A stretch of 63,056 nucleotides of DNA, counting the filler, from Collodictyon triciliatum (Eukaryota), in the NCBI GenBank assembly GCA_043381765.1. It is 12 parts of 12 records of this genome, joined end to end, with 100 filler letters (N's around TTAATTAATTAA, not from the genome) between each part and the next. Parts side by side here need not be neighbours in the genome. Positions count along the whole stretch, not along the records: positions 16,703 to 22,161 come from JBHJMP010005176.1; 11 more parts are not named here. One strand, given 5' to 3'. Positions within the stretch are counted from its first letter, which is position 1. Each line of letters starts with the position of its first letter. This document shows, piece by piece, positions 1 through 63,056 of this stretch. Below the pieces are notes generated by a model. That model did not search any database, was not told the DNA's origin, and saw only the letters and a list, made by a program, of their open reading frames with translations. A program made the translations under genes and the position numbers.

Positions 1-125
1 AAAAAAACCTACAAAAAAACCTACAAAAAAACCTACAAAAAAACCTACAAAAAAACCTACAAAAAAACCTACAAAAAAACCTACAAAAAAACCTACAAAA
101 AAAACCTACAAAAAAACCTACAAAA
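1..125. repeat. 12-bp tandem repeat (AAAAAAACCTAC)n
   Basis: About 10 consecutive copies at the window start. Confidence 0.95.
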
Positions 126-276
126 CAACCACCTGGCGACTGATGCAAAAGACCCATCCCAGACAAACACGAGCAATCCACCACTGCCCTCTCTGCCTTC
201 CCTGACCGACCGAATCTTCTCCGGGTCTTTTTCGTCACTTCCGTTCCCGTCATCTCCACAACACCAGCTGCCATCC

Positions 277-3200
277 ATGCAATGGAACCCTCTGAGCCAC
301 ATGAACCCTCTGGGCCCGATGGGTCATATGCCGATGAGCCACATGAACGCCATGAATCCCATGAACCACATGCAAATGAACCACATGGCCCACATGAACC
401 ACATGAACCACATGGGGCAAATGAATATGATGAATCCCATGAACGCAATGGGTGCCCCACACATGCCCCAAATGGTGTCCATGCAAGCCCACTCGCCCTT
501 CCACGCCTCTACGTACCAGCCACACTATATCCAAACAAATGGTCACATGCAATCATTCAACATGCCACAGGCCCCAGGAAGTATCCCCTCACCAGGGCAC
601 TTCCACCCAACACATCCCTCTATGTCTCTCTCTCCACATCATGCTCACCAGATTCATCCCACCCACGCTGCAAACCACTCATTCCCCTCCTCTCCATCTA
701 TCCAAACACCCACATCTGCCAAGCAACTTTCGACCCTGCTCAATCCCGAGCCCGCCAATCTTCTGAAATCGCCAGAATCATCAGGAATCGGTCACCCTGG
801 ACATATGGACCATGATGCCATTCTGAGTCCGCTCAGAGCCCAGCGTATGTTGAATATCACTGCAATCTTACCCTCCTTCTGCACATATATACCATATTAA
901 ATTCTCCAGAATTAATGATAGCTCCTATCACAGGTGAAAAGGTTGATGTCACACAATGCCACACAAAGGAATTTGATCCAGCCTCGACCACACCTGTTTT
1001 GATCCAGGGGCATAATGCACACACAAACATGCACACGCATGCACAAGCATTACCATCACTTACATCGGCCATTTGGGGTGCTCCAATGACCGCCCCAGAG
1101 ACCCGGGTGAAGTCCGAGTTGGACGCCAACGCTTCCATGAGCTTCTCATCAGGCCCTATCCAAGCATACGACCCATCTCCCAAATCTTCACACATATTCA
1201 ACCAAATAATTGTGCGCGCGATGCACGATACTAACTCATCTTCATCTCCCCCGCATCACCATGGAAACACCTTCCCCGCATTCCCACAACAACATCCGCA
1301 ATTGAACTCTCATCATAGTCATCAGAAGCAATCAAATCACCGCCAACCGCAAAGTCCCTCTGTCTCCCAGAAACTCACAGCCACAGACTCCCATGAGCAT
1401 CGCACGAAGAGCAAATCCAGTGCACACACGCACAAACCATCGACACATCCACCAATGCTCGAGCATGTATCTCCAAGCCCGGTGGGGCTCTCCTCCCACA
1501 CAGAACCGCAGTCTCCTCTGCCAGCTTCTGCTTTCTCGTCCCCGACCACACACGCTGCTAAGCGCATATCCCCAGAAGACGACGAAAAAAACTCGAACCC
1601 AAAGAAGCGGTCAATACGACCCGCACCAATACAAACTACGTCTCTGCACAGGGAAAGACATTCGACTTCAAAGAGCACCGCCAAAGTGCCACAGATGCAG
1701 GTGTTGTCTGAATCGGGGTTGGAGAATCTCAGGGCAACTGTGGAGCCGATTCCCATGTCGAACCACAAAGTCCTGGGTCAGAACATCACGCAGGCCGTAG
1801 AGAATGCCATCGTCCCGATTCCAAGCACCGTTGGATATGGCCATGCGCCCGATACCAGTATTTTGAACGACCCATTACAATCGTTCGTGCAACCACCGCT
1901 TGAAAAGCGCGCTGCTGTTGAGGAGAAGCCAGAGAAGCCGATAGAAGGGCATACAACGAGAACAAGCAAAGAGCGTCACAGTAGCAGAAGCCGGAAACTG
2001 CGAAACCATAGGGAAGCTGATAGTTTGTCTCCCAAAAACAACCTATCATTGGATTCCGTGGAGTCAGAAGCCCCAATTCATGTAGACAAACACACAGATG
2101 ACAACCCTTCAACACCAAAAGAAAATTCACCAGAAATCAATCACCAANNNNNNNNNNNNNNNNNNNNNNNNNNNNNNNNNNNNNNNNNNNNNNNNNNNNN
2201 NNNNNNNNNNNNNNNNNNNNNNNNNNNNNNNNNNNNNNNNNNNNNNNNNNNNNNNNNNNNNNNNNNNNNNNNNNNNNNNNNNNNNNNNNNNNNNNNNNNN
2301 NNNNNNNNNNNNNNNNNNNNNNNNNNNNNNNNNNNNNNNNNNNNNNNNNNNNNNNNNNNNNNNNNNNNNNNNNNNNNNNNNNNNNNNNNNNNNNNNNNNN
2401 NNNNNNNNNNNNNNNNNNNNNNNNNNNNNNNNNNNNNNNNNNNNNNNNNNNNNNNNNNNNNNNNNNNNNNNNNNNNNNNNNNNNNNNNNNNNNNNNNNNN
2501 NNNNNNNNNNNNNNNNNNNNNNNNNNNNNNNNNNNNNNNNNNNNNNNNNNNNNNNNNNNNNNNNNNNNNNNNNNNNNNNNNNNNNNNNNNNNNNNNNNNN
2601 NNNNNNNNNNNNNNNNNNNNNNNNNNNNNNNNNNNNNNNNNNNNNNNNNNNNNNNNNNNNNNNNNNNNNNNNNNNNNNNNNNNNNNNNNNNNNNNNNNNN
2701 NNNNNNNNNNNNNNNNNNNNNNNNNNNNNNNNNNNNNNNNNNNNNNNNNNNNNNNNNNNNNNNNNNNNNNNNNNNNNNNNNNNNNNNNNNNNNNNNNNNN
2801 NNNNNNNNNNNNNNNNNCGTAACCGACATCAATATCAGACTACATTTCTGTGCACAAGTATCAAACTACTTCCTTTTTTTTTTTTTAAAAAAAAAAGAAA
2901 AAGTCAACTGGCTTACACCTGAACATTCTAGTCATAATCCACACTGGACACCACCCAATCGCTTTGCAGCCTCCAAACTTCCCTTTTGCAATCGTCACAC
3001 TCAGAGTTTCACCTCCACTATCTTTGTATGAATCGTCCCTTTCATACGGGATACTGTCCCGTAAATGGAAAAACTTTGACGGTTACACTCTTCAAGTTGT
3101 GAAATATCAGACGATTGAAGTATACTTATATATACGTATATACGTATAGATACAAAAATCCGTTAATAAAGTTCACTAAACATGAACAACTCACATATGT

Positions 3201-4493
3201 TTTGGAGATGAAAACAAAGGTGACTATAGAGATTAATTATAATACACATAACTCAAGGAACCCGATTATATACCTGCGCCGTGTCCTCAGACATCAAAAA
3301 TCAATCAGTCACGCACCATGAACAGAGCAACAAAAATGCTAAATAGGACGTATTCTTTGGTAAATATTGCTGGCTTACTCCTCTGCAAACATATATTATC
3401 CATGCAATATTTTCTTTCCCTCTTTCCCTCTTTCCCTCTTTCCCTCTTTCCCTCTTTCCCTCTTTCCCTCTTTCCCTCTTTCCCTCTTTCCCTCTTTCCT
3501 TTCAAAATATCTTCAAGATATCACATCGAGATTATCAATTAATTTTTTTTATTTTTTTTAGGGAAGCCACAAATTCGCCCCGAACATAATTCTACGCTTC
3601 AATTTATCCAACGAGCCTTGGTAAACAAACAAAAATTGAGTTAATACATCATGAGTATAAAAATCTACGGCTGTGCTTTTTCTGATACTATAGTATGCCG
3701 GTTTAAAAAAAAAATAATTAAGAATCAATTAGCAAAAGTTATTTATACTTTTATAAAATTTTAAACACTTTCAGTGCCAAATACACGCTGAGTCTGCTTG
3801 GTGACCGTGGCTTGGAAGAGGAGCAACTGACAAGCAATCGCTTTCGAAACTTTGTCCTTTTTACAGAATCTCACCATCAAAGGTATCCCTTAAATAACAT
3901 TAGAAAAAAATGTAATCGAGGATGGAAAGGAAATTTAGTATTTTTTTCAACACCTGGACGGACGTTTCTATTCTCTTTCTCTTTCTACTGTCTACTGCCA
4001 ACTGCCTTTTTCCTTTTCGGTCACCCATATTCACGTAATCACCAAGAAAGAAACAATCATAACCGGTACAATTACACATAGGAGGTTTGAGCTCTCTCTT
4101 CTACCCAAGACATCGCCAGAGCAGAGCCATCTTTCCCTGGGGTCAAAGAATGCGCGCAGTTTAGAAATCTCACAGGATGCAGAGACTCCTTTGGAACAGG
4201 AACGCGATGACGAATGCAGCAGCGTAGCATCTCCGACGCAAACAAAGTCTCTTCCTGAGAAGCAGCGCGAATACCGTTGGGCGATGGTATCGAACCCTTC
4301 AAACATATCCAGCGATGTCTTGGCCAAAGAGGGCCTGCCGCTGCCTCCACACATGGTCCAGGTTGTGGCAGACAATCTGAGATGGGAGGACATCACATGG
4401 AGTCCAAAGACCATTTTCGTACGCGGTGTGGAATATCCCTTGGTCAACATGACATGGTACTCGACAAAGAGCCTAAAGTCCTATGTTTTTTAG
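277..4493 (+). CDS. Multi-exon hypothetical protein with Met/His/Asn/Pro/Ser-rich low-complexity N-terminal half (spans an N gap; start uncertain)
   Basis: ORF 277.. is joined in frame to ORF 915.. by a GT-AG intron at 845-909. After the gap (2148-2817), short GT-AG-bounded exons near 3561-3620 and 3775-3881 lead to a terminal exon ~4082-4493 ending ...WYSTKSLKSYVF*. No family recognised, and joining across the gap is inferred. Confidence 0.55.
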
Positions 4494-5467
4494 TCTTTAT
4501 CCTCCCTGCTTCTTTTCTTTTCTTTTCTTTTCCTCACTCCTTTTCTCCTGCTTTTTGGCCCACTTCGTATTCGTTTTGGAATGTAAAGATATCAAGTGGA
4601 GAAGAAACGCTGCAAAACAAATGAATTTGGTGAGTTTGTTTGTTTGTTTGTTTGTTTGTTTGTTTGTTTGTTTGTTTGTTTGTTTGTTTGTTTGTTTGTT
4701 TGTTTGTTTGTTTGTTTGTTTGTTTGTTTGTTTGTTTGTTTGTTATATTCATCACACTGAGAGAGACCTATTTTAGAGGAACGAGAAAAAAAAACACAAT
4801 GAATAAGAAAAAGTCCCTTATTGCAAAAACAATCACAGAGAGAAAAAGACACATTTTTCAGAAAATATTATCACACTGGCGTTCTTTCCTTCTTCTCCCA
4901 ACCCACCACACCCTGAAGCGTGCAAGGTAGAAGCGAAATGATAGTCTTCTGCACACGGAGTATATACACGCAACGCGCAATGAGGACAACTCCGCGGCAC
5001 GGGCGACTCCAACGCTCCTAGCTTGTTATCACAGTGATATCTCAAAACGTACAGTATTGCAACCCACAGAACAACAAGACAGATATATTTTATTCTTTAG
5101 TATAAGGATTGTGTGTGAAATGAAGAATCAAGTAAAGTTAAACATCCCCCTCAATGAAGTGGGTTAAAACAATTACGTAAAAAACAGTGAACAAGTTTTA
5201 TGTCATTCGAATGGTTGGGGTATTTTCTTGACGGCTTTTATGGCAATAAATGTTGTTTTAAGAAGTATGAATATCAAATGGCATATTAATAAAAAAGTTC
5301 TTTAGTTCCATTTGATGGAGTAGGAAGATAGACAAAAGGTCATTTTATCATGTTAGCCAGCATGAGTGACGATCAAGTTTCCAAAAATATGGGTAAAAAA
5401 ATAAAAGAAAAGCAGCCGCAAAACGAGGAGCAGATGAAGCGAAAAAAAAAAAAAAAAAAAAAAAAAA

Positions 5468-5567
5468 NNNNNNNNNNNNNNNNNNNNNNNNNNNNNNNNN
5501 NNNNNNNNNNNTTAATTAATTAANNNNNNNNNNNNNNNNNNNNNNNNNNNNNNNNNNNNNNNNNNNN
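5468..5567. other. Artificial contig linker (N-run + TTAATTAATTAA + N-run); one of 11 such linkers
   Basis: The same all-frame-stop 12-mer, flanked by Ns, occurs at 5512, 11081, 16647, 22206, 27772, 33333, 38899, 44457, 49104, 54668 and 60222, mostly ~5.56 kb apart. The segments between them are independent contigs. Confidence 0.97.
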
Positions 5568-6260
5568 TTTTTTTTTTTTTGTTTTTTGTTTTTTGTTTTT
5601 TGTTTTTTGTTTTTTGTTTTTTGTTTTTTGTCTTTTTGTTTATTGTTTTCTGTTTTTTTGTTTTTTTGTTTATTGTTTTTTTGTTTATTGTTTTTTTGTT
5701 TATTGTTTTCTAAGCGACGGCGCAAGCAGTTTTGATCTCGGGCTTTGATCGGCAGCTTTGCTCGAATCCCAAACCTGGAAAATTCAAATCATACCATAAA
5801 AGTCCCCATCAACAAAACAAAACAAAAACCAAAAAAAAGAAAAGAAAAGAAAAGAAAAACCAACTCGCTCGCCTCTTCCTGAAACCAACATGTGAAGACC
5901 TGCGTTGCGGAGAGGAAGCGCGCGAGAATCAACACAAGTCCGCACAACCACTCAAAGGCAGCGTTTGTTTTGTATGTTTAGCTGGGCCTCCTTTTTTCTT
6001 CTTTTTTAACCTTCTATCCTGGGCTTGCTTAAAGGTAAATGGGCAATCAAATAGTACCGCAAGCTTATTGTAAAAAAAGAAAAGGAAAAGAAAAGAAAAA
6101 GAAAAAGGAAAAAGAAAAAGAAAAGGAAAAGGAAAAGGAAAAGGAAAAGGAAGGCTCTGCCTATTGCGCTAGCATCCTATACCCAAGTCTTTTTCACCTT
6201 TCTTTCCTTACAATTTTTCTGCCGCATCACCAGCGGAAGAGAGCAAAGCAACGCAGATCG

Positions 6261-8364
6261 ATGGCCGATGATTCTTCGTGGGTGCTCTATGCTTTGTACA
6301 TACTGCTCTTATTTGCGTTGGCCGGGCACTTGGCGTCACTTGTCTTAAATAGGTAGGCGCGTCCTTTTTATATGGGATCGAGTCGTTGGCCATCGCAAAG
6401 TATCCGCATTTCCTTATGTTCCCAGCAACTTTCTTTACATTTCTTTATCTTTTTTATATTACGTTTTTTTTTATTTATACTATTGCCTCAGAAAATCTTG
6501 ATACGTGACGTAATGATTGATTCTTGTTTAAGGATATCATTATTTTTTTTTGTATAGCATTCTCCTCTCACATACGTTGTTTATTTTCTTTATCGTTTTT
6601 ATTTTCACCTTTATTGTATTGATTTGTGTTTTAGTATCGATGGTAATTGACACTGTCATACAATCATTCATGATAGTGTGTTCTTTTTAACAATGGAAAA
6701 TTCATAGGCAGCAGCACAGTTTCGAGGGCTTACAGAAAATATACACGGTTTTGACGCAAACGCTGGTTATAATCCGGATTGTTTACATGTCAATGCAAGC
6801 TGCAAACTTTAACTGGAAGCACTACTGGATCAAAGTGTCTTTAGTCTGGTCGGATTTCGACTCTATTTCTATTTATTCAATTCTGATTGTTTAATCAAAA
6901 CCTTCCGTTGCGTCCTCATTTTCTGTATTAATTTTTTTGATAGCTCTAACCCTAACTAGTTTAAAATTGTATTAAAGGTTCCCGATAGCTCTACAATATT
7001 CTTCATTTACATGCATTCTGCTGATTTATGTAAAGCATGCGTTTGAAGAGTCTAACATGCCATATTTTCAAGAGAAATGGACCAAGCTGGGACAGCTCTC
7101 CAATATTGTCTTTTATGGCCTGGGCCTATGTAATGACAAACAAACAAACAAACAAACAAACAAACAAACAAACAAACAAACAAACAAACAAACAAACAAA
7201 CAAACAAACAAATGGAATGAATTATCGGCTACTCTGTAAATTGAGTTGTCGTGTTTTTAACCGATCATTTACAGTCTGTATAGGATACGGCGAGATTAGT
7301 GATGACATGAAATTCTCAGAAGACTTTACAATTATTTCATCGTGTTTGATTTATCTTGTTTTGGCTTTTTGCTTCATCATACTGGCAGTTGTGATTTACC
7401 GCAAGCCGAAGGCTTATCCCGTATGATATATTCTTAATTATTTATCTTCTATGCATATATAAATTCTGGTGTTGATAGAATTCACGCCACATCAGGAGTG
7501 TTTATTTCCATTGCTTAGAAATAAATGTACATTTTTATATGTAGAATATTTCCATTTTTCTTTTAATTTTATATCAATCATTTCGCTCAGATAACAGTAC
7601 TTTATGAATCAACTGAGAGGTCGTGGATGGTCTTACTCGTCATCTTGCTGGTTACTTTCGGGCACCGGTCCATCTACAATTGCATTTATATATTTGACTC
7701 GGAGCAAAATACGTCACCTTTCCGACGAGTAAGTTTTACATCCCCTTGATAATTTGTAACATGTTTGTCCATTTTTGTTGCTTTGAGGACTATTTTTTTT
7801 ATCATGATTGTATGTACAGACCAGAGATAGCATCCACATATCTTTTTCTTTTCTTCCCCTTCTTCTAGACGATGGACAACAGGCTAAATACGGAATTCAC
7901 TATATGGGTTATATTTTGGGAAGTTGTCCCTTCTTTTTCAACATTGGCCTTTCTAAAGGTGATCCACTCTATTTCCTTTAATTCACGCCTGACGTAATAT
8001 TTACAATTATTCATGTATAGTTAAGAATACAAATGAACAAAGAATTGAACTTGTTTTGTTATTCTTTCTCTACCTTATATCGACCAGATTCCACAAGGAA
8101 GAGATGCTAAAAAATCGTACACCAGCCAGTATTCCATTCCTGATACAACGTCACAAGCAATTCTCTGGTCACGTGAGTGCTTCATATTTCACATCCTTTC
8201 TCTCTTTTCCTTCTTGTCCATCCACCAGATATCTAACCGGGTTTCATCTAGCCTACCAAAGACATGCAAACCACTTAATGCCTCACGACGCAATCCCTGA
8301 TCCCGATGATGCAAGCTATTACTTGACAAACACAAAAACAGGAGCGCGCCCGTATCAAAAGTAA
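6261..8364 (+). CDS. Multi-pass membrane protein, multi-exon (7TM-like, possibly TOM1/THH1/GPR137-like)
   Basis: Successive hydrophobic exons (MADDSSWVLYALYILLLFALAGHLASLVLN; IISSCLIYLVLAFCFIILAVVIYRKPK; SWMVLLVILLVTFGHRSIYNCI) are separated by GT-AG introns. The family and 3' end are uncertain. Confidence 0.55.
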
Positions 8365-9189
8365 ACCATCGACTCGCTATAGAAACAGTATCCATTATGT
8401 TTCCATCTTTTCCCCCAATTTCGTTTCAGATTAATTGCCTTTAACCTGTTCCTTCATTTTTATTTATGTTATTATATTTCAACAAAAGTGGCGAATGAAA
8501 TAGGAATGCAAAGCACTCGCCCATCTGAAATTTTCTTGTCCATTTGGCGAGCCTTTCTATTGTAATTAGAGGAAATACTAGTAAAGTTTAAATCATAAAT
8601 AGTTTTCGAGGACACACGCCGTACCGAAGCATTCCCCTCCCGCCAGACTCGAGTACAGGGAATGAAGATTTTCTAAGTCGCTCGTGAGGAATCGTGGCAT
8701 TATAATTTTCTTTGCCTCTATTCGGAAGCATGTTTTGCTGATGCGAAACACATTCTCATATTTTTTTTATATATATAATAACATCTCGCCTTGGGCAATA
8801 TTATCTCTCTGAATCAAGTGCAAAGAACACAATCGCGCATTGCTTACCATCGCCCAAACAACATTCTATTTTGACATAATAATAAGCTATCTAAATTCAA
8901 TAAAGTGAACACTTTTGCACCATATCTAATTGGTGATTCATACAAACAAAATACATGATTCATTTCGAGAGTTTCTTTATGTTTTTCACTTTACTTGCGT
9001 GTACTGCTCGCCGATCGGATGCGTAGACTGTGGGGAAAAAAAAACAACCTCCTTTGCTTTTTTATCTAAGAAAAATTGCACTTAAATAATAATATTTTTT
9101 TTCTAGGGAAGTGGGTCCCTTTTGTTTCTGGGTTGTACGAGGAATCATGTAGAGGGCACTGAGTTCTTTCCTAAAGTCTGCGGATTTCA

Positions 9190-10857
9190 ACTTAGTTCAA
9201 ACATTATCTCGAAAAGAATTATGCTTGTATTTAGAATAATTCTACAATGTCCGGAGCATAGTGCTCCTCTACCAGCGATGATACATATTCGGTTCCGTTT
9301 CTTCTTCTTCCTCTTAGATTAAGTACTTACGCAATATAGTCATCGGTCAGCAGGTAGTCTTCTTCTAATGTGATTCCTCTACTGCACCATTTGTGGATTC
9401 ATTCAGACATAGATTTGCAGTCGCATCTGCCAATTTGCAGTCGAAAATTATTACATTTTTTCATAATAAAAGTACTTGAAAGATGCGTAGGACCACATAT
9501 GAGAGAAAAAGAAGGAAAAGATTCAAGAATTGAAATAGATGATTAAAATGACTAATTTTAACCTAAAAAGTTGAATAGAAAGATGGCTACGATGGCTATA
9601 ATTGCAGGGTAATTTATTACTTATGTCTTGCGATGGAGTACCTGTATCAATTACGTCGCATTTCATATGAGCTCTGGGTGAACCTTTAAACGTTGCTACT
9701 AAGCCCAATTCTGCAGCACCAGAAATATTACATGGCACTACAGTTCGAAAATAGCATTATTATTTGTGAGTTTATATTTATAAAAAAAGGTTCAAAAAAT
9801 TACACACACATAAATAAAAAAAAAAGAAAGAAACTATACAATGTAACCGATTGACTGCCAATATACATGTATAAATAGTTACAGAGCTTTCCTAGGATGA
9901 ACTTTCCATCGAAAAGAGTCGATCTGCTTGGGTGTTCTGGCATGTGAGCCTTTTCCAAAGGCTCCATCTCTCCGCTGTTTACTTGGCTGAACAGGGAGTT
10001 TATTTGTTGCAGTTGTGAGTGTTTTTGGTACGGGATTTTCGAGTGAATGAACGTAGGAAATAAGTCCGTCGACCGCGGTTCCTCCCCCAAGATAGTGTAT
10101 CTAAGCTTCAGAAATACAAGGCCGCCTCCGTAGCCCGAGTTGGGACGGTCGAAAAAATGCTGCGAGCGCTGACACCCGTATATATCGAATGATGTGCGGT
10201 GGAATCCAAACTTTCTTGATTCAAGCCATGGTGAGATTCCCAACCTTTGAAGCGGGATTTTCTGGCAAAATATCAAGGGATTAGGAGGGGAGCGGCAGAG
10301 CTGCATCACAGGGACAGTCACTTGCAACAGGGATAGCGGAACAAGCAAGAACAGAAGAAAAATTGATAAATATACATGCATACATATATATATATATATA
10401 GAAGAGAGAAAAGAAAATGTAAAAATAAATGGGAAATAAAAGAAAAGAAAAATGAAATGAAATATGAAAAAAAAAAGAAGAAGAAGAAAGAGTTGCTTCA
10501 GCGTGTCAAGGTTTTGATATTGTGTGAGGATCATACGCTCAGCGGAAGTCTTTTGACATCAAAGGCATTCTCTATTGGCGTGCCGTCATTCTTGAAGCAT
10601 TCCAGCTGCACACCTTCCCAGAGCCCGTGGTCGTATACCAAGAGTTGGAGGATGTTTGGCCCCGTCTCTGTGAGCGACATGTATCCACCCTTCCAAAGTC
10701 GTGGCCGTGTCGTACTTTCTTTGTGGCTGCCAATCGGGTGTTCGGGCAGGTATTCCTTTTTGCGCACTGCTTGTGAGGCGTTGTAGACAACCAGGTATAT
10801 GCCTACATTGGTCTCGGTCGCGAGCAGAGTGTGTGGGGGCTGCGGAGTGGTGCTCAT
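9190..10857 (-). CDS. Multi-exon hypothetical protein
   Basis: Coding-like exons at ~10537-10857, ~9885-10321 and ~9625-9740 are separated by AT-rich introns. No family recognised and the ends are approximate. Confidence 0.45.
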
Positions 10858-10953
10858 CTTTCACTGCTTCAGCTGCTTCTCAGTAGAGTTTTCGTATATT
10901 GTGCGCTTGTTTTATGTGTATTATCTCATTTCTTGTTTTTTTGTTTTTTTTTT

Positions 10954-11036
<83 letters not shown>

Positions 11037-11306
11037 NNNNNNNNNNNNNNNNNNNNNNNNNNNNNNNNNNNNNNNNNNNNTTAATTAATTAANNNNNNNN
11101 NNNNNNNNNNNNNNNNNNNNNNNNNNNNNNNNNNNNTGTTTCTTGTTTCTTGTTTCTTGTTTCTTGTTTCTTGTTTCTTGTTTCTTGTTTCTTGTTTCTT
11201 GTTTCTTGTTTCTTGTTTCTTGTTTCTTGTTTTTTTATGTAAGGTTCCGCATCTTGGTTGCTATGTGGGTGTAATGGGCAGCGTGTAATGTATGTGTAAA
11301 GCATAC

Positions 11307-14300
11307 CTGTTTCTTGAGCTCGTCCTTGAGCTGCTTCACAAACACAACCTTGTCGGGATTTTCAGAGGCATAATCGGCCGAAAAGAAAGCATCCTACAGG
11401 TTGTTTTAATCATTCCATGAGGTTGCTGATGACAGGCACAGTGTTGTGACCGATGTTCGCGAATAGGTCTCTTGGTGTATCGATCAGAAGTGTAGAGATC
11501 TTTACCCGATACTTGTTTACACCACCGTTGACAGCAGCGTCAATCATGCCTGTGAGATGTTTATGTGATTGGACTTAGTTTTTGACATGGATACAACCCC
11601 ATAAGTTGCTCACATTGGATTTGTTAGAGGGGTGGATGACGATGATGTTGTTGATGTTGTTGATGTTGTTGATGTTGTTGATGTTGTTGATGTTGTTGAT
11701 GTTGATGATGTTGATGATGTTGTTGTTGATGATGTTGATGATGATGAAACCGAAAACATAATAAAAACAAACCGTTCAGCAACATAGAGAACGAGCTCAG
11801 TTGAGAGCGATCGACATCGGGCTTTGAGAACCGCATGACGAAATCCTCCAAGTCTTTGTTCTTGGATGTCACGCTCTTTGCTGCATTTTCTACTGGGCTT
11901 AACTCGACCTTTGATTGGTAGTTTGTTTCTTTAAGGTAATAGTTGCAAAAGGAGAGGTCAAGAGCAATTTTTTGAATAGAGTATGTTCGTTGGAATACCG
12001 AGATTCGCTCCAAAACTTCAGAACGGCGGTGGATTGTTGGGAATACGTCATTCACGGTGAGATAGGTGTTGGAAATCCAAAGGTCCTGTACCACGATTAA
12101 ATTGTTAGGCACTGTATTTGGAATGTTGATTATCAGAATGTTAAAAACCCCTATCGTTCAATTGGTCAATGAAGCAAAGGAAGAGACCCAAGCAAATGAA
12201 AATAATCAGAAAATAGTGTGGATTGTGAATGTTAACAGAAAAAAAAGAGTATCAACCTTGAATTCATTTTCGAGTTTTCCTGTTGTTTTGCGAAAAGGAC
12301 GCGAAAAAACAAAAACTTTGAGCTATGGGTAGAATTTTATTAGACGTCGATCTTTTAAAATTACATAATATATATCCTTTTAAAAAAAACCAGGAGAAAC
12401 ACAGATAATTTTTGATTTGTAAAATGTACCGAGTTCATGTTAATATACTTTTGAATACGAGTTGGCAACTGTCTCTTGGGTGGTGGCTTCGTTTGTCCCT
12501 GACAAGAGCCCAACAAGAGCATAAGCAAAAAGTACACACAAAGCGGTTTACAAAAAAAAAACTATGCATAAGGCGTAATAATCGATACCTTCATGTCTTC
12601 AACGGATGACGGGTATACCGTATTGATTTGGATATCTTAAAGCACAAAAAAAAAGCATAATTATTCTGATTATCATAAGAAAACTTGTATTGCTATTATT
12701 ATTGTTATTTGACATGGAGGATTTACATAGCCCATCGCTGTTAACAAGATCGGGTGAAGGCTATAGTATTTAACGAAATCAGGGTTGTTCTTCTCAGTGA
12801 TTTGATTATTGATTTAAGAGATTGCGCTTTCATCAGTTCGTCATCAAAGGAAGAGAAAATTGTATGCATACCGGGGCGGACGATTGCATGATTTCGGCAT
12901 TGGGAAATTTGTTCTGAATGCGCTGGACAAATTCACTGATTTTTTCAAGCTCATATCCGCGATAAACAAACTCTTTTCCTTGGTACTCTGACGGGAATCC
13001 ACGACCAAAATAAGCAACCCTGAAGTATTCGGCGTAGAAGCGCTCTTGGTCAACGATGTTTGTAAGCATCTGTGCCTCGCGCTTCTGTTGTCATCGATGA
13101 TTTGTTTCCAGGTAAAAAAAAGTAATGATGAGCCAATTGATTTGGTTCTCGTTATTAAAATGCGTTTGATTGGGTAGAATAGCTGACCAGTATCTCGCTG
13201 AGCTTGTGGTAATCGTATTGGACCTCTTCGTATTGAACTTTCAGCTCCTTAATCAGCAGAATAGCTCTGTTGTGTCAATGGCGTGAGGTGGGGACGGATA
13301 ATAGGAAAAGTCAATCCATTTTTCCTTTTTGTTGAGAAATGGCTACATAAATCACTCATAATTAAACACTGTTTGACAAGGTAATTATAGAACCTTTCCC
13401 AAAGCTTTCCTTTGTCAAAGTAATCGATGGACTGTAGATATATTCTCTCCTATTAACAAAATAATTTTGGAAATACGTAAGTTTGCTGCAGATAACTTGA
13501 TATATGAAGTATCTATTCTTGAAATTACAATGTCTTATATATGGGAGTTTGTAGAGCCTTCATTCCTGTTTCAGATAGATACACTGGAAGGACGCAAACG
13601 GCATCACCGTGCAGACCAAAGATACGTATATGTGCGTTTACCTTTCGGCTAGCGTGAGTTTCCTCCGGATATTCCCCAATACTCGGGACTGTTTCATCGG
13701 TCCAGTTGAGTAGTTCTCCATGTAGCAACAGTGCGAAGCCAGCCTAGTGACTCAAGGGCTTAGGTCACATTGTGCGAAATACCGAGAAAATAAATGGTTG
13801 TACATAAAGCATACAAGAGAGGAAAGTATTTATTTAGCATATACTAAAATGGAAAAAAGTACCTCAGTAAAGTTGTTGTTGTGGACATGCAAATCACGCA
13901 ACATGTGAACATATTTCTTGTATGCCTCGTGTCTCTCTGTTTGCTTCAAATATGTCTACGTTTGTAAGTTTCATCAGTGGGCATTTGTGTAGACCGCATG
14001 ACGAAAAAGTTGGTATTCAGATTGATTGTAATAATTTGAATGCTTCATATACGAACCATCAGCTTCAATATGGCGAGTGTTCGCTCGTCTTCATAGACAA
14101 GATCCATCGGATAGCTTCTAAGTGCAGACATGAGGTCCAGGAGCTACCAGGGAAGTAAGTTAGATGCATATACCTGTCTGGCTTTCGTAAAAATAAATAT
14201 ATCTGGTGAATACCTGGCGAATGTCATTCAGGAAGCTTTCACTTCGCTTGCTGGCACCCGACTTGGCTGTCTTGAATTTTTCTCGCAGGCTGTTTTGTTT

Positions 14301-16396
14301 TGTTTTGTTTTGTTTTGTTTTGTTTTGTTTTGTTTTGTTTTGTTTTGTTTTGTTTTGTTTTGTTTTGTTTTGTTTTGTTTTGTTTTGTTTTGTTTTGTTT
14401 TGTTTTGTCTTNNNNNNNNNNNNNNNNNNNNNNNNNNNNNNNNNNNNNNNNNNNNNNNNNNNNNNNNNNNNNNNTGTTTTGTTTTGTTTTGTTTTGTTTT
14501 GTTTTGTTTTGTTTTGTTTTGTTTTGTTTTGTTTTGTTTTGTTTTGTTTTGTTTTGTTTTGTTTTGTTTTGTGTTATCTTGTCTACCCGCAAAATCCCAA
14601 TTAGATCTTTATGTTTCTGGGCGATAATATGCCATGCAGTATCATATATCATTTGTGTGGCACCAAGAAAAGTAATAAGGCGATTATATCATTCCATTCA
14701 TAGAGCCATACTTTGAGCAGAAGTGCTCCTTGAAGCTGTCTGCATTTTGCTCGTTTGCAATTGTATCCAAAGTGTCGATTGTGCATCGCTCCACAAGAAC
14801 AAAATCTCCCTAAATGTAGAGAGAAAGGTGAGGAAAAGGTAAATGTAAGGAATAAAATGTTGAGAAGGGAATAGGAAGGATGTACTGCTTAATAAAATAG
14901 CAATATATGGGTGTTTGTGGATACCGCAAACTGATATATGTACTCACCGTCTCTTCGGCTTCACGCTCAATCATACTGAAGTAAAGGTTCAATCCAACAT
15001 CTTTCAAGTGGCTGTTGTCAGACTGTATTGATGAAAGAGCCGTGTCAAGGAAATGTAATAAAAATAACCGTCATGGATGACCCACACAGAAGCATATTAT
15101 TAATATTTTCTACATAATCGAACATTACGCGAATAAGCTCCAAGAAGGGATTTACTAACACTTGAATGAATTTCATTTGATGGGAGCCTGTGACATGATA
15201 TTCAAGGATATCAATCAATAATATCAGCCGTTAGAAATAAAAATATCACATATTGTATTGGGGAAATGAACTGAAAAACATACCCAAAATACTCCACATT
15301 TGCTGAAGAAGCGCCGAACTCTCCTTGCGCAAGTCGCCATACCTATACGAAAAATAAACTGGTTTGGTATAGTTCATGTGACATTAAAACATAACTCGAA
15401 ACGCTCTACAGAGGATTCAAGCAAACTTCGGTGGAATGCATGAGCATACCTTTCCAAAAGTTGAGACTGCTTGAATGCAGAGAAAGACTCCAGCTGGAGG
15501 GCTTTGGCATTCAAAAATGCCACTTCCAGTAGGAAATACTATGATTTGAAATTTTTTTTAATAAATATTGCATAATATCCAATCGGAATTAAATCTCATA
15601 GAACCAAAAAAAGACGTAATTTTTTTTAAAAAAAAAAAAACTTACACGATTCCATATAGATTCATCGAACTGTTCGCCATGAAGAAACGTTCCCTGAATC
15701 GATTCACACGACAAGCGCAACACTTTATATATAATTAGATATGAGAACAACCGGTCGTGTTGAGGGAAAAAAAAAAAGCATCCCTGCGACGAAATAAATC
15801 ATAAGGGGGCTTTGGCGAAGACTACAGAAATAAGCACCTTTAAGAATCACAGAGTATTGAAGCATGCACATTACGAGCCAATGTTCGGGATATGTGCGCC
15901 CAACCAAAAATGACTGAGATGCTTCAAGTAAGTTGTGCAGATATTCCTAGAGGAAATAAAAGCACAGGAGACACGAGTTGGTTGAATATTAAACTCAGGT
16001 AACCCCGTTATATTGAAGCTTTGCTCGAGTCGTATGCGAATCTTATGTTGCCCCACCCTCTTTTCTTCGCGACTGTTCAGGCTGTTCCACATTTCAGCAT
16101 ACTCGCTGTCGGTTAGCAAATGCAGCAATGATATCAAGCACTACAATTTTGTGGAAGAAAGAACTCACAATCGACCATAAGATAATCAAATATTTATGAT
16201 AGATATAAGAAGCTCTATTTTTACGTATGACGGAATACAATTCACAGACGATTGGAAATGCACACAGAAAAATTAAATCTTGAAGAATTTTTTGTGGTGG
16301 AAATTAATTAAACTTACAGTAATTAGAGGAAGGCGAGACTTTTGCTCCTTGTCATTCAGAGACTCTTTGTCTTCGAGCTTGTTGATTCCCTTGATG
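11307..16396 (-). CDS. DOCK180-family (DOCK1-5-like) Rac guanine nucleotide exchange factor, internal fragment covering the DHR-2 domain
   Basis: Characteristic DHR-2 segments lie in successive exons: AGFALLLHGELLNW, RFYAEYFRVAYFGRGFP..YQGKEFVYRGYELEKISEF..RIQNKFPNAEIM, ELSPVENAAKSV, SMLLNG-MIDAAVNGGV-KY. Both gene ends are outside the contig. Confidence 0.9.
14291..14571. repeat. (TTTTG)n microsatellite in a DOCK intron, with internal N gap
   Basis: Pure pentanucleotide array on both sides of the gap. Confidence 0.95.
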
Positions 16397-16702
16397 ACTG
16401 AAGGAAGCAAGTATGTTAGCTGGTGCACAGTGACGCCACTAGCCGGATTCTAAGATTGGATAGCAAATGGGCTGGTATTAATTCCAAATGACATGTATGT
16501 CGAAAAAGAAAGAAAATTGCAATTTCGCGTTTTTTTTTTTTTGGCTTTTTTTTTTTGTTTTTTTTTTGGCTTTTTTTTTTTTTGTTTTTTTTTTTTTTTT
16601 TTNNNNNNNNNNNNNNNNNNNNNNNNNNNNNNNNNNNNNNNNNNNNTTAATTAATTAANNNNNNNNNNNNNNNNNNNNNNNNNNNNNNNNNNNNNNNNNN
16701 NN

Positions 16703-16826
16703 AAAGGAAAAGGAAAAGGAAAAGGAAAAGGAAAAGGAAAAGGAAAAGGAAAAGGAAAAGGAAAAGGAAAAGGAAAAGGAAAAGGAAAAGGAAAAGGAAA
16801 CGGAAAAGGAAAAAGGAAAAAGAAAA
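16703..16826. repeat. (GGAAAA)n microsatellite, host-intron type, at the left end of the virus-containing contig
   Basis: Hexamer array of the same type as the host repeat at ~6105-6150. Confidence 0.9.
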
Positions 16827-16862
16827 GATGGAAACGGAGATGGAAAGAAAAAAGGGACTTAC

Positions 16863-16901
16863 CAAAGCAACCTTACTGGAAGGCACTTTATGGGTGGCCA
16901 T
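16863..16901 (-). CDS. Possible first coding exon of a host gene (MATHKVPSSKVAL|intron)
   Basis: An ATG at 16901 is followed by a canonical G|GTAAGT donor at 16862 that runs into a pyrimidine-rich microsatellite intron. GC-rich sequence lies upstream. Confidence 0.35.
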
Positions 16902-17479
16902 GGGGCAGTATCCTATGCGGGGCAGAGGAAGCGTTGTTGTTGGCTGCAGAGCAGAAACCAGAGTCCGTGCGGGTCAAGCAGAGGCTGATTTGTGGATGGG
17001 AGTGATCAGTCGGATGGGGAGGCAGAGGGCGCAAGAAAACAGCGCGTGGAAGGAGGCCCCGCAGGGCTGCGGATCGCGTGGGGCAGCGGCGAGAGAGGCC
17101 GCTCTGTGCACTCAGCCTGCTTCTCGAGTCAGGTTTGTTCGGGCGGCACCGCGCGCCGCGGGGGACTCGGTCTATTTGCCATTGGTGACCGTCTTGCGGC
17201 GCACGGCGCTTCCTCTTTCTGCCGGGCTGGCCATATCCCTTTGGGTGCTTCACAAGCGCTGCCGTTGCGCGCACATTCCCGTGGCCGTTCCCCACCAACA
17301 CCCCACTCTGCCAAGGGGACGGCAATATCTAAGGCCCCCGGCTCGAGCCGCTACAATTAGCAGCTAGTTTAGTGCTTTCCCTAAGCGTCGCTAACCCCTT
17401 GCAAGAGACCAATAAGGAAAAAAATACCGTATATCCAGCCGAATCCGGTCAAATTGCCGGTGCGCACGCGGCCACACCT

Positions 17480-17841
17480 TGGGTATTATAATTTTGCTCC
17501 GCGGCCGTTCTGGTCGTGTTCTGTAACTTATATAGAAAATAGGGATTTTGGGACATTTTCAATCAAAACTATATAAAAATGATTCAATATGGACGAGACA
17601 CTCTGGGTTTTATAATTTTGCTCCGCGGCCGTTCTGGTCGTGTTCTGTAACTTATATAGAAAATAGGAATTTTGGGATATTTTCAATCAAAACTATATAA
17701 AAATGATTCAATATGGACGAGACACTCTGGGTTTTATAATTTTGCTCCGCGGCCGTTCTGGTCGTGTTCTGTATCTTATATAGAAAATAGGAATTTTGGG
17801 ATATTTTCAATAAAAACTCCATAAAAATGATTCAATATGGA
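17480..17841. repeat. 124-bp tandem repeat, ~2.9 near-identical copies
   Basis: TTATAATTTTGCTCCGCGGCCGTTCTGGTCGTGTTCTGTA begins at 17486, 17610 and 17734. Copies differ by only a few substitutions. Confidence 0.95.
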
Positions 17842-17854
17842 TGTATTCCATTAA

Positions 17855-18082
17855 ATGGTTAAAATCTATTTGTGGAATTCTTTGTCATTGTGGCTCGAAT
17901 TTTTTTCCTTTATTCGATATTGTAGCTCGAATTATAATTATGCAAATCTTATTTTCGCCAACTACACTACACATCGAGGCTACATCTCATTTTCTTGGTC
18001 TCTCAAACACGCTGCAGTTACACAATTACTAACAGCATATCGAAAGCAGGTGAATATTTCTGGACCACAAAGGTATACCTAG
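17855..18082 (+). CDS. Possible small viral ORF (75 aa)
   Basis: An ATG-started ORF convergent with 18238..18663, with a strong hairpin between the two stops. No homology recognised. Confidence 0.3.
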   Translation: MVKIYLWNSLSLWLEFFSFIRYCSSNYNYANLIFANYTTHRGYISFSWSLKHAAVTQLLTAYRKQVNISGPQRYT

Positions 18083-18113
18083 TATTTCCATAATTTTATC
18101 TAAAATTAATAAA

Positions 18114-18156
18114 TGTCGTATTATCACCTCTATATTATATAGGTGATAATACGACA
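18114..18156. terminator. Perfect 16-bp inverted repeat (stem extends to 19/20 bp with a 3-nt loop) between convergent ORFs
   Basis: TGTCGTATTATCACCT (18114-18129) is the exact reverse complement of AGGTGATAATACGACA (18141-18156). Terminator function is inferred. Confidence 0.6.
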
Positions 18157-18237
18157 GCCAGCCCCCAACCCTGCGTTTTTCAACCCTTTATATACTGTTC
18201 TTTCCCGCTTATTCATACTATATATGGAAGTGTGGTT

Positions 18238-18663
18238 TTATTCAGCGTGTAAGTCACGCATTATCATCACGAGACGAATCAACAGCATCTTGGTTAACTT
18301 GTACATCTCGCGCTTCTGTGCTTGTGTAACTTCCGGCGGCACATTCAAGCATCCCCAAGCAGCACGTCTAGTAGCATTCATTAATTCATTTAGTTGTCCT
18401 TGAGTAATATCATCGCCTGGACCAGTGCCATTGAAATGCACGTGAACCCTGATGACATCTTCCATTCTTGTCCTCCACACTGCTCGGGTCCTGCCATCCC
18501 CCACTGACAGCGTTGCATAGTCGTCCCACTTAATTGTATAGCTACCATCAGCGCCTAGTAACACAATCTCGTAATCATTCGTGCCAGTATTGTGCACAGT
18601 GTCCATAAACTTATAATTGTCTCCGTCAATGAAACGAATGTAAAAGTTTCCTTCTGGTGCCAT
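18238..18663 (-). CDS. Viral hypothetical protein (141 aa)
   Basis: Intronless ATG-started ORF with globular-protein composition inside the PLV region. Confidence 0.7.
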   Translation of the reverse strand: MAPEGNFYIRFIDGDNYKFMDTVHNTGTNDYEIVLLGADGSYTIKWDDYATLSVGDGRTRAVWRTRMEDVIRVHVHFNGTGPGDDITQGQLNELMNATRRAAWGCLNVPPEVTQAQKREMYKLTKMLLIRLVMIMRDLHAE

Positions 18664-18715
18664 TGTTGCTTCGCTCTCTAAGAATTTAATAGTTAGTAAT
18701 TATCTAGCTAATGTT

Positions 18716-18748
18716 TTGATTTGTAGTATAACAAATACAACAAATCAA
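18716..18748. terminator. Hairpin, 13/14-bp stem with 5-nt loop, just downstream of the 49-aa ORF stop
   Basis: TTGATTTGTAGTAT (18716-18729) pairs with ATACAACAAATCAA (18735-18748) with one mismatch. Function is inferred. Confidence 0.5.
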
Positions 18749-18756
18749 TTTTATAC

Positions 18757-18906
18757 CTACGGATGTAATAAATCTTTTTCACTTTTAAATTCAACACTAC
18801 CCCCGCAACAACTTGACCGCTTCAAATGATCGACTGTGTATTTCCAGACTCTCTCAACAACTAAAACACAAGTCATCAACAAAGATATAATAGTAATTGG
18901 TTCCAT
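18757..18906 (-). CDS. Small viral membrane protein (49 aa), below the ORF-track cutoff
   Basis: Translates as MEPITIISLLMTCVLVVERVWKYTVDHLKRSSCCGGSVEFKSEKDLLHP*: an N-terminal hydrophobic helix followed by a basic KRSSCCG motif. It has a TCT motif upstream and a hairpin after the stop. Confidence 0.6.
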   Translation of the reverse strand: MEPITIISLLMTCVLVVERVWKYTVDHLKRSSCCGGSVEFKSEKDLLHP

Positions 18907-19056
18907 ACATACATTGAGAAATTATTATAGCTTTTTACATAAATAAATTACATAAGCCAACACCTGACGCAATACAGAAATAAATCGTAAAGCAAAAAGC
19001 CAACATAGACACATCATAAAACACCCACATTTTCCTTTCATAACTTAGTCAATAAT

Positions 19057-20637
19057 TTATTCCACACGGAAAGTTTGCTGGTTCGACTGAATCTCTAGGA
19101 CGGCATCGTACAAACTAGCCACCACCATCGTATAGGCAACATCATCCGGACCATCGCCCTCCCATTCTAAACGCAATGTCATCAATCCTGAGCCGGAAGA
19201 CTGAATATCCACTCCAACGATCTCCGACTCGACTGCATCGAGTACCTTTCTTAAATTAAAACCTAAAACAAACTCCGTGCACGGCGAACCTCCAGCCTCT
19301 GCGGCAAACCTAACAGCTTGGGCTAGAGTTGTTGGATCTGTAGCACCGTCCTGCTGTTTAATACTAGCATAATTAGCACCGTACGCTAAACCCCCATTGC
19401 CTGTGTAAGGCGCAGATACTGCCACGCCATTTTCATTTAGTAATGCAGCCGGAGAACCAGCCGCAAAACCACCAGGATCTGCTGCAGCTCCTAACAGATT
19501 CTGTGTCGTTTGTCTATGAGGCGTGTGATACCGAGATCCATGAAACCCAAAAGGTCCAGTGTATTCAGAACGCACAAAGGTCAAGCCCAACGCTTTCTGT
19601 AGCTCTAAGAACGCCTGGCAAGCATTACCCTTAGTCGACATACTCTGAAGGGGATAATAAAATGAGCCAAGCTGAAGCTGAGCACTAATAAGATTTGGCG
19701 GCTTGTGCTTTCTGTCTTTTCCCGCTATTGTGATTTTATTCTGTTCGTCCTGGCGAAAGAAAGCAACAAAGACAGCATTCAAAGATTTCACTGTGTCATT
19801 GATATTGAACGTGTGCATCGTGGTCGGGGTTCCAGGAATCGAGAACAATGATGTGCGCCAAGTCTTATATGGAATCTGAAGCGGTACTCCTCGTGAAATA
19901 CTAGACTGAAGCTGAGCGTGATATTCAGGCGCCATCCGAACCAAGTCATAGCTCAAGAAACACTTTGTTAATTTGTAACTTACGTTAGCTGGAGCAGATC
20001 CCGCTGTTGCTACTGCGTCAGTTCGGTTTACCTGAATACACTCGGGACTTGGTGCAAGCTCGATTTGAAATTGGAACGCTGAGACACTATCAATCAATGA
20101 AGTCGAAATCAGTCCCGAGTAATTCGATATACCTGAAAGTCTAAACGGTATACAGTAATTCTTCGCAGAGGTACTAACAATACCACTAGCCGGAGCAGTC
20201 ACTGACTGAACTCTGTTATAGTAATTGTCAATTCCCATCATCGCCGCACCCACACATTTGTTGTAGTCGTCTGAAATATAGTTCATAAAAATAGAGTCCA
20301 AAAAATTATACCGCTGTATGTCTTCCAAGAGAAACGACGTCCCCTTTCTTATCTGTAGAGTTTGGATAATTGATTCTATTGAATTCAAAAACGTAACATT
20401 ATATACACCACCATTAGCAGCATCTAGAAGTGTAATTTCTGCGTCAAAGTGCAACATAAGCGTATCAAGGTCTATTTCCATACCTGTCTCACTCGGTATG
20501 TTAAACATTATTCTATCCACATTTCTTGGACCAAAATCTGCTCCGTTAAATGGTGATATTCTCGTAGTGTGGCGAGCTAAAACTTTGTCATTGTAGTTTC
20601 TGATTTTCATATACTTGGCTTCGCTAGGGTACTCCAT
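19057..20637 (-). CDS. Major capsid protein, Polinton-like virus type (double jelly-roll), 526 aa, intact
   Basis: The motif order matches PLV MCPs as I recall them: RISPFNGADF-GP...IMFNIP...IDLDTLMLHF; LLEDIQRYNFL; YCIPF; YKLTKCFLSYDLV; KSLNAVFVAF; QLQLGSFYYP; AFLELQKALG; FVLGFNL; LYDAVLEI. The sequence is beta-rich, intronless and free of stops. Confidence 0.85.
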   Translation of the reverse strand: MEYPSEAKYMKIRNYNDKVLARHTTRISPFNGADFGPRNVDRIMFNIPSETGMEIDLDTLMLHFDAEITLLDAANGGVYNVTFLNSIESIIQTLQIRKGTSFLLEDIQRYNFLDSIFMNYISDDYNKCVGAAMMGIDNYYNRVQSVTAPASGIVSTSAKNYCIPFRLSGISNYSGLISTSLIDSVSAFQFQIELAPSPECIQVNRTDAVATAGSAPANVSYKLTKCFLSYDLVRMAPEYHAQLQSSISRGVPLQIPYKTWRTSLFSIPGTPTTMHTFNINDTVKSLNAVFVAFFRQDEQNKITIAGKDRKHKPPNLISAQLQLGSFYYPLQSMSTKGNACQAFLELQKALGLTFVRSEYTGPFGFHGSRYHTPHRQTTQNLLGAAADPGGFAAGSPAALLNENGVAVSAPYTGNGGLAYGANYASIKQQDGATDPTTLAQAVRFAAEAGGSPCTEFVLGFNLRKVLDAVESEIVGVDIQSSGSGLMTLRLEWEGDGPDDVAYTMVVASLYDAVLEIQSNQQTFRVE

Positions 20638-20647
20638 AACATTACCT

Positions 20648-20651
20648 TAGA
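20648..20651 (-). promoter_or_regulatory. Candidate late-promoter motif TCTA at -14..-11 of the MCP start codon
   Basis: The minus strand reads AAATTAATTTCTAAGGTAATGTT-ATG. Similar TCT motifs lie at -13..-11 of the ATGs at 18906 and 21175. Confidence 0.45.
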
Positions 20652-20815
20652 AATTAATTTCAAATCAAACGCGTTCACCTGGACACCTGGACACCCCCTT
20701 TTCAAACTTTTTAAAATTCTGGACCTTCGGCCTTTTTCAAAAAAAAAAGGGGAAGGTCGGTATGAATTATTATTTTTAGAGGGTGTTCTAGTAAGGGTGT
20801 CCTAGGAGGTGTCCT

Positions 20816-21175
20816 TTATCTAAACCTGAGTTCCCTACCGTGAGTTGTTAATGCATAAGCCTGCCCTAAATCATGGATGCCGGAACCCAGTGATTTGGTG
20901 TTTATCTTTTTCAGGTCCATTTCTCCTAAAGTACTCAAACCCCGTCCCAAGTAATTAGCTGCTTTGATGCTAGAGACCAAAGGGTTGGTAAATGTTTGGA
21001 TGGCTGGCTTTACTCCACTTGTTGTAAGTAGATTATCAACCAACCCCATACTCGCATCGTCTAGTCTGTTATATGCGTCGTTAAGTCCCTCCAATCTTTG
21101 AATAGCTCTGTTAGTTGATGTGGTAAGAAATCTACCTACTCCTCGTGCTCCTCGTTGTGCGTAATTAACAATCAT
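20816..21175 (-). CDS. Viral hypothetical protein (119 aa), Gly/Ala/Leu/Arg-rich and likely helical; candidate virion core or membrane-active protein
   Basis: Intronless ORF directly upstream of and co-oriented with the MCP. Function is inferred from composition only. Confidence 0.7.
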   Translation of the reverse strand: MIVNYAQRGARGVGRFLTTSTNRAIQRLEGLNDAYNRLDDASMGLVDNLLTTSGVKPAIQTFTNPLVSSIKAANYLGRGLSTLGEMDLKKINTKSLGSGIHDLGQAYALTTHGRELRFR

Positions 21176-21195
21176 ACATTTCCCAAGATAAAAAT

Positions 21196-22161
21196 ATGAG
21201 CTTGTTTATGGGATCTAAAGAATTCAATCAGAAACTATTTGAAGAAAATATAAAAAACATCAGAGCGTATGAATTAGAAGCTGAGCAAATACCCAAAGTA
21301 ATGAAAGAGTTGTATATCACAATATTTCCTAAAGGAAAATCAAAATCTATCGAAGCAGCACTTATGATGCGAATTGCTAGTTTGCAATACCCCCACAAAA
21401 ATCCTAGTAAGTCGTATAAACTTGCAGCAGATGCTTTTATGGCATCGAGATCATCTAGTGAATTTTTTAGATTGTATGCAGATGGTCCTGCTCCAGGTGT
21501 TCCAGTTACCACAGATAACTTTATAAGAGCATTGGCAAATTTATTAACAACACAAGGAAAAATTTATAAAGAGGATACTGTAGAAAAATACAATCCTCAA
21601 TCACGTTTAAAGTTACAGCGTGATGATGATACTGAAGACGTTGATCTTATTACTCCTGCTCCATCAAAAGCATCTTCTCGTGCAAGTAATATTAGTACTA
21701 GGACAGAAATAGCAGAATATGATAAAGCAAAGTCTTCAGAAGGTTTATATGTAGATCCTACTGAGGGACTTGATGATCCCGAGTCAGATGACGAAGCCCA
21801 ATCAGATGGCGAAACAGGTCAGATCAATGAATTTAAAGAAATAGACCCAGACCAATTAGATGCAGACCAAGAAGCAAAAGAAAAAGGTTATCAATCCGCC
21901 GAGTCGGGCTCACCAGAAGGCTCACCAGACAAATTATTAAATGTATCAGATGTATCAGCAGTCAGTGTTGAGGAACCAAAAGCGGCAGAAGAAGAAGAAG
22001 AAGACGATGAAAATACAGTTACATTAGACCCTGACCAAATCAATCTTCGTTATGGTCTGCTTCGAAATACTATTTCAACCAGCACCAAAGAAATTTTTGT
22101 TTTGGGTTACTTACAAAAACGCAAAAACCTTGTACCAGTTCCTACACATATTCACTTACTT
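21196..22161 (+). CDS. Viral hypothetical protein (at least 322 aa, 3'-truncated) with a long acidic disordered region
   Basis: Intronless ORF divergent from 21175 with only 20 bp between the start codons. It has an Asp/Glu-rich segment and runs into the contig end. Confidence 0.75.
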
Positions 22162-22297
22162 NNNNNNNNNNNNNNNNNNNNNNNNNNNNNNNNNNNNNNN
22201 NNNNNTTAATTAATTAANNNNNNNNNNNNNNNNNNNNNNNNNNNNNNNNNNNNNNNNNNNNTTGATGAGTAATCCTCCCCCCCCCCCCCCCCCCCCC

Positions 22298-22332
<35 letters not shown>

Positions 22333-22347
22333 CTTCTTTTTTTTTTA

Positions 22348-22378
<31 letters not shown>

Positions 22379-23325
22379 TAGTAAAACATATTTTCTTTAG
22401 TCAAATTACTAGTGCCTAATCATTAAAGACGAATCATAGTAAATGATGTGCTTCGAGAGTCTTTTGCAAAGCAGTCTTTTCTTTTCTGTAAATATATACC
22501 CGAATTCAATAATGCCGAATAATCCGTGGGTAATGCACTGGGTAAGCGTGATATCAGTATACTAGAAAAAAATTGGACCCATTCAATCAAAAATCATGAT
22601 TATGCTTATTTTACGCGCTCGAAATGAACTCCTTTTATTAAAGTTGTCTGAATCATACTTTCATAATTACTTCTCTCATTTGAGAATGATTGTAAGTTAG
22701 TCGTGTAAAACAGAATCGCAGTGGCCGCCTTTGTGCGGGCTGTAGGTATCTTCTGCGATATAGGGCATACTTCATTCCACCCTGCAATGTCAATATCCAA
22801 TCATGGAATACCCACATGTGAGCCACCTCTGGCGCGGCATTTCGTCACTTGTCGACATATACACCCCCACTGCTCCATTTATATACGGAAAAAGGGTGAT
22901 GGGCTTTGCGGAAACTTCTGATTCAGAAAAGCGATGCAGCACCTGATTCAACCTCCCCATGGAAAAATCTCGTCCCCCACGGAAAAATCTCGCACTCGCA
23001 TCAAACCGGGCTAGCATCACCTTATCCCGTTTTTCCCAGCGACAAACTGAACTTCCCAAATCCCGGCGGAAGAGGAACAATCAAGTTCATGTTTGATCGC
23101 AATGCCGATTCAATCGATCCACACCCGCTCGCCAACTCTCTCGCGCGGCCTTCTTCGACTATTCAACCAGAGTTCCACATGCCAAACTGAACCACCCTCG
23201 TGTTTTCTCCATGTCGCAGGAAACCCCACGGGAGTCTGATCAGCCTGCGCACCTAGTAAAAAAAAAAAGAGAAAGAGAAGAACATCTCAAAGCCGCCGCA
23301 AAGAGACAAGCACACACAAGGAAAA

Positions 23326-23574
23326 ATGCCAGTCCACGTTCTTCCGTCGCTGACTTGCAGCGCCCTTCTGGCGATCATTGTCCCGGTGCATTATGTTTTG
23401 ATGGGTCTGTGGATGCTGCTCTCCGCCCCGTTCTTTCTTGCGTACCTGATCACCACGCAGGTCCAATTCTGGGACAAGCGCCGCTTCGCCTCTGCCGCCG
23501 CCCCAATCAACCCTACGGATCCAACTGCCCCAGTGCGCCGCTTCAATCGGACTCCGTTTGCAGAGGCTGCGTGA
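23326..23574 (+). CDS. Possible small membrane protein (82 aa)
   Basis: AAAAATG start, a ~35-residue hydrophobic stretch and GC-rich codons. No family recognised. Confidence 0.4.
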   Translation: MPVHVLPSLTCSALLAIIVPVHYVLMGLWMLLSAPFFLAYLITTQVQFWDKRRFASAAAPINPTDPTAPVRRFNRTPFAEAA

Positions 23575-23876
23575 CGTGCCCCACTTCTTTCTGCTCCTTC
23601 CTCTCGGCATCTCTTAATTTCTGGACACTCTTCCACTCAAATGTAGAATCAACTCCTACTCTGTACATGACACCATAAACCAGCTCGTATGCAAGTCAAC
23701 CAGCGCAATTTCTTGCATATTGGTCTAGACCTTTTTGTGTTGACCATTAGTCATGAGTGTGCTACTAGTGGCTTCGTTGCCGGACTCCTAAAGAGCCAGG
23801 GGAGGAGCGGTGCTGGGACTCAAGCATCTGCTGTTGAGCCCTACCCTGGATATCAGGCTTGCATGACTGCTGTATC

Positions 23877-23934
<58 letters not shown>
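23877..23934. repeat. (CAA)n microsatellite
   Basis: Pure trinucleotide run. Confidence 0.95.
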
Positions 23935-23935
<1 letters not shown>

Positions 23936-24308
23936 AAGTCCTTGGATGTAGGTGTGATATAAATCATCTCAATTGTTTGTTTATTGTATTGGGGAGTTTG
24001 CTTAATAGCCAAAGGGTACTGTTGGGAGGAGGAAAGGCTGTGTGAACTAGAGGAGCCATGTAGAGGTGTATTGTGCAAATGAGGTGTCAACTGTAGTTTT
24101 TTTTAGGAGGAGCCACGGAGGGGGAAAAGGAGGGCATAGTCGCGGTGGCCTCAACGACACCGTGGCAGGCTGAAAAACATATTGTAGTAAGCTTTCTGTT
24201 TGTATTACAAGACTCCTCTGTTTTCTGCCACCGTTTTTTTTTCTTCTAATTGTAAAATTACATCGGTAGATGTTTATGTGCAAAGTCCACTTACTGCCAG
24301 CGAACAGG

Positions 24309-25543
24309 TTAGTTGAGGATCCATTGTATGGACATCTTGTCAGTTCCTTTTGCTATCTGTTGCACATGAAAAATAGGTTAAACGCCTGAGCGATGTAGGA
24401 AAGCAAGAGAAATGTGACTGAAGTTTGGAAAGAACAAATATGAAAAAAAAATCTTGAAAATGCTTATAACAAAGGCAAGGACACCCATATGCGCACCCAC
24501 CCAGTAAAAACGACACGAAATAGATAGCAACACAGATCCCAAAGTGGTTATCAGTTTGTCTAGATGAAAGCACAAATATATAACCTGGGAAGCCTGGTGC
24601 GGGCGGCCGATTGGACACGAGACGAAGGATGCTACCGGAGGATTTTCTGTGGTGGGCCTACATGCCAGTTGTTGCAGAGTCACTGCAGACTGGAGCATCG
24701 CGTCATCTGTCTCGGGACCAGAGCCAGGCGAGCGACGAGGCAGGTGAGCTGATGAGGCTGAGGCTGAGGCCGAAGGTGATAATGTGTGACATTGCGTGTG
24801 TGCGCTTCGAGATTTGTATGGATTGACAAGCCCAACTGAGTCACATGAGGTGGGGTGGACACGCAAATCCGCCTCTTGTCTGTGTGTGAGAATAGCTGGC
24901 CTAGTAGACAAGCTAGGTGCGAGTGTTTCGTCACAATACCTCCACCTTGCCTGCCTCAGATACTTGCAACGGTATCGACACTGTTGCCCGGTTCGCCCTG
25001 GGATATGTCTTGCTATCTGTCCCAAATATTATCATCTTACCATCGCTGTATGTATGGTCGATTACACGAATAAACCACTGCGGTGTGAATAGGATGGTAG
25101 GTGTGTAGTTTGGGGAAAAGAGTCGGACGATTGGACCAGAGATAGAGCACCAAAACATGTGAAGCGAGTGTTACCTTGCGCCATTGTCCTTGTGGGTAGA
25201 GCATCATTGTATCTCTTAATAAGATATCTTCGGCTGGTGACCATTCTGCATGATTTATTCGTGGGCTCAAAACCCTGTTCCAACGCTGGCAGCATTGGTC
25301 TGCAGTGCGGATACCCTGCATCAAGTCCGAAACCGCGCGCCAGTTCTTTGCTAACCCTTGTTCCTTGATCTTTTTTACACAGCGATTAAAGAAAGAAAGA
25401 ACTTGCGTCAGTCGAAAGCCGTAGTAACCTGTGGGCCATTCTAATAGAGTTATCTTTACCTTTTGCAACTGTGCGTCCTCTTCCACCGTCCAGTGGTGTG
25501 TCCGGTATTCTGCGCTTTTCACCTGGCCAGCTTTCTTGTCCAT
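24309..25543 (-). CDS. Two-repeat Myb/SANT transcription factor, 4 exons
   Basis: Exons ~25543-25460, 25369-25175, 25016-24585 and 24356-24309 (all GT-AG, phase 0) give WTVEEDAQL..NWRAVS..RTADQCCQRWNRVL.P.I...WSPAEDILL..WRK|IARHIPGRTGQQCRYR and a C-terminus KMSIQWILN*. Confidence 0.85.
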
Positions 25544-26212
25544 AAAAATGTGCTCGTTTGTTCTCCTTGCTGCGCAGCCTTTGTTGAACGGATGGGCTGT
25601 GTATGTTGTTAATTGTGTTTTTCTAGTGCAAACCGTTCAATGCTTTTAATCCTTTTTTTTTTTTTTCGTGCACCACCATGGACTCTATAAACCAGCACGA
25701 GCCCAAAAGAAAGAAATAAGCACCTCGTGTTGCGAGCTTATATAGCAGGAAAAAGCCATTCAATGATGCACTAATTTGTGTTTTCACAAAATATATATGA
25801 TGTTTCTTTGCTCACATCTTTTTTTTTTTTTTTTTGAGTTGTTTTAGTCCCTTTTTCTTTGGCTGACAGAATTTCGATGACGCAAAAAAAAAAAAGGACA
25901 AAAAATGGGACAGTATTCCGAATATGGAAACACATTGAGAGAATTCATCATAGCAAGTTTTGGGTGCGTGTTTTTGATGTCTACAAGCCGCTTTTGGACG
26001 AGAATTCCCACGATTCCGGCTGGATGCTTGCCAAGATCGCACGTTTTTGAGTGTGTTAGAAAAAAACCCTGGCTGAGAAACAGCGGACAGTTTGCAAATT
26101 ACTAAAACGTCCACCGGAGCAAACACTGGCGTGTAGAAACCCGGGTTGCGCGCAATTCAAGAAAACCCGTGCAAGGAAGCCGCCTGCAAATCTGTCTGAG
26201 CGGACGGTATTT

Positions 26213-27390
26213 TTGAAAGATATCGAGCAAGTCGTCTACTACAAGAACAAGGCTCACAGATGCACTCGCCTCCTTCTTGAAAGCGAACAAAATCTGCGAA
26301 GAGTCCATCCAATTGCGCTTACCGGACAGCAAAGGCATTTGCCTGATTTCCTTCCTCACTGCAGAGAACGCCCGAAAGATTCTGGAGCTGAAGCAAGTAA
26401 GTTTTCGATATTACGAGCAGCTTCAGCAGAAGTAAACCAACAAAAACCTCGGTGATACTCTACCAATTACCGCTGGACGTGTGGTTGCAACTACTTCGTG
26501 GGGAGCCAAAGCAGTTCAGACTGACCCACGTGGACATCAAAAAGGACAAAGGCTTCTTCACAGACACAGCCGTGGTGAAGCTTCTTTGTCACAAGAACCA
26601 GCTCCATGCAAAGTTTACAGTCATGGGCAAAAAGTGACCATAGCGCACCCTCAAAGAGCGTCCGCCAGCCGCGAATAACGAATGACAAGTAAAAGCCCCG
26701 CAAAAGAATACACCTCCAAACAGACAAGCAGCAACGGGGTCAGGGAAGCCAAGGCCAGGCAACAACAGAGCCCGCAAGACTCACAGCAGATATACTCATA
26801 CAGCGACAGCGACGATGACATGGAAAGAAATATCGGCTCCTCTCCAGAATCCTCGCACTCGAGCCCACCAACGCCAACGCTGGATAAGCCCGCACATCGC
26901 AAGACCCAAGAGCAACGCATCTCCAAACCCCGAAAGAAATCCCCCCTTAAACCACCCATTCAGACTGACGTGAATATGGTTAACATAGAAGGCATCAAGG
27001 CAGTCTTCGTTATATTATCCGAAAGGATACTGCAAAGCAAAGGCAACACAAGAACCAGCGCCCACCAAAGATAGTCCATTTACCCTACCCCAGCCCATCG
27101 CACCGAGAACCAAGGAGCAAGAGCAAACAATACAAGTCGAATCCAAGCTTGGAACTTCACACACCAAAGACAGTCCGAGCAAGCAGGAGCGTATATTTCT
27201 AAAACCACAAACGCGTATCCATACACTGGTTAAGCAAAGTCCACTGCCGGCTACGCATGGTCCCGATGCCAGGGGACGGTCAAGCACCACTACCGCGAAT
27301 ACCAGACAAACAACGATGCATCGCTTTTTGTCTGAATCGCCCAGCAAGAAACGCAAGGAAAGTTACCCGATGTCAACTCAAAAGAATAAT
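26213..27390 (+). pseudogene. Degenerate L1/Tx1-like LINE ORF1 (RRM-type) remnant
   Basis: Frameshifted, intronless, A/C-rich segments (KGICLISFLTAENARKILEL; VILYQLPLD...KDKGFFTDTAVVKL) are followed by a basic Ser/Pro/Thr-rich tail. The region sits next to a LINE 3' end. Confidence 0.4.
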
Positions 27391-27555
27391 CCTGTGGAAT
27401 GAAATAGGATGTAAACCTTGTCTGAGGTAGACGGCTGAAAGGACTCATCGGAATCGATTTTCGAAGTAACTGCCATGTGCGTACTTTCATCGACCCGACA
27501 GCTTTATCCGCTCTTTTGTCAGTCTCGAATACAACCAGAAACCTCGTAGAAGTTA

Positions 27556-27727
27556 TTTATTCTTCCTTTCAATCTGAAAAATGTGGTGGAGGCTTCGAAG
27601 CTGATTCGCTAACCATCATTTGCATGGGCGCTACTTGGTGGCCGGGTGGCGGAGAAGTAGTCGGTAATCAGCAATTGCATCCTGCGGTTTGGCCTGTAGC
27701 CTGGGTCTTGTGCTTGCATGAGAGATA
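27556..27727 (-). mobile_element. LINE 3' end (same family as 44513-45082), cut by the contig end
   Basis: The reverse complement matches ~44903-45075, including AAGCACAAGACCCAGGCTACAGGCCAAACCGCAGGATGCAATT and TTGAAAGGAAGAATAA. Confidence 0.85.
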
Positions 27728-27827
27728 NNNNNNNNNNNNNNNNNNNNNNNNNNNNNNNNNNNNNNNNNNNNTTAATTAATTAANNNNNNNNNNNNNNNNN
27801 NNNNNNNNNNNNNNNNNNNNNNNNNNN

Positions 27828-27896
<69 letters not shown>

Positions 27897-28534
27897 GATA
27901 TTGCTGAACAAGAAAGCAAAATAACAAGAGTGAAAAACTTGGCATAATCAGCTACCAAGATAGGTTGCGGTTACTCCACATTCTTAACATTTTATTTCGA
28001 GATATAGGACGCTTCTAAACAATTGCTAACTTATCATTATCTTGCAGCTTCTAAGACCACAGGTGAGCAATATTCGATTATCGCTAGGATATGCCCCAAG
28101 TGTAAAGAGGCCTGATTATATTGTAAACAGCCTTTTCATAGCCGCATGAAAAACGAAGGCAATGACTTTTTTTCTCACTTTATTATTCGATTCAGAGAAA
28201 AACAAAGACAATGATATATCCAGCAATTGGCTGACAGAGCCATTCTGGATTCCCCCACTGTTTTCCTACTCTCTCCCCCCCCCTTCTTTTCTCTTCTCTT
28301 GTTTGGCACAAACCTGGAATTGGTGAAGTTTTTTCATTGAATTTGAAGGAGTTATAACAAGGCTTCAATATTACCGGCGAAATAGAACATATGTACCTAT
28401 ATTCTTTCGCTGCAGTGCCACAACTTGACAGGTTTGCGCTGTGCTGTTGAAAAAAACCTCCAACTCACCAGCACAATATATTCGAAAAAAAAGGGAAAAA
28501 GAAGAGAAAAACAGGAGAAGACGCCTCACCTCCC

Positions 28535-31466
28535 ATGCAGCCATTCCGCCTTCGCTCCGGCTCCTCTTCGGCCACCACACAAGGAGCTCCCTTACCTCAA
28601 ACTGCCACCAGTCAAAGCGTGCGCACCGACACGATTCCCATACCCAAGCTGACTCGCCCGCCAAACTCTCAACAAGCAACAGGCTCGGACTATGTTACAT
28701 TCACGACACACTCCCCGTCGTTGTCCTCGTTTTCGGCCTCTTCAAGTAATGCTGTTCCGCCTCTGAGACGTCCCTCTGTCTTTTCGAAGCCGCCCTCCGA
28801 CGTCCAAGCGATAACGCACCCAAGCTCATCGTGGAGGCGACCAAGCACCTCGTTCGAATCATCCCAGGCTCTGTTGCTTTCAAGCTCGTCCAGCGCACCT
28901 GACTCGTCACCCCAACTTCCCCAGACTCCGATCTTGTCAAGAAATACAGGCGTAACTCGCCAAAAGACCATCTCTTTTGCATCGCATGTTCACGATGCGT
29001 TCCGGCCTCCACAGTTTCGTGTGTACAACAACCGATGGATGGTTCTTGCGTTGTACTATTTTGTGTCAGCGTCCAACTGCATGGTGTGGATGACTTATGC
29101 TCCTATAAGCAACATAGCTGAGAATGAGTAAGCAGAGCCACATGTCCATCTTACTTTGTGATAATCATTTGTAACGTAAAAATAGTATATTATGATTATG
29201 ATTATGATTATTATGATATTATTAATTATTATTATTATTTTTTATTTTTATTATTTTTTTTTATTATTTTTATTATTGTTGTTGTTATTTTTTTATTGTT
29301 GTTGTCATTGCTATTATTTTTATTATTATTATTGTTACTTTTATGATTGTTATGATTAGCACTTTGAATGAAATAAAGAAAAAAAACATTAATTTTATCA
29401 TTATTGGTATTGTTATAGTTTGTACTTTAATTGATTTATTTTATAAAACCATATCGATTCTCTTAAGATACTGGCCACGAGCCTCTTTGCTCATACAAGC
29501 ATTATCGTGATTGATACACAGAATCGCCACATCGTCTTATTTTACAAACAAATTTCAATCATAAACTTCACTTCTATGTATTTCCGTTGAAGCTTCAACG
29601 TAGATATATTTTTCGTCAACTCTTTGAGTCTACTCTTCATGATTGTACACGTCCTCTTGTTTCCGTGGTCATGTACAATCCTAGACAAGCACTCATTACG
29701 AAGAGGCGTAAGTCAGTCCTCGCCACCTTCTTCAGTCCCATCTTCGGCTCCCTCTTCAGCACTTAGCCTCTTCTTCGTTAAAAGGACTGCCGCTCAACTT
29801 TGTAGCCATTTTTCAACAGATACGTAATTCTCGTATTTACATATTCGCCCAACGCAGGTTCTATACGGGGCGCTGTTCACGGTAGTGGGAAGCTGGGTTC
29901 GCGTGATTGGAGACAACTACAACTCATTTGCAGGAGTTTTCCTTGGGCAATGTAAGTACCAAGCGCATACATATTGAAAATTGTGTTCTCCTTAGAACCC
30001 AGGTCTACATTTCCATTACGATTGTGTATGGCTGTATTTTATTCTTTTCAGCTTTTTTTTTTAATTCTCTCATTTGGCATGTTACATTCTTCTATGGATG
30101 CATATCAATCACAAACATGGTTTTAACCCAACGAAAGACTGTAGCCTCTCATCTACAACCAGTCAACTTCCACTTCCACTTTTTTCTAATATTTCATTTT
30201 CATGGAGCCTTTATCCCGTCTCTATTTCCCTCCGCCTCATTTTCCGCCTCATTTTCCGCCTCATTTTCCGCCTCATTTTCCGCCTCATTTTCCGCCGTCT
30301 CGTTTTCCCGCTTTTCCACATCTCCACATCTCCACATCTCCACATCTCCACATCTCCACATCTCCACATCTCCACATCTCCACATCTCCACATCCGACCT
30401 TTCTCTTCTATACATCCTTATCCTCGTTGCCCACCCGTTTAGTCTTTGCAAGCTTCGGCCAGCCATTCCTTCTCAACGCGCCCACTAAGCTTGTAGCCAC
30501 ATGGTTTGATGCCGAGCAAAGAACAATAGCAACGTCTGTGGCGATGACATCGCCCTTCGTGGGGGTCGCAGCGTGCTACCTTTATAGCACATTTATTGTA
30601 GAGAGTCACACAGAAATCCTCATCTACCTTGTCGCCATTGCATCGTTCTCTACAGTGGCAGGGCTGATATGCTACTTACTACTGGAAAACGAGCCTCCGT
30701 CGCCTCCCTGTTGGTCGCAGATTCAACGTGTGAGAGCATCCATACATTTCGAGCAGCACAGTATCATGGTGCAAAGCACATCACAACCTCTGATTCTTCA
30801 AGACAAATGTACTGACGCACGGGTATTGATTGGACATTAGGCGTCATATCCGTTCGCAGAGTCCGTGAAAATCTTATTCAGCGACAAGAACTACAGATTA
30901 CTGGTCGCACAGAGCTCCTTCTCCCTAGGGGCGGTAGTAGCCATCATTACTGTGTTACAAGAGATTCTTGTTCAATATGACTACTCCACGGTAAGGCTCG
31001 CATGATTGGAATATACTTTTGATTAATACGTCCCAAGCTTTTGCACGCATACCAAGAGCGAAAGTAGCACAGCAAGTCACAAACACTCTTTATTAGACAG
31101 AGACTGGTATTATCGGCTCGGCATCCATTTTCATGGGGATAATCGGGTCTCTTGTATTCTCATATGTGATTGACCGCTCTCAACTATACAAGGTGAGAGA
31201 TGATAGCAGCTGTACCATAAGGATGATAGGATTGATATGTATGGATTTTGATTTCATGGGTCGTATAAGCAATTTACGTTTGGATTATCTACTTTATGTG
31301 TGACATCCAATCTTCAATCTTCAATCTTCAATCTTCAATCTTCAATCTTCAATCTTCAATCTTCAATCTTCAATCTTCAATCTTCAATCTTCAATCTTCA
31401 ATCATCCATCATCCATCATCCATCATCCATCATCCATCATCCATCATCCATCATCCATCATCCATG

Positions 31467-31562
<96 letters not shown>

Positions 31563-32674
31563 TGTTCAAATGTCTGATAACATCAGAGCAAAAACACTCT
31601 GATTCGACTCTACACTCAATCTATTCACAATCTACATTCATCTATCATCCCAACCTACCAAATGCACCACCAGCTTTGTATCAGCGTTTCATTGAGCTTC
31701 AGCTTGGGACTATCATTCATATGGGGTAGCGCACTCCGCCAAGAGAACTTTGTGATTCTCCTTCCACTAGGGGGAGTTTTCGGTTTCTTCATCAGTCCTC
31801 TTGTTCCTCTCAACGTGGAGCTCGGGTGCGAGGTATGAAGACTGTTTCAGTGCTCAGCGGTAACACAAGGATGCTCGTATTTCCTTCTTTTTTTCTCTTT
31901 TTATACTTTTTTTTACACTTAATTCACTTTTTTCTTTTTTTTTATATATACTTTTTTACTTTTTTACTATTTTACTTTTTTACTATTTTACTTTTTTACT
32001 ATTTTACTTTTTTACTATTTTACTTTTTTTTTTATACTTAATTGCTTTTTTTCTCCTTTATTACTTTTTCCCCTTTTACTTATTTTATTATTTACTTATT
32101 ACTTTTTTGTCTCAGTAAAAAAAAAGGCTTTAAATCATGTGATTTATTGAATTATAACCATCCACACGGTTTTATACTGCATGCAGCTGGCATATCCTAT
32201 GAACGAGTCCATTCCATCCGGTATCATTCTCGCCGGAGGCGAACTCGTCGGAGCATTTCTTGTCGCGATAATGAACATTTCTATCGCTGACGAAATGGTG
32301 TTACAAGCGTTGTGGCCGGTATGACTACTGTATTAAGGAGTTGTGAAAAAAAGACATAAGGACTCGAATACCATTTACTTCTTCATCACTGGTTATTCAA
32401 TTTTAAGGTTTTTCTGGTGTATCCCTTAACATTCTTGTTTTGGACAATTAAGCTCGCAGCTGCATTAGCCATCGCACTAGTCTTTTCGTTGCTTATCCAA
32501 GAGGACTTGAAGCGCCTGAAGCGCGATAAAATCGTCAGGGATAGCACCACAATCAACGCTGGAGGCTCGCCTTCATCCACATCCTCGTTCCCTCCTCTGC
32601 CAGGAGAAGGTTGTGATACGTTCAAAGTTGTAACAGTAGTTGAAAACTTATTTGCACATTCCATACGACACTGA
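28535..32674 (+). CDS. MFS transporter, FLVCR/SLC49-like, multi-exon
   Basis: A Ser-rich N-terminal tail is followed by FRVYNNRWMVL...SNCMVWMTYAPIS, GQPFLLNAPTKLVATWFDAEQRTIATS, PPSPP, GSLVFSYVIDRSQLYK and ELAAGISY in GT-AG-bounded exons. Confidence 0.88.
31309..31561. repeat. Compound intronic microsatellite (AATCTTC)n-(CATCATC)n-(ATT)n
   Basis: Three adjacent simple-repeat arrays inside an MFS intron. Confidence 0.93.
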
Positions 32675-33228
32675 TATGTTCTTTTTCGTGGTTTACCCCT
32701 CTTTATTCGATTCAAAGATTTCCTATTTCACTATACATTCGGGTCGACTTCAAGTCGTGGTGGCTATATATTCACATGGCATCTTCATCACAATCTCTTT
32801 TCATCAGATTAATAATGTCCTTTGATATTATCTTGGAAACGGAGAAGCAGGACTGGGTATAAACGGAGGCATCATAGAGAAGGAACCCACAAAAAAGAAT
32901 GGATAGCTTTGGATGAGTTGACATCGAAGATGAGGCCATAGACGATGATAAGGACAAATAAATATGAATCGATAGAGAATAAAGCCCGCATAAGTTGTAG
33001 GCGCAACTTTCCTTTGCTTCATCAAACACAAAAGATCAAAATTGTACTATATAGTCGAAAACGATTATAGATATTATATATTTACGTACTTATGTTTTTA
33101 TATATTCACGTACTTGTGTTTATAGATATTATGCATTTTTGTATTTATGTTCGTGTATTTGTGTATTTGTGTATTTGTTGTGAGACAGATAAAAAACGCA
33201 AGTTTGGTGGCGGCTGGTAACTCAAATA

Positions 33229-33288
<60 letters not shown>

Positions 33289-33388
33289 NNNNNNNNNNNN
33301 NNNNNNNNNNNNNNNNNNNNNNNNNNNNNNNNTTAATTAATTAANNNNNNNNNNNNNNNNNNNNNNNNNNNNNNNNNNNNNNNNNNNN

Positions 33389-33424
<36 letters not shown>

Positions 33425-33621
33425 TCTCTTTCTCTTTCTCTTTCTCTTTCTCTTTCTCTTTCTCTCTCTCTTCCTCCTAAAACCTGAGAAAATTGGGAGT
33501 CGAAAATCAGAGAATTAAACATGGAGAAAAATAAAAGAAGAGGAAATGATAGTCAGGTTGTTGACTGTATATACTCAATGAACATATTTATTCCAACATA
33601 TATCGGCCAGCCCCGTCCGTT

Positions 33622-33680
33622 GCCGATATGGCCAAGTGGATTAAGGTGACACATTCCAGAATCTAATTACGATTACGTGT
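33622..33680 (+). pseudogene. tRNA-like 5' fragment (Leu-type D arm), lacking a T arm
   Basis: GCCGATA-TG-GCCAAGTGGATTAAGGTG resembles the acceptor strand plus A-box/D arm. It is followed by ACACA-TTCCAG-(intron-like 15 nt)-A-CGTGT. No GTTCRA B box follows. Confidence 0.4.
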
Positions 33681-34117
33681 CCCATGCTATGATGTAAAAT
33701 GTACACATCTCTTTCTTCCTAAAACAAAACAATACAACACAAAAATACATTATAGGGATTGTCTCATTACCAGCACTTCTTTTCTCTGATCAAAAAACAC
33801 TCCAAATCATCATGATGAGAGGACTCTCTTTAAGTGTTCGTGAACCACGCCAAGTAAGCGCACTCGAAGCAAAGCCGTGAATAAAGAAACGAAATAAAAT
33901 AAAATATCTTCCAGTTCCGTCTCCTCCCTTTTTTCTTTTTTTCTTATCCGTTCACCTCCCACACCCTTTTTATGCCACTTTGAGGGCAGATCTATGTGGG
34001 ATCAATCAGCAAAGCAAAGCGAACACGGGTGCTGATGAGAGTCACACAACCGCACGGCAGACTGAACACAAACACAAACACATACAGACAATCAAAGAGG
34101 CAGACGAGCAGATAGCC

Positions 34118-34729
34118 ATGTTCAAGAGGAAACACAACCCACGCGACGGGATAGTCCTCTCCCAGGAAGAGTTTGATCGCGGACTCACCAAAAGCGAAGA
34201 GATCGACCGCACCGCGTTTTGGGTCTTTACAGGCGTGGGCGTGCTGATCCTTGTGTTTGTGTATGCGTTTACACGCCTGACCACAAGCGGCCCGCGTGTG
34301 GTGGTAGAGAATCCTTCTTCGCACTCCTTGTATGTCGCCATCTACTGCGGCCGCTACGACCCCACAGCACAGTCTCTTCAGAAGGAGCAGGACCCCCAAG
34401 ACAAAGCCGGGCCAGAGCCACCTTTGCTTATGCGCCAGAGACGATCGATGCATGTCGCGGGTCACTCGAGCGTTTCCGTAGCTGTCGGGCCCAACTATGC
34501 GCCGTGTGTGGACCAAGCAGCCGCCACAGACTCGGGGCTTGACTCGCGCTTTTCCGATCGCGAGTGCTATGCGGTTTACTCTGTGGATCAACCGATGCCT
34601 CGCAAACTGTCGCGTTCAGAGGTGCAGATATGGGCCGATCCGTCTCATCGTCAAGACGGCTCTCTGGAAGACAAGTATCTGGCCGTCCGTGTGCAAGATG
34701 GGTGTGCGCCTGTGCAACTGGCCTTCTGA
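34118..34729 (+). CDS. Hypothetical single-pass membrane protein (203 aa)
   Basis: Intronless GC-rich ORF from GCCATG at 34118 with one TM segment (AFWVFTGVGVLILVFVYAF) and a Cys-containing C-terminal domain. Confidence 0.65.
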   Translation: MFKRKHNPRDGIVLSQEEFDRGLTKSEEIDRTAFWVFTGVGVLILVFVYAFTRLTTSGPRVVVENPSSHSLYVAIYCGRYDPTAQSLQKEQDPQDKAGPEPPLLMRQRRSMHVAGHSSVSVAVGPNYAPCVDQAAATDSGLDSRFSDRECYAVYSVDQPMPRKLSRSEVQIWADPSHRQDGSLEDKYLAVRVQDGCAPVQLAF

Positions 34730-35899
34730 GCTGTCTGCGTTTCGGGCTAGATAGACCCGTTTCACTTTTACTTTTACTTTTCTTTTCTTTTCTTTTCTTT
34801 TCTTTTCTTTTCTTTTCTTTTCTTTTCTTTTCTTTTCTTTTCTTTTCTTTTCTTTTCTTTTCTTTTCTTTTCTTTTTATTGTGGAAAAAAGTGGTGGCTA
34901 TCAATATGACAGTACAGCCTCGCCCGTCCCAGACAAACTCATTCGAGTCATTTTCTTTTCCTCCTTTATTTTTTCTTTCACTCCATTCTCGCTGAATAAA
35001 CAGATGGCCTATGGAGGGATTAAATTGTACTGTTTGAAGTAGACTTACACTTTCTAAACTTCGTGTGGCTGGAGAATCCTACTTCGAAGCGTTTGATTAT
35101 TTATAATGAAAAGATGATGAAAGGCATGTCTATTTTCATATTTACGATCTACTCTGTGGTGGTCAGTATACGTAAGAAGAAGTTCATCGTAGCCATGTGA
35201 TTTTATTGCTTTAATTCAAGACAGAATGTCTGCAAATAATAAATTATGGGCATCATCTGTTCAACTAGATATAAGATACCGCGATGCACAAGAAGATAAA
35301 CAAACAATGATTGGAAAACTGTATTATTAGTATTCATTCAATTAAGCCCTCTGGTGTTGGTGCAGCACCAAAGTTACTGCAGAGCATACCCACAATAAAA
35401 AAATAGAAAAATGGATGTAGAGGTCTATTATTTCATGATTATGTATTATCCTTCTTTTCTTATCCCCCAGTATAGTCACCCCCTGCAAGGTGCGCTCATA
35501 GAAACACCCGGTAATCCCATTATTTCGGGGAATACATACCTGAGCTGGATTTTATAAAAAAGACAAACAATTTTTTATCATGGTTATTTTGTCCCATAAA
35601 TATTAGAAAAAAATTAATACATGCAGCTCATATTAATATCTTAAGTGAGCCAAGCAAATTCACAAACTCTGACACAACAACAACAACATGATGGTGGTGA
35701 TATAAAGCTATTTCGTGTGAAACAGAGGTGGAAGCGTACTCGGAAAAGACTTTTTGATTGTGTGCCAGGCACACCCTAGAAAAGACCATATCTCTGAAAG
35801 ACTAACAAACTATTTCTCACAAACTTTCCCTCCTTCTTTCCCTCTTTCTTTCCTTCTTCCTTTCCCTCTCTGATCAAGGGTAGATTTTCCAATAGAAAC

Positions 35900-37237
35900 A
35901 TGAACTCATCAGCAAGTAGTAAGAGTTTGCATTCGAACGATATCGCCTTTGAACATGAGAACGGGAAGTTCGCTCATTGTGGGTATGGATGCTTGGGGTT
36001 TAATTACGTGGCCAGCCTTCTTACAGAAAAGCCCCCCGTCGCAGTCTTAGTAAAGTCGATCCCTTCTGCAGAACTTAAGGATCAGCATGAAAACAATCCT
36101 TTGATCAAATCCTTGGATTCACTGAAGTCAATAAAGCATGACAATTTAGCGAGATTTATTGGTTGGTGTCAGAATATTGATTCCTTCCTTCTAGTATCCG
36201 AATGTATCCAGGGACATAATCTTACTACAGCACTTGATAGAGCGCTGGAGTCGAATACGTACCCGTGTATCACTATCAATCCATGGAAACTGATGGCAGA
36301 CATTGGAGGGGGACTGATATTCCTAAACAAAAACTTCCCGAACCTCTATCATGGCCGCTTACATCCGGGAAATATTTTGTGTGATCCCCACAACAACAAG
36401 ATCATGGATTTGGGGGTAGAACTGGTCCGTTTACAAACGACCAAACCTCAATTAATTGATGAACAGTATGATTTCTCGACCGAAAGGTACTTTGCCCCCG
36501 AGCAGCTTAGAGTTCTGGACTATGAGGGCGTTGGTCTTGATATATCCTGCGATGTATGCTCTATGGGCATTATAATGTGGAGACTTTTTTCAAAAGATGA
36601 ATTATACCAAAGTCATAACTGGAAGACATCTCGCTCAATAATTAAAAAAAATGGTCATGAACTAGAGCTTCACCCGCACTGGAAACAAGATGTTGCTGAA
36701 TTCGTCTCTAAAATGTGGGCACTCGAGCCTTCTACTCGGCCGAGTATTGCCCAAGTGTGCAGCTTTATGCAATCTCATTTGCATGACAGTCCCACTGAAT
36801 ATGTGAGTGCACCAAATCAAATTCGTGATATACATAGTAACAAACATCTAAACGAGCTCTAGATAGGGACTACTGTTAGGACCTCTCTTCAAAGAAACAC
36901 GAAGGAATATGTTTGTTGAATTTTACTTCTTNNNNNNNNNNNNNNNNNNNNNNNNNNNNNNNNNNNNNNNNNNNNNNNNNNNNNNNNNNNNNNNNNNNNN
37001 NNNNNNNNNNNNNNNNNNNNNNNNNNNNNNNNNNNNNNNNNNNNNNNNNNNNNNNNNNNNNNNNNNNNNNNNNNNNNNNNNNNNNNNNNNNNNNNNNNNN
37101 NNNNNNNNNNNNNNNNNNNNNNNNNNNNNNNNNNNNNNNNNNNNNNNNNNNNNNNNNNNNNNNNNNNNNNNNNNNNNNNNNNNNNNNNNNNNNNNNNNNN
37201 NNNNNNNNNNNNNNNNNNNNNNNNNNNNNNNNNNNNN

Positions 37238-37269
<32 letters not shown>

Positions 37270-38602
37270 GGATGTATATTCTCCACCCTCGTCGGATCCT
37301 GAGCACCCACCGAGCAATGATATTCCATGTACATCAAATTCTGAGCAAGAACCTCATAGTACGGTCGTAAAATATGCAACATCCAACTTCGGTCCCCATA
37401 ATACAACAACAGATGTGGCAATAGAACAAATGACCACCTCGCCGAGAAAGCAAAATATTGCGCACTACTTTGCTTTGAGGAATGAGACTAATCCTATAAA
37501 TTATGAAACCAGTCCTTTGTCTGAACATCAGCAAATACCTATCCAACCGACGCAAAAGTCAATCACTCCTTACCCTGGTCAATATCCCTCTTCCTCTCTG
37601 CCAACCTCGAGTTTGTGCCCAAATGAATGATCAAGTGTTGTGAATATATTGAATTGTCATGAAACTAATTCTATTCTACGTATAGGAGTGCCCATTAAGC
37701 CTCGTGATCTGCGTGAAATCCTTCCACAAAATAGCAATCCTGAAACGAATATTCAGTCACCTGAAGACGTACAAGAGCGTGAACTTCGTCATAATTATCT
37801 AGAACATCAGGGATTCTTTCTCAGGTGTGGGATTGTACCAGACACCCATGAGGACGTCCTTCTTTACAACGCATTTCATCTACTCCAAAACAAGCACAAC
37901 GAAAAAGCTTATGCAATATTCGAAATTCTCTACCAAAAGACTGTATTAAGATTAGCGGCGATATTGATGATGAGGCGCATTTTTATCTCAGACCCATCCG
38001 CATTGCCACGGCATAAAGACGAGGGGCTTTGGATTTACTCAAGGTATTTACTTAGCCTGGCTTGTGATTGTACATCAGATGACTTGAGAAATTCATATGA
38101 CGCGCTCATCTCGTTTTCGAAGAAAACAAGTGATGAAGTTGTCCAAGCAGGAGCCTACTATCTTCTAGCCGAGATCGAGTGCCATATCCTTGGAGACAAA
38201 AAAAAGTCGTTTGAATACCAACTCAAATCATCCAACGCGGGCTTCAAGTTGGCGCATTCCTTGGTGGCTGAGAGTTACTTGAGAGAATTTGGTACATCAT
38301 GCAATCTTATGCTGGCAGAAAAATATTATCGGCTTGCGTTGGATGTAGAGGATGTGTATGGTGCGTGTGGTTTGGCCATGTTACTGAAGAATAGTTCCAG
38401 TTTCACCGGAGAGCTCATGAATGTTTTCCGTGGTAATATCGAGGCAAGCACCCATCACATATACGTTATCGAATGCCTGGCATATTTCTATGAGAATGGA
38501 GTATGCGTCAAACGCAACTTACCTCACGCAAGAGAGCTGTATAGAAAAGCAGCTCTCGAAGGAAGTCCATATTCATTAAGCCGCTTAAACAAGATGGGGT
38601 GA
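35900..38602 (+). CDS. TKL-like pseudokinase fused to SEL1-like repeats (predicted exons 35900-36802, 37271-37610, 37686-38602)
   Basis: Kinase-fold motifs: HDNLARFIGWC, YHGRLHPGNIL (no catalytic Asp), KIMDLG, RYFAPE, DVCSMGIIMW, RPSIAQV. SEL1 motifs: LAYFYENGVCVKRNLPHARELYRKAALEG. Splice phases at both predicted introns are compatible, but intron 1 contains an N gap. Confidence 0.78.
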
Positions 38603-38954
38603 TTCTATCACAACTGTCACAATGGATCATGGCATCGTTCGTTATGAACATCCTATATTCGCTCTACTTATATTTTCTCTCTTTTTTCTTTCTGTTTTTC
38701 ATTTCTGTCTTCTCTCTTCTGCCTCTCATTTCTCTCGTTTCTGTCTCGTTTTTTTAATTTTCTTTTTCTTTTTCTTTTTCTTTTTCTTTTTCTTTTTCTT
38801 TTTCTTTTTCTTTTTCTTTTTCTTTTTCTTTTTCTTTTTCTTTTTCTTTTTCTTNNNNNNNNNNNNNNNNNNNNNNNNNNNNNNNNNNNNNNNNNNNNTT
38901 AATTAATTAANNNNNNNNNNNNNNNNNNNNNNNNNNNNNNNNNNNNNNNNNNNN

Positions 38955-39058
38955 TGTGCAAAACCAAAGGGAAACGTGGTTTTTGTGCAAAACCAAAGGG
39001 AAACGTGGTTTTTGTGCAAAACCAAAGGGAAACGTGGTTTTTGTGCAAAACCAAAGGG
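38955..39058. repeat. 29-bp minisatellite with internal dyad symmetry, at least 3.5 copies
   Basis: TGTGCAAAACCAAAGGGAAACGTGGTTTT begins at 38955, 38984, 39013 and 39042. GGTTTT-TGTGC-AAAACC forms an inverted repeat. Confidence 0.92.
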
Positions 39059-40516
39059 GGTGGAGAACCATGGGTTGACATAATATCTTTCGAATATTAT
39101 ATCGTGGATGTATCTTTTTCATTCATAATACCACACCCCTATCACGCGTTATTCGCTTAATCATTAAATACTAAAGGAAATGACCTCGTGTACGATAGAA
39201 AAGGCTATTAAGAGAATGTTTGTGTGCGAAAAGATGATGGAGCGATGGGAATGACACAGACAGATTGGTTTGCTTATCAAAGTCCACTCTTGGGTTGAGC
39301 CAAGAATTCATGGGTGAAAAATGCCCAGTTTTGGATGACTCCGAAGGAAAACTGAGGATGTTTTGCAAAGCCATCGACTCATCCCGCCTCATTATGCAAT
39401 CAGGTATTGAACTCATGCAAAATAAGGGCAACGCAAAGATTCTTGATTTTTCTATTTCGATTGTCCATGAATCTCTCGTAATAGTTATTTTCTCACCAGC
39501 TATGATGATGATATCAAGAAGACTACATCGCTCAAAAGATTAAAATAATAATAGTAGTTAAAATTAGAGTGAGAATAAGAGTAAAAACAAAAATAATAAC
39601 ATTAGGAAGAAGATACAAAAGTCCATGTTAACTAGAACAAGAGTCAGAGCTACGTATTCATCTCATGTTATAATGTTATTTTTTACGCCTTTAAACTCTT
39701 TTTTTTTTTTTTTTCCTCAAAAGAATCGGAAGAGCCTCCAAAAATCGTCTAATTGTTCTGCGGGGTGTTAGCCACTCACCTAACTTTTTTTTTTTCCAAA
39801 TGCTGGTTGGCCTCTCTTGCGTCTTATAAGAGAGCCTTTACAGTCCCCATAGCCGCCGCACACCTTTTGAGCCAAAGTCTCTGGGCCTTTCTCAACCCGA
39901 GGATGCGCGTCATTCTCCTAGCCCTGCGCGTAGCGCTGCAGCTTTCTTTGGCCGGGCCTTACCTGTCATGCGAAGCATAGACAAGCCTGCATCTCACCCT
40001 GCATCGTCCTCGCTTTCTGTCCACACTCAGAGGGAGTATCCACTCCACGTCAACAGCTCTGTGCTCTCCACAACGCAGGTCTATACACCGCATGGGTACA
40101 GCGTTGAGACCTCAACAGACGCAGTTAATCCTTTACCCGAGTAGCAATTGAGAGGGAACAATTTTTTTTTCTTATTGTATTTTCTGTCTCATAAAATCTT
40201 CTTCCATTCTTGTTAGTGGATTTGTCACAAGGTGAAACATCGATGTTTCGGTATCACTTTTAAAGATACGTTTTCTGCCTTGGTGAGGTATTTGTGTCTC
40301 GCTTCAATCTAGCTTGATGACAGCGCACCTTCTCGGATGGGTTGGTATGTGTCTATGGCTCAATAGCCTCTTGTTTGCTTGCAATATTCGCTCTCAGTAA
40401 TAGACTAAAATTAAAAAAATGCGTATGAAGAGAGATGGTGGTTTGGATTCGGGTTGACGATAGCGGCAGGAATGTGTGTAGAAAGTTTAGTCTAGGAGCC
40501 GGGTTTCAAGCACTTT

Positions 40517-43500
40517 CTACCACGTCACCCCAGAAATGTCCAGCAAAGTAATGGTTACGGACAGCACAAAAGAGATTCCCCCAAACGCTACCAATGCTGT
40601 CGGCCAAAAGCGGGCTTTCCTGTCCTCCTGTAATGATGTAGTATTCGTTTATAACTAAATATGTATAAACATTATGGGGACTGAAAATTCTTTTTATCAG
40701 AATGAATATGTAATTTGTGCTCGCCCGCTTCAGTGAATAAGAGATGTCTAGTCAGCCTTTGGCAAAGGTAAACCTAAACTGCGCTTTGAAAGAAATTGAA
40801 AACACTGTTATATGGCGTATACACTCACAGGAGGAATCAGCTTCAGATACATCATCCCCGGGAAAACGTAGCACATAGTTGGGGCTCCAACAGCACCAGT
40901 CAGAGCAAAGACCTGGATTTGTTACTTATCGTTAGAATTTACTTAATTCCCATAGAATAGAAAGATGTTATCATAAGAAATATTGTATTTTATCGTAAAA
41001 GTGATCAGTCTGTTAACTAAACAAGATATCGTTAGGGACACAGAGGAAGAAAAACAGGCCACGAATATTACAGAAAAGACTCCAGTTAAAAAAATGGGGT
41101 ATCCTTGGAAAAGGGTTGTTTATGCTGGTAGATAAAATGACATCCTTATTTTGATTCTACTTTACCTGTGTCAGGCTGGGTGCGAAGATGGCCACAAGAA
41201 GGGACAGGCTGATGATGAAAAGACCTTGCAAGAAAATAATATGCCTTGCAAACGGTGGAAAATGAAGAACATCCTCATTCTCAAGAGATTTCTGTGTATA
41301 TGAGAGATTTCAATTATTTTTTGTGCTAAGGCTTTATTATTTATTTCATCATCCCAATCAAATAAGATTGGATATAGAAATACAACAAAGCGCGCTTTCA
41401 AAGCCAACATCTCTACCATTCTGCACAAAATTGAAAGGAAGAATAAAAAAAAAAAACACAGCACGTTTTAATATTTAAAAAAAATCCGTATTCCCTTTTA
41501 GAAAACATGCAAACTAAAATTACGACGATGGGCCATTCGTTGCATACGATATTAAGAAAAGAAAGAAAAGAAAGAAAAGAAAGAAAAGAAAGAAAAGAAA
41601 GAAAAGAAAGAAAAGAAAGAAAAGAAAGAAAAGAAAGAAAGAAGGATACTTGAAGGAGCATCCACGCATCGCCACTTTTGTAAAGACAATAAAGCTGATC
41701 AACTGAGTGCCTCAGTGGCTGGTAAATGATGGGATAAGAGAAGGTGATGACCGTGCTCAACGACACTCTCCCAACCGCTGCATCGAACAAAATGAGCGAG
41801 ACAAAACAAGACAAAAAAATTACAAATTATCATCAATATTTTTGCTCTTAACGGTTAAGCATGAATTAGGTATAGATAATGCACTCACCAGCAACAACGT
41901 CGTCATTGTCATAATTTGACAGGATATTATCTTCTGTGTCATCTGAAAATTTTGGTAATCGCAGAACAAAGAAAAAGCACAAATTCTGCATTAAGTGTAG
42001 CACATTCGTTTCAATATTCGAATGAATTGAAATAGCATATTCAAGCTTTTTTTTAAAAAAATAAAATAAAAAAGCACCTCCGAACTGAACGTATCCGAAT
42101 GAGGCAACGGTGGTGTAAACAACTGATGTTTTCGATCAAGAAACAGTAACTAAAGAGAAATGGATACATACCAAAAAAAAATGCAGAGAAGCATATGTAC
42201 GAATATGTGTATACTATAAAACTCTATTTGAAAATTGCAATTACAAAAGCAGATAGACAGTGAGTAGCGAATGAGTTGGTTGGCTACAATATCAGACGTT
42301 GGCTTTCGGAGCTCAGAGTAAACGGGAATCATCTGACCAAAAAAAACCGTACGGTTAGATATAAACATTAAAAATCTCCTATCGTCATATGGTCGATTTT
42401 CTATCTACTTTGCAAAGATATTGCTATGAAAGATTTTCAATTTATTTTCTAAAACTGTGTGAGAAAAAGATGGAAAAACCTGGGCACTGCAATTGTATGC
42501 AAAAAGAACAATAGGCAGGGCAATGAAAAAATCAAGACCCATTTGGAACTTGCCCGAACAAGAAAATCAGTTCAGATATGGATAGACATTGGTGTTGAGA
42601 GATATCCAGCTCAGAAATTCTGATACGGAAATGTTTGTATGTACATATGTTTGTTTGTTAGAAGAAAAAAAAGGGAAACATAATTACCTGTTTGATATTC
42701 TCCACGTCGTTTTTGTCAATATATTCTGCGCTCTTTCCCACAACCATGAATGTGATAAAGATAATGCAAATGATGGCCGCTAATGAGGAGTGCTTCAAAT
42801 AGTCCATCGTTGGAAGCAGACTCAAAGGGAGCAAAATACAGTACTAAACGCATCCAAAATTTGGGAGTTATCACATGAAAATATGTTTTTTTTTCTCCCC
42901 TTTTATTGCAGATCTACTATTTCTGAGCGTGCATTGATATGAACATACCGTAATAGTGACCATCAAGATGGTTCTCAGGTCATTTGCACTTATGCTGAAA
43001 TCGGTAAACTCCTCGAATATGGGCTTCATCGTGTCGCCGATGACTGATATGAAGCTGATCGTTCATATATATGCAGAAAAGTATAGAAGTGTATGTCGTT
43101 CATTGCCTTTAAATTGACACGTACCGATCAGATACGCAACAAGAACCCCAAAACTGTATACTGCTTGAATCACATCTAAGGTGACACACAGCCAAGGGCC
43201 ACACGTCTTTAGTGCGACCTATTTTAAACGACCATAAATTATGAATTATGTTTTGTTTATGAGAGTACGAACGATTAGACTATTTCTCTGGTCATGCCAA
43301 GGCCTTTACATATCGACATGATTGATTGGGAGATATATGGTGATGAAAATAAAAGAGCTACATACACGACTGTATGAGTTTTGTTTTGTTTCCAAGCTGC
43401 ATCGATGAAGAAGGAAATATGCGTAGTTTGCCAGGAACGCCACAACCACAATCATGATTATCCCAAAAGTCAGTCCAAGAATCTACAAAGTATCAAAGCC

Positions 43501-44083
43501 TTTTAGAATACCAGTTAATCCCCAAACTTCATTTGTGAAACAAAAGAAAAAGGAAATCCAGGAATTTATCATGCTTGGGATATAATTCTACTGTGGTGAG
43601 CTAAATTCTACCACTGCGCTCTACATGTCATGCAACAACAAACACAAATGAAGTCGCAAGGACCACGTAACACAATTAGTTATAATGATTAATGAAGAGA
43701 GAAATATGTGGTTAAAGAGAAATAAAAGAACAAATCAAACAAATCAAACAAATCAAACAAATCAAACAAATCAAACAAATCAAACAAATCAATTAAATCA
43801 ATTAAATCAATTAAATCAAACAAATCAAACAAGTGATTGAAGAGGGAGAAAAAGTCGAAGGATCACCCGACCAGCGTCTGTATACCTTGAGGCAATATGG
43901 CAAAGCCAAGACACCAGCACCGAGAATGGCGTTTGTGAGGTTGAAGACAGCGGCTGAAAGCGACGTGACGATCTTTGGCTGCTTGTGAATCTCACCGGAA
44001 TGCAGCAGGGGAAGCGCAGAGCCGGGATCTTCGGCCAGGTAGTTTATACCCGGTGTGGGTGGGAGTGGCGTGCTTGGCTGCAT
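40517..44083 (-). CDS. Amino-acid transporter (Aa_trans / SLC38-AVT-like), multi-exon
   Basis: TSLSAAVFNLTNAILGAGVLALPYCLK, YSFGVLVAYL, FGQMIPVYSELRKPT, VFALTGAVGAPTMCYVFPGMMYLKL and a terminal TM exon ending ...LDISGVTW*. The start codon is uncertain. Confidence 0.88.
41399..41456 (+). mobile_element. 5'-truncated LINE 3' end with poly(A), in a transporter intron
   Basis: CAAAGCCAACATCTCTACCATTCTGCACAAAATTGAAAGGAAGAAT-A12 matches 45028-45082. Confidence 0.8.
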
Positions 44084-44512
44084 CCCTTCGTAACGCCCGG
44101 AGTTAATATATTTTCACTCTTGACTCGGCTTCGTTTGTTTCGAGTGAGTCTAGTATCGTGCGAAAGAGAAAGGAGGAGAGAGAGAGAGAGAAAAAACGAA
44201 ATCACTTCTCTCAACAGACACAGGAGTGATTGAAGAGCGTTCTATTTTGTGCGGTACGTGCAATGCGCACAAGTCTAAGTGTGGTTGGGAAGGAGCCGCA
44301 AAGAACAATAGGGACGCGGCTCGTTTGATGTGGCAGTGTTTCGCATGTCACGGTTGTGGAGCTATCAGCAGAATAAAGTGTACACGCACAAACCTTGAAT
44401 CAAAACAAAAAANNNNNNNNNNNNNNNNNNNNNNNNNNNNNNNNNNNNNNNNNNNNTTAATTAATTAANNNNNNNNNNNNNNNNNNNNNNNNNNNNNNNN
44501 NNNNNNNNNNNN

Positions 44513-45082
44513 GAATCCATTGAGCACACATTTGCGCAATGTCCCTTCGCTCAAAACCTGCGCGAAACAGCCGGTGAGATTCTTCGACTGACACTCAAGA
44601 CGGCTGCGGCTGTTGGCCCAATCCAGGCGATATTTGGACATCTTCAACAGCTGCGTCCAGATGCAAAAACATTCTGGGCAGTGACGCGAGGCCATTTGCT
44701 ATGGACTATGTGGATAACACGCATATACTCACGCAAAGCAAGACTCAACAACCAGCCGCTCATTTTTGATAACAGGCTGGATGACATCATACAAGTCTCT
44801 TTCCTCAATAGCTATCTTTGCCGCCTGCACGTTCTCTACTACTCCGACCCTGTGAGAAGAGACATGTGGAAAGAAGCTGAGGAAGATATTAAACCTCGCC
44901 TTGTCTCTCTCATATAAGCACAAGACCCAGGCTACAGGCCAAACCGCAGGATGCAATTCCTGATTACCGGCTACTTCTCCACCACCCAGCCGACAAGTAG
45001 AGTCCACGCAAACGACGGCTAGCGAACCAAAGCCAGCATCTCCACCATCCTGCACAAAATTGAAAGGAAGAATAAAAAAAAA
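44513..45082 (+). mobile_element. L1/Tx1-clade non-LTR retrotransposon: ORF2 C-terminus, 3' UTR and poly(A)
   Basis: ESIEHTFAQCP (end of a CCHC zinc knuckle) is followed, after a frameshift, by HLLWTMWITR (WxxWxxR motif) with a stop at 44917. The 3' UTR ends GAAAGGAAGAAT-A9 and this tail recurs three more times in the window. Confidence 0.78.
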
Positions 45083-45454
45083 GCTTACCTGAGATTCCAA
45101 TCAAAATAATTATACCACACAAGACGAAGGAATACCATTTTCCTCCCTTTTTTTTTTATTTATTTATTAGATAATAATAAACAAAAAACCTAGCAAAGTC
45201 AGTATCTATACATCAAAAGAGAAAATTGAAAAGAACATGGGACTGGATGTTATTCCATAATTTATTATGAGAATAACTATAACCTCACAAGTGAGCCCAA
45301 TCGAAAGGGAATTAGCGTTCCAGAATTAAAATCAGATAAATCCAGCTTTCCGATCTTTCTTCGATTCAAGGGAAGGAATTTTTGCAATAAAATATTCAGA
45401 TATATATATATATTCAAAAGAAGCCAATAAACATCATGAATATTGTTTATGAAA

Positions 45455-45690
<236 letters not shown>

Positions 45691-47778
45691 AACATAAAGA
45701 ACTCATCCATTCCACCGGAATGAAATTATCTTAGATTCCATTTAGCCTCTCCACGGTAGTGTCTTCCTCTACTCGCGTTTGCTCTCTACCATGCGCTCCA
45801 ATCCCGCCCCTTTGTATCGCATAACCTCTCTGCACTTTGAATCGAATAAAGGAAAAAAATATCTTAGGTTGCATTTTTTTTAAACACGTTCAAGTCCCAT
45901 TTTATCCCCCAAGGTGGCACCATTTTTTAACCCAGCTAGAGGCAACTCGTTCAGTAATTAAATAAATGATTTTATTTATTACTATGACAACTTCCGTAGT
46001 TTTTTAAAAACATTCCTTTTACTCGTTAGTATAATTGTTAGATAAAAGAGAAAATTATATAAGGGAATTTCATGTGCACCCTAGAGTAACTAAGAATTTG
46101 CCGGGTGTCAACCAAGCTGAGAAACTTAAGATATTAGGATACTTTTTTTTTTTCTGAAGGCCTTAATCTCTTATCTCGCTTGTATTGAAAGGAAGAATAT
46201 ACATATATTCATATATTATTCTTTTTTGAAAAGGTTCATACATATCTTCCATTTGCGTCACATGCCAAGGTAAAAAATTTTCATTCAAAGCCAGTTTAAA
46301 AGTCAATGAATTTTTATCAGTTCCCTACTTGCGAATTGCCATTCGATCAAATATGTAAGACACGAATGAAAATGCCCTTTTATGTGTAGCCAACATCAAC
46401 TCATGAAATATTATCCCCTAAAACGCTTTTGGAAAGACAAACTATGGTCATAAATTATTATCGATCAGTTTTGTTAGTTCACTCGAGGCAGTTAAAATGA
46501 TTCATCTACGAAAGAGTGTCAATGGCTAAACAATAGTCTTGGCTGCTCACAATCGGCATGAAAAATGAGTCTTTAAGAACCTAGGACATACAATAGAAAG
46601 TGATTTTTTCCGTTGAAACTTTTCAAAAACGACCCAATGGACTGCGATGATGACTTGAATAAGTTCCTTACTATGTGTTAATTCGAAGGATTCTTTAAAA
46701 TGTGTTACTTCAAAAAGTAAGGAGGAATTAAAATCAACCGATATATTAACGACATAAATAGGTAAAACACTGGTAGTGAATCTATTCCTACTGAAGTAAT
46801 TTGATAATGGAGCAGTTGGCTGTTTTCTTAGTGTTGCAATTTAAATTAGTTTCGAAAAGAGACAGAAGCACGCTTACAGATGGTTTGGTTGTAAATCCTC
46901 TATGTAAATATAAATGTATAGAATAATAATTCAAATGAATATCCTCGAACAGATTTCGGCAGATTCGATTATGAGAGTGAGGTTATTCATACGAAATCGC
47001 TTATTTTACATGAGAAGTTCATAATCATTTGCCAATTTATTTAGACCATGATTGAATGAAGCCCTTTCCAGCTCCTCTGATTCCTGTAAGTGAGACACAT
47101 GAACCAAATGAGTCCATTAAAATATTATACACTTTTTTTTATGAATGAGTAAATGATGATGTCCTAGATCAACATTATCTTAGGAATGCATTTTATAATG
47201 CAGGAGTGGTTTAATGATTTTTCCTTTTAATATTAGCATGAGCGAGAGTATTCGCTTTAGTTTGTCTGGTCTTCTTAAGTCACGGGTTGAGTATTTAAAA
47301 TTCATTTTGAAAACTAATTCACTCCTTTCGAAATGTTTGGTTTCAAAAAGAGAGAGAAAACAGCATCATACGACATATCAATAAACCCCAATCATTCACT
47401 CCTGAATGACTAAATCCCATTTTAATAGATAAGTATGTAAATCCTCTATGAAAGCGGATAGCTAGAAGATTTTTCGGGGTTTAATAAAAAATAATTCATT
47501 TTAAACACATTAGCTAATTTTCCATCGCTTAACAATAAAAGTTAACATGAAGTCATCCTTACAACTTGAAAGACTATATAACGCAATAGGAAACGACCGA
47601 AGTATGGTCGCCCGAACTAGAACTAAAGGAGTATTACAAAAAAACCAGAATTGGGGAATGGTATTTCTGGTGGATACAGAGAGAAACCTATTGCCAATCC
47701 TTTCAGGTGCAACATGTGTTCAAATTGAATCGAAAACCATAAACAAAACATTTAAATTACTACAAAACTAGACCCCTA

Positions 47779-48755
47779 ATGACATCGAGGTGGAGTAGTG
47801 AAGAAGACGATATTCTTTCAAAGAACGTCTCTCTTGGTCTCTCTTGGGAAGAAATCGCTCTGCTTGTGTCTGTGTCTAAATCAAATAGTCCAAAGACCAC
47901 GCGCCAATGCCGCCAAAGATGGTTTCGAGTGCTTGACCCGAGAATAAAAAAGGTTTGTCTGGAATCGTGGGCAATACCACAACTTCTTTGCGCTTCGGGC
48001 GATCCCCTTCTCGGTCAAAGATAAACTCAATGTTAACTATATCAACAACATTTTCTTCTTCATTGGTAGGGTTCTTGGACAAAAGGAGAAGATGATGCGC
48101 TGGAGCTCGCTATTCAAAGGTACGGCGAGCACTCCTGGTCACTGGTAAGTATTTTGATCGCCACAAACGCTTCCTTCTCTCCTCTGAAACAAGTACACAA
48201 ACAAGGAGGTAGTTTATCACTTTTTATTGTTCTAGATCGCAAGAGAGGTTTGTGGAAGAACTGGACTACAGTGCAGGACGAGGTGGGTCCAGAAAAAGGA
48301 AAAGGCTCTCATAGAGGAGGAAAAATTGGCAGGTAAAGGGGAATTGCAGGACACTTTCTACCATTGTAATATTTGCGCCACACTTACGAGTGTTAAATGC
48401 TGTCTATGTTAACTAGCTTTGAGCATTTCTATGATAAAAAATGCCCAAGCTTTTATCATTCATATCACAACATGTGATTTCTTTAGGGGCATCGACAAAG
48501 CGAAAGGATGTTGGTACAGAGTCTCACCATATAGATGAGAAGGAATCTCATTTATCAGAAAAATCCCAAAAACCTTATGGGAGAAATCATTCGCCCTCTG
48601 AGACTATAACAGTTGTAGACCATAGTTCTGAGGGAGGGATGAAACTCACGCCGCCCAACCATGATGAACACTCGTTGAGAGTAAGAAGGAATCACTCAAG
48701 TCCAGCACCTCACAAAGGGATAAGCAAGTCATCTTTGAGTTGGATATTGAATTGA
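47779..48755 (+). CDS. Two-repeat Myb/SANT transcription factor, 4 exons
   Basis: Exons 47779-47952, 48070-48144, 48236-48332 and 48487-48755 join in frame: WSSEEDDIL..WEEIA..KTTRQCRQRWFRVLDPRIKK|GSWTKGEDDAL..YGEHSWSL|IAREVCGRTGLQCRTRW. The protein ends KSSLSWILN*. Confidence 0.88.
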
Positions 48756-48961
48756 GTTTTTTTGTGCTGCTGTGTTCATAATTACAAGGCCATTTTTGGC
48801 CCAAAGGTACAAACAAACACAATATATATATAAATAAATAAAGAATGTGGCTCGCTAAAATACAATCCGGGCGATGTAATGTACATTGGAAATGATGCAA
48901 GAATGCCACATATCACCGTTTTTCTTCATAGTTCTTGAATCAAGTTTAAATTACATGTTCA

Positions 48962-49040
<79 letters not shown>

Positions 49041-49797
49041 TTATTAGTGGTAAATTTTTNNNNNNNNNNNNNNNNNNNNNNNNNNNNNNNNNNNNNNNNN
49101 NNNTTAATTAATTAANNNNNNNNNNNNNNNNNNNNNNNNNNNNNNNNNNNNNNNNNNNNGCTATATGCTTTATTGACAATTTTTTTTTTTTTTGTTTTGT
49201 TATTATCTGCCTGTTACTTGCTTATGTTTCTCAGGTGGATCGACTTTGTCTGGTGTGATCCGCCCTTCACTATGCCATATGTTTCACAAGGTGATCGATC
49301 AGTGCGCAAACTTTGGAAAGAGATGAACCAACGCAATGCGAACGAGTCCTGGCGCGTTCGCTTGGCGCGTTGGTCCGCTTCTGATGTTGGATGCATAATT
49401 AATTAGTATATAAATAATATGTAATATCATTTTAACGGTATGTGAGAATTATAAGCCATTATTAAATTCGTAAAATCGTATATATTTTAATTTCCACGAC
49501 TGGGATATGATTTCTTTTTTATTTGTTCCATACAATTTCTTCGGTAGTTACAAAGCGGAGAAAAAAATGTGCAGAAAGGAATACACAGCACCCCACACAG
49601 GACAAGACTTTCGATTCAGTTTATTATTTCATGGAGTTTGATACTGGTGGGCATAAATCCCATTTCAGTCGAATAGTAGGTATTCATTATATTTTCATAG
49701 TCGGATATGAAAACGGCACTTTTTCGAATGATTTTTTTCCTGTACGTGCATGCTGCCTTGGTTTTCTTCTTTTTTTTTTTTTTTGGGTATATTGTGC

Positions 49798-50802
49798 TCA
49801 ATTCATGATGAAAGAAAGACTTGCTTTGGAGGTTACATTAGATCTTACCGAGGATGCATCAGGGATACTTTTCATCGCTGTTTTTTTTTCTGGGGGGCCA
49901 ACCACACTATGGCCCGACACCGAAGCACCAGCATTACTACAGTCCGCATCCTTCTTGGGAGGAGAAGGCAGCGGCGTCAATAATTCAGTTGCTCTCATTG
50001 TAGTATCGAAGAAACCTCCTGTTAGACCTATACTAGCCGATGCAAGGTCCTCGTTCTGAGAGTCCAAGTGGGTGCTCAGAGCCATGTGCGCCTCTCTGGC
50101 ATCCAAGTAATTATCGTATTGGAGCCTTTCAGCTCTAGTGCCAGGGTGAATGGTATATTCTTGATCGTCACTCTCTTCTTCACAGCTGCTGTGGTGCTTG
50201 CTCTTGGGCGTAGGCTCCTTGGATTCATCGCAGTAAGCTTCTTTGCCCCGATATGTAACATCTACAAAAACTTCCGTTTCTGTTTCAGTGTCGCGCATTT
50301 CTCTTTGCTGCTCTGCATCTATCTGGCTCTCCTCTTGTCCATGAAGTGACCTACTTTGTTTTTGGAACCACGGGCACTTTCCTTGTGAGCGCCAAAGAAG
50401 CCAACGGGTTCGACATTGTATATCTGTGCGTGTCTCAATTCTGCGAGCAATAGCCGCCCAGGAACTTATACCAAGCTCCAATATTCCTTTGCGCAAGAGG
50501 TTATCTTCGTGAGGACTCCACGTTCCTTTGCGAATATTTGGGTGCAATACGCGGGTGTAACGTTGGGCGCATTGTTTGCTAGTTCTTTGCATTGAGGCGT
50601 CATATATGTATCTTGATTCGTTGTAAGCTTTCAGATGCTTTGATATAACCCTCCAACGGAGTCCCCTCTGTGCCAAAGTGGTTAGGATGGCGTCCTCTGC
50701 CTCAGTCCAGGGTATTTGCTCTAGCTTTTTCTTTGAGGGTGTATTTTTGCCGTTTAGGATATCGTTTCCTGTAAGGATAGTGAAATCCCCGACGGCTGCC
50801 AT
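49798..50802 (-). CDS. Two-repeat Myb/SANT transcription factor, intronless
   Basis: WTEAEDAIL..WRVISKHL..RTSKQCAQRYTRVLHPNIRKGTWSPHEDNLL..SWAAIARRIETRTDIQCRTRW. The protein ends KASLSFIMN*. Confidence 0.9.
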   Translation of the reverse strand: MAAVGDFTILTGNDILNGKNTPSKKKLEQIPWTEAEDAILTTLAQRGLRWRVISKHLKAYNESRYIYDASMQRTSKQCAQRYTRVLHPNIRKGTWSPHEDNLLRKGILELGISSWAAIARRIETRTDIQCRTRWLLWRSQGKCPWFQKQSRSLHGQEESQIDAEQQREMRDTETETEVFVDVTYRGKEAYCDESKEPTPKSKHHSSCEEESDDQEYTIHPGTRAERLQYDNYLDAREAHMALSTHLDSQNEDLASASIGLTGGFFDTTMRATELLTPLPSPPKKDADCSNAGASVSGHSVVGPPEKKTAMKSIPDASSVRSNVTSKASLSFIMN

Positions 50803-51654
50803 CACCTCGATCTCTTTAATAAAAAATAAAATAAAATAAAAAAAAAGCGAATTAAAATCCTTGGGAACAAAAAATGGAAAGGTTGTCGTGAGAGCAAGTA
50901 ATCATATCACATTTTCAGTATCTCGGTTATCATTAGTTGGTGGAGGGTATAATATTCAAGTACCGCGAACCCCAAGCTTCGATGCTTTGCTGGTTTAAAG
51001 CAAGGATTGACGAGATATTGATCAGCGATAAACAACGAGGGGGAAATACCAAATGCTCGCACACGAGAATAAAAAAAAGGAAAGGAAAATATGCATTCAT
51101 AAATAAATAAATAAATAAATAAATAATTAATATCTTCAGGTGCCTATAGTAGTATTAGAAAAGGTCTTTTAAAGAATTTAGTCAACTCCTGAGACGATTG
51201 CACAAACAATTGGTGAAGTTGCCTCCCAACATAACGCAACAATATGATAGTGTTGCTGGGAGAATGGTAGGAATCTGCGTCATGTGTTGACAGGAGATAT
51301 TATGAAACAACTACCTAAATTATAGTGTGAAGAAAAATGGCTAGGCCAATAGCGTTTTCTAAACAAGACACATCCCCTTTCGTCACTCCCTCGGCTTCCT
51401 AATGCAATAAAATCCCTGTATGGAATCCGTAGATGCATAATTTCCACAAATGGATAATTTCCTGCTCTATGCTCGGCTTATTATACATCTTTCTGCTGAG
51501 GAATATACCACCTTTCGATTGGTAAACCCAGTGCGCTAGTATCCAAGGTCTCATCACTTTTTTCACAAAGATAGTCCAGTGGTGTGGCTGCCAGGTAGAC
51601 CCGACAACCTGTTTTTTTAGAGGAAGGTGTATGCATATTTTGAAGGGTTAAAAG

Positions 51655-53572
51655 AACTTTCTTGAGTATATTTTTAGCGCTGTTAAAGTCTCTTGTCAAG
51701 AATACACTTTGTTTGCTCTCTGACCGATTGCATTCTTTACATATGAGACATATGCACAACTTTTTTGAATTTCCTTTCGGCTTCATATATTCCAGTTCTT
51801 TTTCACAGTTGCAACACACCTTGGAGGTTCTAAATTCATCTATACTAACTGCTTCAAAACGATTGGATAGTATTTTTCGTAATCCTCTTCCGATTGTTGG
51901 CTTATAATGTTTCATCTTACATTTTCTGCTCCAGTCTCCATACGCCAGTACAACATCCTTGCCAAATGTCTTTTCGATATGGACAATAAACAATAGTTCA
52001 CTTCTTTTTGTATTAACATACTGTCTCCATATCATCTTTCGAAAAGTTCGTGTTCATAAAATCTGGAAAGTTCTATCTGGTATCTTGATTTCATAGGTAC
52101 ATATTTTCGAAGTTTTTCATAATCGACCGTGCATGAATAATGTTTGGTCAGTTCTGTCTTTAATTCGATTAAGGATACTCTTGATGTCTCAAACTTCTGA
52201 TTCTCTTCAAAAGTCGTGGCACCAAAATAAACAGCACTTTGTAAATATGTTGCCATGCTTACCCTGAAGCATGTTTTTTTTCTTGCGCAGGAGTATTTTG
52301 TGATTTTTAAAGAGATTTGGTATCAAGTCTTGTTTGGTGTGCTGTGTAACGTAAACTTGCCTGTCTCATCCACCATGTAAACCAAATTAAACTTGCCTGT
52401 GTCCACTCCAACTATTTTTTTTATTTTTGTCTCTAATAAATAGCTGCTCTTCTGAATGTTCATCTATATAAACATATTCTTAGGTTTTTTTATTACATTG
52501 GAATTTTGAATTTGAAATACCTTTCTTTTCAAACAATAATGACAGCGCCAAGCTGTCTGTTTGTATCATGTATTTAAAATTGTAGTCCCTTTGATGAAAG
52601 ACCCTCTTCTTCATTTCAAAGAAATCATCCAATAGGGTCTCTTTGCATCTTGATATATTCTTCATTAATAATGATTTTCCAGTTGATACTAATAGACATG
52701 TCAAACATGCAGTATCTTGAGTAATGTGACATGGTATAATGGTAGTTCTCATAGAGATTGATTGAAACAGTTTGGCTCCATTGTCCTCAAAAATGCGATT
52801 AATGTAAATCAGACATGAAATGAACTTATTTGAATTGACTTTGGCGTCATATTTGATATCATTTACAATATCGCTGGGAATGATATGATGCATATGCGTT
52901 TTAGCCCATTCTTTGTATTGTTCTGGTATTTCGAGATTCTTGAAGATGATTTTTTTAACTTTCGTAACTCTGCCTTTTTAATTGCTTCCGTAATATTCCC
53001 ATATTTAGGAACTGTTTGATTTATAAAGTGCAGTAGCCTCTTTACAAAATGTTCCTTAATATTACTATGATAAGTTGTTAGCACTTGTTTCGCCAAGTAA
53101 GGTAATACAGGACAGTACAACCAACAGAAAGCGTTCTTCTTGGGACAAAAGGAATCGAAAATCATTGAGATAAAATGTCATCAAGTCATCTCTCATTTCT
53201 GGATGTTTTAAACTTGCGGGTCTATCTTGTGTAACTATTCCGACTGCCTTTAAAGCGCACAAAAAAAACCATTTCATCGATTGCTAGGAGTTGTTGTGAT
53301 TTCAATATGTAACATCTTGCGAACAGATAAGTGTCGGTAACCAAATTATGACACAATAAGACTGTATCGGGGGGGGGGGGGGGGGGNNNNNNNNNNGAGT
53401 GGAGAGGGGGGGGGGGGTGTGTGGGGGGGGGTGGGGGGGGGGGGGGGGGGGGTTTGATTTTTTAATAGTCATCCGCATTCTTTACAATCGACTAAAGAGA
53501 TGTTTTCACATTTCGATAGTCTGGTTTTACAGACCTTAAATTCTCAAACCCAAGATGTTTTCTTTTCTTCAT
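51655..53572 (-). pseudogene. Fanzor1 (eukaryotic TnpB-like RNA-guided nuclease), disrupted by frameshifts, stops and a poly-G/N tract
   Basis: Ordered motifs: N-terminal MKKRK..YRNVKTSL*SIVKN; LVTDTYLFARCYIL; LPYLAKQV..NIKEHFVKRL; YMIQTD; RuvC-I IVGVDTGK (Asp 52401-52403); LRYTAHQ; LAYGDWS; RuvC-II IDEFRTSKVCCNC (Glu 51835-51837); CKEC; RuvC-III TRDFNSAKNIL (Asp 51688-51690). Confidence 0.9.
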
Positions 53573-54529
53573 AAGAAAGTCTTTGTTTAACTTTTTTCCT
53601 TTAGAAAACCACCGAGTTTTCAATTTTAATAAAACTTTAGTCAATCAGTCAATTGGTCAATTTAATATAAAAAATAATCAACTGCATAAAATTAAGCATT
53701 TATCGAGACTTTCAAGATGTGCGCATTGTGGCCAACAAACACACAAAGTTTTTTTATAAATGATTTGAGACAAAACGCTGAGAGCCGATTCGGTGAGTTC
53801 GAAAGGACGGCCGTATGGCCGTTGCGACTGAAAGTTAACATATCAACCCAAACAGCATGATTACCGCTGCAAGTGTCGATAGTATGCTTTTTTGAAATGC
53901 ATGTTTGGTGGCAGGTTTACAGGTGGGCTCTGTCTGGGCCAAGGCAAGGGCTTGTTTGTAATCTTTGGATTTTAATGATAATGTCGCACAAATGAAAAAT
54001 AAAACATAAATTGATTACAGAAATAGTATGATATTATTATGTATTTATAACCTTATTATATATACTAATTATACTATTATATTATTCAGGTTGTTTATGA
54101 TTCAACAAAGCACCTGCTTTCATCAATCCATATTTAATTTGATGGTTGTCTGTGCAACAAGCTGCTATGTAGGGATACACTTTCGTTGTATAAAAAGTGT
54201 TGTGCCTGAAAGGGATAAAACCGAGTTCGGCACAACCTTTGTAATGAAGTCTATCCATTTACAGACTGAATGTGACCAGAAGAGTAAAGAGGGAAAAGAA
54301 AAGAAAAGAAAAAAAAGAAAAAAAAGAAAAAAAGAAAAAAAGAAAAAAAAGAAAAAAAGAAAAAAAGAAAAAAAGAAAAAAAGAAAAAAAGAAAAGAAAA
54401 GACAAGAAAAAAGAAAAAAAGAAAAAATAATCAGAGCAACTAATACTGAGCACTGTAATCATAATTATCTTGCTACCCGTGGGTTGATGGCTTGAGCTCG
54501 ATCTGTCTTTTTTTGTTCCCCTTTTTATA

Positions 54530-54623
<94 letters not shown>

Positions 54624-54753
54624 NNNNNNNNNNNNNNNNNNNNNNNNNNNNNNNNNNNNNNNNNNNNTTAATTAATTAANNNNNNNNNNNNNNNNNNNNN
54701 NNNNNNNNNNNNNNNNNNNNNNNAATTCATGTTTTTTTTTTTTTTTGGAATGC

Positions 54754-54847
<94 letters not shown>

Positions 54848-54929
54848 CGCTTTATCTGTTAATTTATCTTTTGGGGTGGGATTAAATACTACTTTTGTAT
54901 GAAGATGGCATCTTCTCTTCTTGAGATGG

Positions 54930-55891
54930 AGAGCATGGCTCACAGAATGAGGCCCGGGGCATTGGATAATACACGGCAACGAGTTCTACAGCACATGATT
55001 CAGGTTTGTGTCTGAGTTTCCGATTATTTGTATTATTATTTATTTATTTATTTGCTCTCTTTCTTCTCTTCTTGCACAATGGTGAATTTCTCCAATCAAT
55101 TTGCAGGAGTTTGTTGAGCGTCTCGACGATATGGCAGACATATATCCATGTGCAAAATCAGCGTAATTTTTTATCCAATAGACAACAGACTGATGAGGAA
55201 GCATTCTTTTTGTTTTTCTGTATAGATTTCCCCAAGCAAGACATGATTAAAAATATGAACCATTCTACTACTTGATGATTCAAAGCAAAAACAAAAGCAA
55301 AAGACAAAGACAAAGATAAATGTTCATCTATCTTCCAATCAATAGCCATCTCCTTTGGTACGGGGTGATGAAATGGACGAAGGGAAACGAAGAGCGCGCC
55401 ATTTCATACTGGGAGGATTGCATCGAAGAGGCCCAAAAGACAAAGATGCTTCCCGACATGGTTTGGCAATTCCCCACAGACAAACACGCCAATAGCAATT
55501 ATATCTCCCGTCGATGCGCCAAAGCCGCTCTCTTGTTCCTTGTTCTTTGTTCTTTGTTCTTTGTTCTTTGTTCTTTGTTCTTTGTTCTTTGTTCTTTGTT
55601 CTTTGTTCTTTGTTCTTTGTTCTTTGTTCTTTGTTCTTTGTTCTTTGTTCTTGCATCGCCATCATCATTTTCATCACAAGTCTTCTCATCACCACATGGC
55701 TTCCGTATATGCTCCCTCTGATCTTCAAGGCGCGGGCTCATTTTGAAATCGGCCGCCACGCATCGTCGGGCTCCGAGTCGCGGACCGAGAACCTGTCCAA
55801 GAGCGTGCGGCTGTTTGCGGACATGAGGGCTGGGTACTGGGCCACACGAGCGCAGCAGGAGTTGACGGCAGTGCCCATTGCACCCATGTAA
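54930..55891 (+). CDS. C-terminal exons of a TPR-like helical protein (resembles the tail of soluble adenylyl cyclase/STAND-type proteins)
   Basis: The exons read HLLWYGVMKWTKGNEERAISYWEDCIEEAQKTKMLPDM|ARAHFEIGRH...RTENLSKSVRLFADMRAGYWATRAQQEL. The 5' part is outside the contig. Confidence 0.55.
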
Positions 55892-56404
55892 GAACACATC
55901 GCGCTAGACAACCGCTCCTCTGGAGATAAAATGTGATAAAATGATGATGATGGTGATGGTGATGATGATGATGATGGTGGTGTGAAAGTAAATAAAGAGC
56001 GAAAAGAGCAATATCTGGAAATATCGACAGAGGAGCGATACAGCCCTTTTCCAAATGTGGTTGTTGATTCCAGAATAAGAAAATTCCATATTCGCTATAA
56101 TGTGCTAATTGTAGCTGGTTTCGATCTGCTTATTTTTTTCCCATCGATTTTTGTTTGATATTTCTGAAGAATAATTGCTTCACGGTTTCTTTTTTTTTGC
56201 CAAAGAATTGGCAGCCGCGCGGACTTGTGACCGATTCCCATCATTCTTGGTGTTCCTATGAGTCCTTCTCTGTTGTTATTATTATTGTTGTTAGTATTAT
56301 TCTTATTACCAAAGAGAAAAGAAAGAAAAAGATGAGGACTGATGCCCAGGAATCACTCTCGTTGTTCTGCGTTCAAATAGTTACTCAGCACACAAGCAGA
56401 CTCG

Positions 56405-59400
56405 ATGAAGGCGTCTGCAGCGAAAAAAGCAGGCCCGATTTCTCACGTGTCTCAGCACAAAAGCCAAAAACCTCCTTTAAAAACACCCACGGTTGAGTCA
56501 GAGTCCGGATCAGAGTTTTCCACAGAAGCGATCATCAGACGAAACGCACAGGATCTTGAGCGTCTTCAGCGGTTTCGTTCTATTCCATCAAGTCAATTGA
56601 TTTGCCGTAGTGCTGACTGATTATTTCATTTCATTCTTCATATCAGGCATACACGTAATAAAAAACGATTTGCCTCATATCTCATTTCCTTATTCTTTCT
56701 GTTAACAACCTTCATGCGCCTCATGCAACACATAAAAGAACGTGGCAGGAACTCGAGTCTGTGCAGCATAAACTCCAATATCTGCGCACTGCACTTGACG
56801 AATCGGGGCTTCTCTCGTCAGAACACAGCTCGCAGATCAGCAACATTGCTTCTGATTTATCTCGGTCAAAAAGAGCTGTCTGGGACTGTTCTCCATGATT
56901 TTATTTTTTGTTTTTGTTTTTGTTCTTGTTCTTGTTTTTGTTTTTGTTTTTTGTTTTTGTTTTTTGTTTTTTGTTTGTTTTTGTTTTTGTTTTTGTTTTT
57001 GTTTTTGTTTTTGTTTTTGTTTTTGTTTTTGTTTTTGTTTTTGTTTTAGTACTTGTTGTCGTCGAGTAACACATTGAATGGGTATGTGTGTTGCATATCA
57101 GGTTCCAGTCGGCAGAAAAAAGATTTACGAAATTGAGGATTCATCATCGAATGCATCAGACGTCCCGAGTGGATTGTTTCGCCCAGCTGATGATGAAATG
57201 ACTCGCAAAAGTATTGATTTTTATTCTTTGCTTCTTTTTATGATAATTTTTTTTTTGTCCATCCTGCACAAAATTGAAAGGAAGAATAAAAAAAATGATA
57301 ATTTTTTTGTGAACATCACATATTTATGCCTTCGCCAAGAGAGGGAAAAGCTCCATTGGGACTGGAATCCCCAGAGCATCTTCATATTAATTATTTATAT
57401 TGTTGCTATTGTAACTGTCAACTTCATCATAACCATTCGCCTGATACTTGTCTTATCACTTGTGTGATGCATCTAAGTCCTACGAGACTACTACAAGTAC
57501 CGTCGAGAAAGATCAGTCTCTGATGCTTCAAGCCTAACCTCGAGCGCACACTCGAGTCGAAGTGGTCACTCCGTAAAGTTTAATTGAAAAATACCAACAT
57601 CATACGTTGAAAAGTCATCTAAGGGAACAATCGTTGGATTCATCTAATTGGCGCACCCTGCTTCTAACTGGCTCGAGAATAGACCAATTCAGCAATATTT
57701 ACACATATTTTTGGATGCTACCGAGTGAAAGATCCCACTTTTAACCACGCTGTAGAAAGCAAGTCGAGCGAAAGATGCTTCTCGTCCAGAATCACGTTTT
57801 GGGCCGCGGCCGCCGTCCCGTAAAAGTCAGTATGCCAATACCTTAGATGATGACACTTCTGTGTCTCTCAGCAATCTGAGCGATGATTTGAAGCGTGGAC
57901 TTATGGTCAGTGCCACTTATAATTTTTCAAATATTGAATGCACCGTTATTATTGAGAAAAGTATAATTTTCTCAAATATGTCACAACACTCGTTAGAGTG
58001 TATCTGTTGCTCCGGCACGAGACGAACTCACTTATGTGAATCCCAGACGTCCAGCAGTAATCGATCAATTTTGAATCTGACATAAATTAATCCTGGCTTC
58101 TCTTTTGTTTGCGTTTTATGATTTTTTTTTGTTTTTGTTTTTTGTCTTTGTCTTTGTCTTTGTCTTTGTCTTTGTCTTTGTCTTTGTCTTTGTCTTTGTC
58201 TTTGTCTTTGTCTTTGTCTTTGTCTTTGTCTTTGTCTTTGTCTTTGTATTTGTATTTGTCTTTGTCTTTGTCTTTGTTTTTTTATGAACTTGGTCACGCT
58301 TTTTTTATTTCAACTGGAAATTATTTACTGCACCTCATGAAATGATTCACAAATATATTGATATTGCAGAATCCGATTTATTCCCCGCCAAAGATAAGTG
58401 CTGAAAAGCCTGTGAATTTGAGTAAGTATTCTAGCCATGTAATTATCGTTTATTATGAAACTCCTGTTTGTTTAAATTTGTTGCTGAGAGGTAGCGAGAA
58501 AGAAAATCGATAAAATAATATACTATCAAAACTTGGCAACTATTTATATTATAGTATCAGAAGTATACAGCATCTAGTATTTCAATATTATTTTCATCAG
58601 ACTCGCCAGCCAAGCGACCAATCCAACAGCAACACCAGATGCCACCAAAGCAAATGTAATGAGGCTCACATACTTACTCCTTTGTTAATATAAGTAACCT
58701 TTTACATTCACTACAGCTACCTACGTATTATCTAAAAGACAGTATTTTTCTTCAAGTGGTAGTTGTGTGGTTAGGGTTTATGATTCTTATATTTTCACCA
58801 TCCCAGATACAGACCACCTCTTGTCCAAGCGCCATTCTCTGATGCCGAAAGCTCCTTCGCTTCGACCGACTGTTTGTATTCCATAATTCATCTCATATGA
58901 GACTAATTTATTCATGGATAAGCATGAAGTCCAGATGGGCAAAATAAATGATGACCACTAAGTGATTACCATGTCTTGCGAGAATTGTTTCCGTACTTCA
59001 TCATTTTTTTTTGGTTCAATAGTTGGAGATGCGAGCACAGCAAACTCCACAGCAAACTCCGCAGCTACCACTGAAATCGACATGGAAGATCTGAAACTTG
59101 CTGTAAGATACAGTCGTACTCTACCCGAAGAAAAACGGCACTCATTCTTCGAGGAGTTTGTGCAATACTTCCGTGGTTTTGAAGATGTAGCTAATAGTTC
59201 TTCACTTTAATCATTTTTTCACTTTGATTCGCTTTATATTCAAAAATACAATCTCCCTTCTCCTCTCTCTTGAGACTCTTGTAATGTTTCGTTGATGAAT
59301 TGTTTCAAATTAACGGGAAAAAAGAAAAAAAAGGAGGTATTATTATATTCTTCGTATTTCAGTCAGATCTTAATTAGAAAAAATAATAGAGCACATTCAG

Positions 59401-60050
59401 CTCAAATCATAGCCGTGCGGATGATTCCTATTCATATGCACCTTCACAACGCAGTATCTCCCGCTCGTCAGTGTCATCATCAGTTGCACGCAAGAGAAAA
59501 AGTAATAGCCAAAGATATTATTCATAGTCATGATCATGATAATAATAATAAAATAATACGTCCCTTCAGATATCTATCTCAATAAAGTAGCTGTGTGATT
59601 CTCAAACCCCTTATCCATAGCAGAGCAGAAACCGATGGAAGATATACCTTCTCCCCTTGACTTAAAACTCGTAATTATATTTATGACACACAATTTTCAA
59701 GAGACAATCTGATATTTTTTAACATATTTCTGGAAGGCAATTTATGTTATCAAATTAAACAAATGAAAACATCTATGCACGATACGTAGTACATCGAGAG
59801 AAACTCTCGAAATGAAGAGAGATTGCTCGCTCTTGTCGAGACGCTGAAAAAGTGGCCTTTATTTTTATCCATCGATCTCTATAGATATTCACACTCGCAT
59901 ATCTTTATTATTATTCTCGAAATTTGGAGGTTGACTTAGATTAATGCGCATGCTTTAAATTATCAGAATCGAATCAGGAGCTCTTCGAAAAAAAGCTGAA
60001 GGGATGCTATTTTCCACAAGGTCTCCAACGAAAAAGCCCCAGTCAGTCTA
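56405..60050 (+). CDS. Multi-exon hypothetical protein, low complexity then coiled-coil-like (partial)
   Basis: Many short GT-AG-bounded coding-like segments (e.g. 57103-57210, 59022-59186). The exon structure is not fully resolved. Confidence 0.4.
57259..57294 (+). mobile_element. Extremely 5'-truncated LINE insertion (~36 bp) with target-site duplication
   Basis: CCATCCTGCACAAAATTGAAAGGAAGAAT-An is flanked by ATGATAA-T10-GT (57240-57258) and ATGATAA-T7-GT (57295-57310). Confidence 0.85.
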
Positions 60051-60499
60051 TGTTAAAATTTTTATTCAAATTAAGCTACTTTCTTCAAGTCATCATCATC
60101 CTTTGTTGTATTTTCTCTCGGAAGTTGCTTACGAGACGCCATTTGTAGACCATTATCCATAGAAAATGCATCACGCANNNNNNNNNNNNNNNNNNNNNNN
60201 NNNNNNNNNNNNNNNNNNNNNTTAATTAATTAANNNNNNNNNNNNNNNNNNNNNNNNNNNNNNNNNNNNNNNNNNNNTCTCTCTTTCTCTCTTTCTCTCT
60301 TTCTCTCTTTCTCTCTTTCTCTCTTTCTCTCTTTCTCTCTTTCTCTCTTTCTCTCTTTCTCTCTTTCTCTCTTTTTGTTTTTTTGTTTTTTTTTGTTTTT
60401 TTGTTTTTTTTTTATTAGCATAATATCGTACACCAATATACATCCACTCTTCTGTATTCTTTATTCTAAATTATGTCGTCCAACACTAGAATCTACATT

Positions 60500-62059
60500 A
60501 GACATTTCGAGAATCGCTCAGGACAATTGGTTCAATAAATGCTACTCGATGAAGAGCCAAGGACGAGAGACAGCAAAGCTTTTGTTAAAAATCAAGTAAC
60601 CTTTTAGAATCGCAACATGGGCTTCTGTTTTCGGAAACTAACATGCAAATACAAAATAATGGATACCTGTTGGACATTCAGCCTTTTCACAACACTCCTA
60701 TTATTTAAATTAAACAGGGTGAATAGTGATGATACTACTGATGTTGCTACTCCATTAAGTTCAGAGGCACCAGAAGGTTGTTTTTTATTTTGATAATTAT
60801 AATACCTGAAATAGTATGTAATACATTTTTCATTCTTCATTTTTCATTTATTGCTGTATTAACAATTCGGTAAATTATGCTCTAGACTTGTATCTCGAGT
60901 CGCCCACCATAAATCATCCATATAAAGAGCCACAATCCGAGTCAGAACAGCTCTTACCTTTGTTGCAAGATTTGCGCGTAGAAAGGGAGCAAAATGCTCT
61001 CTTGCGCATGGTAATGTGTTGTTATTTTGACGGGGAATACGCATATAATGATATTTTTAAAATATTGGATTTATATAAAAAAAAATATAGACACTGAAAG
61101 AGGAAAGAGAAAGAAACTTGACTCTAGAATCAAGACTGAAAGAAACAGAGGAGGACCTGCATAATCACATTCGAAGAACTGAATTCATGGCCGTAATAGA
61201 CTCAGTCTTATTAAATGTCCCTTTTTTTTCAAAAAAAAACCAAAACAATAATGATAATGATGATACTAACAGAAACAATAATATTAATCGTTAAGTAATT
61301 TAGCGCCTAATTTTTCACAACATCATTTTTTGTAATAGATGGATGCAACAAATGCTCGACAGTACCGCATGCTGAATACTGAATTAGAGCGGGAACTCAT
61401 GATCCAAAGACCACCAGGGGAATCTTCGAAGTCCAGGTCTCGTCCTGTTTATTAATGATTAATTAGATAAAATCATTCGCATTGTGCATGTCATTTAAAT
61501 GCGTACGTCGTTTGTATTCAAAATGTTATCATGCTTTTATTTTTCATATTATTTGTGTTGTAGATATTATATTGCAGTATATTATATCTAATTTTTGGTT
61601 CTAAAAATCATAGTTCTGCAAAGGATACCGAGCTATTCGTTTTGAAAGTAAACCTATTTGTACAGGAGAATGTGTAATAAGATTTGATAATTCGTCTTAT
61701 CCTCTCCATTATCTTTTTCGTATTCGCCCTATCTTTCTCTCTTTGTTTCTCTTTGTTTCTCTTTGTTTCTCTTTGTTTCTTTTTGTTTCTCTTTGTTTCT
61801 CTTCAGGAGGAGAATCGGAAGTTACAGGAAAGGATTGATGAGTTGGAAATGAAATCAATCGAGCTCAGGTCTCAGCGAAAGATATTTGTGAATGTCCTCC
61901 ATCCTACAGAATTCACCAATGAGAGATTTATGCTGCAAGTAGAAGAAATAATCAAGGAGTATGAGGTTTGTGCTGGAACTATCCCCTGTATCTAAATATT
62001 TTTCAGTATGATACTAAATAAATTAATGAGTTTGTAATGGAACCCTGGGGTCCCTCCAA

Positions 62060-62157
<98 letters not shown>

Positions 62158-62612
62158 AAAAGAAATTCCTTTGAAGGGTAAATTACGAGCAAAAGATGAG
62201 ATTCTTAGGAAGAAGGAAGCTGACTTTTACTCAGCAAGGAAGGATGTAGAATTGAAGAGTTTGTGGATTTACCTTTCATATAGGTTCAGTATATCTTAAA
62301 ATATATTTGCTCTTAATTTTTCTGATCCAGCCATCTCATTTAGATGTTAGGATACTAGAACTTCAAGATAGTTATAAAACACTGCACTCGAGATACACAG
62401 AAGTTCTTCTTTCAAATTAGATGTCCAAAAAAATATTAGCTTTTATTTTTATTTTTTTATTTTTAGATGAATCTATTTGTCATTTGTAACACTCTCATTA
62501 GATTGAAAAGGAGCTAAACGAACAAAGGGTAGCTATGGGAGTAATGAACAGGCATGTAAGGCAAACTACAGACCAATTGGAAGAAGAACGCATTCGGGCA
62601 CAACGTCTTGTA
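60500..62612 (+). CDS. Internal exons of a coiled-coil protein (partial)
   Basis: Heptad-like exons such as LLQDLRVEREQNALLRM, TLKEERERNLTLESRLKETEEDL and EENRKLQERIDELEMKSIELRSQR are separated by GT-AG introns. Confidence 0.55.
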
Positions 62613-62973
62613 ATACCCTCTTTGAACGTGATTGCCATCATTTTATTTATTACCATGTTTATTTAAGGTCAATCCAACTTTCTGTGTTATGTCATTTAAT
62701 GACAATTCAAATAAATTGTTGCTCGTTTCGCTGCCCGTTACTATCATTAATTTTGTTGTTTTCTTTAAAATATGTAATATGCATCTTTCTCAATATTATA
62801 TATCCTTTTATTTTATTTTTATTCATTCTGAACCCTTTTTGTAAACCACTTGCCTTAGCAATCCCAGGCATCATCGCCTTACCCACGCACCAGTACCACC
62901 CCAACCCGCCGAAGCACTGCACGCAAGCCTCTCGGTTCTTAAGGAGCACGACAAAAACACCACCACCACCACC

Positions 62974-63055
<82 letters not shown>

Positions 63056-63056
63056 C

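Follow-up and report, generated by a model that had tools for sequence, protein, structure and literature searches.

Results

The capsid module

The window analysed here (63,056 nt from the Collodictyon triciliatum assembly) is a row of contigs of ~5.5 kb, with an N44-TTAATTAATTAA-N44 spacer about every 5.56 kb. Because the window consists of joined contigs, the three hairpins under study (HP1, HP2 and HP3) are confined to one unplaced contig of 5,459 nt (16703..22161), which holds all the features described below and is unrelated to the adjoining contigs. It encodes a major capsid protein of 526 aa (19057..20637, minus strand) with a double jelly-roll fold and 40 homologues in metagenomes. 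The AlphaFold model of this protein (mean pLDDT 78.8) was matched by Foldseek to the capsids of a grouper iridovirus (2.7e-17), Sputnik (1.6e-14), PBCV-1 (2.4e-13) and mavirus (8.9e-12), the likeness to Sputnik and mavirus being one of fold, at 10-12% identity. Capsid entries of BFVD match the protein as well. At the sequence level, the capsid-family profile matched no PDB entry, Sputnik and mavirus capsids included. The protein has no match in Pfam or PHROGs, and a phage collection contained nothing like it. IMG/VR returned no relative for the capsid protein or its alignment, nor for the 141-aa and 322-aa ORFs, and the contig has no Rfam match at E<=1. We conclude that the contig is a piece of a small polinton-like or virophage-like virus. 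The metagenome contigs that host capsid homologues reach 16,905-17,215 nt, and 5.5 kb are visible here.

The order of the capsid module is 119-aa gene, capsid gene, small membrane-type gene and 141-aa gene, all on the minus strand. The 119-aa ORF (20816..21175) is conserved directly upstream of the capsid gene (tblastn identities of 58%, 45% and 29% in loci L005, L004 and L003). The small protein of 49 aa (18757..18906) has a hydrophobic N-terminus and an SSCCGG motif. The 141-aa ORF (18238..18663) is conserved 3' of it, with 68% identity to a 142-aa ORF of L001 and 27% to L002. A putative 38-aa ORF (18925..19041, minus strand) sits in a stretch of ~133 nt that is missing from relatives, and an ORF with an acidic tail (21196..22161, plus strand; 322 aa visible) reaches the contig end. 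Searches of Pfam and PHROGs with five ORFs gave no useful match. The four non-capsid ORFs of the visible 5.5 kb, the 141-aa ORF among them, have no family match there, the 322-aa ORF having just one weak PHROG match (E 0.0047).

The left 0.7 kb of the contig, rich in GC, contains an (AAAGG)n run and precedes about three tandem copies of a ~124-nt repeat (17474..17841, left of HP1; 96% and 92.5% identity between copies), possibly the terminal repeat region of the element. The contig contains neither a second element end nor a target-site duplication, and its left join is unconfirmed by metagenome contigs; none of those in metagenome set X1 lies over 16703-18135, and this missing cover is no evidence of absence. 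The suggestion that the virus is dormant or integrated is based on one unplaced contig whose left part is unseen in the virus-bearing metagenome.

Three hairpins behind stop codons

The first-pass annotation had placed a hairpin downstream of three stop codons, and the coordinates and geometry of all three hold, at 8, 57 and 81 nt past the stops for HP2, HP3 and HP1, respectively. HP1 (18114..18156, minus strand) has perfect 16-bp arms and an 11-nt loop in which three more pairs are possible, and lies 3' of the 141-aa ORF. It had been described as lying between convergent ORFs; the 141-aa ORF on one side is conserved, but the 75-aa ORF on the left (17855-18082) has neither a homologue nor further support. 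HP2 (18716..18748, minus strand) has 13 pairs out of 14 positions, with one U-U mismatch and a 5-nt loop, between the stop of the 49-aa ORF and the ATG of the 141-aa ORF 52 nt further on. HP3 (20722..20758, minus strand), which follows the 119-aa ORF and precedes the capsid ATG by 84 nt, has 7+7/8 pairs (14-15 bp) around an internal loop and consists partly of an A-run facing a T-run. Three of the five visible gene ends have a hairpin; the two without one belong to the capsid gene and the 38-aa ORF, and none stands directly 3' of the capsid gene's own stop.

Folded as minus-strand RNA, HP1 reaches -24.0 kcal/mol (z -5.65), HP2 -12.2 kcal/mol (z -3.24) and HP3 -17.5 kcal/mol (z -5.10), and none of 200 dinucleotide shuffles equalled any of them. 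A sliding-window energy scan did not single out HP2, as coding windows at -11 to -21 kcal/mol were numerous. HP2 is therefore special as a palindrome and not by its energy, and palindrome length and shuffles were used in place of the scan. When whole intergenic regions were shuffled, HP1 was equalled in 0/300 cases by energy and by stem length alike, and HP2 in 5/300 by energy and 1/300 by stem length. HP3 was equalled in 13/300 by energy and in 202/300 by Watson-Crick stem length, so that enrichment over shuffled sequence stands for HP1 and HP2 and is marginal for HP3. Across the 63-kb window only four palindromes of at least 12 bp were found, namely HP1, HP2 and two A/T-run artefacts. We also considered bacterial-type intrinsic terminators: three sites were found (shuffle mean 4.7) and the hairpins are not among them.

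A palindrome recurs at the end of a conserved small gene

The present analysis newly identifies a small gene of 47-54 aa that accompanies the capsid gene across relatives. By tblastn the 49-aa ORF is 61-96% identical to its counterparts in L001, L002, L004 and L006, which begin 17-18 nt past the capsid stop (150 nt in the contig), and 46-58% identical to those in L007, L009, L010 and L011, which are on the opposite strand. In all five lineages that have the small gene 3' of the capsid gene, a palindrome follows within 46 nt of the small-gene stop. Within 100 nt of that stop, its p value is 0.001 in the window, 0.036 in L001, 0.034 in L002, 0.003 in L004 and 0.001 in L006 (Fisher combined p 8.6e-8), and coding control windows reached p<=0.05 in 2/77 cases. 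The five hairpins cannot be aligned in sequence, while the small ORF itself aligns well. Judged from these comparisons, the hairpin at the end of the small ORF is a structure kept without its sequence, a statement that applies to the HP2 position and not to HP1 or HP3.

In the four loci with the opposite arrangement (L007, L009, L010 and L011), the small gene converges on the capsid gene and a palindrome of 11-13 bp takes up the 33 nt that separate their stops. Such a gap needs no promoter, and a palindrome there favours a gene-end role, although in the three most AT-rich loci (L007, L009 and L010) it is non-significant by itself (p about 0.09). Palindromes at stops in five of five tandem lineages and in four convergent loci together support this role. 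HP2, which is unaltered in independent metagenome contigs (X1), is the end mark of the unit formed by the capsid gene and the small ORF, and the well-supported case among the three hairpins.

A similar distribution was observed beyond the small gene. The comparison loci are few, short and related genome fragments whose ORFs were defined by a simple length criterion, and in their 35.4 kb 13 of the 18 palindromes of at least 11 bp start between -8 and +60 nt from a stop; only 2/18 lie within called coding sequence, though this makes up 91% of the total. Among 18 intergenic regions of at least 30 nt, five have a palindrome at p<=0.05, and all five are behind stops. This is 5/13 of the regions behind stops and 0/5 of those called divergent, and is far from a "stringent rule". 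Further significant palindromes (p 0.001-0.004) stand in L004 and L006, either where genes converge or directly on a stop, and two AT-rich palindromes lie within gaps called divergent (L008 364-398, L010 1896-1933).

These comparisons bear on the possibility that the hairpins are functionless by-products of AT-rich, low-complexity intergenic DNA. The idea would apply above all to HP3, given its shuffle results, and it draws on loci of 0-15% GC, in which shuffled stems average 8.5-10.7 bp, as well as on the terminator scoring, which picks up none of the three hairpins. The stem lengths of HP1 and HP2, the significance of five of five orthologous positions set against the coding controls, and a palindrome that is invariant in 4/4 loci with differing flanks speak against it. 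For HP1 and HP2 the results already refute it in large part, and we regard it as very improbable overall.

HP1 and HP3 differ from HP2 in their conservation, as neither is conserved across 11 metagenome loci. HP1 is missing 3' of the homologous gene in L001 and L002, and HP3 is missing where the gap between the 119-aa and capsid genes is 21-48 nt. The likeness to the giant-virus hairpin rule proposed in the first-pass annotation thus stands as far as the hairpins are non-random, lie behind stops and recur in relatives, but does not extend to a conservation of HP1 and HP3. HP1 is a strong lineage-specific palindrome, following the last gene and preceding a non-coding repeat region.

HP3 lies in a repeat-flanked segment

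HP3 is unaltered in independent metagenome contigs. On its left are two copies of GGACACC (20681..20696, plus strand) and on its right three GGACACC-like copies in inverted orientation (20782..20815, minus strand), and the 171-nt repeat region folds at -52 kcal/mol (z -3.24). Since relatives have just 21-48 nt at this position, the HP3 segment looks inserted. Moreover, the segment 20697-20767 is inverted relative to its flanks in two records from two studies (X10 record 11 and X8 record 16). In X10 record 11, identity to the window falls across this point from 98.6% in the 119-aa gene (4 differences/294 nt) to 82% in the 5' part of the capsid gene (41 differences/231 nt). Two further records (X1 records 2 and 5) share just 20676-20727 and 20750-20802 with the window and then diverge, and X1 record 1 covers exactly 18136-20727, from the centre of the HP1 palindrome into HP3. 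HP3 may serve the 119-aa gene, but is part of a repeat-flanked segment that is invertible or exchangeable.

IMG/VR holds 72 contigs with an exact copy of a 15-mer from the left repeat, and none of them is a relative of the present virus. One of these contigs (L013) has two repeats, an AT-rich spacer and two inverted repeats, laid out as around HP3, upstream of a gene that is putatively primase-like by its motifs; having been retrieved by searching for the repeat word itself, it offers an analogy (an iteron-like site) and no evidence.

The inversions raise the alternative that the palindromes work on DNA, as recombination or inversion junctions or as protein-binding sites at the borders of exchangeable gene modules. 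HP3, together with two left and two to three inverted right repeats, would then be a small invertible or mobile element, and HP1 the boundary of a module or of the element. The opposite orientations, the drop in identity, the records that end or diverge at HP1 and HP3 and the inserted look of the segment all point this way. Against this stand the HP2-type hairpins, which lack flanking repeats and sit tight on stops in many lineages, where recombination junctions need not lie, and the nature of the breakpoints, since ends of de Bruijn contigs are weak evidence when contigs and not reads are seen. We consider this an unlikely account of the hairpins, and DNA and message-end roles are mutually compatible. 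A combined form, in which the palindromes are joints for the exchange and inversion of gene modules in this virus group besides being message ends, with an invertible or mobile HP3 segment and a capsid cassette bounded by HP1 and HP3, appears rather doubtful to us as well. Here HP3, just upstream of the capsid promoter and in both orientations in near-identical viruses, could sit at the point where a conserved module gives way to a divergent capsid module.

Promoter-like motifs and transcript ends

Promoter-like motifs precede the genes of the module on the minus strand: an AT-rich TTCTA motif lies 14-15 nt 5' of the capsid ATG (20645..20655), a TTTCTC motif before the 49-aa ORF (18916..18921) and a TTCTTAG motif before the 141-aa ORF (18678..18684). 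Across 44 genes, TTCT peaks at -14/-15 from the start codon, and TCTA occurs at -35..-5 in 12/44 genes, a count that 0/500 shuffles matched (mean 4.7). An AT-flanked TCTA is the promoter of CroV late genes and of mavirus (PMC8547959, PMC13196603, as far as their available text goes), and the TCTA late motif is reported solely for CroV and ChlorV in the available part of PMC13196603. From sequence, the TCTA/TTCT motif resembles the CroV/mavirus late promoter and supports transcription of the giant-virus type. The mimivirid early motif AAAATTGA is found at -35..-5 in 0/44 genes; its single copy in the viral part (18745..18752, minus strand) overlaps the first 4 nt of the HP2 5' arm. The idea that a co-infecting giant virus transcribes the element thus gains a late-type motif but not an early one.

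Assembled contigs of RNA libraries, which cover part of the element, show no A-run or poly(A) at any hairpin. The one recurrent contig end, at 18801/18802 (X9 and X10, one study), lies inside the 49-aa ORF, 53 nt before HP2, in relatives that are 95.6% identical and for which DNA carry-over is possible. There the contigs are joined directly, without an A-run, to what is presumably Illumina adapter sequence.

The hairpins could also be 3'-end or stability elements that act without a giant virus, through host nuclear machinery or the virus's own life cycle, the virus being autonomous. A location behind stops does not tell which polymerase acts, neither giant-virus sequence nor a helper is in view, and the capsid region is present in RNA-library contigs from environmental samples of unspecified infection state. 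However, tight gene spacing (17-21 nt) and a motif ~14 nt ahead of every start codon fit the promoters of viral factories better than nuclear Pol II units, the motif equals the published core of a giant-virus late promoter, and hairpin-type mRNA ends have so far been described, in the literature available to us in part, for cytoplasmic giant viruses and their parasites. Autonomy is thus a quite unlikely explanation in our assessment.

Discussion

The hairpins probably mark the ends of viral messages, as in giant viruses. Whether these gene-end signals are also made in the manner of the hairpin rule, with the enzymes of a co-infecting giant virus, we judge to be evenly balanced. Transcription units would start at the AT-rich TTCT(A/C) motif ~14 nt before the ATG, where the late transcription machinery of the giant virus would read TCTA-type promoters, and the capsid message would extend through the small ORF. 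The nascent RNA would fold the palindrome 3' of the stop codon, and the hairpin would be recognised as under the hairpin rule and cut by an RNase III-type enzyme, after which a viral poly(A) polymerase would add the tail, both enzymes being provided by the giant virus. The visible sequence reveals neither of these two enzymes, RNase III and poly(A) polymerase, nor a helper virus.

The Mimiviridae hairpin rule, reportedly first set out by Byrne et al. in 2009, is the closest model. This polyadenylation signal (PMC4402537, PMC6163669) keeps its hairpin structure and not its sequence (PMC4402537) and, as far as the available text of these sources goes, shares with our hairpins the palindrome on the stop side, the AT-rich intergenic setting and the possible service to convergent genes. 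Unlike there, just some gene ends carry a palindrome here, the ends are known from DNA palindromes alone, and the carrier is a fragment of a virus of the ~17-kb class with neither enzyme in view. The available parts of other papers describe hairpin-type mRNA ends in Marseilleviridae (PMC5413956), Pithovirus (PMC4402537) and Bodo saltans virus (PMC5871332), where palindromes between ORFs are enriched and tied to the upstream stop, a logic also applied here. Those viruses, however, are large and have an RNase III gene of their own. Hairpins therefore single out no one (mimivirid) helper.

That virophages share the hairpin signal of giant viruses, a premise of the first-pass annotation, is in print: virophages and transpovirons bear the "terminator hairpin and late promoter" of their giant virus (PMC7031253, in the part available). 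The mimicry of mimiviruses by Sputnik and Zamilon (PMC7031253, PMC11998528, both in part) likewise concerns a small element with a terminator-type hairpin and a late-type promoter. In contrast, the capsid described here has no sequence match to any solved capsid, that of Sputnik included, the promoter core is TCTA-like and not a mimivirus motif, and helper dependence is a candidate property. The late promoter of CroV and mavirus has the same core, likewise near the start codon of many genes (PMC8547959, PMC13196603), whereas in our genes TTCTC or TTCTT often takes the place of TCTA; the word "hairpin" occurs 0 times in the available text of these two papers.

PgVV-14T (10.1101/2022.07.28.501842) and the Tetraselmis PLVs (10.1101/2025.10.09.676808) are, in the available portions of both preprints, comparable small double-jelly-roll viruses proposed to depend on giant viruses and to act as an inducible defence. 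PgVV differs in using the early AAAATTGA motif, and a defence role of the present element would be drawn by analogy. Among the texts searched, we found no mention of gene-end hairpins of polinton-like viruses, and the term "hairpin" is used 0 times in the accessible sections of PMC7805220, PMC8547959 and the two preprints. The notion of a dormant parasite that acts as an inducible defence has been published before for other such viruses, namely mavirus and the Tetraselmis PLVs (10.1101/2025.10.09.676808, in part), and is not new here.

If the hairpins are true message ends, small capsid viruses of a freshwater clade would begin their transcription units with a TCTA-type late promoter and close them with a terminator hairpin, both as in giant viruses, which would predict a virophage-like lifestyle for the clade. 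The search for a helper would be narrowed, the TCTA late motif being reported, in the available text, for CroV and ChlorV only. A promoter combined with a gene-end palindrome would then be a simple marker, readable from sequence only, to tell helper-dependent from autonomous members among the many uncultured polinton-like viruses.

The capsid module and its contig

The window is a pseudo-molecule in which unplaced, unrelated contigs of similar length (~5.5 kb) have been strung together, and neighbourhood across a spacer therefore carries no meaning. Within it, 11 pairs of 44-N runs flank TTAATTAATTAA (5468-60277), spaced 5,554-5,569 nt apart with one exception of 4,647 nt. Our whole finding is confined to one contig, 16703-22161 (5,459 nt). 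Its leftmost 0.7 kb are GC-rich and include an (AAAGG)n run; after them a ~124-nt unit is repeated in tandem about three times (17474-17841), which may be a terminal repeat region of the viral element. From 18238 rightwards come the viral-looking genes: a 141-aa ORF (-), a 49-aa ORF (-), a doubtful 38-aa ORF (-), a 526-aa ORF (19057-20637, -), a 119-aa ORF (-) and a diverging ORF (+) that runs off the contig. Within the GC-rich left part, a 124-nt piece (16863-16986), with no Rfam match, is found at 100% identity in metatranscriptome contigs of two studies, where its flanks are unlike the window. Another contig of the window carries an ORF with a Myb-type DNA-binding domain (25037-25543, Pfam E-value 3.9e-12), which presumably belongs to the cell's own genome.

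Metagenomes yielded 40 homologues of the 526-aa protein (98% to 24% identity, on contigs of up to 17.2 kb); Pfam, PHROG and PDB gave no sequence match to it. A structure predicted from an alignment of 38 sequences (mean pLDDT 78.8) resembles double-jelly-roll major capsid proteins in Foldseek, with E-values of 2.7e-17 for grouper iridovirus, 1.6e-14 for Sputnik, 2.4e-13 for PBCV-1 and 8.9e-12 for mavirus, and it also matches numerous viral capsid models in BFVD. Given the predicted fold, the element can fairly be labelled, at this broad level, a small virus of polinton-like or virophage kind; the part visible in the contig is the capsid module only.

Hairpins in the window

The first-pass annotation had proposed that three hairpins lying behind viral stop codons resemble terminators of the giant-virus type. 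All three are present at the positions given (HP1, 18114-18156; HP2, 18716-18748; HP3, 20722-20758), and the viral part's three long intergenic gaps hold one each. When whole intergenic regions were shuffled, the excess over controls was borne out for the first two and was marginal for the third. HP1 lies far beyond chance (0/300 shuffles) and HP2 clearly so (matched in 5/300 by energy and in 1/300 by stem length); HP3 was equalled in 13/300 shuffles by energy and stands at chance level by Watson-Crick stem length. Apart from HP1 and HP2, the 63-kb window contains no complex palindrome of at least 12 bp. A plain energy scan fails to set HP2 apart, because GC-richer coding windows fold equally well. 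HP1 had been described as lying between convergent ORFs; the 75-aa ORF said to converge there is without support.

A small gene accompanies the capsid gene in relatives

A capsid-alignment scan of metagenomes returned 11 loci (L001-L011), all freshwater and mostly 1-6 kb long. Judged by its conservation at the sequence level, the 49-aa ORF is a real gene: a small protein of 47-54 aa (69 aa as called in L010), whose N-terminus is hydrophobic and which contains an SSCCGG or SSCCGS motif, is encoded beside the capsid gene in nine lineages. The gene lies downstream of the capsid gene in five tandem-type lineages (window, 18757-18906; L001, 1649-1807; L002, 1525-1671; L004, 5395-5550; L006, 5623-5766) and was also located in L007 (1367-1531), L009 (477-638), L010 (204-413) and L011 (153-314). 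Its orientation is flipped between two clades: in four loci the homologue starts 17-18 nt past the capsid stop (protein identity 61-96%), and in four more distant loci it converges on the capsid gene from the opposite strand. The window has an extra ~133 nt between capsid stop and small gene (18907-19056), containing the 38-aa ORF.

Palindromes behind stop codons

A palindrome lies within 100 nt of the small-gene stop in all five tandem-type lineages, starting at -3 to +46 nt when counted from where the stop codon ends (p values 0.001-0.036; Fisher combined p 8.6e-8); among control windows inside capsid genes, 2/77 reached p<=0.05. The five palindromes are mutually unalignable, whereas the small ORF aligns well. 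Where the two genes converge, a perfect 11-bp palindrome fills the 33-nt gap between the stops (four loci; in L011, 13 bp with one mismatch). Taken alone it gives a p of about 0.09 in three loci, whose DNA is very AT-rich, and 0.012 in L011, and it is invariant in 4/4 loci despite variable flanks.

The pattern extends to other genes. Palindromes sit on or just behind a stop at L004 88-122 (p 0.001), L006 6044-6075 (p 0.011) and L010 1455-1482 (p 0.016), and between convergent genes at L006 2208-2242 (p 0.004). Five of the 18 intergenic regions of at least 30 nt reach p<=0.05, all of them behind a stop, as against none of the five regions called divergent; two of these "divergent" gaps actually hold a homologue of the 119-aa ORF. 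Likewise, 13 of the 18 palindromes of at least 11 bp start within -8 to +60 nt of a stop, the rest being three in other non-coding DNA (including HP1, at 81 nt) and two in sequence called coding under a loose rule.

Counterparts of the two outer hairpins are lacking in the relatives. L001 has no hairpin behind its 142-aa homologue, which is followed by a 44-nt gap and another gene, and in L002 the homologue of the 141-aa ORF is likewise not followed by a palindrome. In L005, L006 and L008 the 119-aa homologue is 21-48 nt from the capsid gene, so the 178-nt gap carrying HP3 is specific to the window's close kin. The terminator proposal survives in part: HP2 and its family-wide counterparts likely act as gene-end signals, a gene-end role specific to the window's lineage is plausible for HP1, and such a role for HP3 is doubtful or composite.

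Public DNA and RNA runs

Four DNA runs of one study contain 0.62-0.65 of the stretch's sampled words, and smaller shares come from further aquatic metagenomes and from four metatranscriptome runs. We compared the assembled contigs of one DNA run and of three runs of RNA libraries. The DNA run contains the capsid module, about 99% identical to the window, and neither HP2 nor HP3 is altered there; one of its contigs, 2,587 nt long, begins at the centre of HP1 and stops within HP3, spanning exactly 18136-20727. In the RNA libraries, contigs match portions of the 141-aa ORF, of the capsid end with the small ORF, of the 119-aa ORF and of the rightmost ORF; these libraries may contain DNA, and contigs give neither levels nor strands. 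No loose contig end in the compared runs was an A-run. Contigs of two RNA-library runs from one study begin at 18801/18802, inside the 49-aa ORF and 53 nt before HP2, joined directly to letters that we take to be Illumina adapter. These contigs, which stem from a 95.6%-identical relative, hint weakly at a recurring fragment end at odds with the hairpin model.

An alternative reading of the HP3 segment

For HP3, the message-end reading has a rival, in which the segment 20676-20815, perhaps sited at a recombination breakpoint, may be a small element that can invert, move or be exchanged, or it may be a recombination joint. Two GGACACC copies (20681 and 20689) lie to its left and three similar copies, inverted relative to these, to its right (20782-20815); the 171-nt region around HP3 has a folding energy of -52 kcal/mol (z -3.24). 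Contigs from two studies carry the 71-nt core (20697-20767) in the opposite orientation to its flanks, which match the window at 98.6-99.5% identity. Identity to the window also falls sharply across the core, to 82% on the capsid side in one inverted-core contig. Two other contigs, from the DNA run, match the core only and then diverge from the window. The same 7-mer recurs in an unrelated IMG/VR contig (L013, 1936-2260), where a direct pair, then an AT-rich spacer and an inverted pair lie upstream of a gene that looks primase-like from its motifs. That layout looks like an iteron-type origin; the contig was found by exact-word search and so offers no more than an analogy to the HP3 segment.

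A promoter-side motif

Many start codons are preceded at ~14 nt by an AT-rich TTCT(A/C) word (window, 18645-18690, 18907-18925 and 20638-20661; also upstream regions in L001-L011), with a TTCT peak at -14/-15. TCTA starts at -35 to -5 in 12 of 44 genes, a set that includes some doubtful ORFs (shuffle mean 4.7; 0/500 shuffles as high). The word resembles the late promoter core described for CroV and mavirus (PMC8547959), and a TCTA late motif has been reported for ChlorV too (PMC13196603). PgVV-14T, a virophage of PLV type, uses the mimivirid early word AAAATTGA (bioRxiv 10.1101/2022.07.28.501842); in the 44 genes here the word is absent at -35 to -5, and its one copy in the viral part overlaps HP2. 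Because neighbouring genes can be just 17 nt apart and still have a motif each, we infer that viral-factory-style transcription fits better than nuclear units.

Relation to known hairpin systems

In Mimiviridae, messages are ended and polyadenylated at hairpin-forming palindromes of unconserved sequence, by an RNase III together with the virus's poly(A) polymerase (PMC4402537), and the signal is counted as a family marker (PMC6163669). It is also described in Pithovirus (PMC4402537), Marseilleviridae (PMC5413956) and Bodo saltans virus (PMC5871332). The element described here shares with these systems the position of the hairpins, their excess over chance and conservation of structure only; the stop-linked palindromes of its relatives form the pattern from which hairpin-type mRNA ends were argued in Marseilleviridae (PMC5413956). 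Virophages and transpovirons are described as having a "terminator hairpin and late promoter" like those of their host virus (PMC7031253). In the literature covered by our searches we found no account of gene-end hairpins in polinton-like viruses (PLVs), and the word "hairpin" does not occur in the searched text of PMC7805220, PMC8547959 and the PgVV-14T and Tetraselmis PLV preprints.

Giant-virus-induced reactivation of integrated virophages or PLVs as a defence has been published (PMC8547959; bioRxiv 10.1101/2025.10.09.676808). For the element on this contig, dependence on a giant virus can reasonably be inferred, and it is better supported by the TCTA motif than by the hairpins.

Follow-up and report, generated by a model that had tools for sequence, protein, structure and literature searches.

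A decayed Fanzor1-derived gene family in Collodictyon triciliatum, probably amplified as the passenger of a Helitron1-like element

The locus and its gene

The window analysed here, a stretch of 63,056 nucleotides made up of parts of 12 records of the Collodictyon triciliatum assembly GCA_043381765.1, holds on its minus strand, within the part taken from JBHJMP010005183.1, a Fanzor1-derived gene that runs from an ATG (opening MKKRK) at 53572-53570 past the RuvC-III residue at 51690. The extent originally predicted, 51655-53572, falls short both of the family frame, which reads on to a TGA at 51565-51563, and of the mobile unit, whose right boundary lies at about 51496 and which extends to 54623 or further. 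This copy is severed by a contig end at 54624, and the 5′ module (approximately 550-600 bp in other copies) lies outside the window. Contig joints in the stretch consist of a 12-base stop linker flanked on either side by 44 N, and simple repeats are strongly expanded across the whole window. The features of the unit are as follows:

51496-51523, minus strand: Helitron-type right terminus, with a hairpin at 51523-51507 and then about 11 nt to the end
51496-51610, minus strand: structured right end, candidate omegaRNA scaffold, overlapping the end of the ORF
51563-53572, minus strand: decayed Fanzor1-derived coding sequence, from alignment to the relative P0001, with the family stop (TGA 51565-51563) placed by eye
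51688-51690, minus strand: RuvC-III Asp (TRDFN), from alignment to P0001
51730-51816, minus strand: C4 zinc finger (CCNC ... CKEC), from alignment; the PF07282 match is weak (E 0.007) and below the cut-off
51835-51837, minus strand: RuvC-II Glu placed as in Fanzors, with six residues to the zinc finger, from alignment and the definition in PMC10711439
52401-52403, minus strand: RuvC-I Asp, D-T-G here (D-A-G in the family, D-P-G in homologues), from alignment to P0001
53370-53453, no strand: poly-G run interrupted by 10 N, peculiar to the window copy; 53454 joins 53369 in other copies
53573-54293, minus strand: non-coding leader of about 720 bp, family-wide and absent from Fanzor-less relatives
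54294-54427, minus strand: expanded pyrimidine tract, which precedes the Helitron terminator in Fanzor-less relatives
54428-54523, minus strand: Helitron-derived segment, common to a RepHel relic (G000:C1887) and Fanzor-less sister elements
54525-54623, no strand: (TAA)n microsatellite internal to the element, behind which the contig ends

The coding path can, as originally claimed, be traced across frameshifts and stops; from the ATG at 53572 it passes through all three minus-strand frames. Frameshift-aware alignment to P0001, an intact natural relative of 648 aa found by protein search on a 2.6-kb ENA contig, gives 60% identity over residues 1-620, interrupted by three stops (TAG at 53494-92, TAA at 53464-62 and TAA at 52482-80), eight frameshifts (at approximately 53266, 53109, 52969, 52440, 52358, 52309, 52260 and 52048) and the 84-bp poly-G/N insert; a ninth frameshift falls in the tail at about 51618, and the copy is dead, as had been supposed. 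Contigs from public sequencing runs show loose ends at 53369, the edge of the poly-G run, which is either a one-base expansion or an assembly artefact. The sole long open piece is 51484-52053, and the unbroken C-terminal frame matches PpFz1 (E 5.7e-12), SpuFz1 (3e-6) and GtFz1 (0.077); given the first two values, the likeness to Fanzor1 is not due to chance. The predicted catalytic D/E/D residues (Asp 52403, Glu 51837 and Asp 51690) and the four zinc cysteines (51816, 51807, 51741 and 51732) were all located.

The wider identification was carried by P0001, which aligns over its full length with SpuFz1, PpFz1 and GtFz1 (PDB 8gkh, 9cf0 and 9cer; E 2e-28 to 4e-23). A profile of 76 aligned relatives, picked as near-full-length top matches from 155 fetched proteins, recognises the three Fanzor1 structures at E 2e-106 to 3e-81 as against 0.09 for ISDra2 TnpB, and the read-through of the window copy scores 577 bits against it, so that the profile match on which the original prediction depended was indeed found. 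The AlphaFold model of P0001 (pLDDT 88) superposes on the solved Fanzor1s with TM 0.64-0.73 (SpuFz1 0.73) and on mimivirus Fanzor2 with TM 0.22. The tree placement that had been proposed, run on Fanzor1-type rows with Fanzor2 and TnpB left out, returned the window copy and two other copies as sister to P0001 (support 1.0), with giant-virus proteins next (0.957). The published Fanzor1 pattern, D-X(125-275)-[TS][TS]-XX-C4 zinc finger-X(5-50)-RD (PMC3627910), fits the window copy across its frameshifts as D364, TS558-559, C562/565/587/590 and RD603-604 in P0001 numbering. The RuvC-II Glu stands six residues ahead of the zinc finger (Ealt, in EFRTSKVC) and is present in 41 of 46 copies. The full-length architecture is that of Fanzor1 rather than of Fanzor2 or TnpB, in agreement with the predicted descent.

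The RuvC-I motif departs from this picture. Fanzors are described as having “near exclusively DPG” at this position (PMC10711439), the proline is found in 75 of 75 aligned homologues, and P0001 keeps DPG; the family reads DAG in 43 of 47 copies and the window copy DTG. Since the DPG fingerprint fails, the gene is, as judged from its sequence, filed as Fanzor1-derived with a non-canonical RuvC-I motif and not as a canonical Fanzor1.

Further genes were noted in the window. An unbroken 529-aa frame at 19057-20646 on the minus strand has no Pfam match; its ESM Atlas features match Preplasmiviricota capsid clusters at 0.97-0.98, with a recognition value below threshold, and it probably encodes the major capsid protein of a Polinton-like element or a virophage. 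Beside it lie a 124-bp tandem repeat (17480-17841) and an ORF of unknown nature (21169-22209). An intact-looking Myb-domain gene (PF00249, E 1.7e-19) occupies 49798-50901 on the minus strand, approximately 700 bp beyond the right end of the element, and further Myb-like frames occur near 47700-48400 and at 24378-25636.

Copy number, decay and the majority sequence

The family numbers at least 150 copies in the C. triciliatum genome. A search with the C-terminal piece gave at least 152 matches, 150 of 718 candidates being scored, and DNA searches listed 360 candidates when the last 551 bp served as query and 178 when the 5′ module did. All 47 copies that span the gene are broken, each with its own 4-17 frameshifts and 1-12 stops, and the longest stop-free frames per copy measure 83-253 aa (46 copies); when P0001 was used to seek an intact copy in the same genome, none was met among the best 68 of 1130 candidates. 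The idea of intact relatives within this genome thus finds no support in the copies covered. D/E/D are all kept in 33 of the 47 copies, and together with the four cysteines in 16, so that their retention in the window copy is unremarkable; as a single dead copy, the window Fanzor is ordinary.

The proposal that the lesions are assembly errors, the gene or the family being in truth intact, may draw on the poly-G run, whose internal gap resembles a sequencing artefact, and on the unlinked common variants, discussed below, that repeats of this assembly carry. It is nevertheless very hard to credit: frames of 323-529 aa are uninterrupted in other genes of the window, the lesions differ from copy to copy, and contigs from four public runs (one of which may be the source of the assembly) are mostly 80-95% alike to the window copy.

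Copies diverge by 5.4-9.1% from the majority sequence, to which P0001 is 69% identical, and by pairs are 84-90% identical, forming a star tree with 96% of its branch length terminal. The pN/pS ratio is 0.85 over all copies and 0.93 for singletons; by variant sharing it is 0.8 for variants in 2-3 copies, 0.6 for those in 4-7 and 1.22 for those in eight or more, the last class showing no synonymous excess and containing seven stops. The star tree and the near-neutral ratios point to one old burst followed by near-neutral decay, and the founders may have been under some selection, to judge from ratios somewhat below 1 for variants in 2-7 copies.

The 47 copies also have two common alleles in 91 of 2064 columns (4.4%), unlinked beyond about 5 bp, of which CpG decay accounts for only nine. 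Fanzor-driven gene conversion was considered as their source and rejected, because an unrelated repeat (L255-L284, 30 copies) shows the same pattern in 37 of 789 columns (4.7%). Such variants occur genome-wide and may stem from conversion in fine patches, from mutation at particular sites or from the assembly itself.

Across residues 1-620 the majority frame is free of stops. Of 56 conserved positions it retains 52, a number of departures such as intact homologues also show (0-11); an open frame with so many positions kept suggests a founder close to functional. Two of its four departures are residues found in no aligned homologue, and the departures include the P-to-A change in DPG (43 of 47 copies) and E391 to D (43 of 47 copies, with D in none of 75 homologues). 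The earlier hope that a consensus could yield an active nuclease is accordingly doubtful: the open frame and the 52 positions speak for it and the DPG and E391 changes and the 91 biallelic columns against it, which stands as a warning that an enzyme built from the family consensus may turn out inactive. The candidate practical lead is the intact relative P0001, combined with the RNA scaffold and the guess at an A/T-rich TAM that the family provides.

Ends, carrier and capture of the gene

Full copies are approximately 3.5 kb long (4.1 kb in a longer form). Their apparent 5′ start is TTT(C/G)CA in 22 of 35 loci, followed by (TTTG)n; this junction was drawn without an empty site, none being found among the loci examined, and no 5′ TC was seen there. 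Terminal inverted repeats (TIRs) are absent from eight of eight full copies, and Helitron2-type asymmetric repeats from the very 5′ end of eight copies, with one weak subterminal match (score 23, L103). The base at -1 is A in 73% of 26 copies, a figure biased by a search pattern that excluded T. Target duplications show no excess over cross-pairs in 23 full copies, and among 11 fixed-register pairs the test gave P = 0.09, one pair matching at 10 of 11 positions. Copies that seem truncated on the 5′ side often owe this to a contig end, a gap, a nested repeat or an internal deletion, and bear no duplications.

The right end is sharper. Homology between copies ends abruptly at about 51496 with CTAG|T, decayed to CTCAG|C in the window copy, and an 18-nt palindrome stands approximately 9 nt ahead of CTAG. 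Among 77 distinct right ends CTAG is exact in 48, has one mismatch in 23 and is unclear in six, the window's among them, which agrees with the 3′ hairpin plus CTRR that marks Helitron1 (HLE1). The base after the end is T in 64 of 71 and begins TA in 40 of 71, above background; by a count of 80 flanks, T occupies +1 in 90%, and the second base is mostly A, not the T that the T|T target of a Helitron2 (HLE2) would give. For about 12 nt the 3′ flank is A/T-rich, with ATAAA or AATAA in 42 of 80 flanks as against 5 and 7 of 80 controls. The loop of the terminal hairpin (window 51513-51516) occurs in both orientations (GAAA 55, TTTC 21, unclear 1, n = 77), and the two forms are dispersed across the star tree, a pattern that repeated template switching would produce.

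Fanzor1 genes are also carried by Tc1/mariner-type elements in giant viruses, and such an element should be given consideration here. The closest viral relatives of P0001 (44-47%), which form the sister clade supported at 0.957, are bounded by TIRs of 32 bp that end GGTG|TA, and between these repeats five of six loci examined hold a transposase-like ORF. The Collodictyon family has no TIR, its ends show no DNA likeness to the viral elements, and TA follows the end in only 40 of 71 cases as against T alone in 64; a mariner vehicle for this family is therefore largely refuted and has scarcely any probability left, and it is plausible that a mariner element was an earlier vehicle of the gene.

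RepHel genes are present in the genome; the one on G000:C6377 bears STPR, Helitron_like_N and PIF1 domains, and STPR is reported to be almost confined to HLE1 (PMC11417382). The longer form, seen at five loci, contains a stretch of about 600 bp with homology to this RepHel gene, covering its promoter and approximately its first 110 codons, with scores of 189-352 against a maximum of 48 in shuffles of one locus. In the window copy, 54510-54429 scores 77 against the RepHel-helicase relic C1887 and 70 against a Fanzor-less sister element (shuffled maxima 35 and 34), with no match to the C6377 RepHel (score 24). None of nine RepHel/PIF1 loci, nor C1887, combines RepHel and Fanzor in one element. 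The window holds a second member of the Helitron family at 4775-5453 on the plus strand, with a 5′ module and a remnant of the RepHel start, ending at a contig end.

Fanzor-less relatives allow the point of capture to be placed. The left part of the Fanzor family, from the 5′ module with its (TTTG)n to the Helitron-derived segment and pyrimidine tract, recurs in Fanzor-less Helitrons and RepHel relics of this genome. In seven of eight independent cases (L155-L163 counted once, the unreadable L109 and L297 and the Fanzor-type L166 left out), a GAAGCA-type hairpin and a CTAG-like|T end come directly after this segment and tract. In the Fanzor family the 720-bp leader begins where these relatives have their terminator, and a second hairpin with CTAG|T comes 2.8 kb later; the replacement of the terminator by the leader marks a capture junction at about 54290. 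The last 15 nt look alike, by eye, in Fanzor-type and Fanzor-less ends, so that the cassette may equally well have been inserted into the old terminator as been reached by read-through to a new one. The final hairpin differs in sequence from that of the RepHel-encoding elements, with which the left and subterminal parts are common (C6377 and C1887). The Fanzor-less Helitron of L155-L163 (for example G000:C5980 and C7140) sits inside a larger repeated unit of more than 3 kb, approximately 91% identical between contigs and containing host-like gene fragments.

An unclassified TIR-less Fanzor element moving by its own mechanism, with variable or A/T-rich duplications as in MCi-2, MCi-5 and CRe-1, would make the Helitron-like letters incidental or due to a nested Helitron. 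Families of that sort are described (PMC3627910), and the missing 5′ TC, the borderline duplication test and its one near-perfect 11-bp pair would suit it. The Helitron left part and the Fanzor cassette, however, travel together in many copies with unrelated flanks, and the duplication excess is absent in the 23 full copies, which leaves this reading improbable.

The right end may further harbour the guide RNA. A stem at 51610-51586, a second stem, a possible loop pseudoknot and the terminal hairpin can be drawn; a hand-drawn 38-pair model has 89.6% of cells paired, and four of six hand-picked ends fold better than shuffles (z -3.2 to -4.4), the window copy no better (z -0.95). RNAalifold retained only four pairs on the right ends, covariation did not exceed that of shuffles, and Rfam gave no match. 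An omegaRNA at the right end is thus a candidate placed by position and by analogy with known Fanzors. The C-terminal tail of P0001 (KKQAVG...) resembles the family frame over the first RNA stem, a likeness in sequence hinting at the same RNA scaffold.

Taken together, a Helitron1-like non-autonomous element probably captured a Fanzor1 gene and was then amplified passively, with the gene as passenger. The rolling-circle element would have taken up the gene together with its leader and guide-RNA end; RepHel supplied in trans would have read through the old terminator, or the element would have lost it, and the last stem of the omegaRNA region would have become the new rolling-circle terminator. 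A single old burst would then have spread the unit to some hundreds of A/T-rich sites. The Fanzor gene would have been cargo, with a founder presumably already DAG for DPG and post-insertion selection keeping no copy. Any working founder RNP would, by analogy with other Fanzors, have relied on RNA transcribed across the right end, the 3′ flank serving as guide.

With the same Helitron carrier, the DAG Fanzor could instead have been active and useful during the burst and have died only afterwards, its cut at emptied donor sites (a left-flank A/T-rich motif with the 3′ flank as guide) restoring or spreading the element. Such a model has been proposed for Helitrons (PMC10432273, PMC13565253), and the open majority frame (1-620), with 52 of 56 positions kept and departures within the range of intact homologues, and the structured end retained in four of six hand-picked cases would accord with it. 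Against it stand the invariant proline of the 75 homologues, the lack of selection on the copies (ratio 1.22 and seven stops among variants in eight or more) and the spread of internally deleted and Fanzor-less forms; we regard it as unlikely. The accompanying suggestion, that the last omegaRNA stem doubles as terminator, a single 30-nt end being both the stop signal in DNA and the scaffold in RNA, and gives each copy a fresh 3′-flank guide while an active DAG enzyme drove the burst, is correspondingly doubtful, and there is little more than a slight chance that a canonical Helitron1 took a giant-virus-type Fanzor1 whose A/T-rich TAM was the Helitron target, donor sites being re-filled. Why a homing-type nuclease should reside in a copy-and-paste Helitron is an open question in the literature (PMC13565253, PMC10432273). 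Passive capture and amplification, the preferred reading, has in its favour that the family retains the capture junction, a Fanzor-less parent and many insertions, which together point to hitch-hiking.

Comparison with known systems

SpuFz1, PpFz1 and GtFz1 share with this family full-length homology (through P0001), the split D/E/D with shifted Glu, the C4 finger and a structured 3′ end; the window copy differs in being a pseudogene and, with its family, in having DAG or DTG instead of DPG. Spu-1 has 30-33-bp TIRs and a TA duplication, and the Collodictyon family neither.

Among protein relatives of known context, the giant-virus mariner-borne Fanzor1s (PGv-1 type; IMG/VR L171-L174) come nearest, at 44-47% to P0001; they are unlike the Collodictyon family in their TIRs, TA flanks, transposase-like ORF and different 3′ RNA sequence. 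A search of metagenome and viral contigs did not recover the DNA context of P0001 itself. In Cyanidioschyzon merolae, CMe-1A (PMC3627910) is likewise an old 3-kb TIR-less Fanzor1 family, with approximately 150 copies and a 5′ part identical to another short element, but it keeps some intact ORFs on an unclassified carrier, whereas none of the full-length Collodictyon copies is intact and their carrier can be traced back to RepHel.

The ends resemble those of Helraiser (PMC4778049) and HLE1 (PMC11417382), which have a hairpin about 10 nt before CTAG, T next, no TIR, an A/T-rich 3′ flank, new 3′ ends arising by read-through and termini common to RepHel elements; in Helraiser the palindrome lies 11 nt from the CTAG end, the target is AT and the A/T preference is strongest in the 3′ flank (PMC4778049). 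The Collodictyon element differs in its 5′ TT in place of TC, a combination of 5′ TT with 3′ CTAG that is reported for proto-Helentron (an HLE2), and in a cargo comprising a whole Fanzor gene with its RNA end.

Of the same kind are CRe-1/2/3 of Chlamydomonas (PMC3627910; CrFNuc, PMC10530073), non-autonomous Helitrons with a Fanzor1, many copies, intact 3′ ends and structured RNA at the 3′ end. They are Helitron2 elements with asymmetric inverted repeats, insertion after TTTT, variable duplications of 7-19 bp and introns, as opposed to the CTAG|T end, STPR-type RepHel relatives, lack of introns and absence of general duplication in the Collodictyon family. Fanzor1 in Helitron2 is thus already published (PMC3627910, PMC10530073), as is Fanzor1 in Helitrons generally (PMC10711439, PMC13565253, PMC10432273, PMC10288648). 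Searches of paper listings and abstract openings showed no CTAG-ending Helitron1 with Fanzor1 and no DAG family, and Table S1 of PMC10530073 or Repbase may already list Helitron1-borne Fanzors. Reported copy numbers are 122 (PMC10530073) and approximately 150 for CMe-1A and CRe-1, and the Collodictyon family is at the high end of these reports. Fanzor1 genes usually switch from one vehicle to another (PMC3627910), and it is as an illustration of Fanzor genes changing vehicles, rather than as a ready new editing enzyme, that the family takes its place among these systems.
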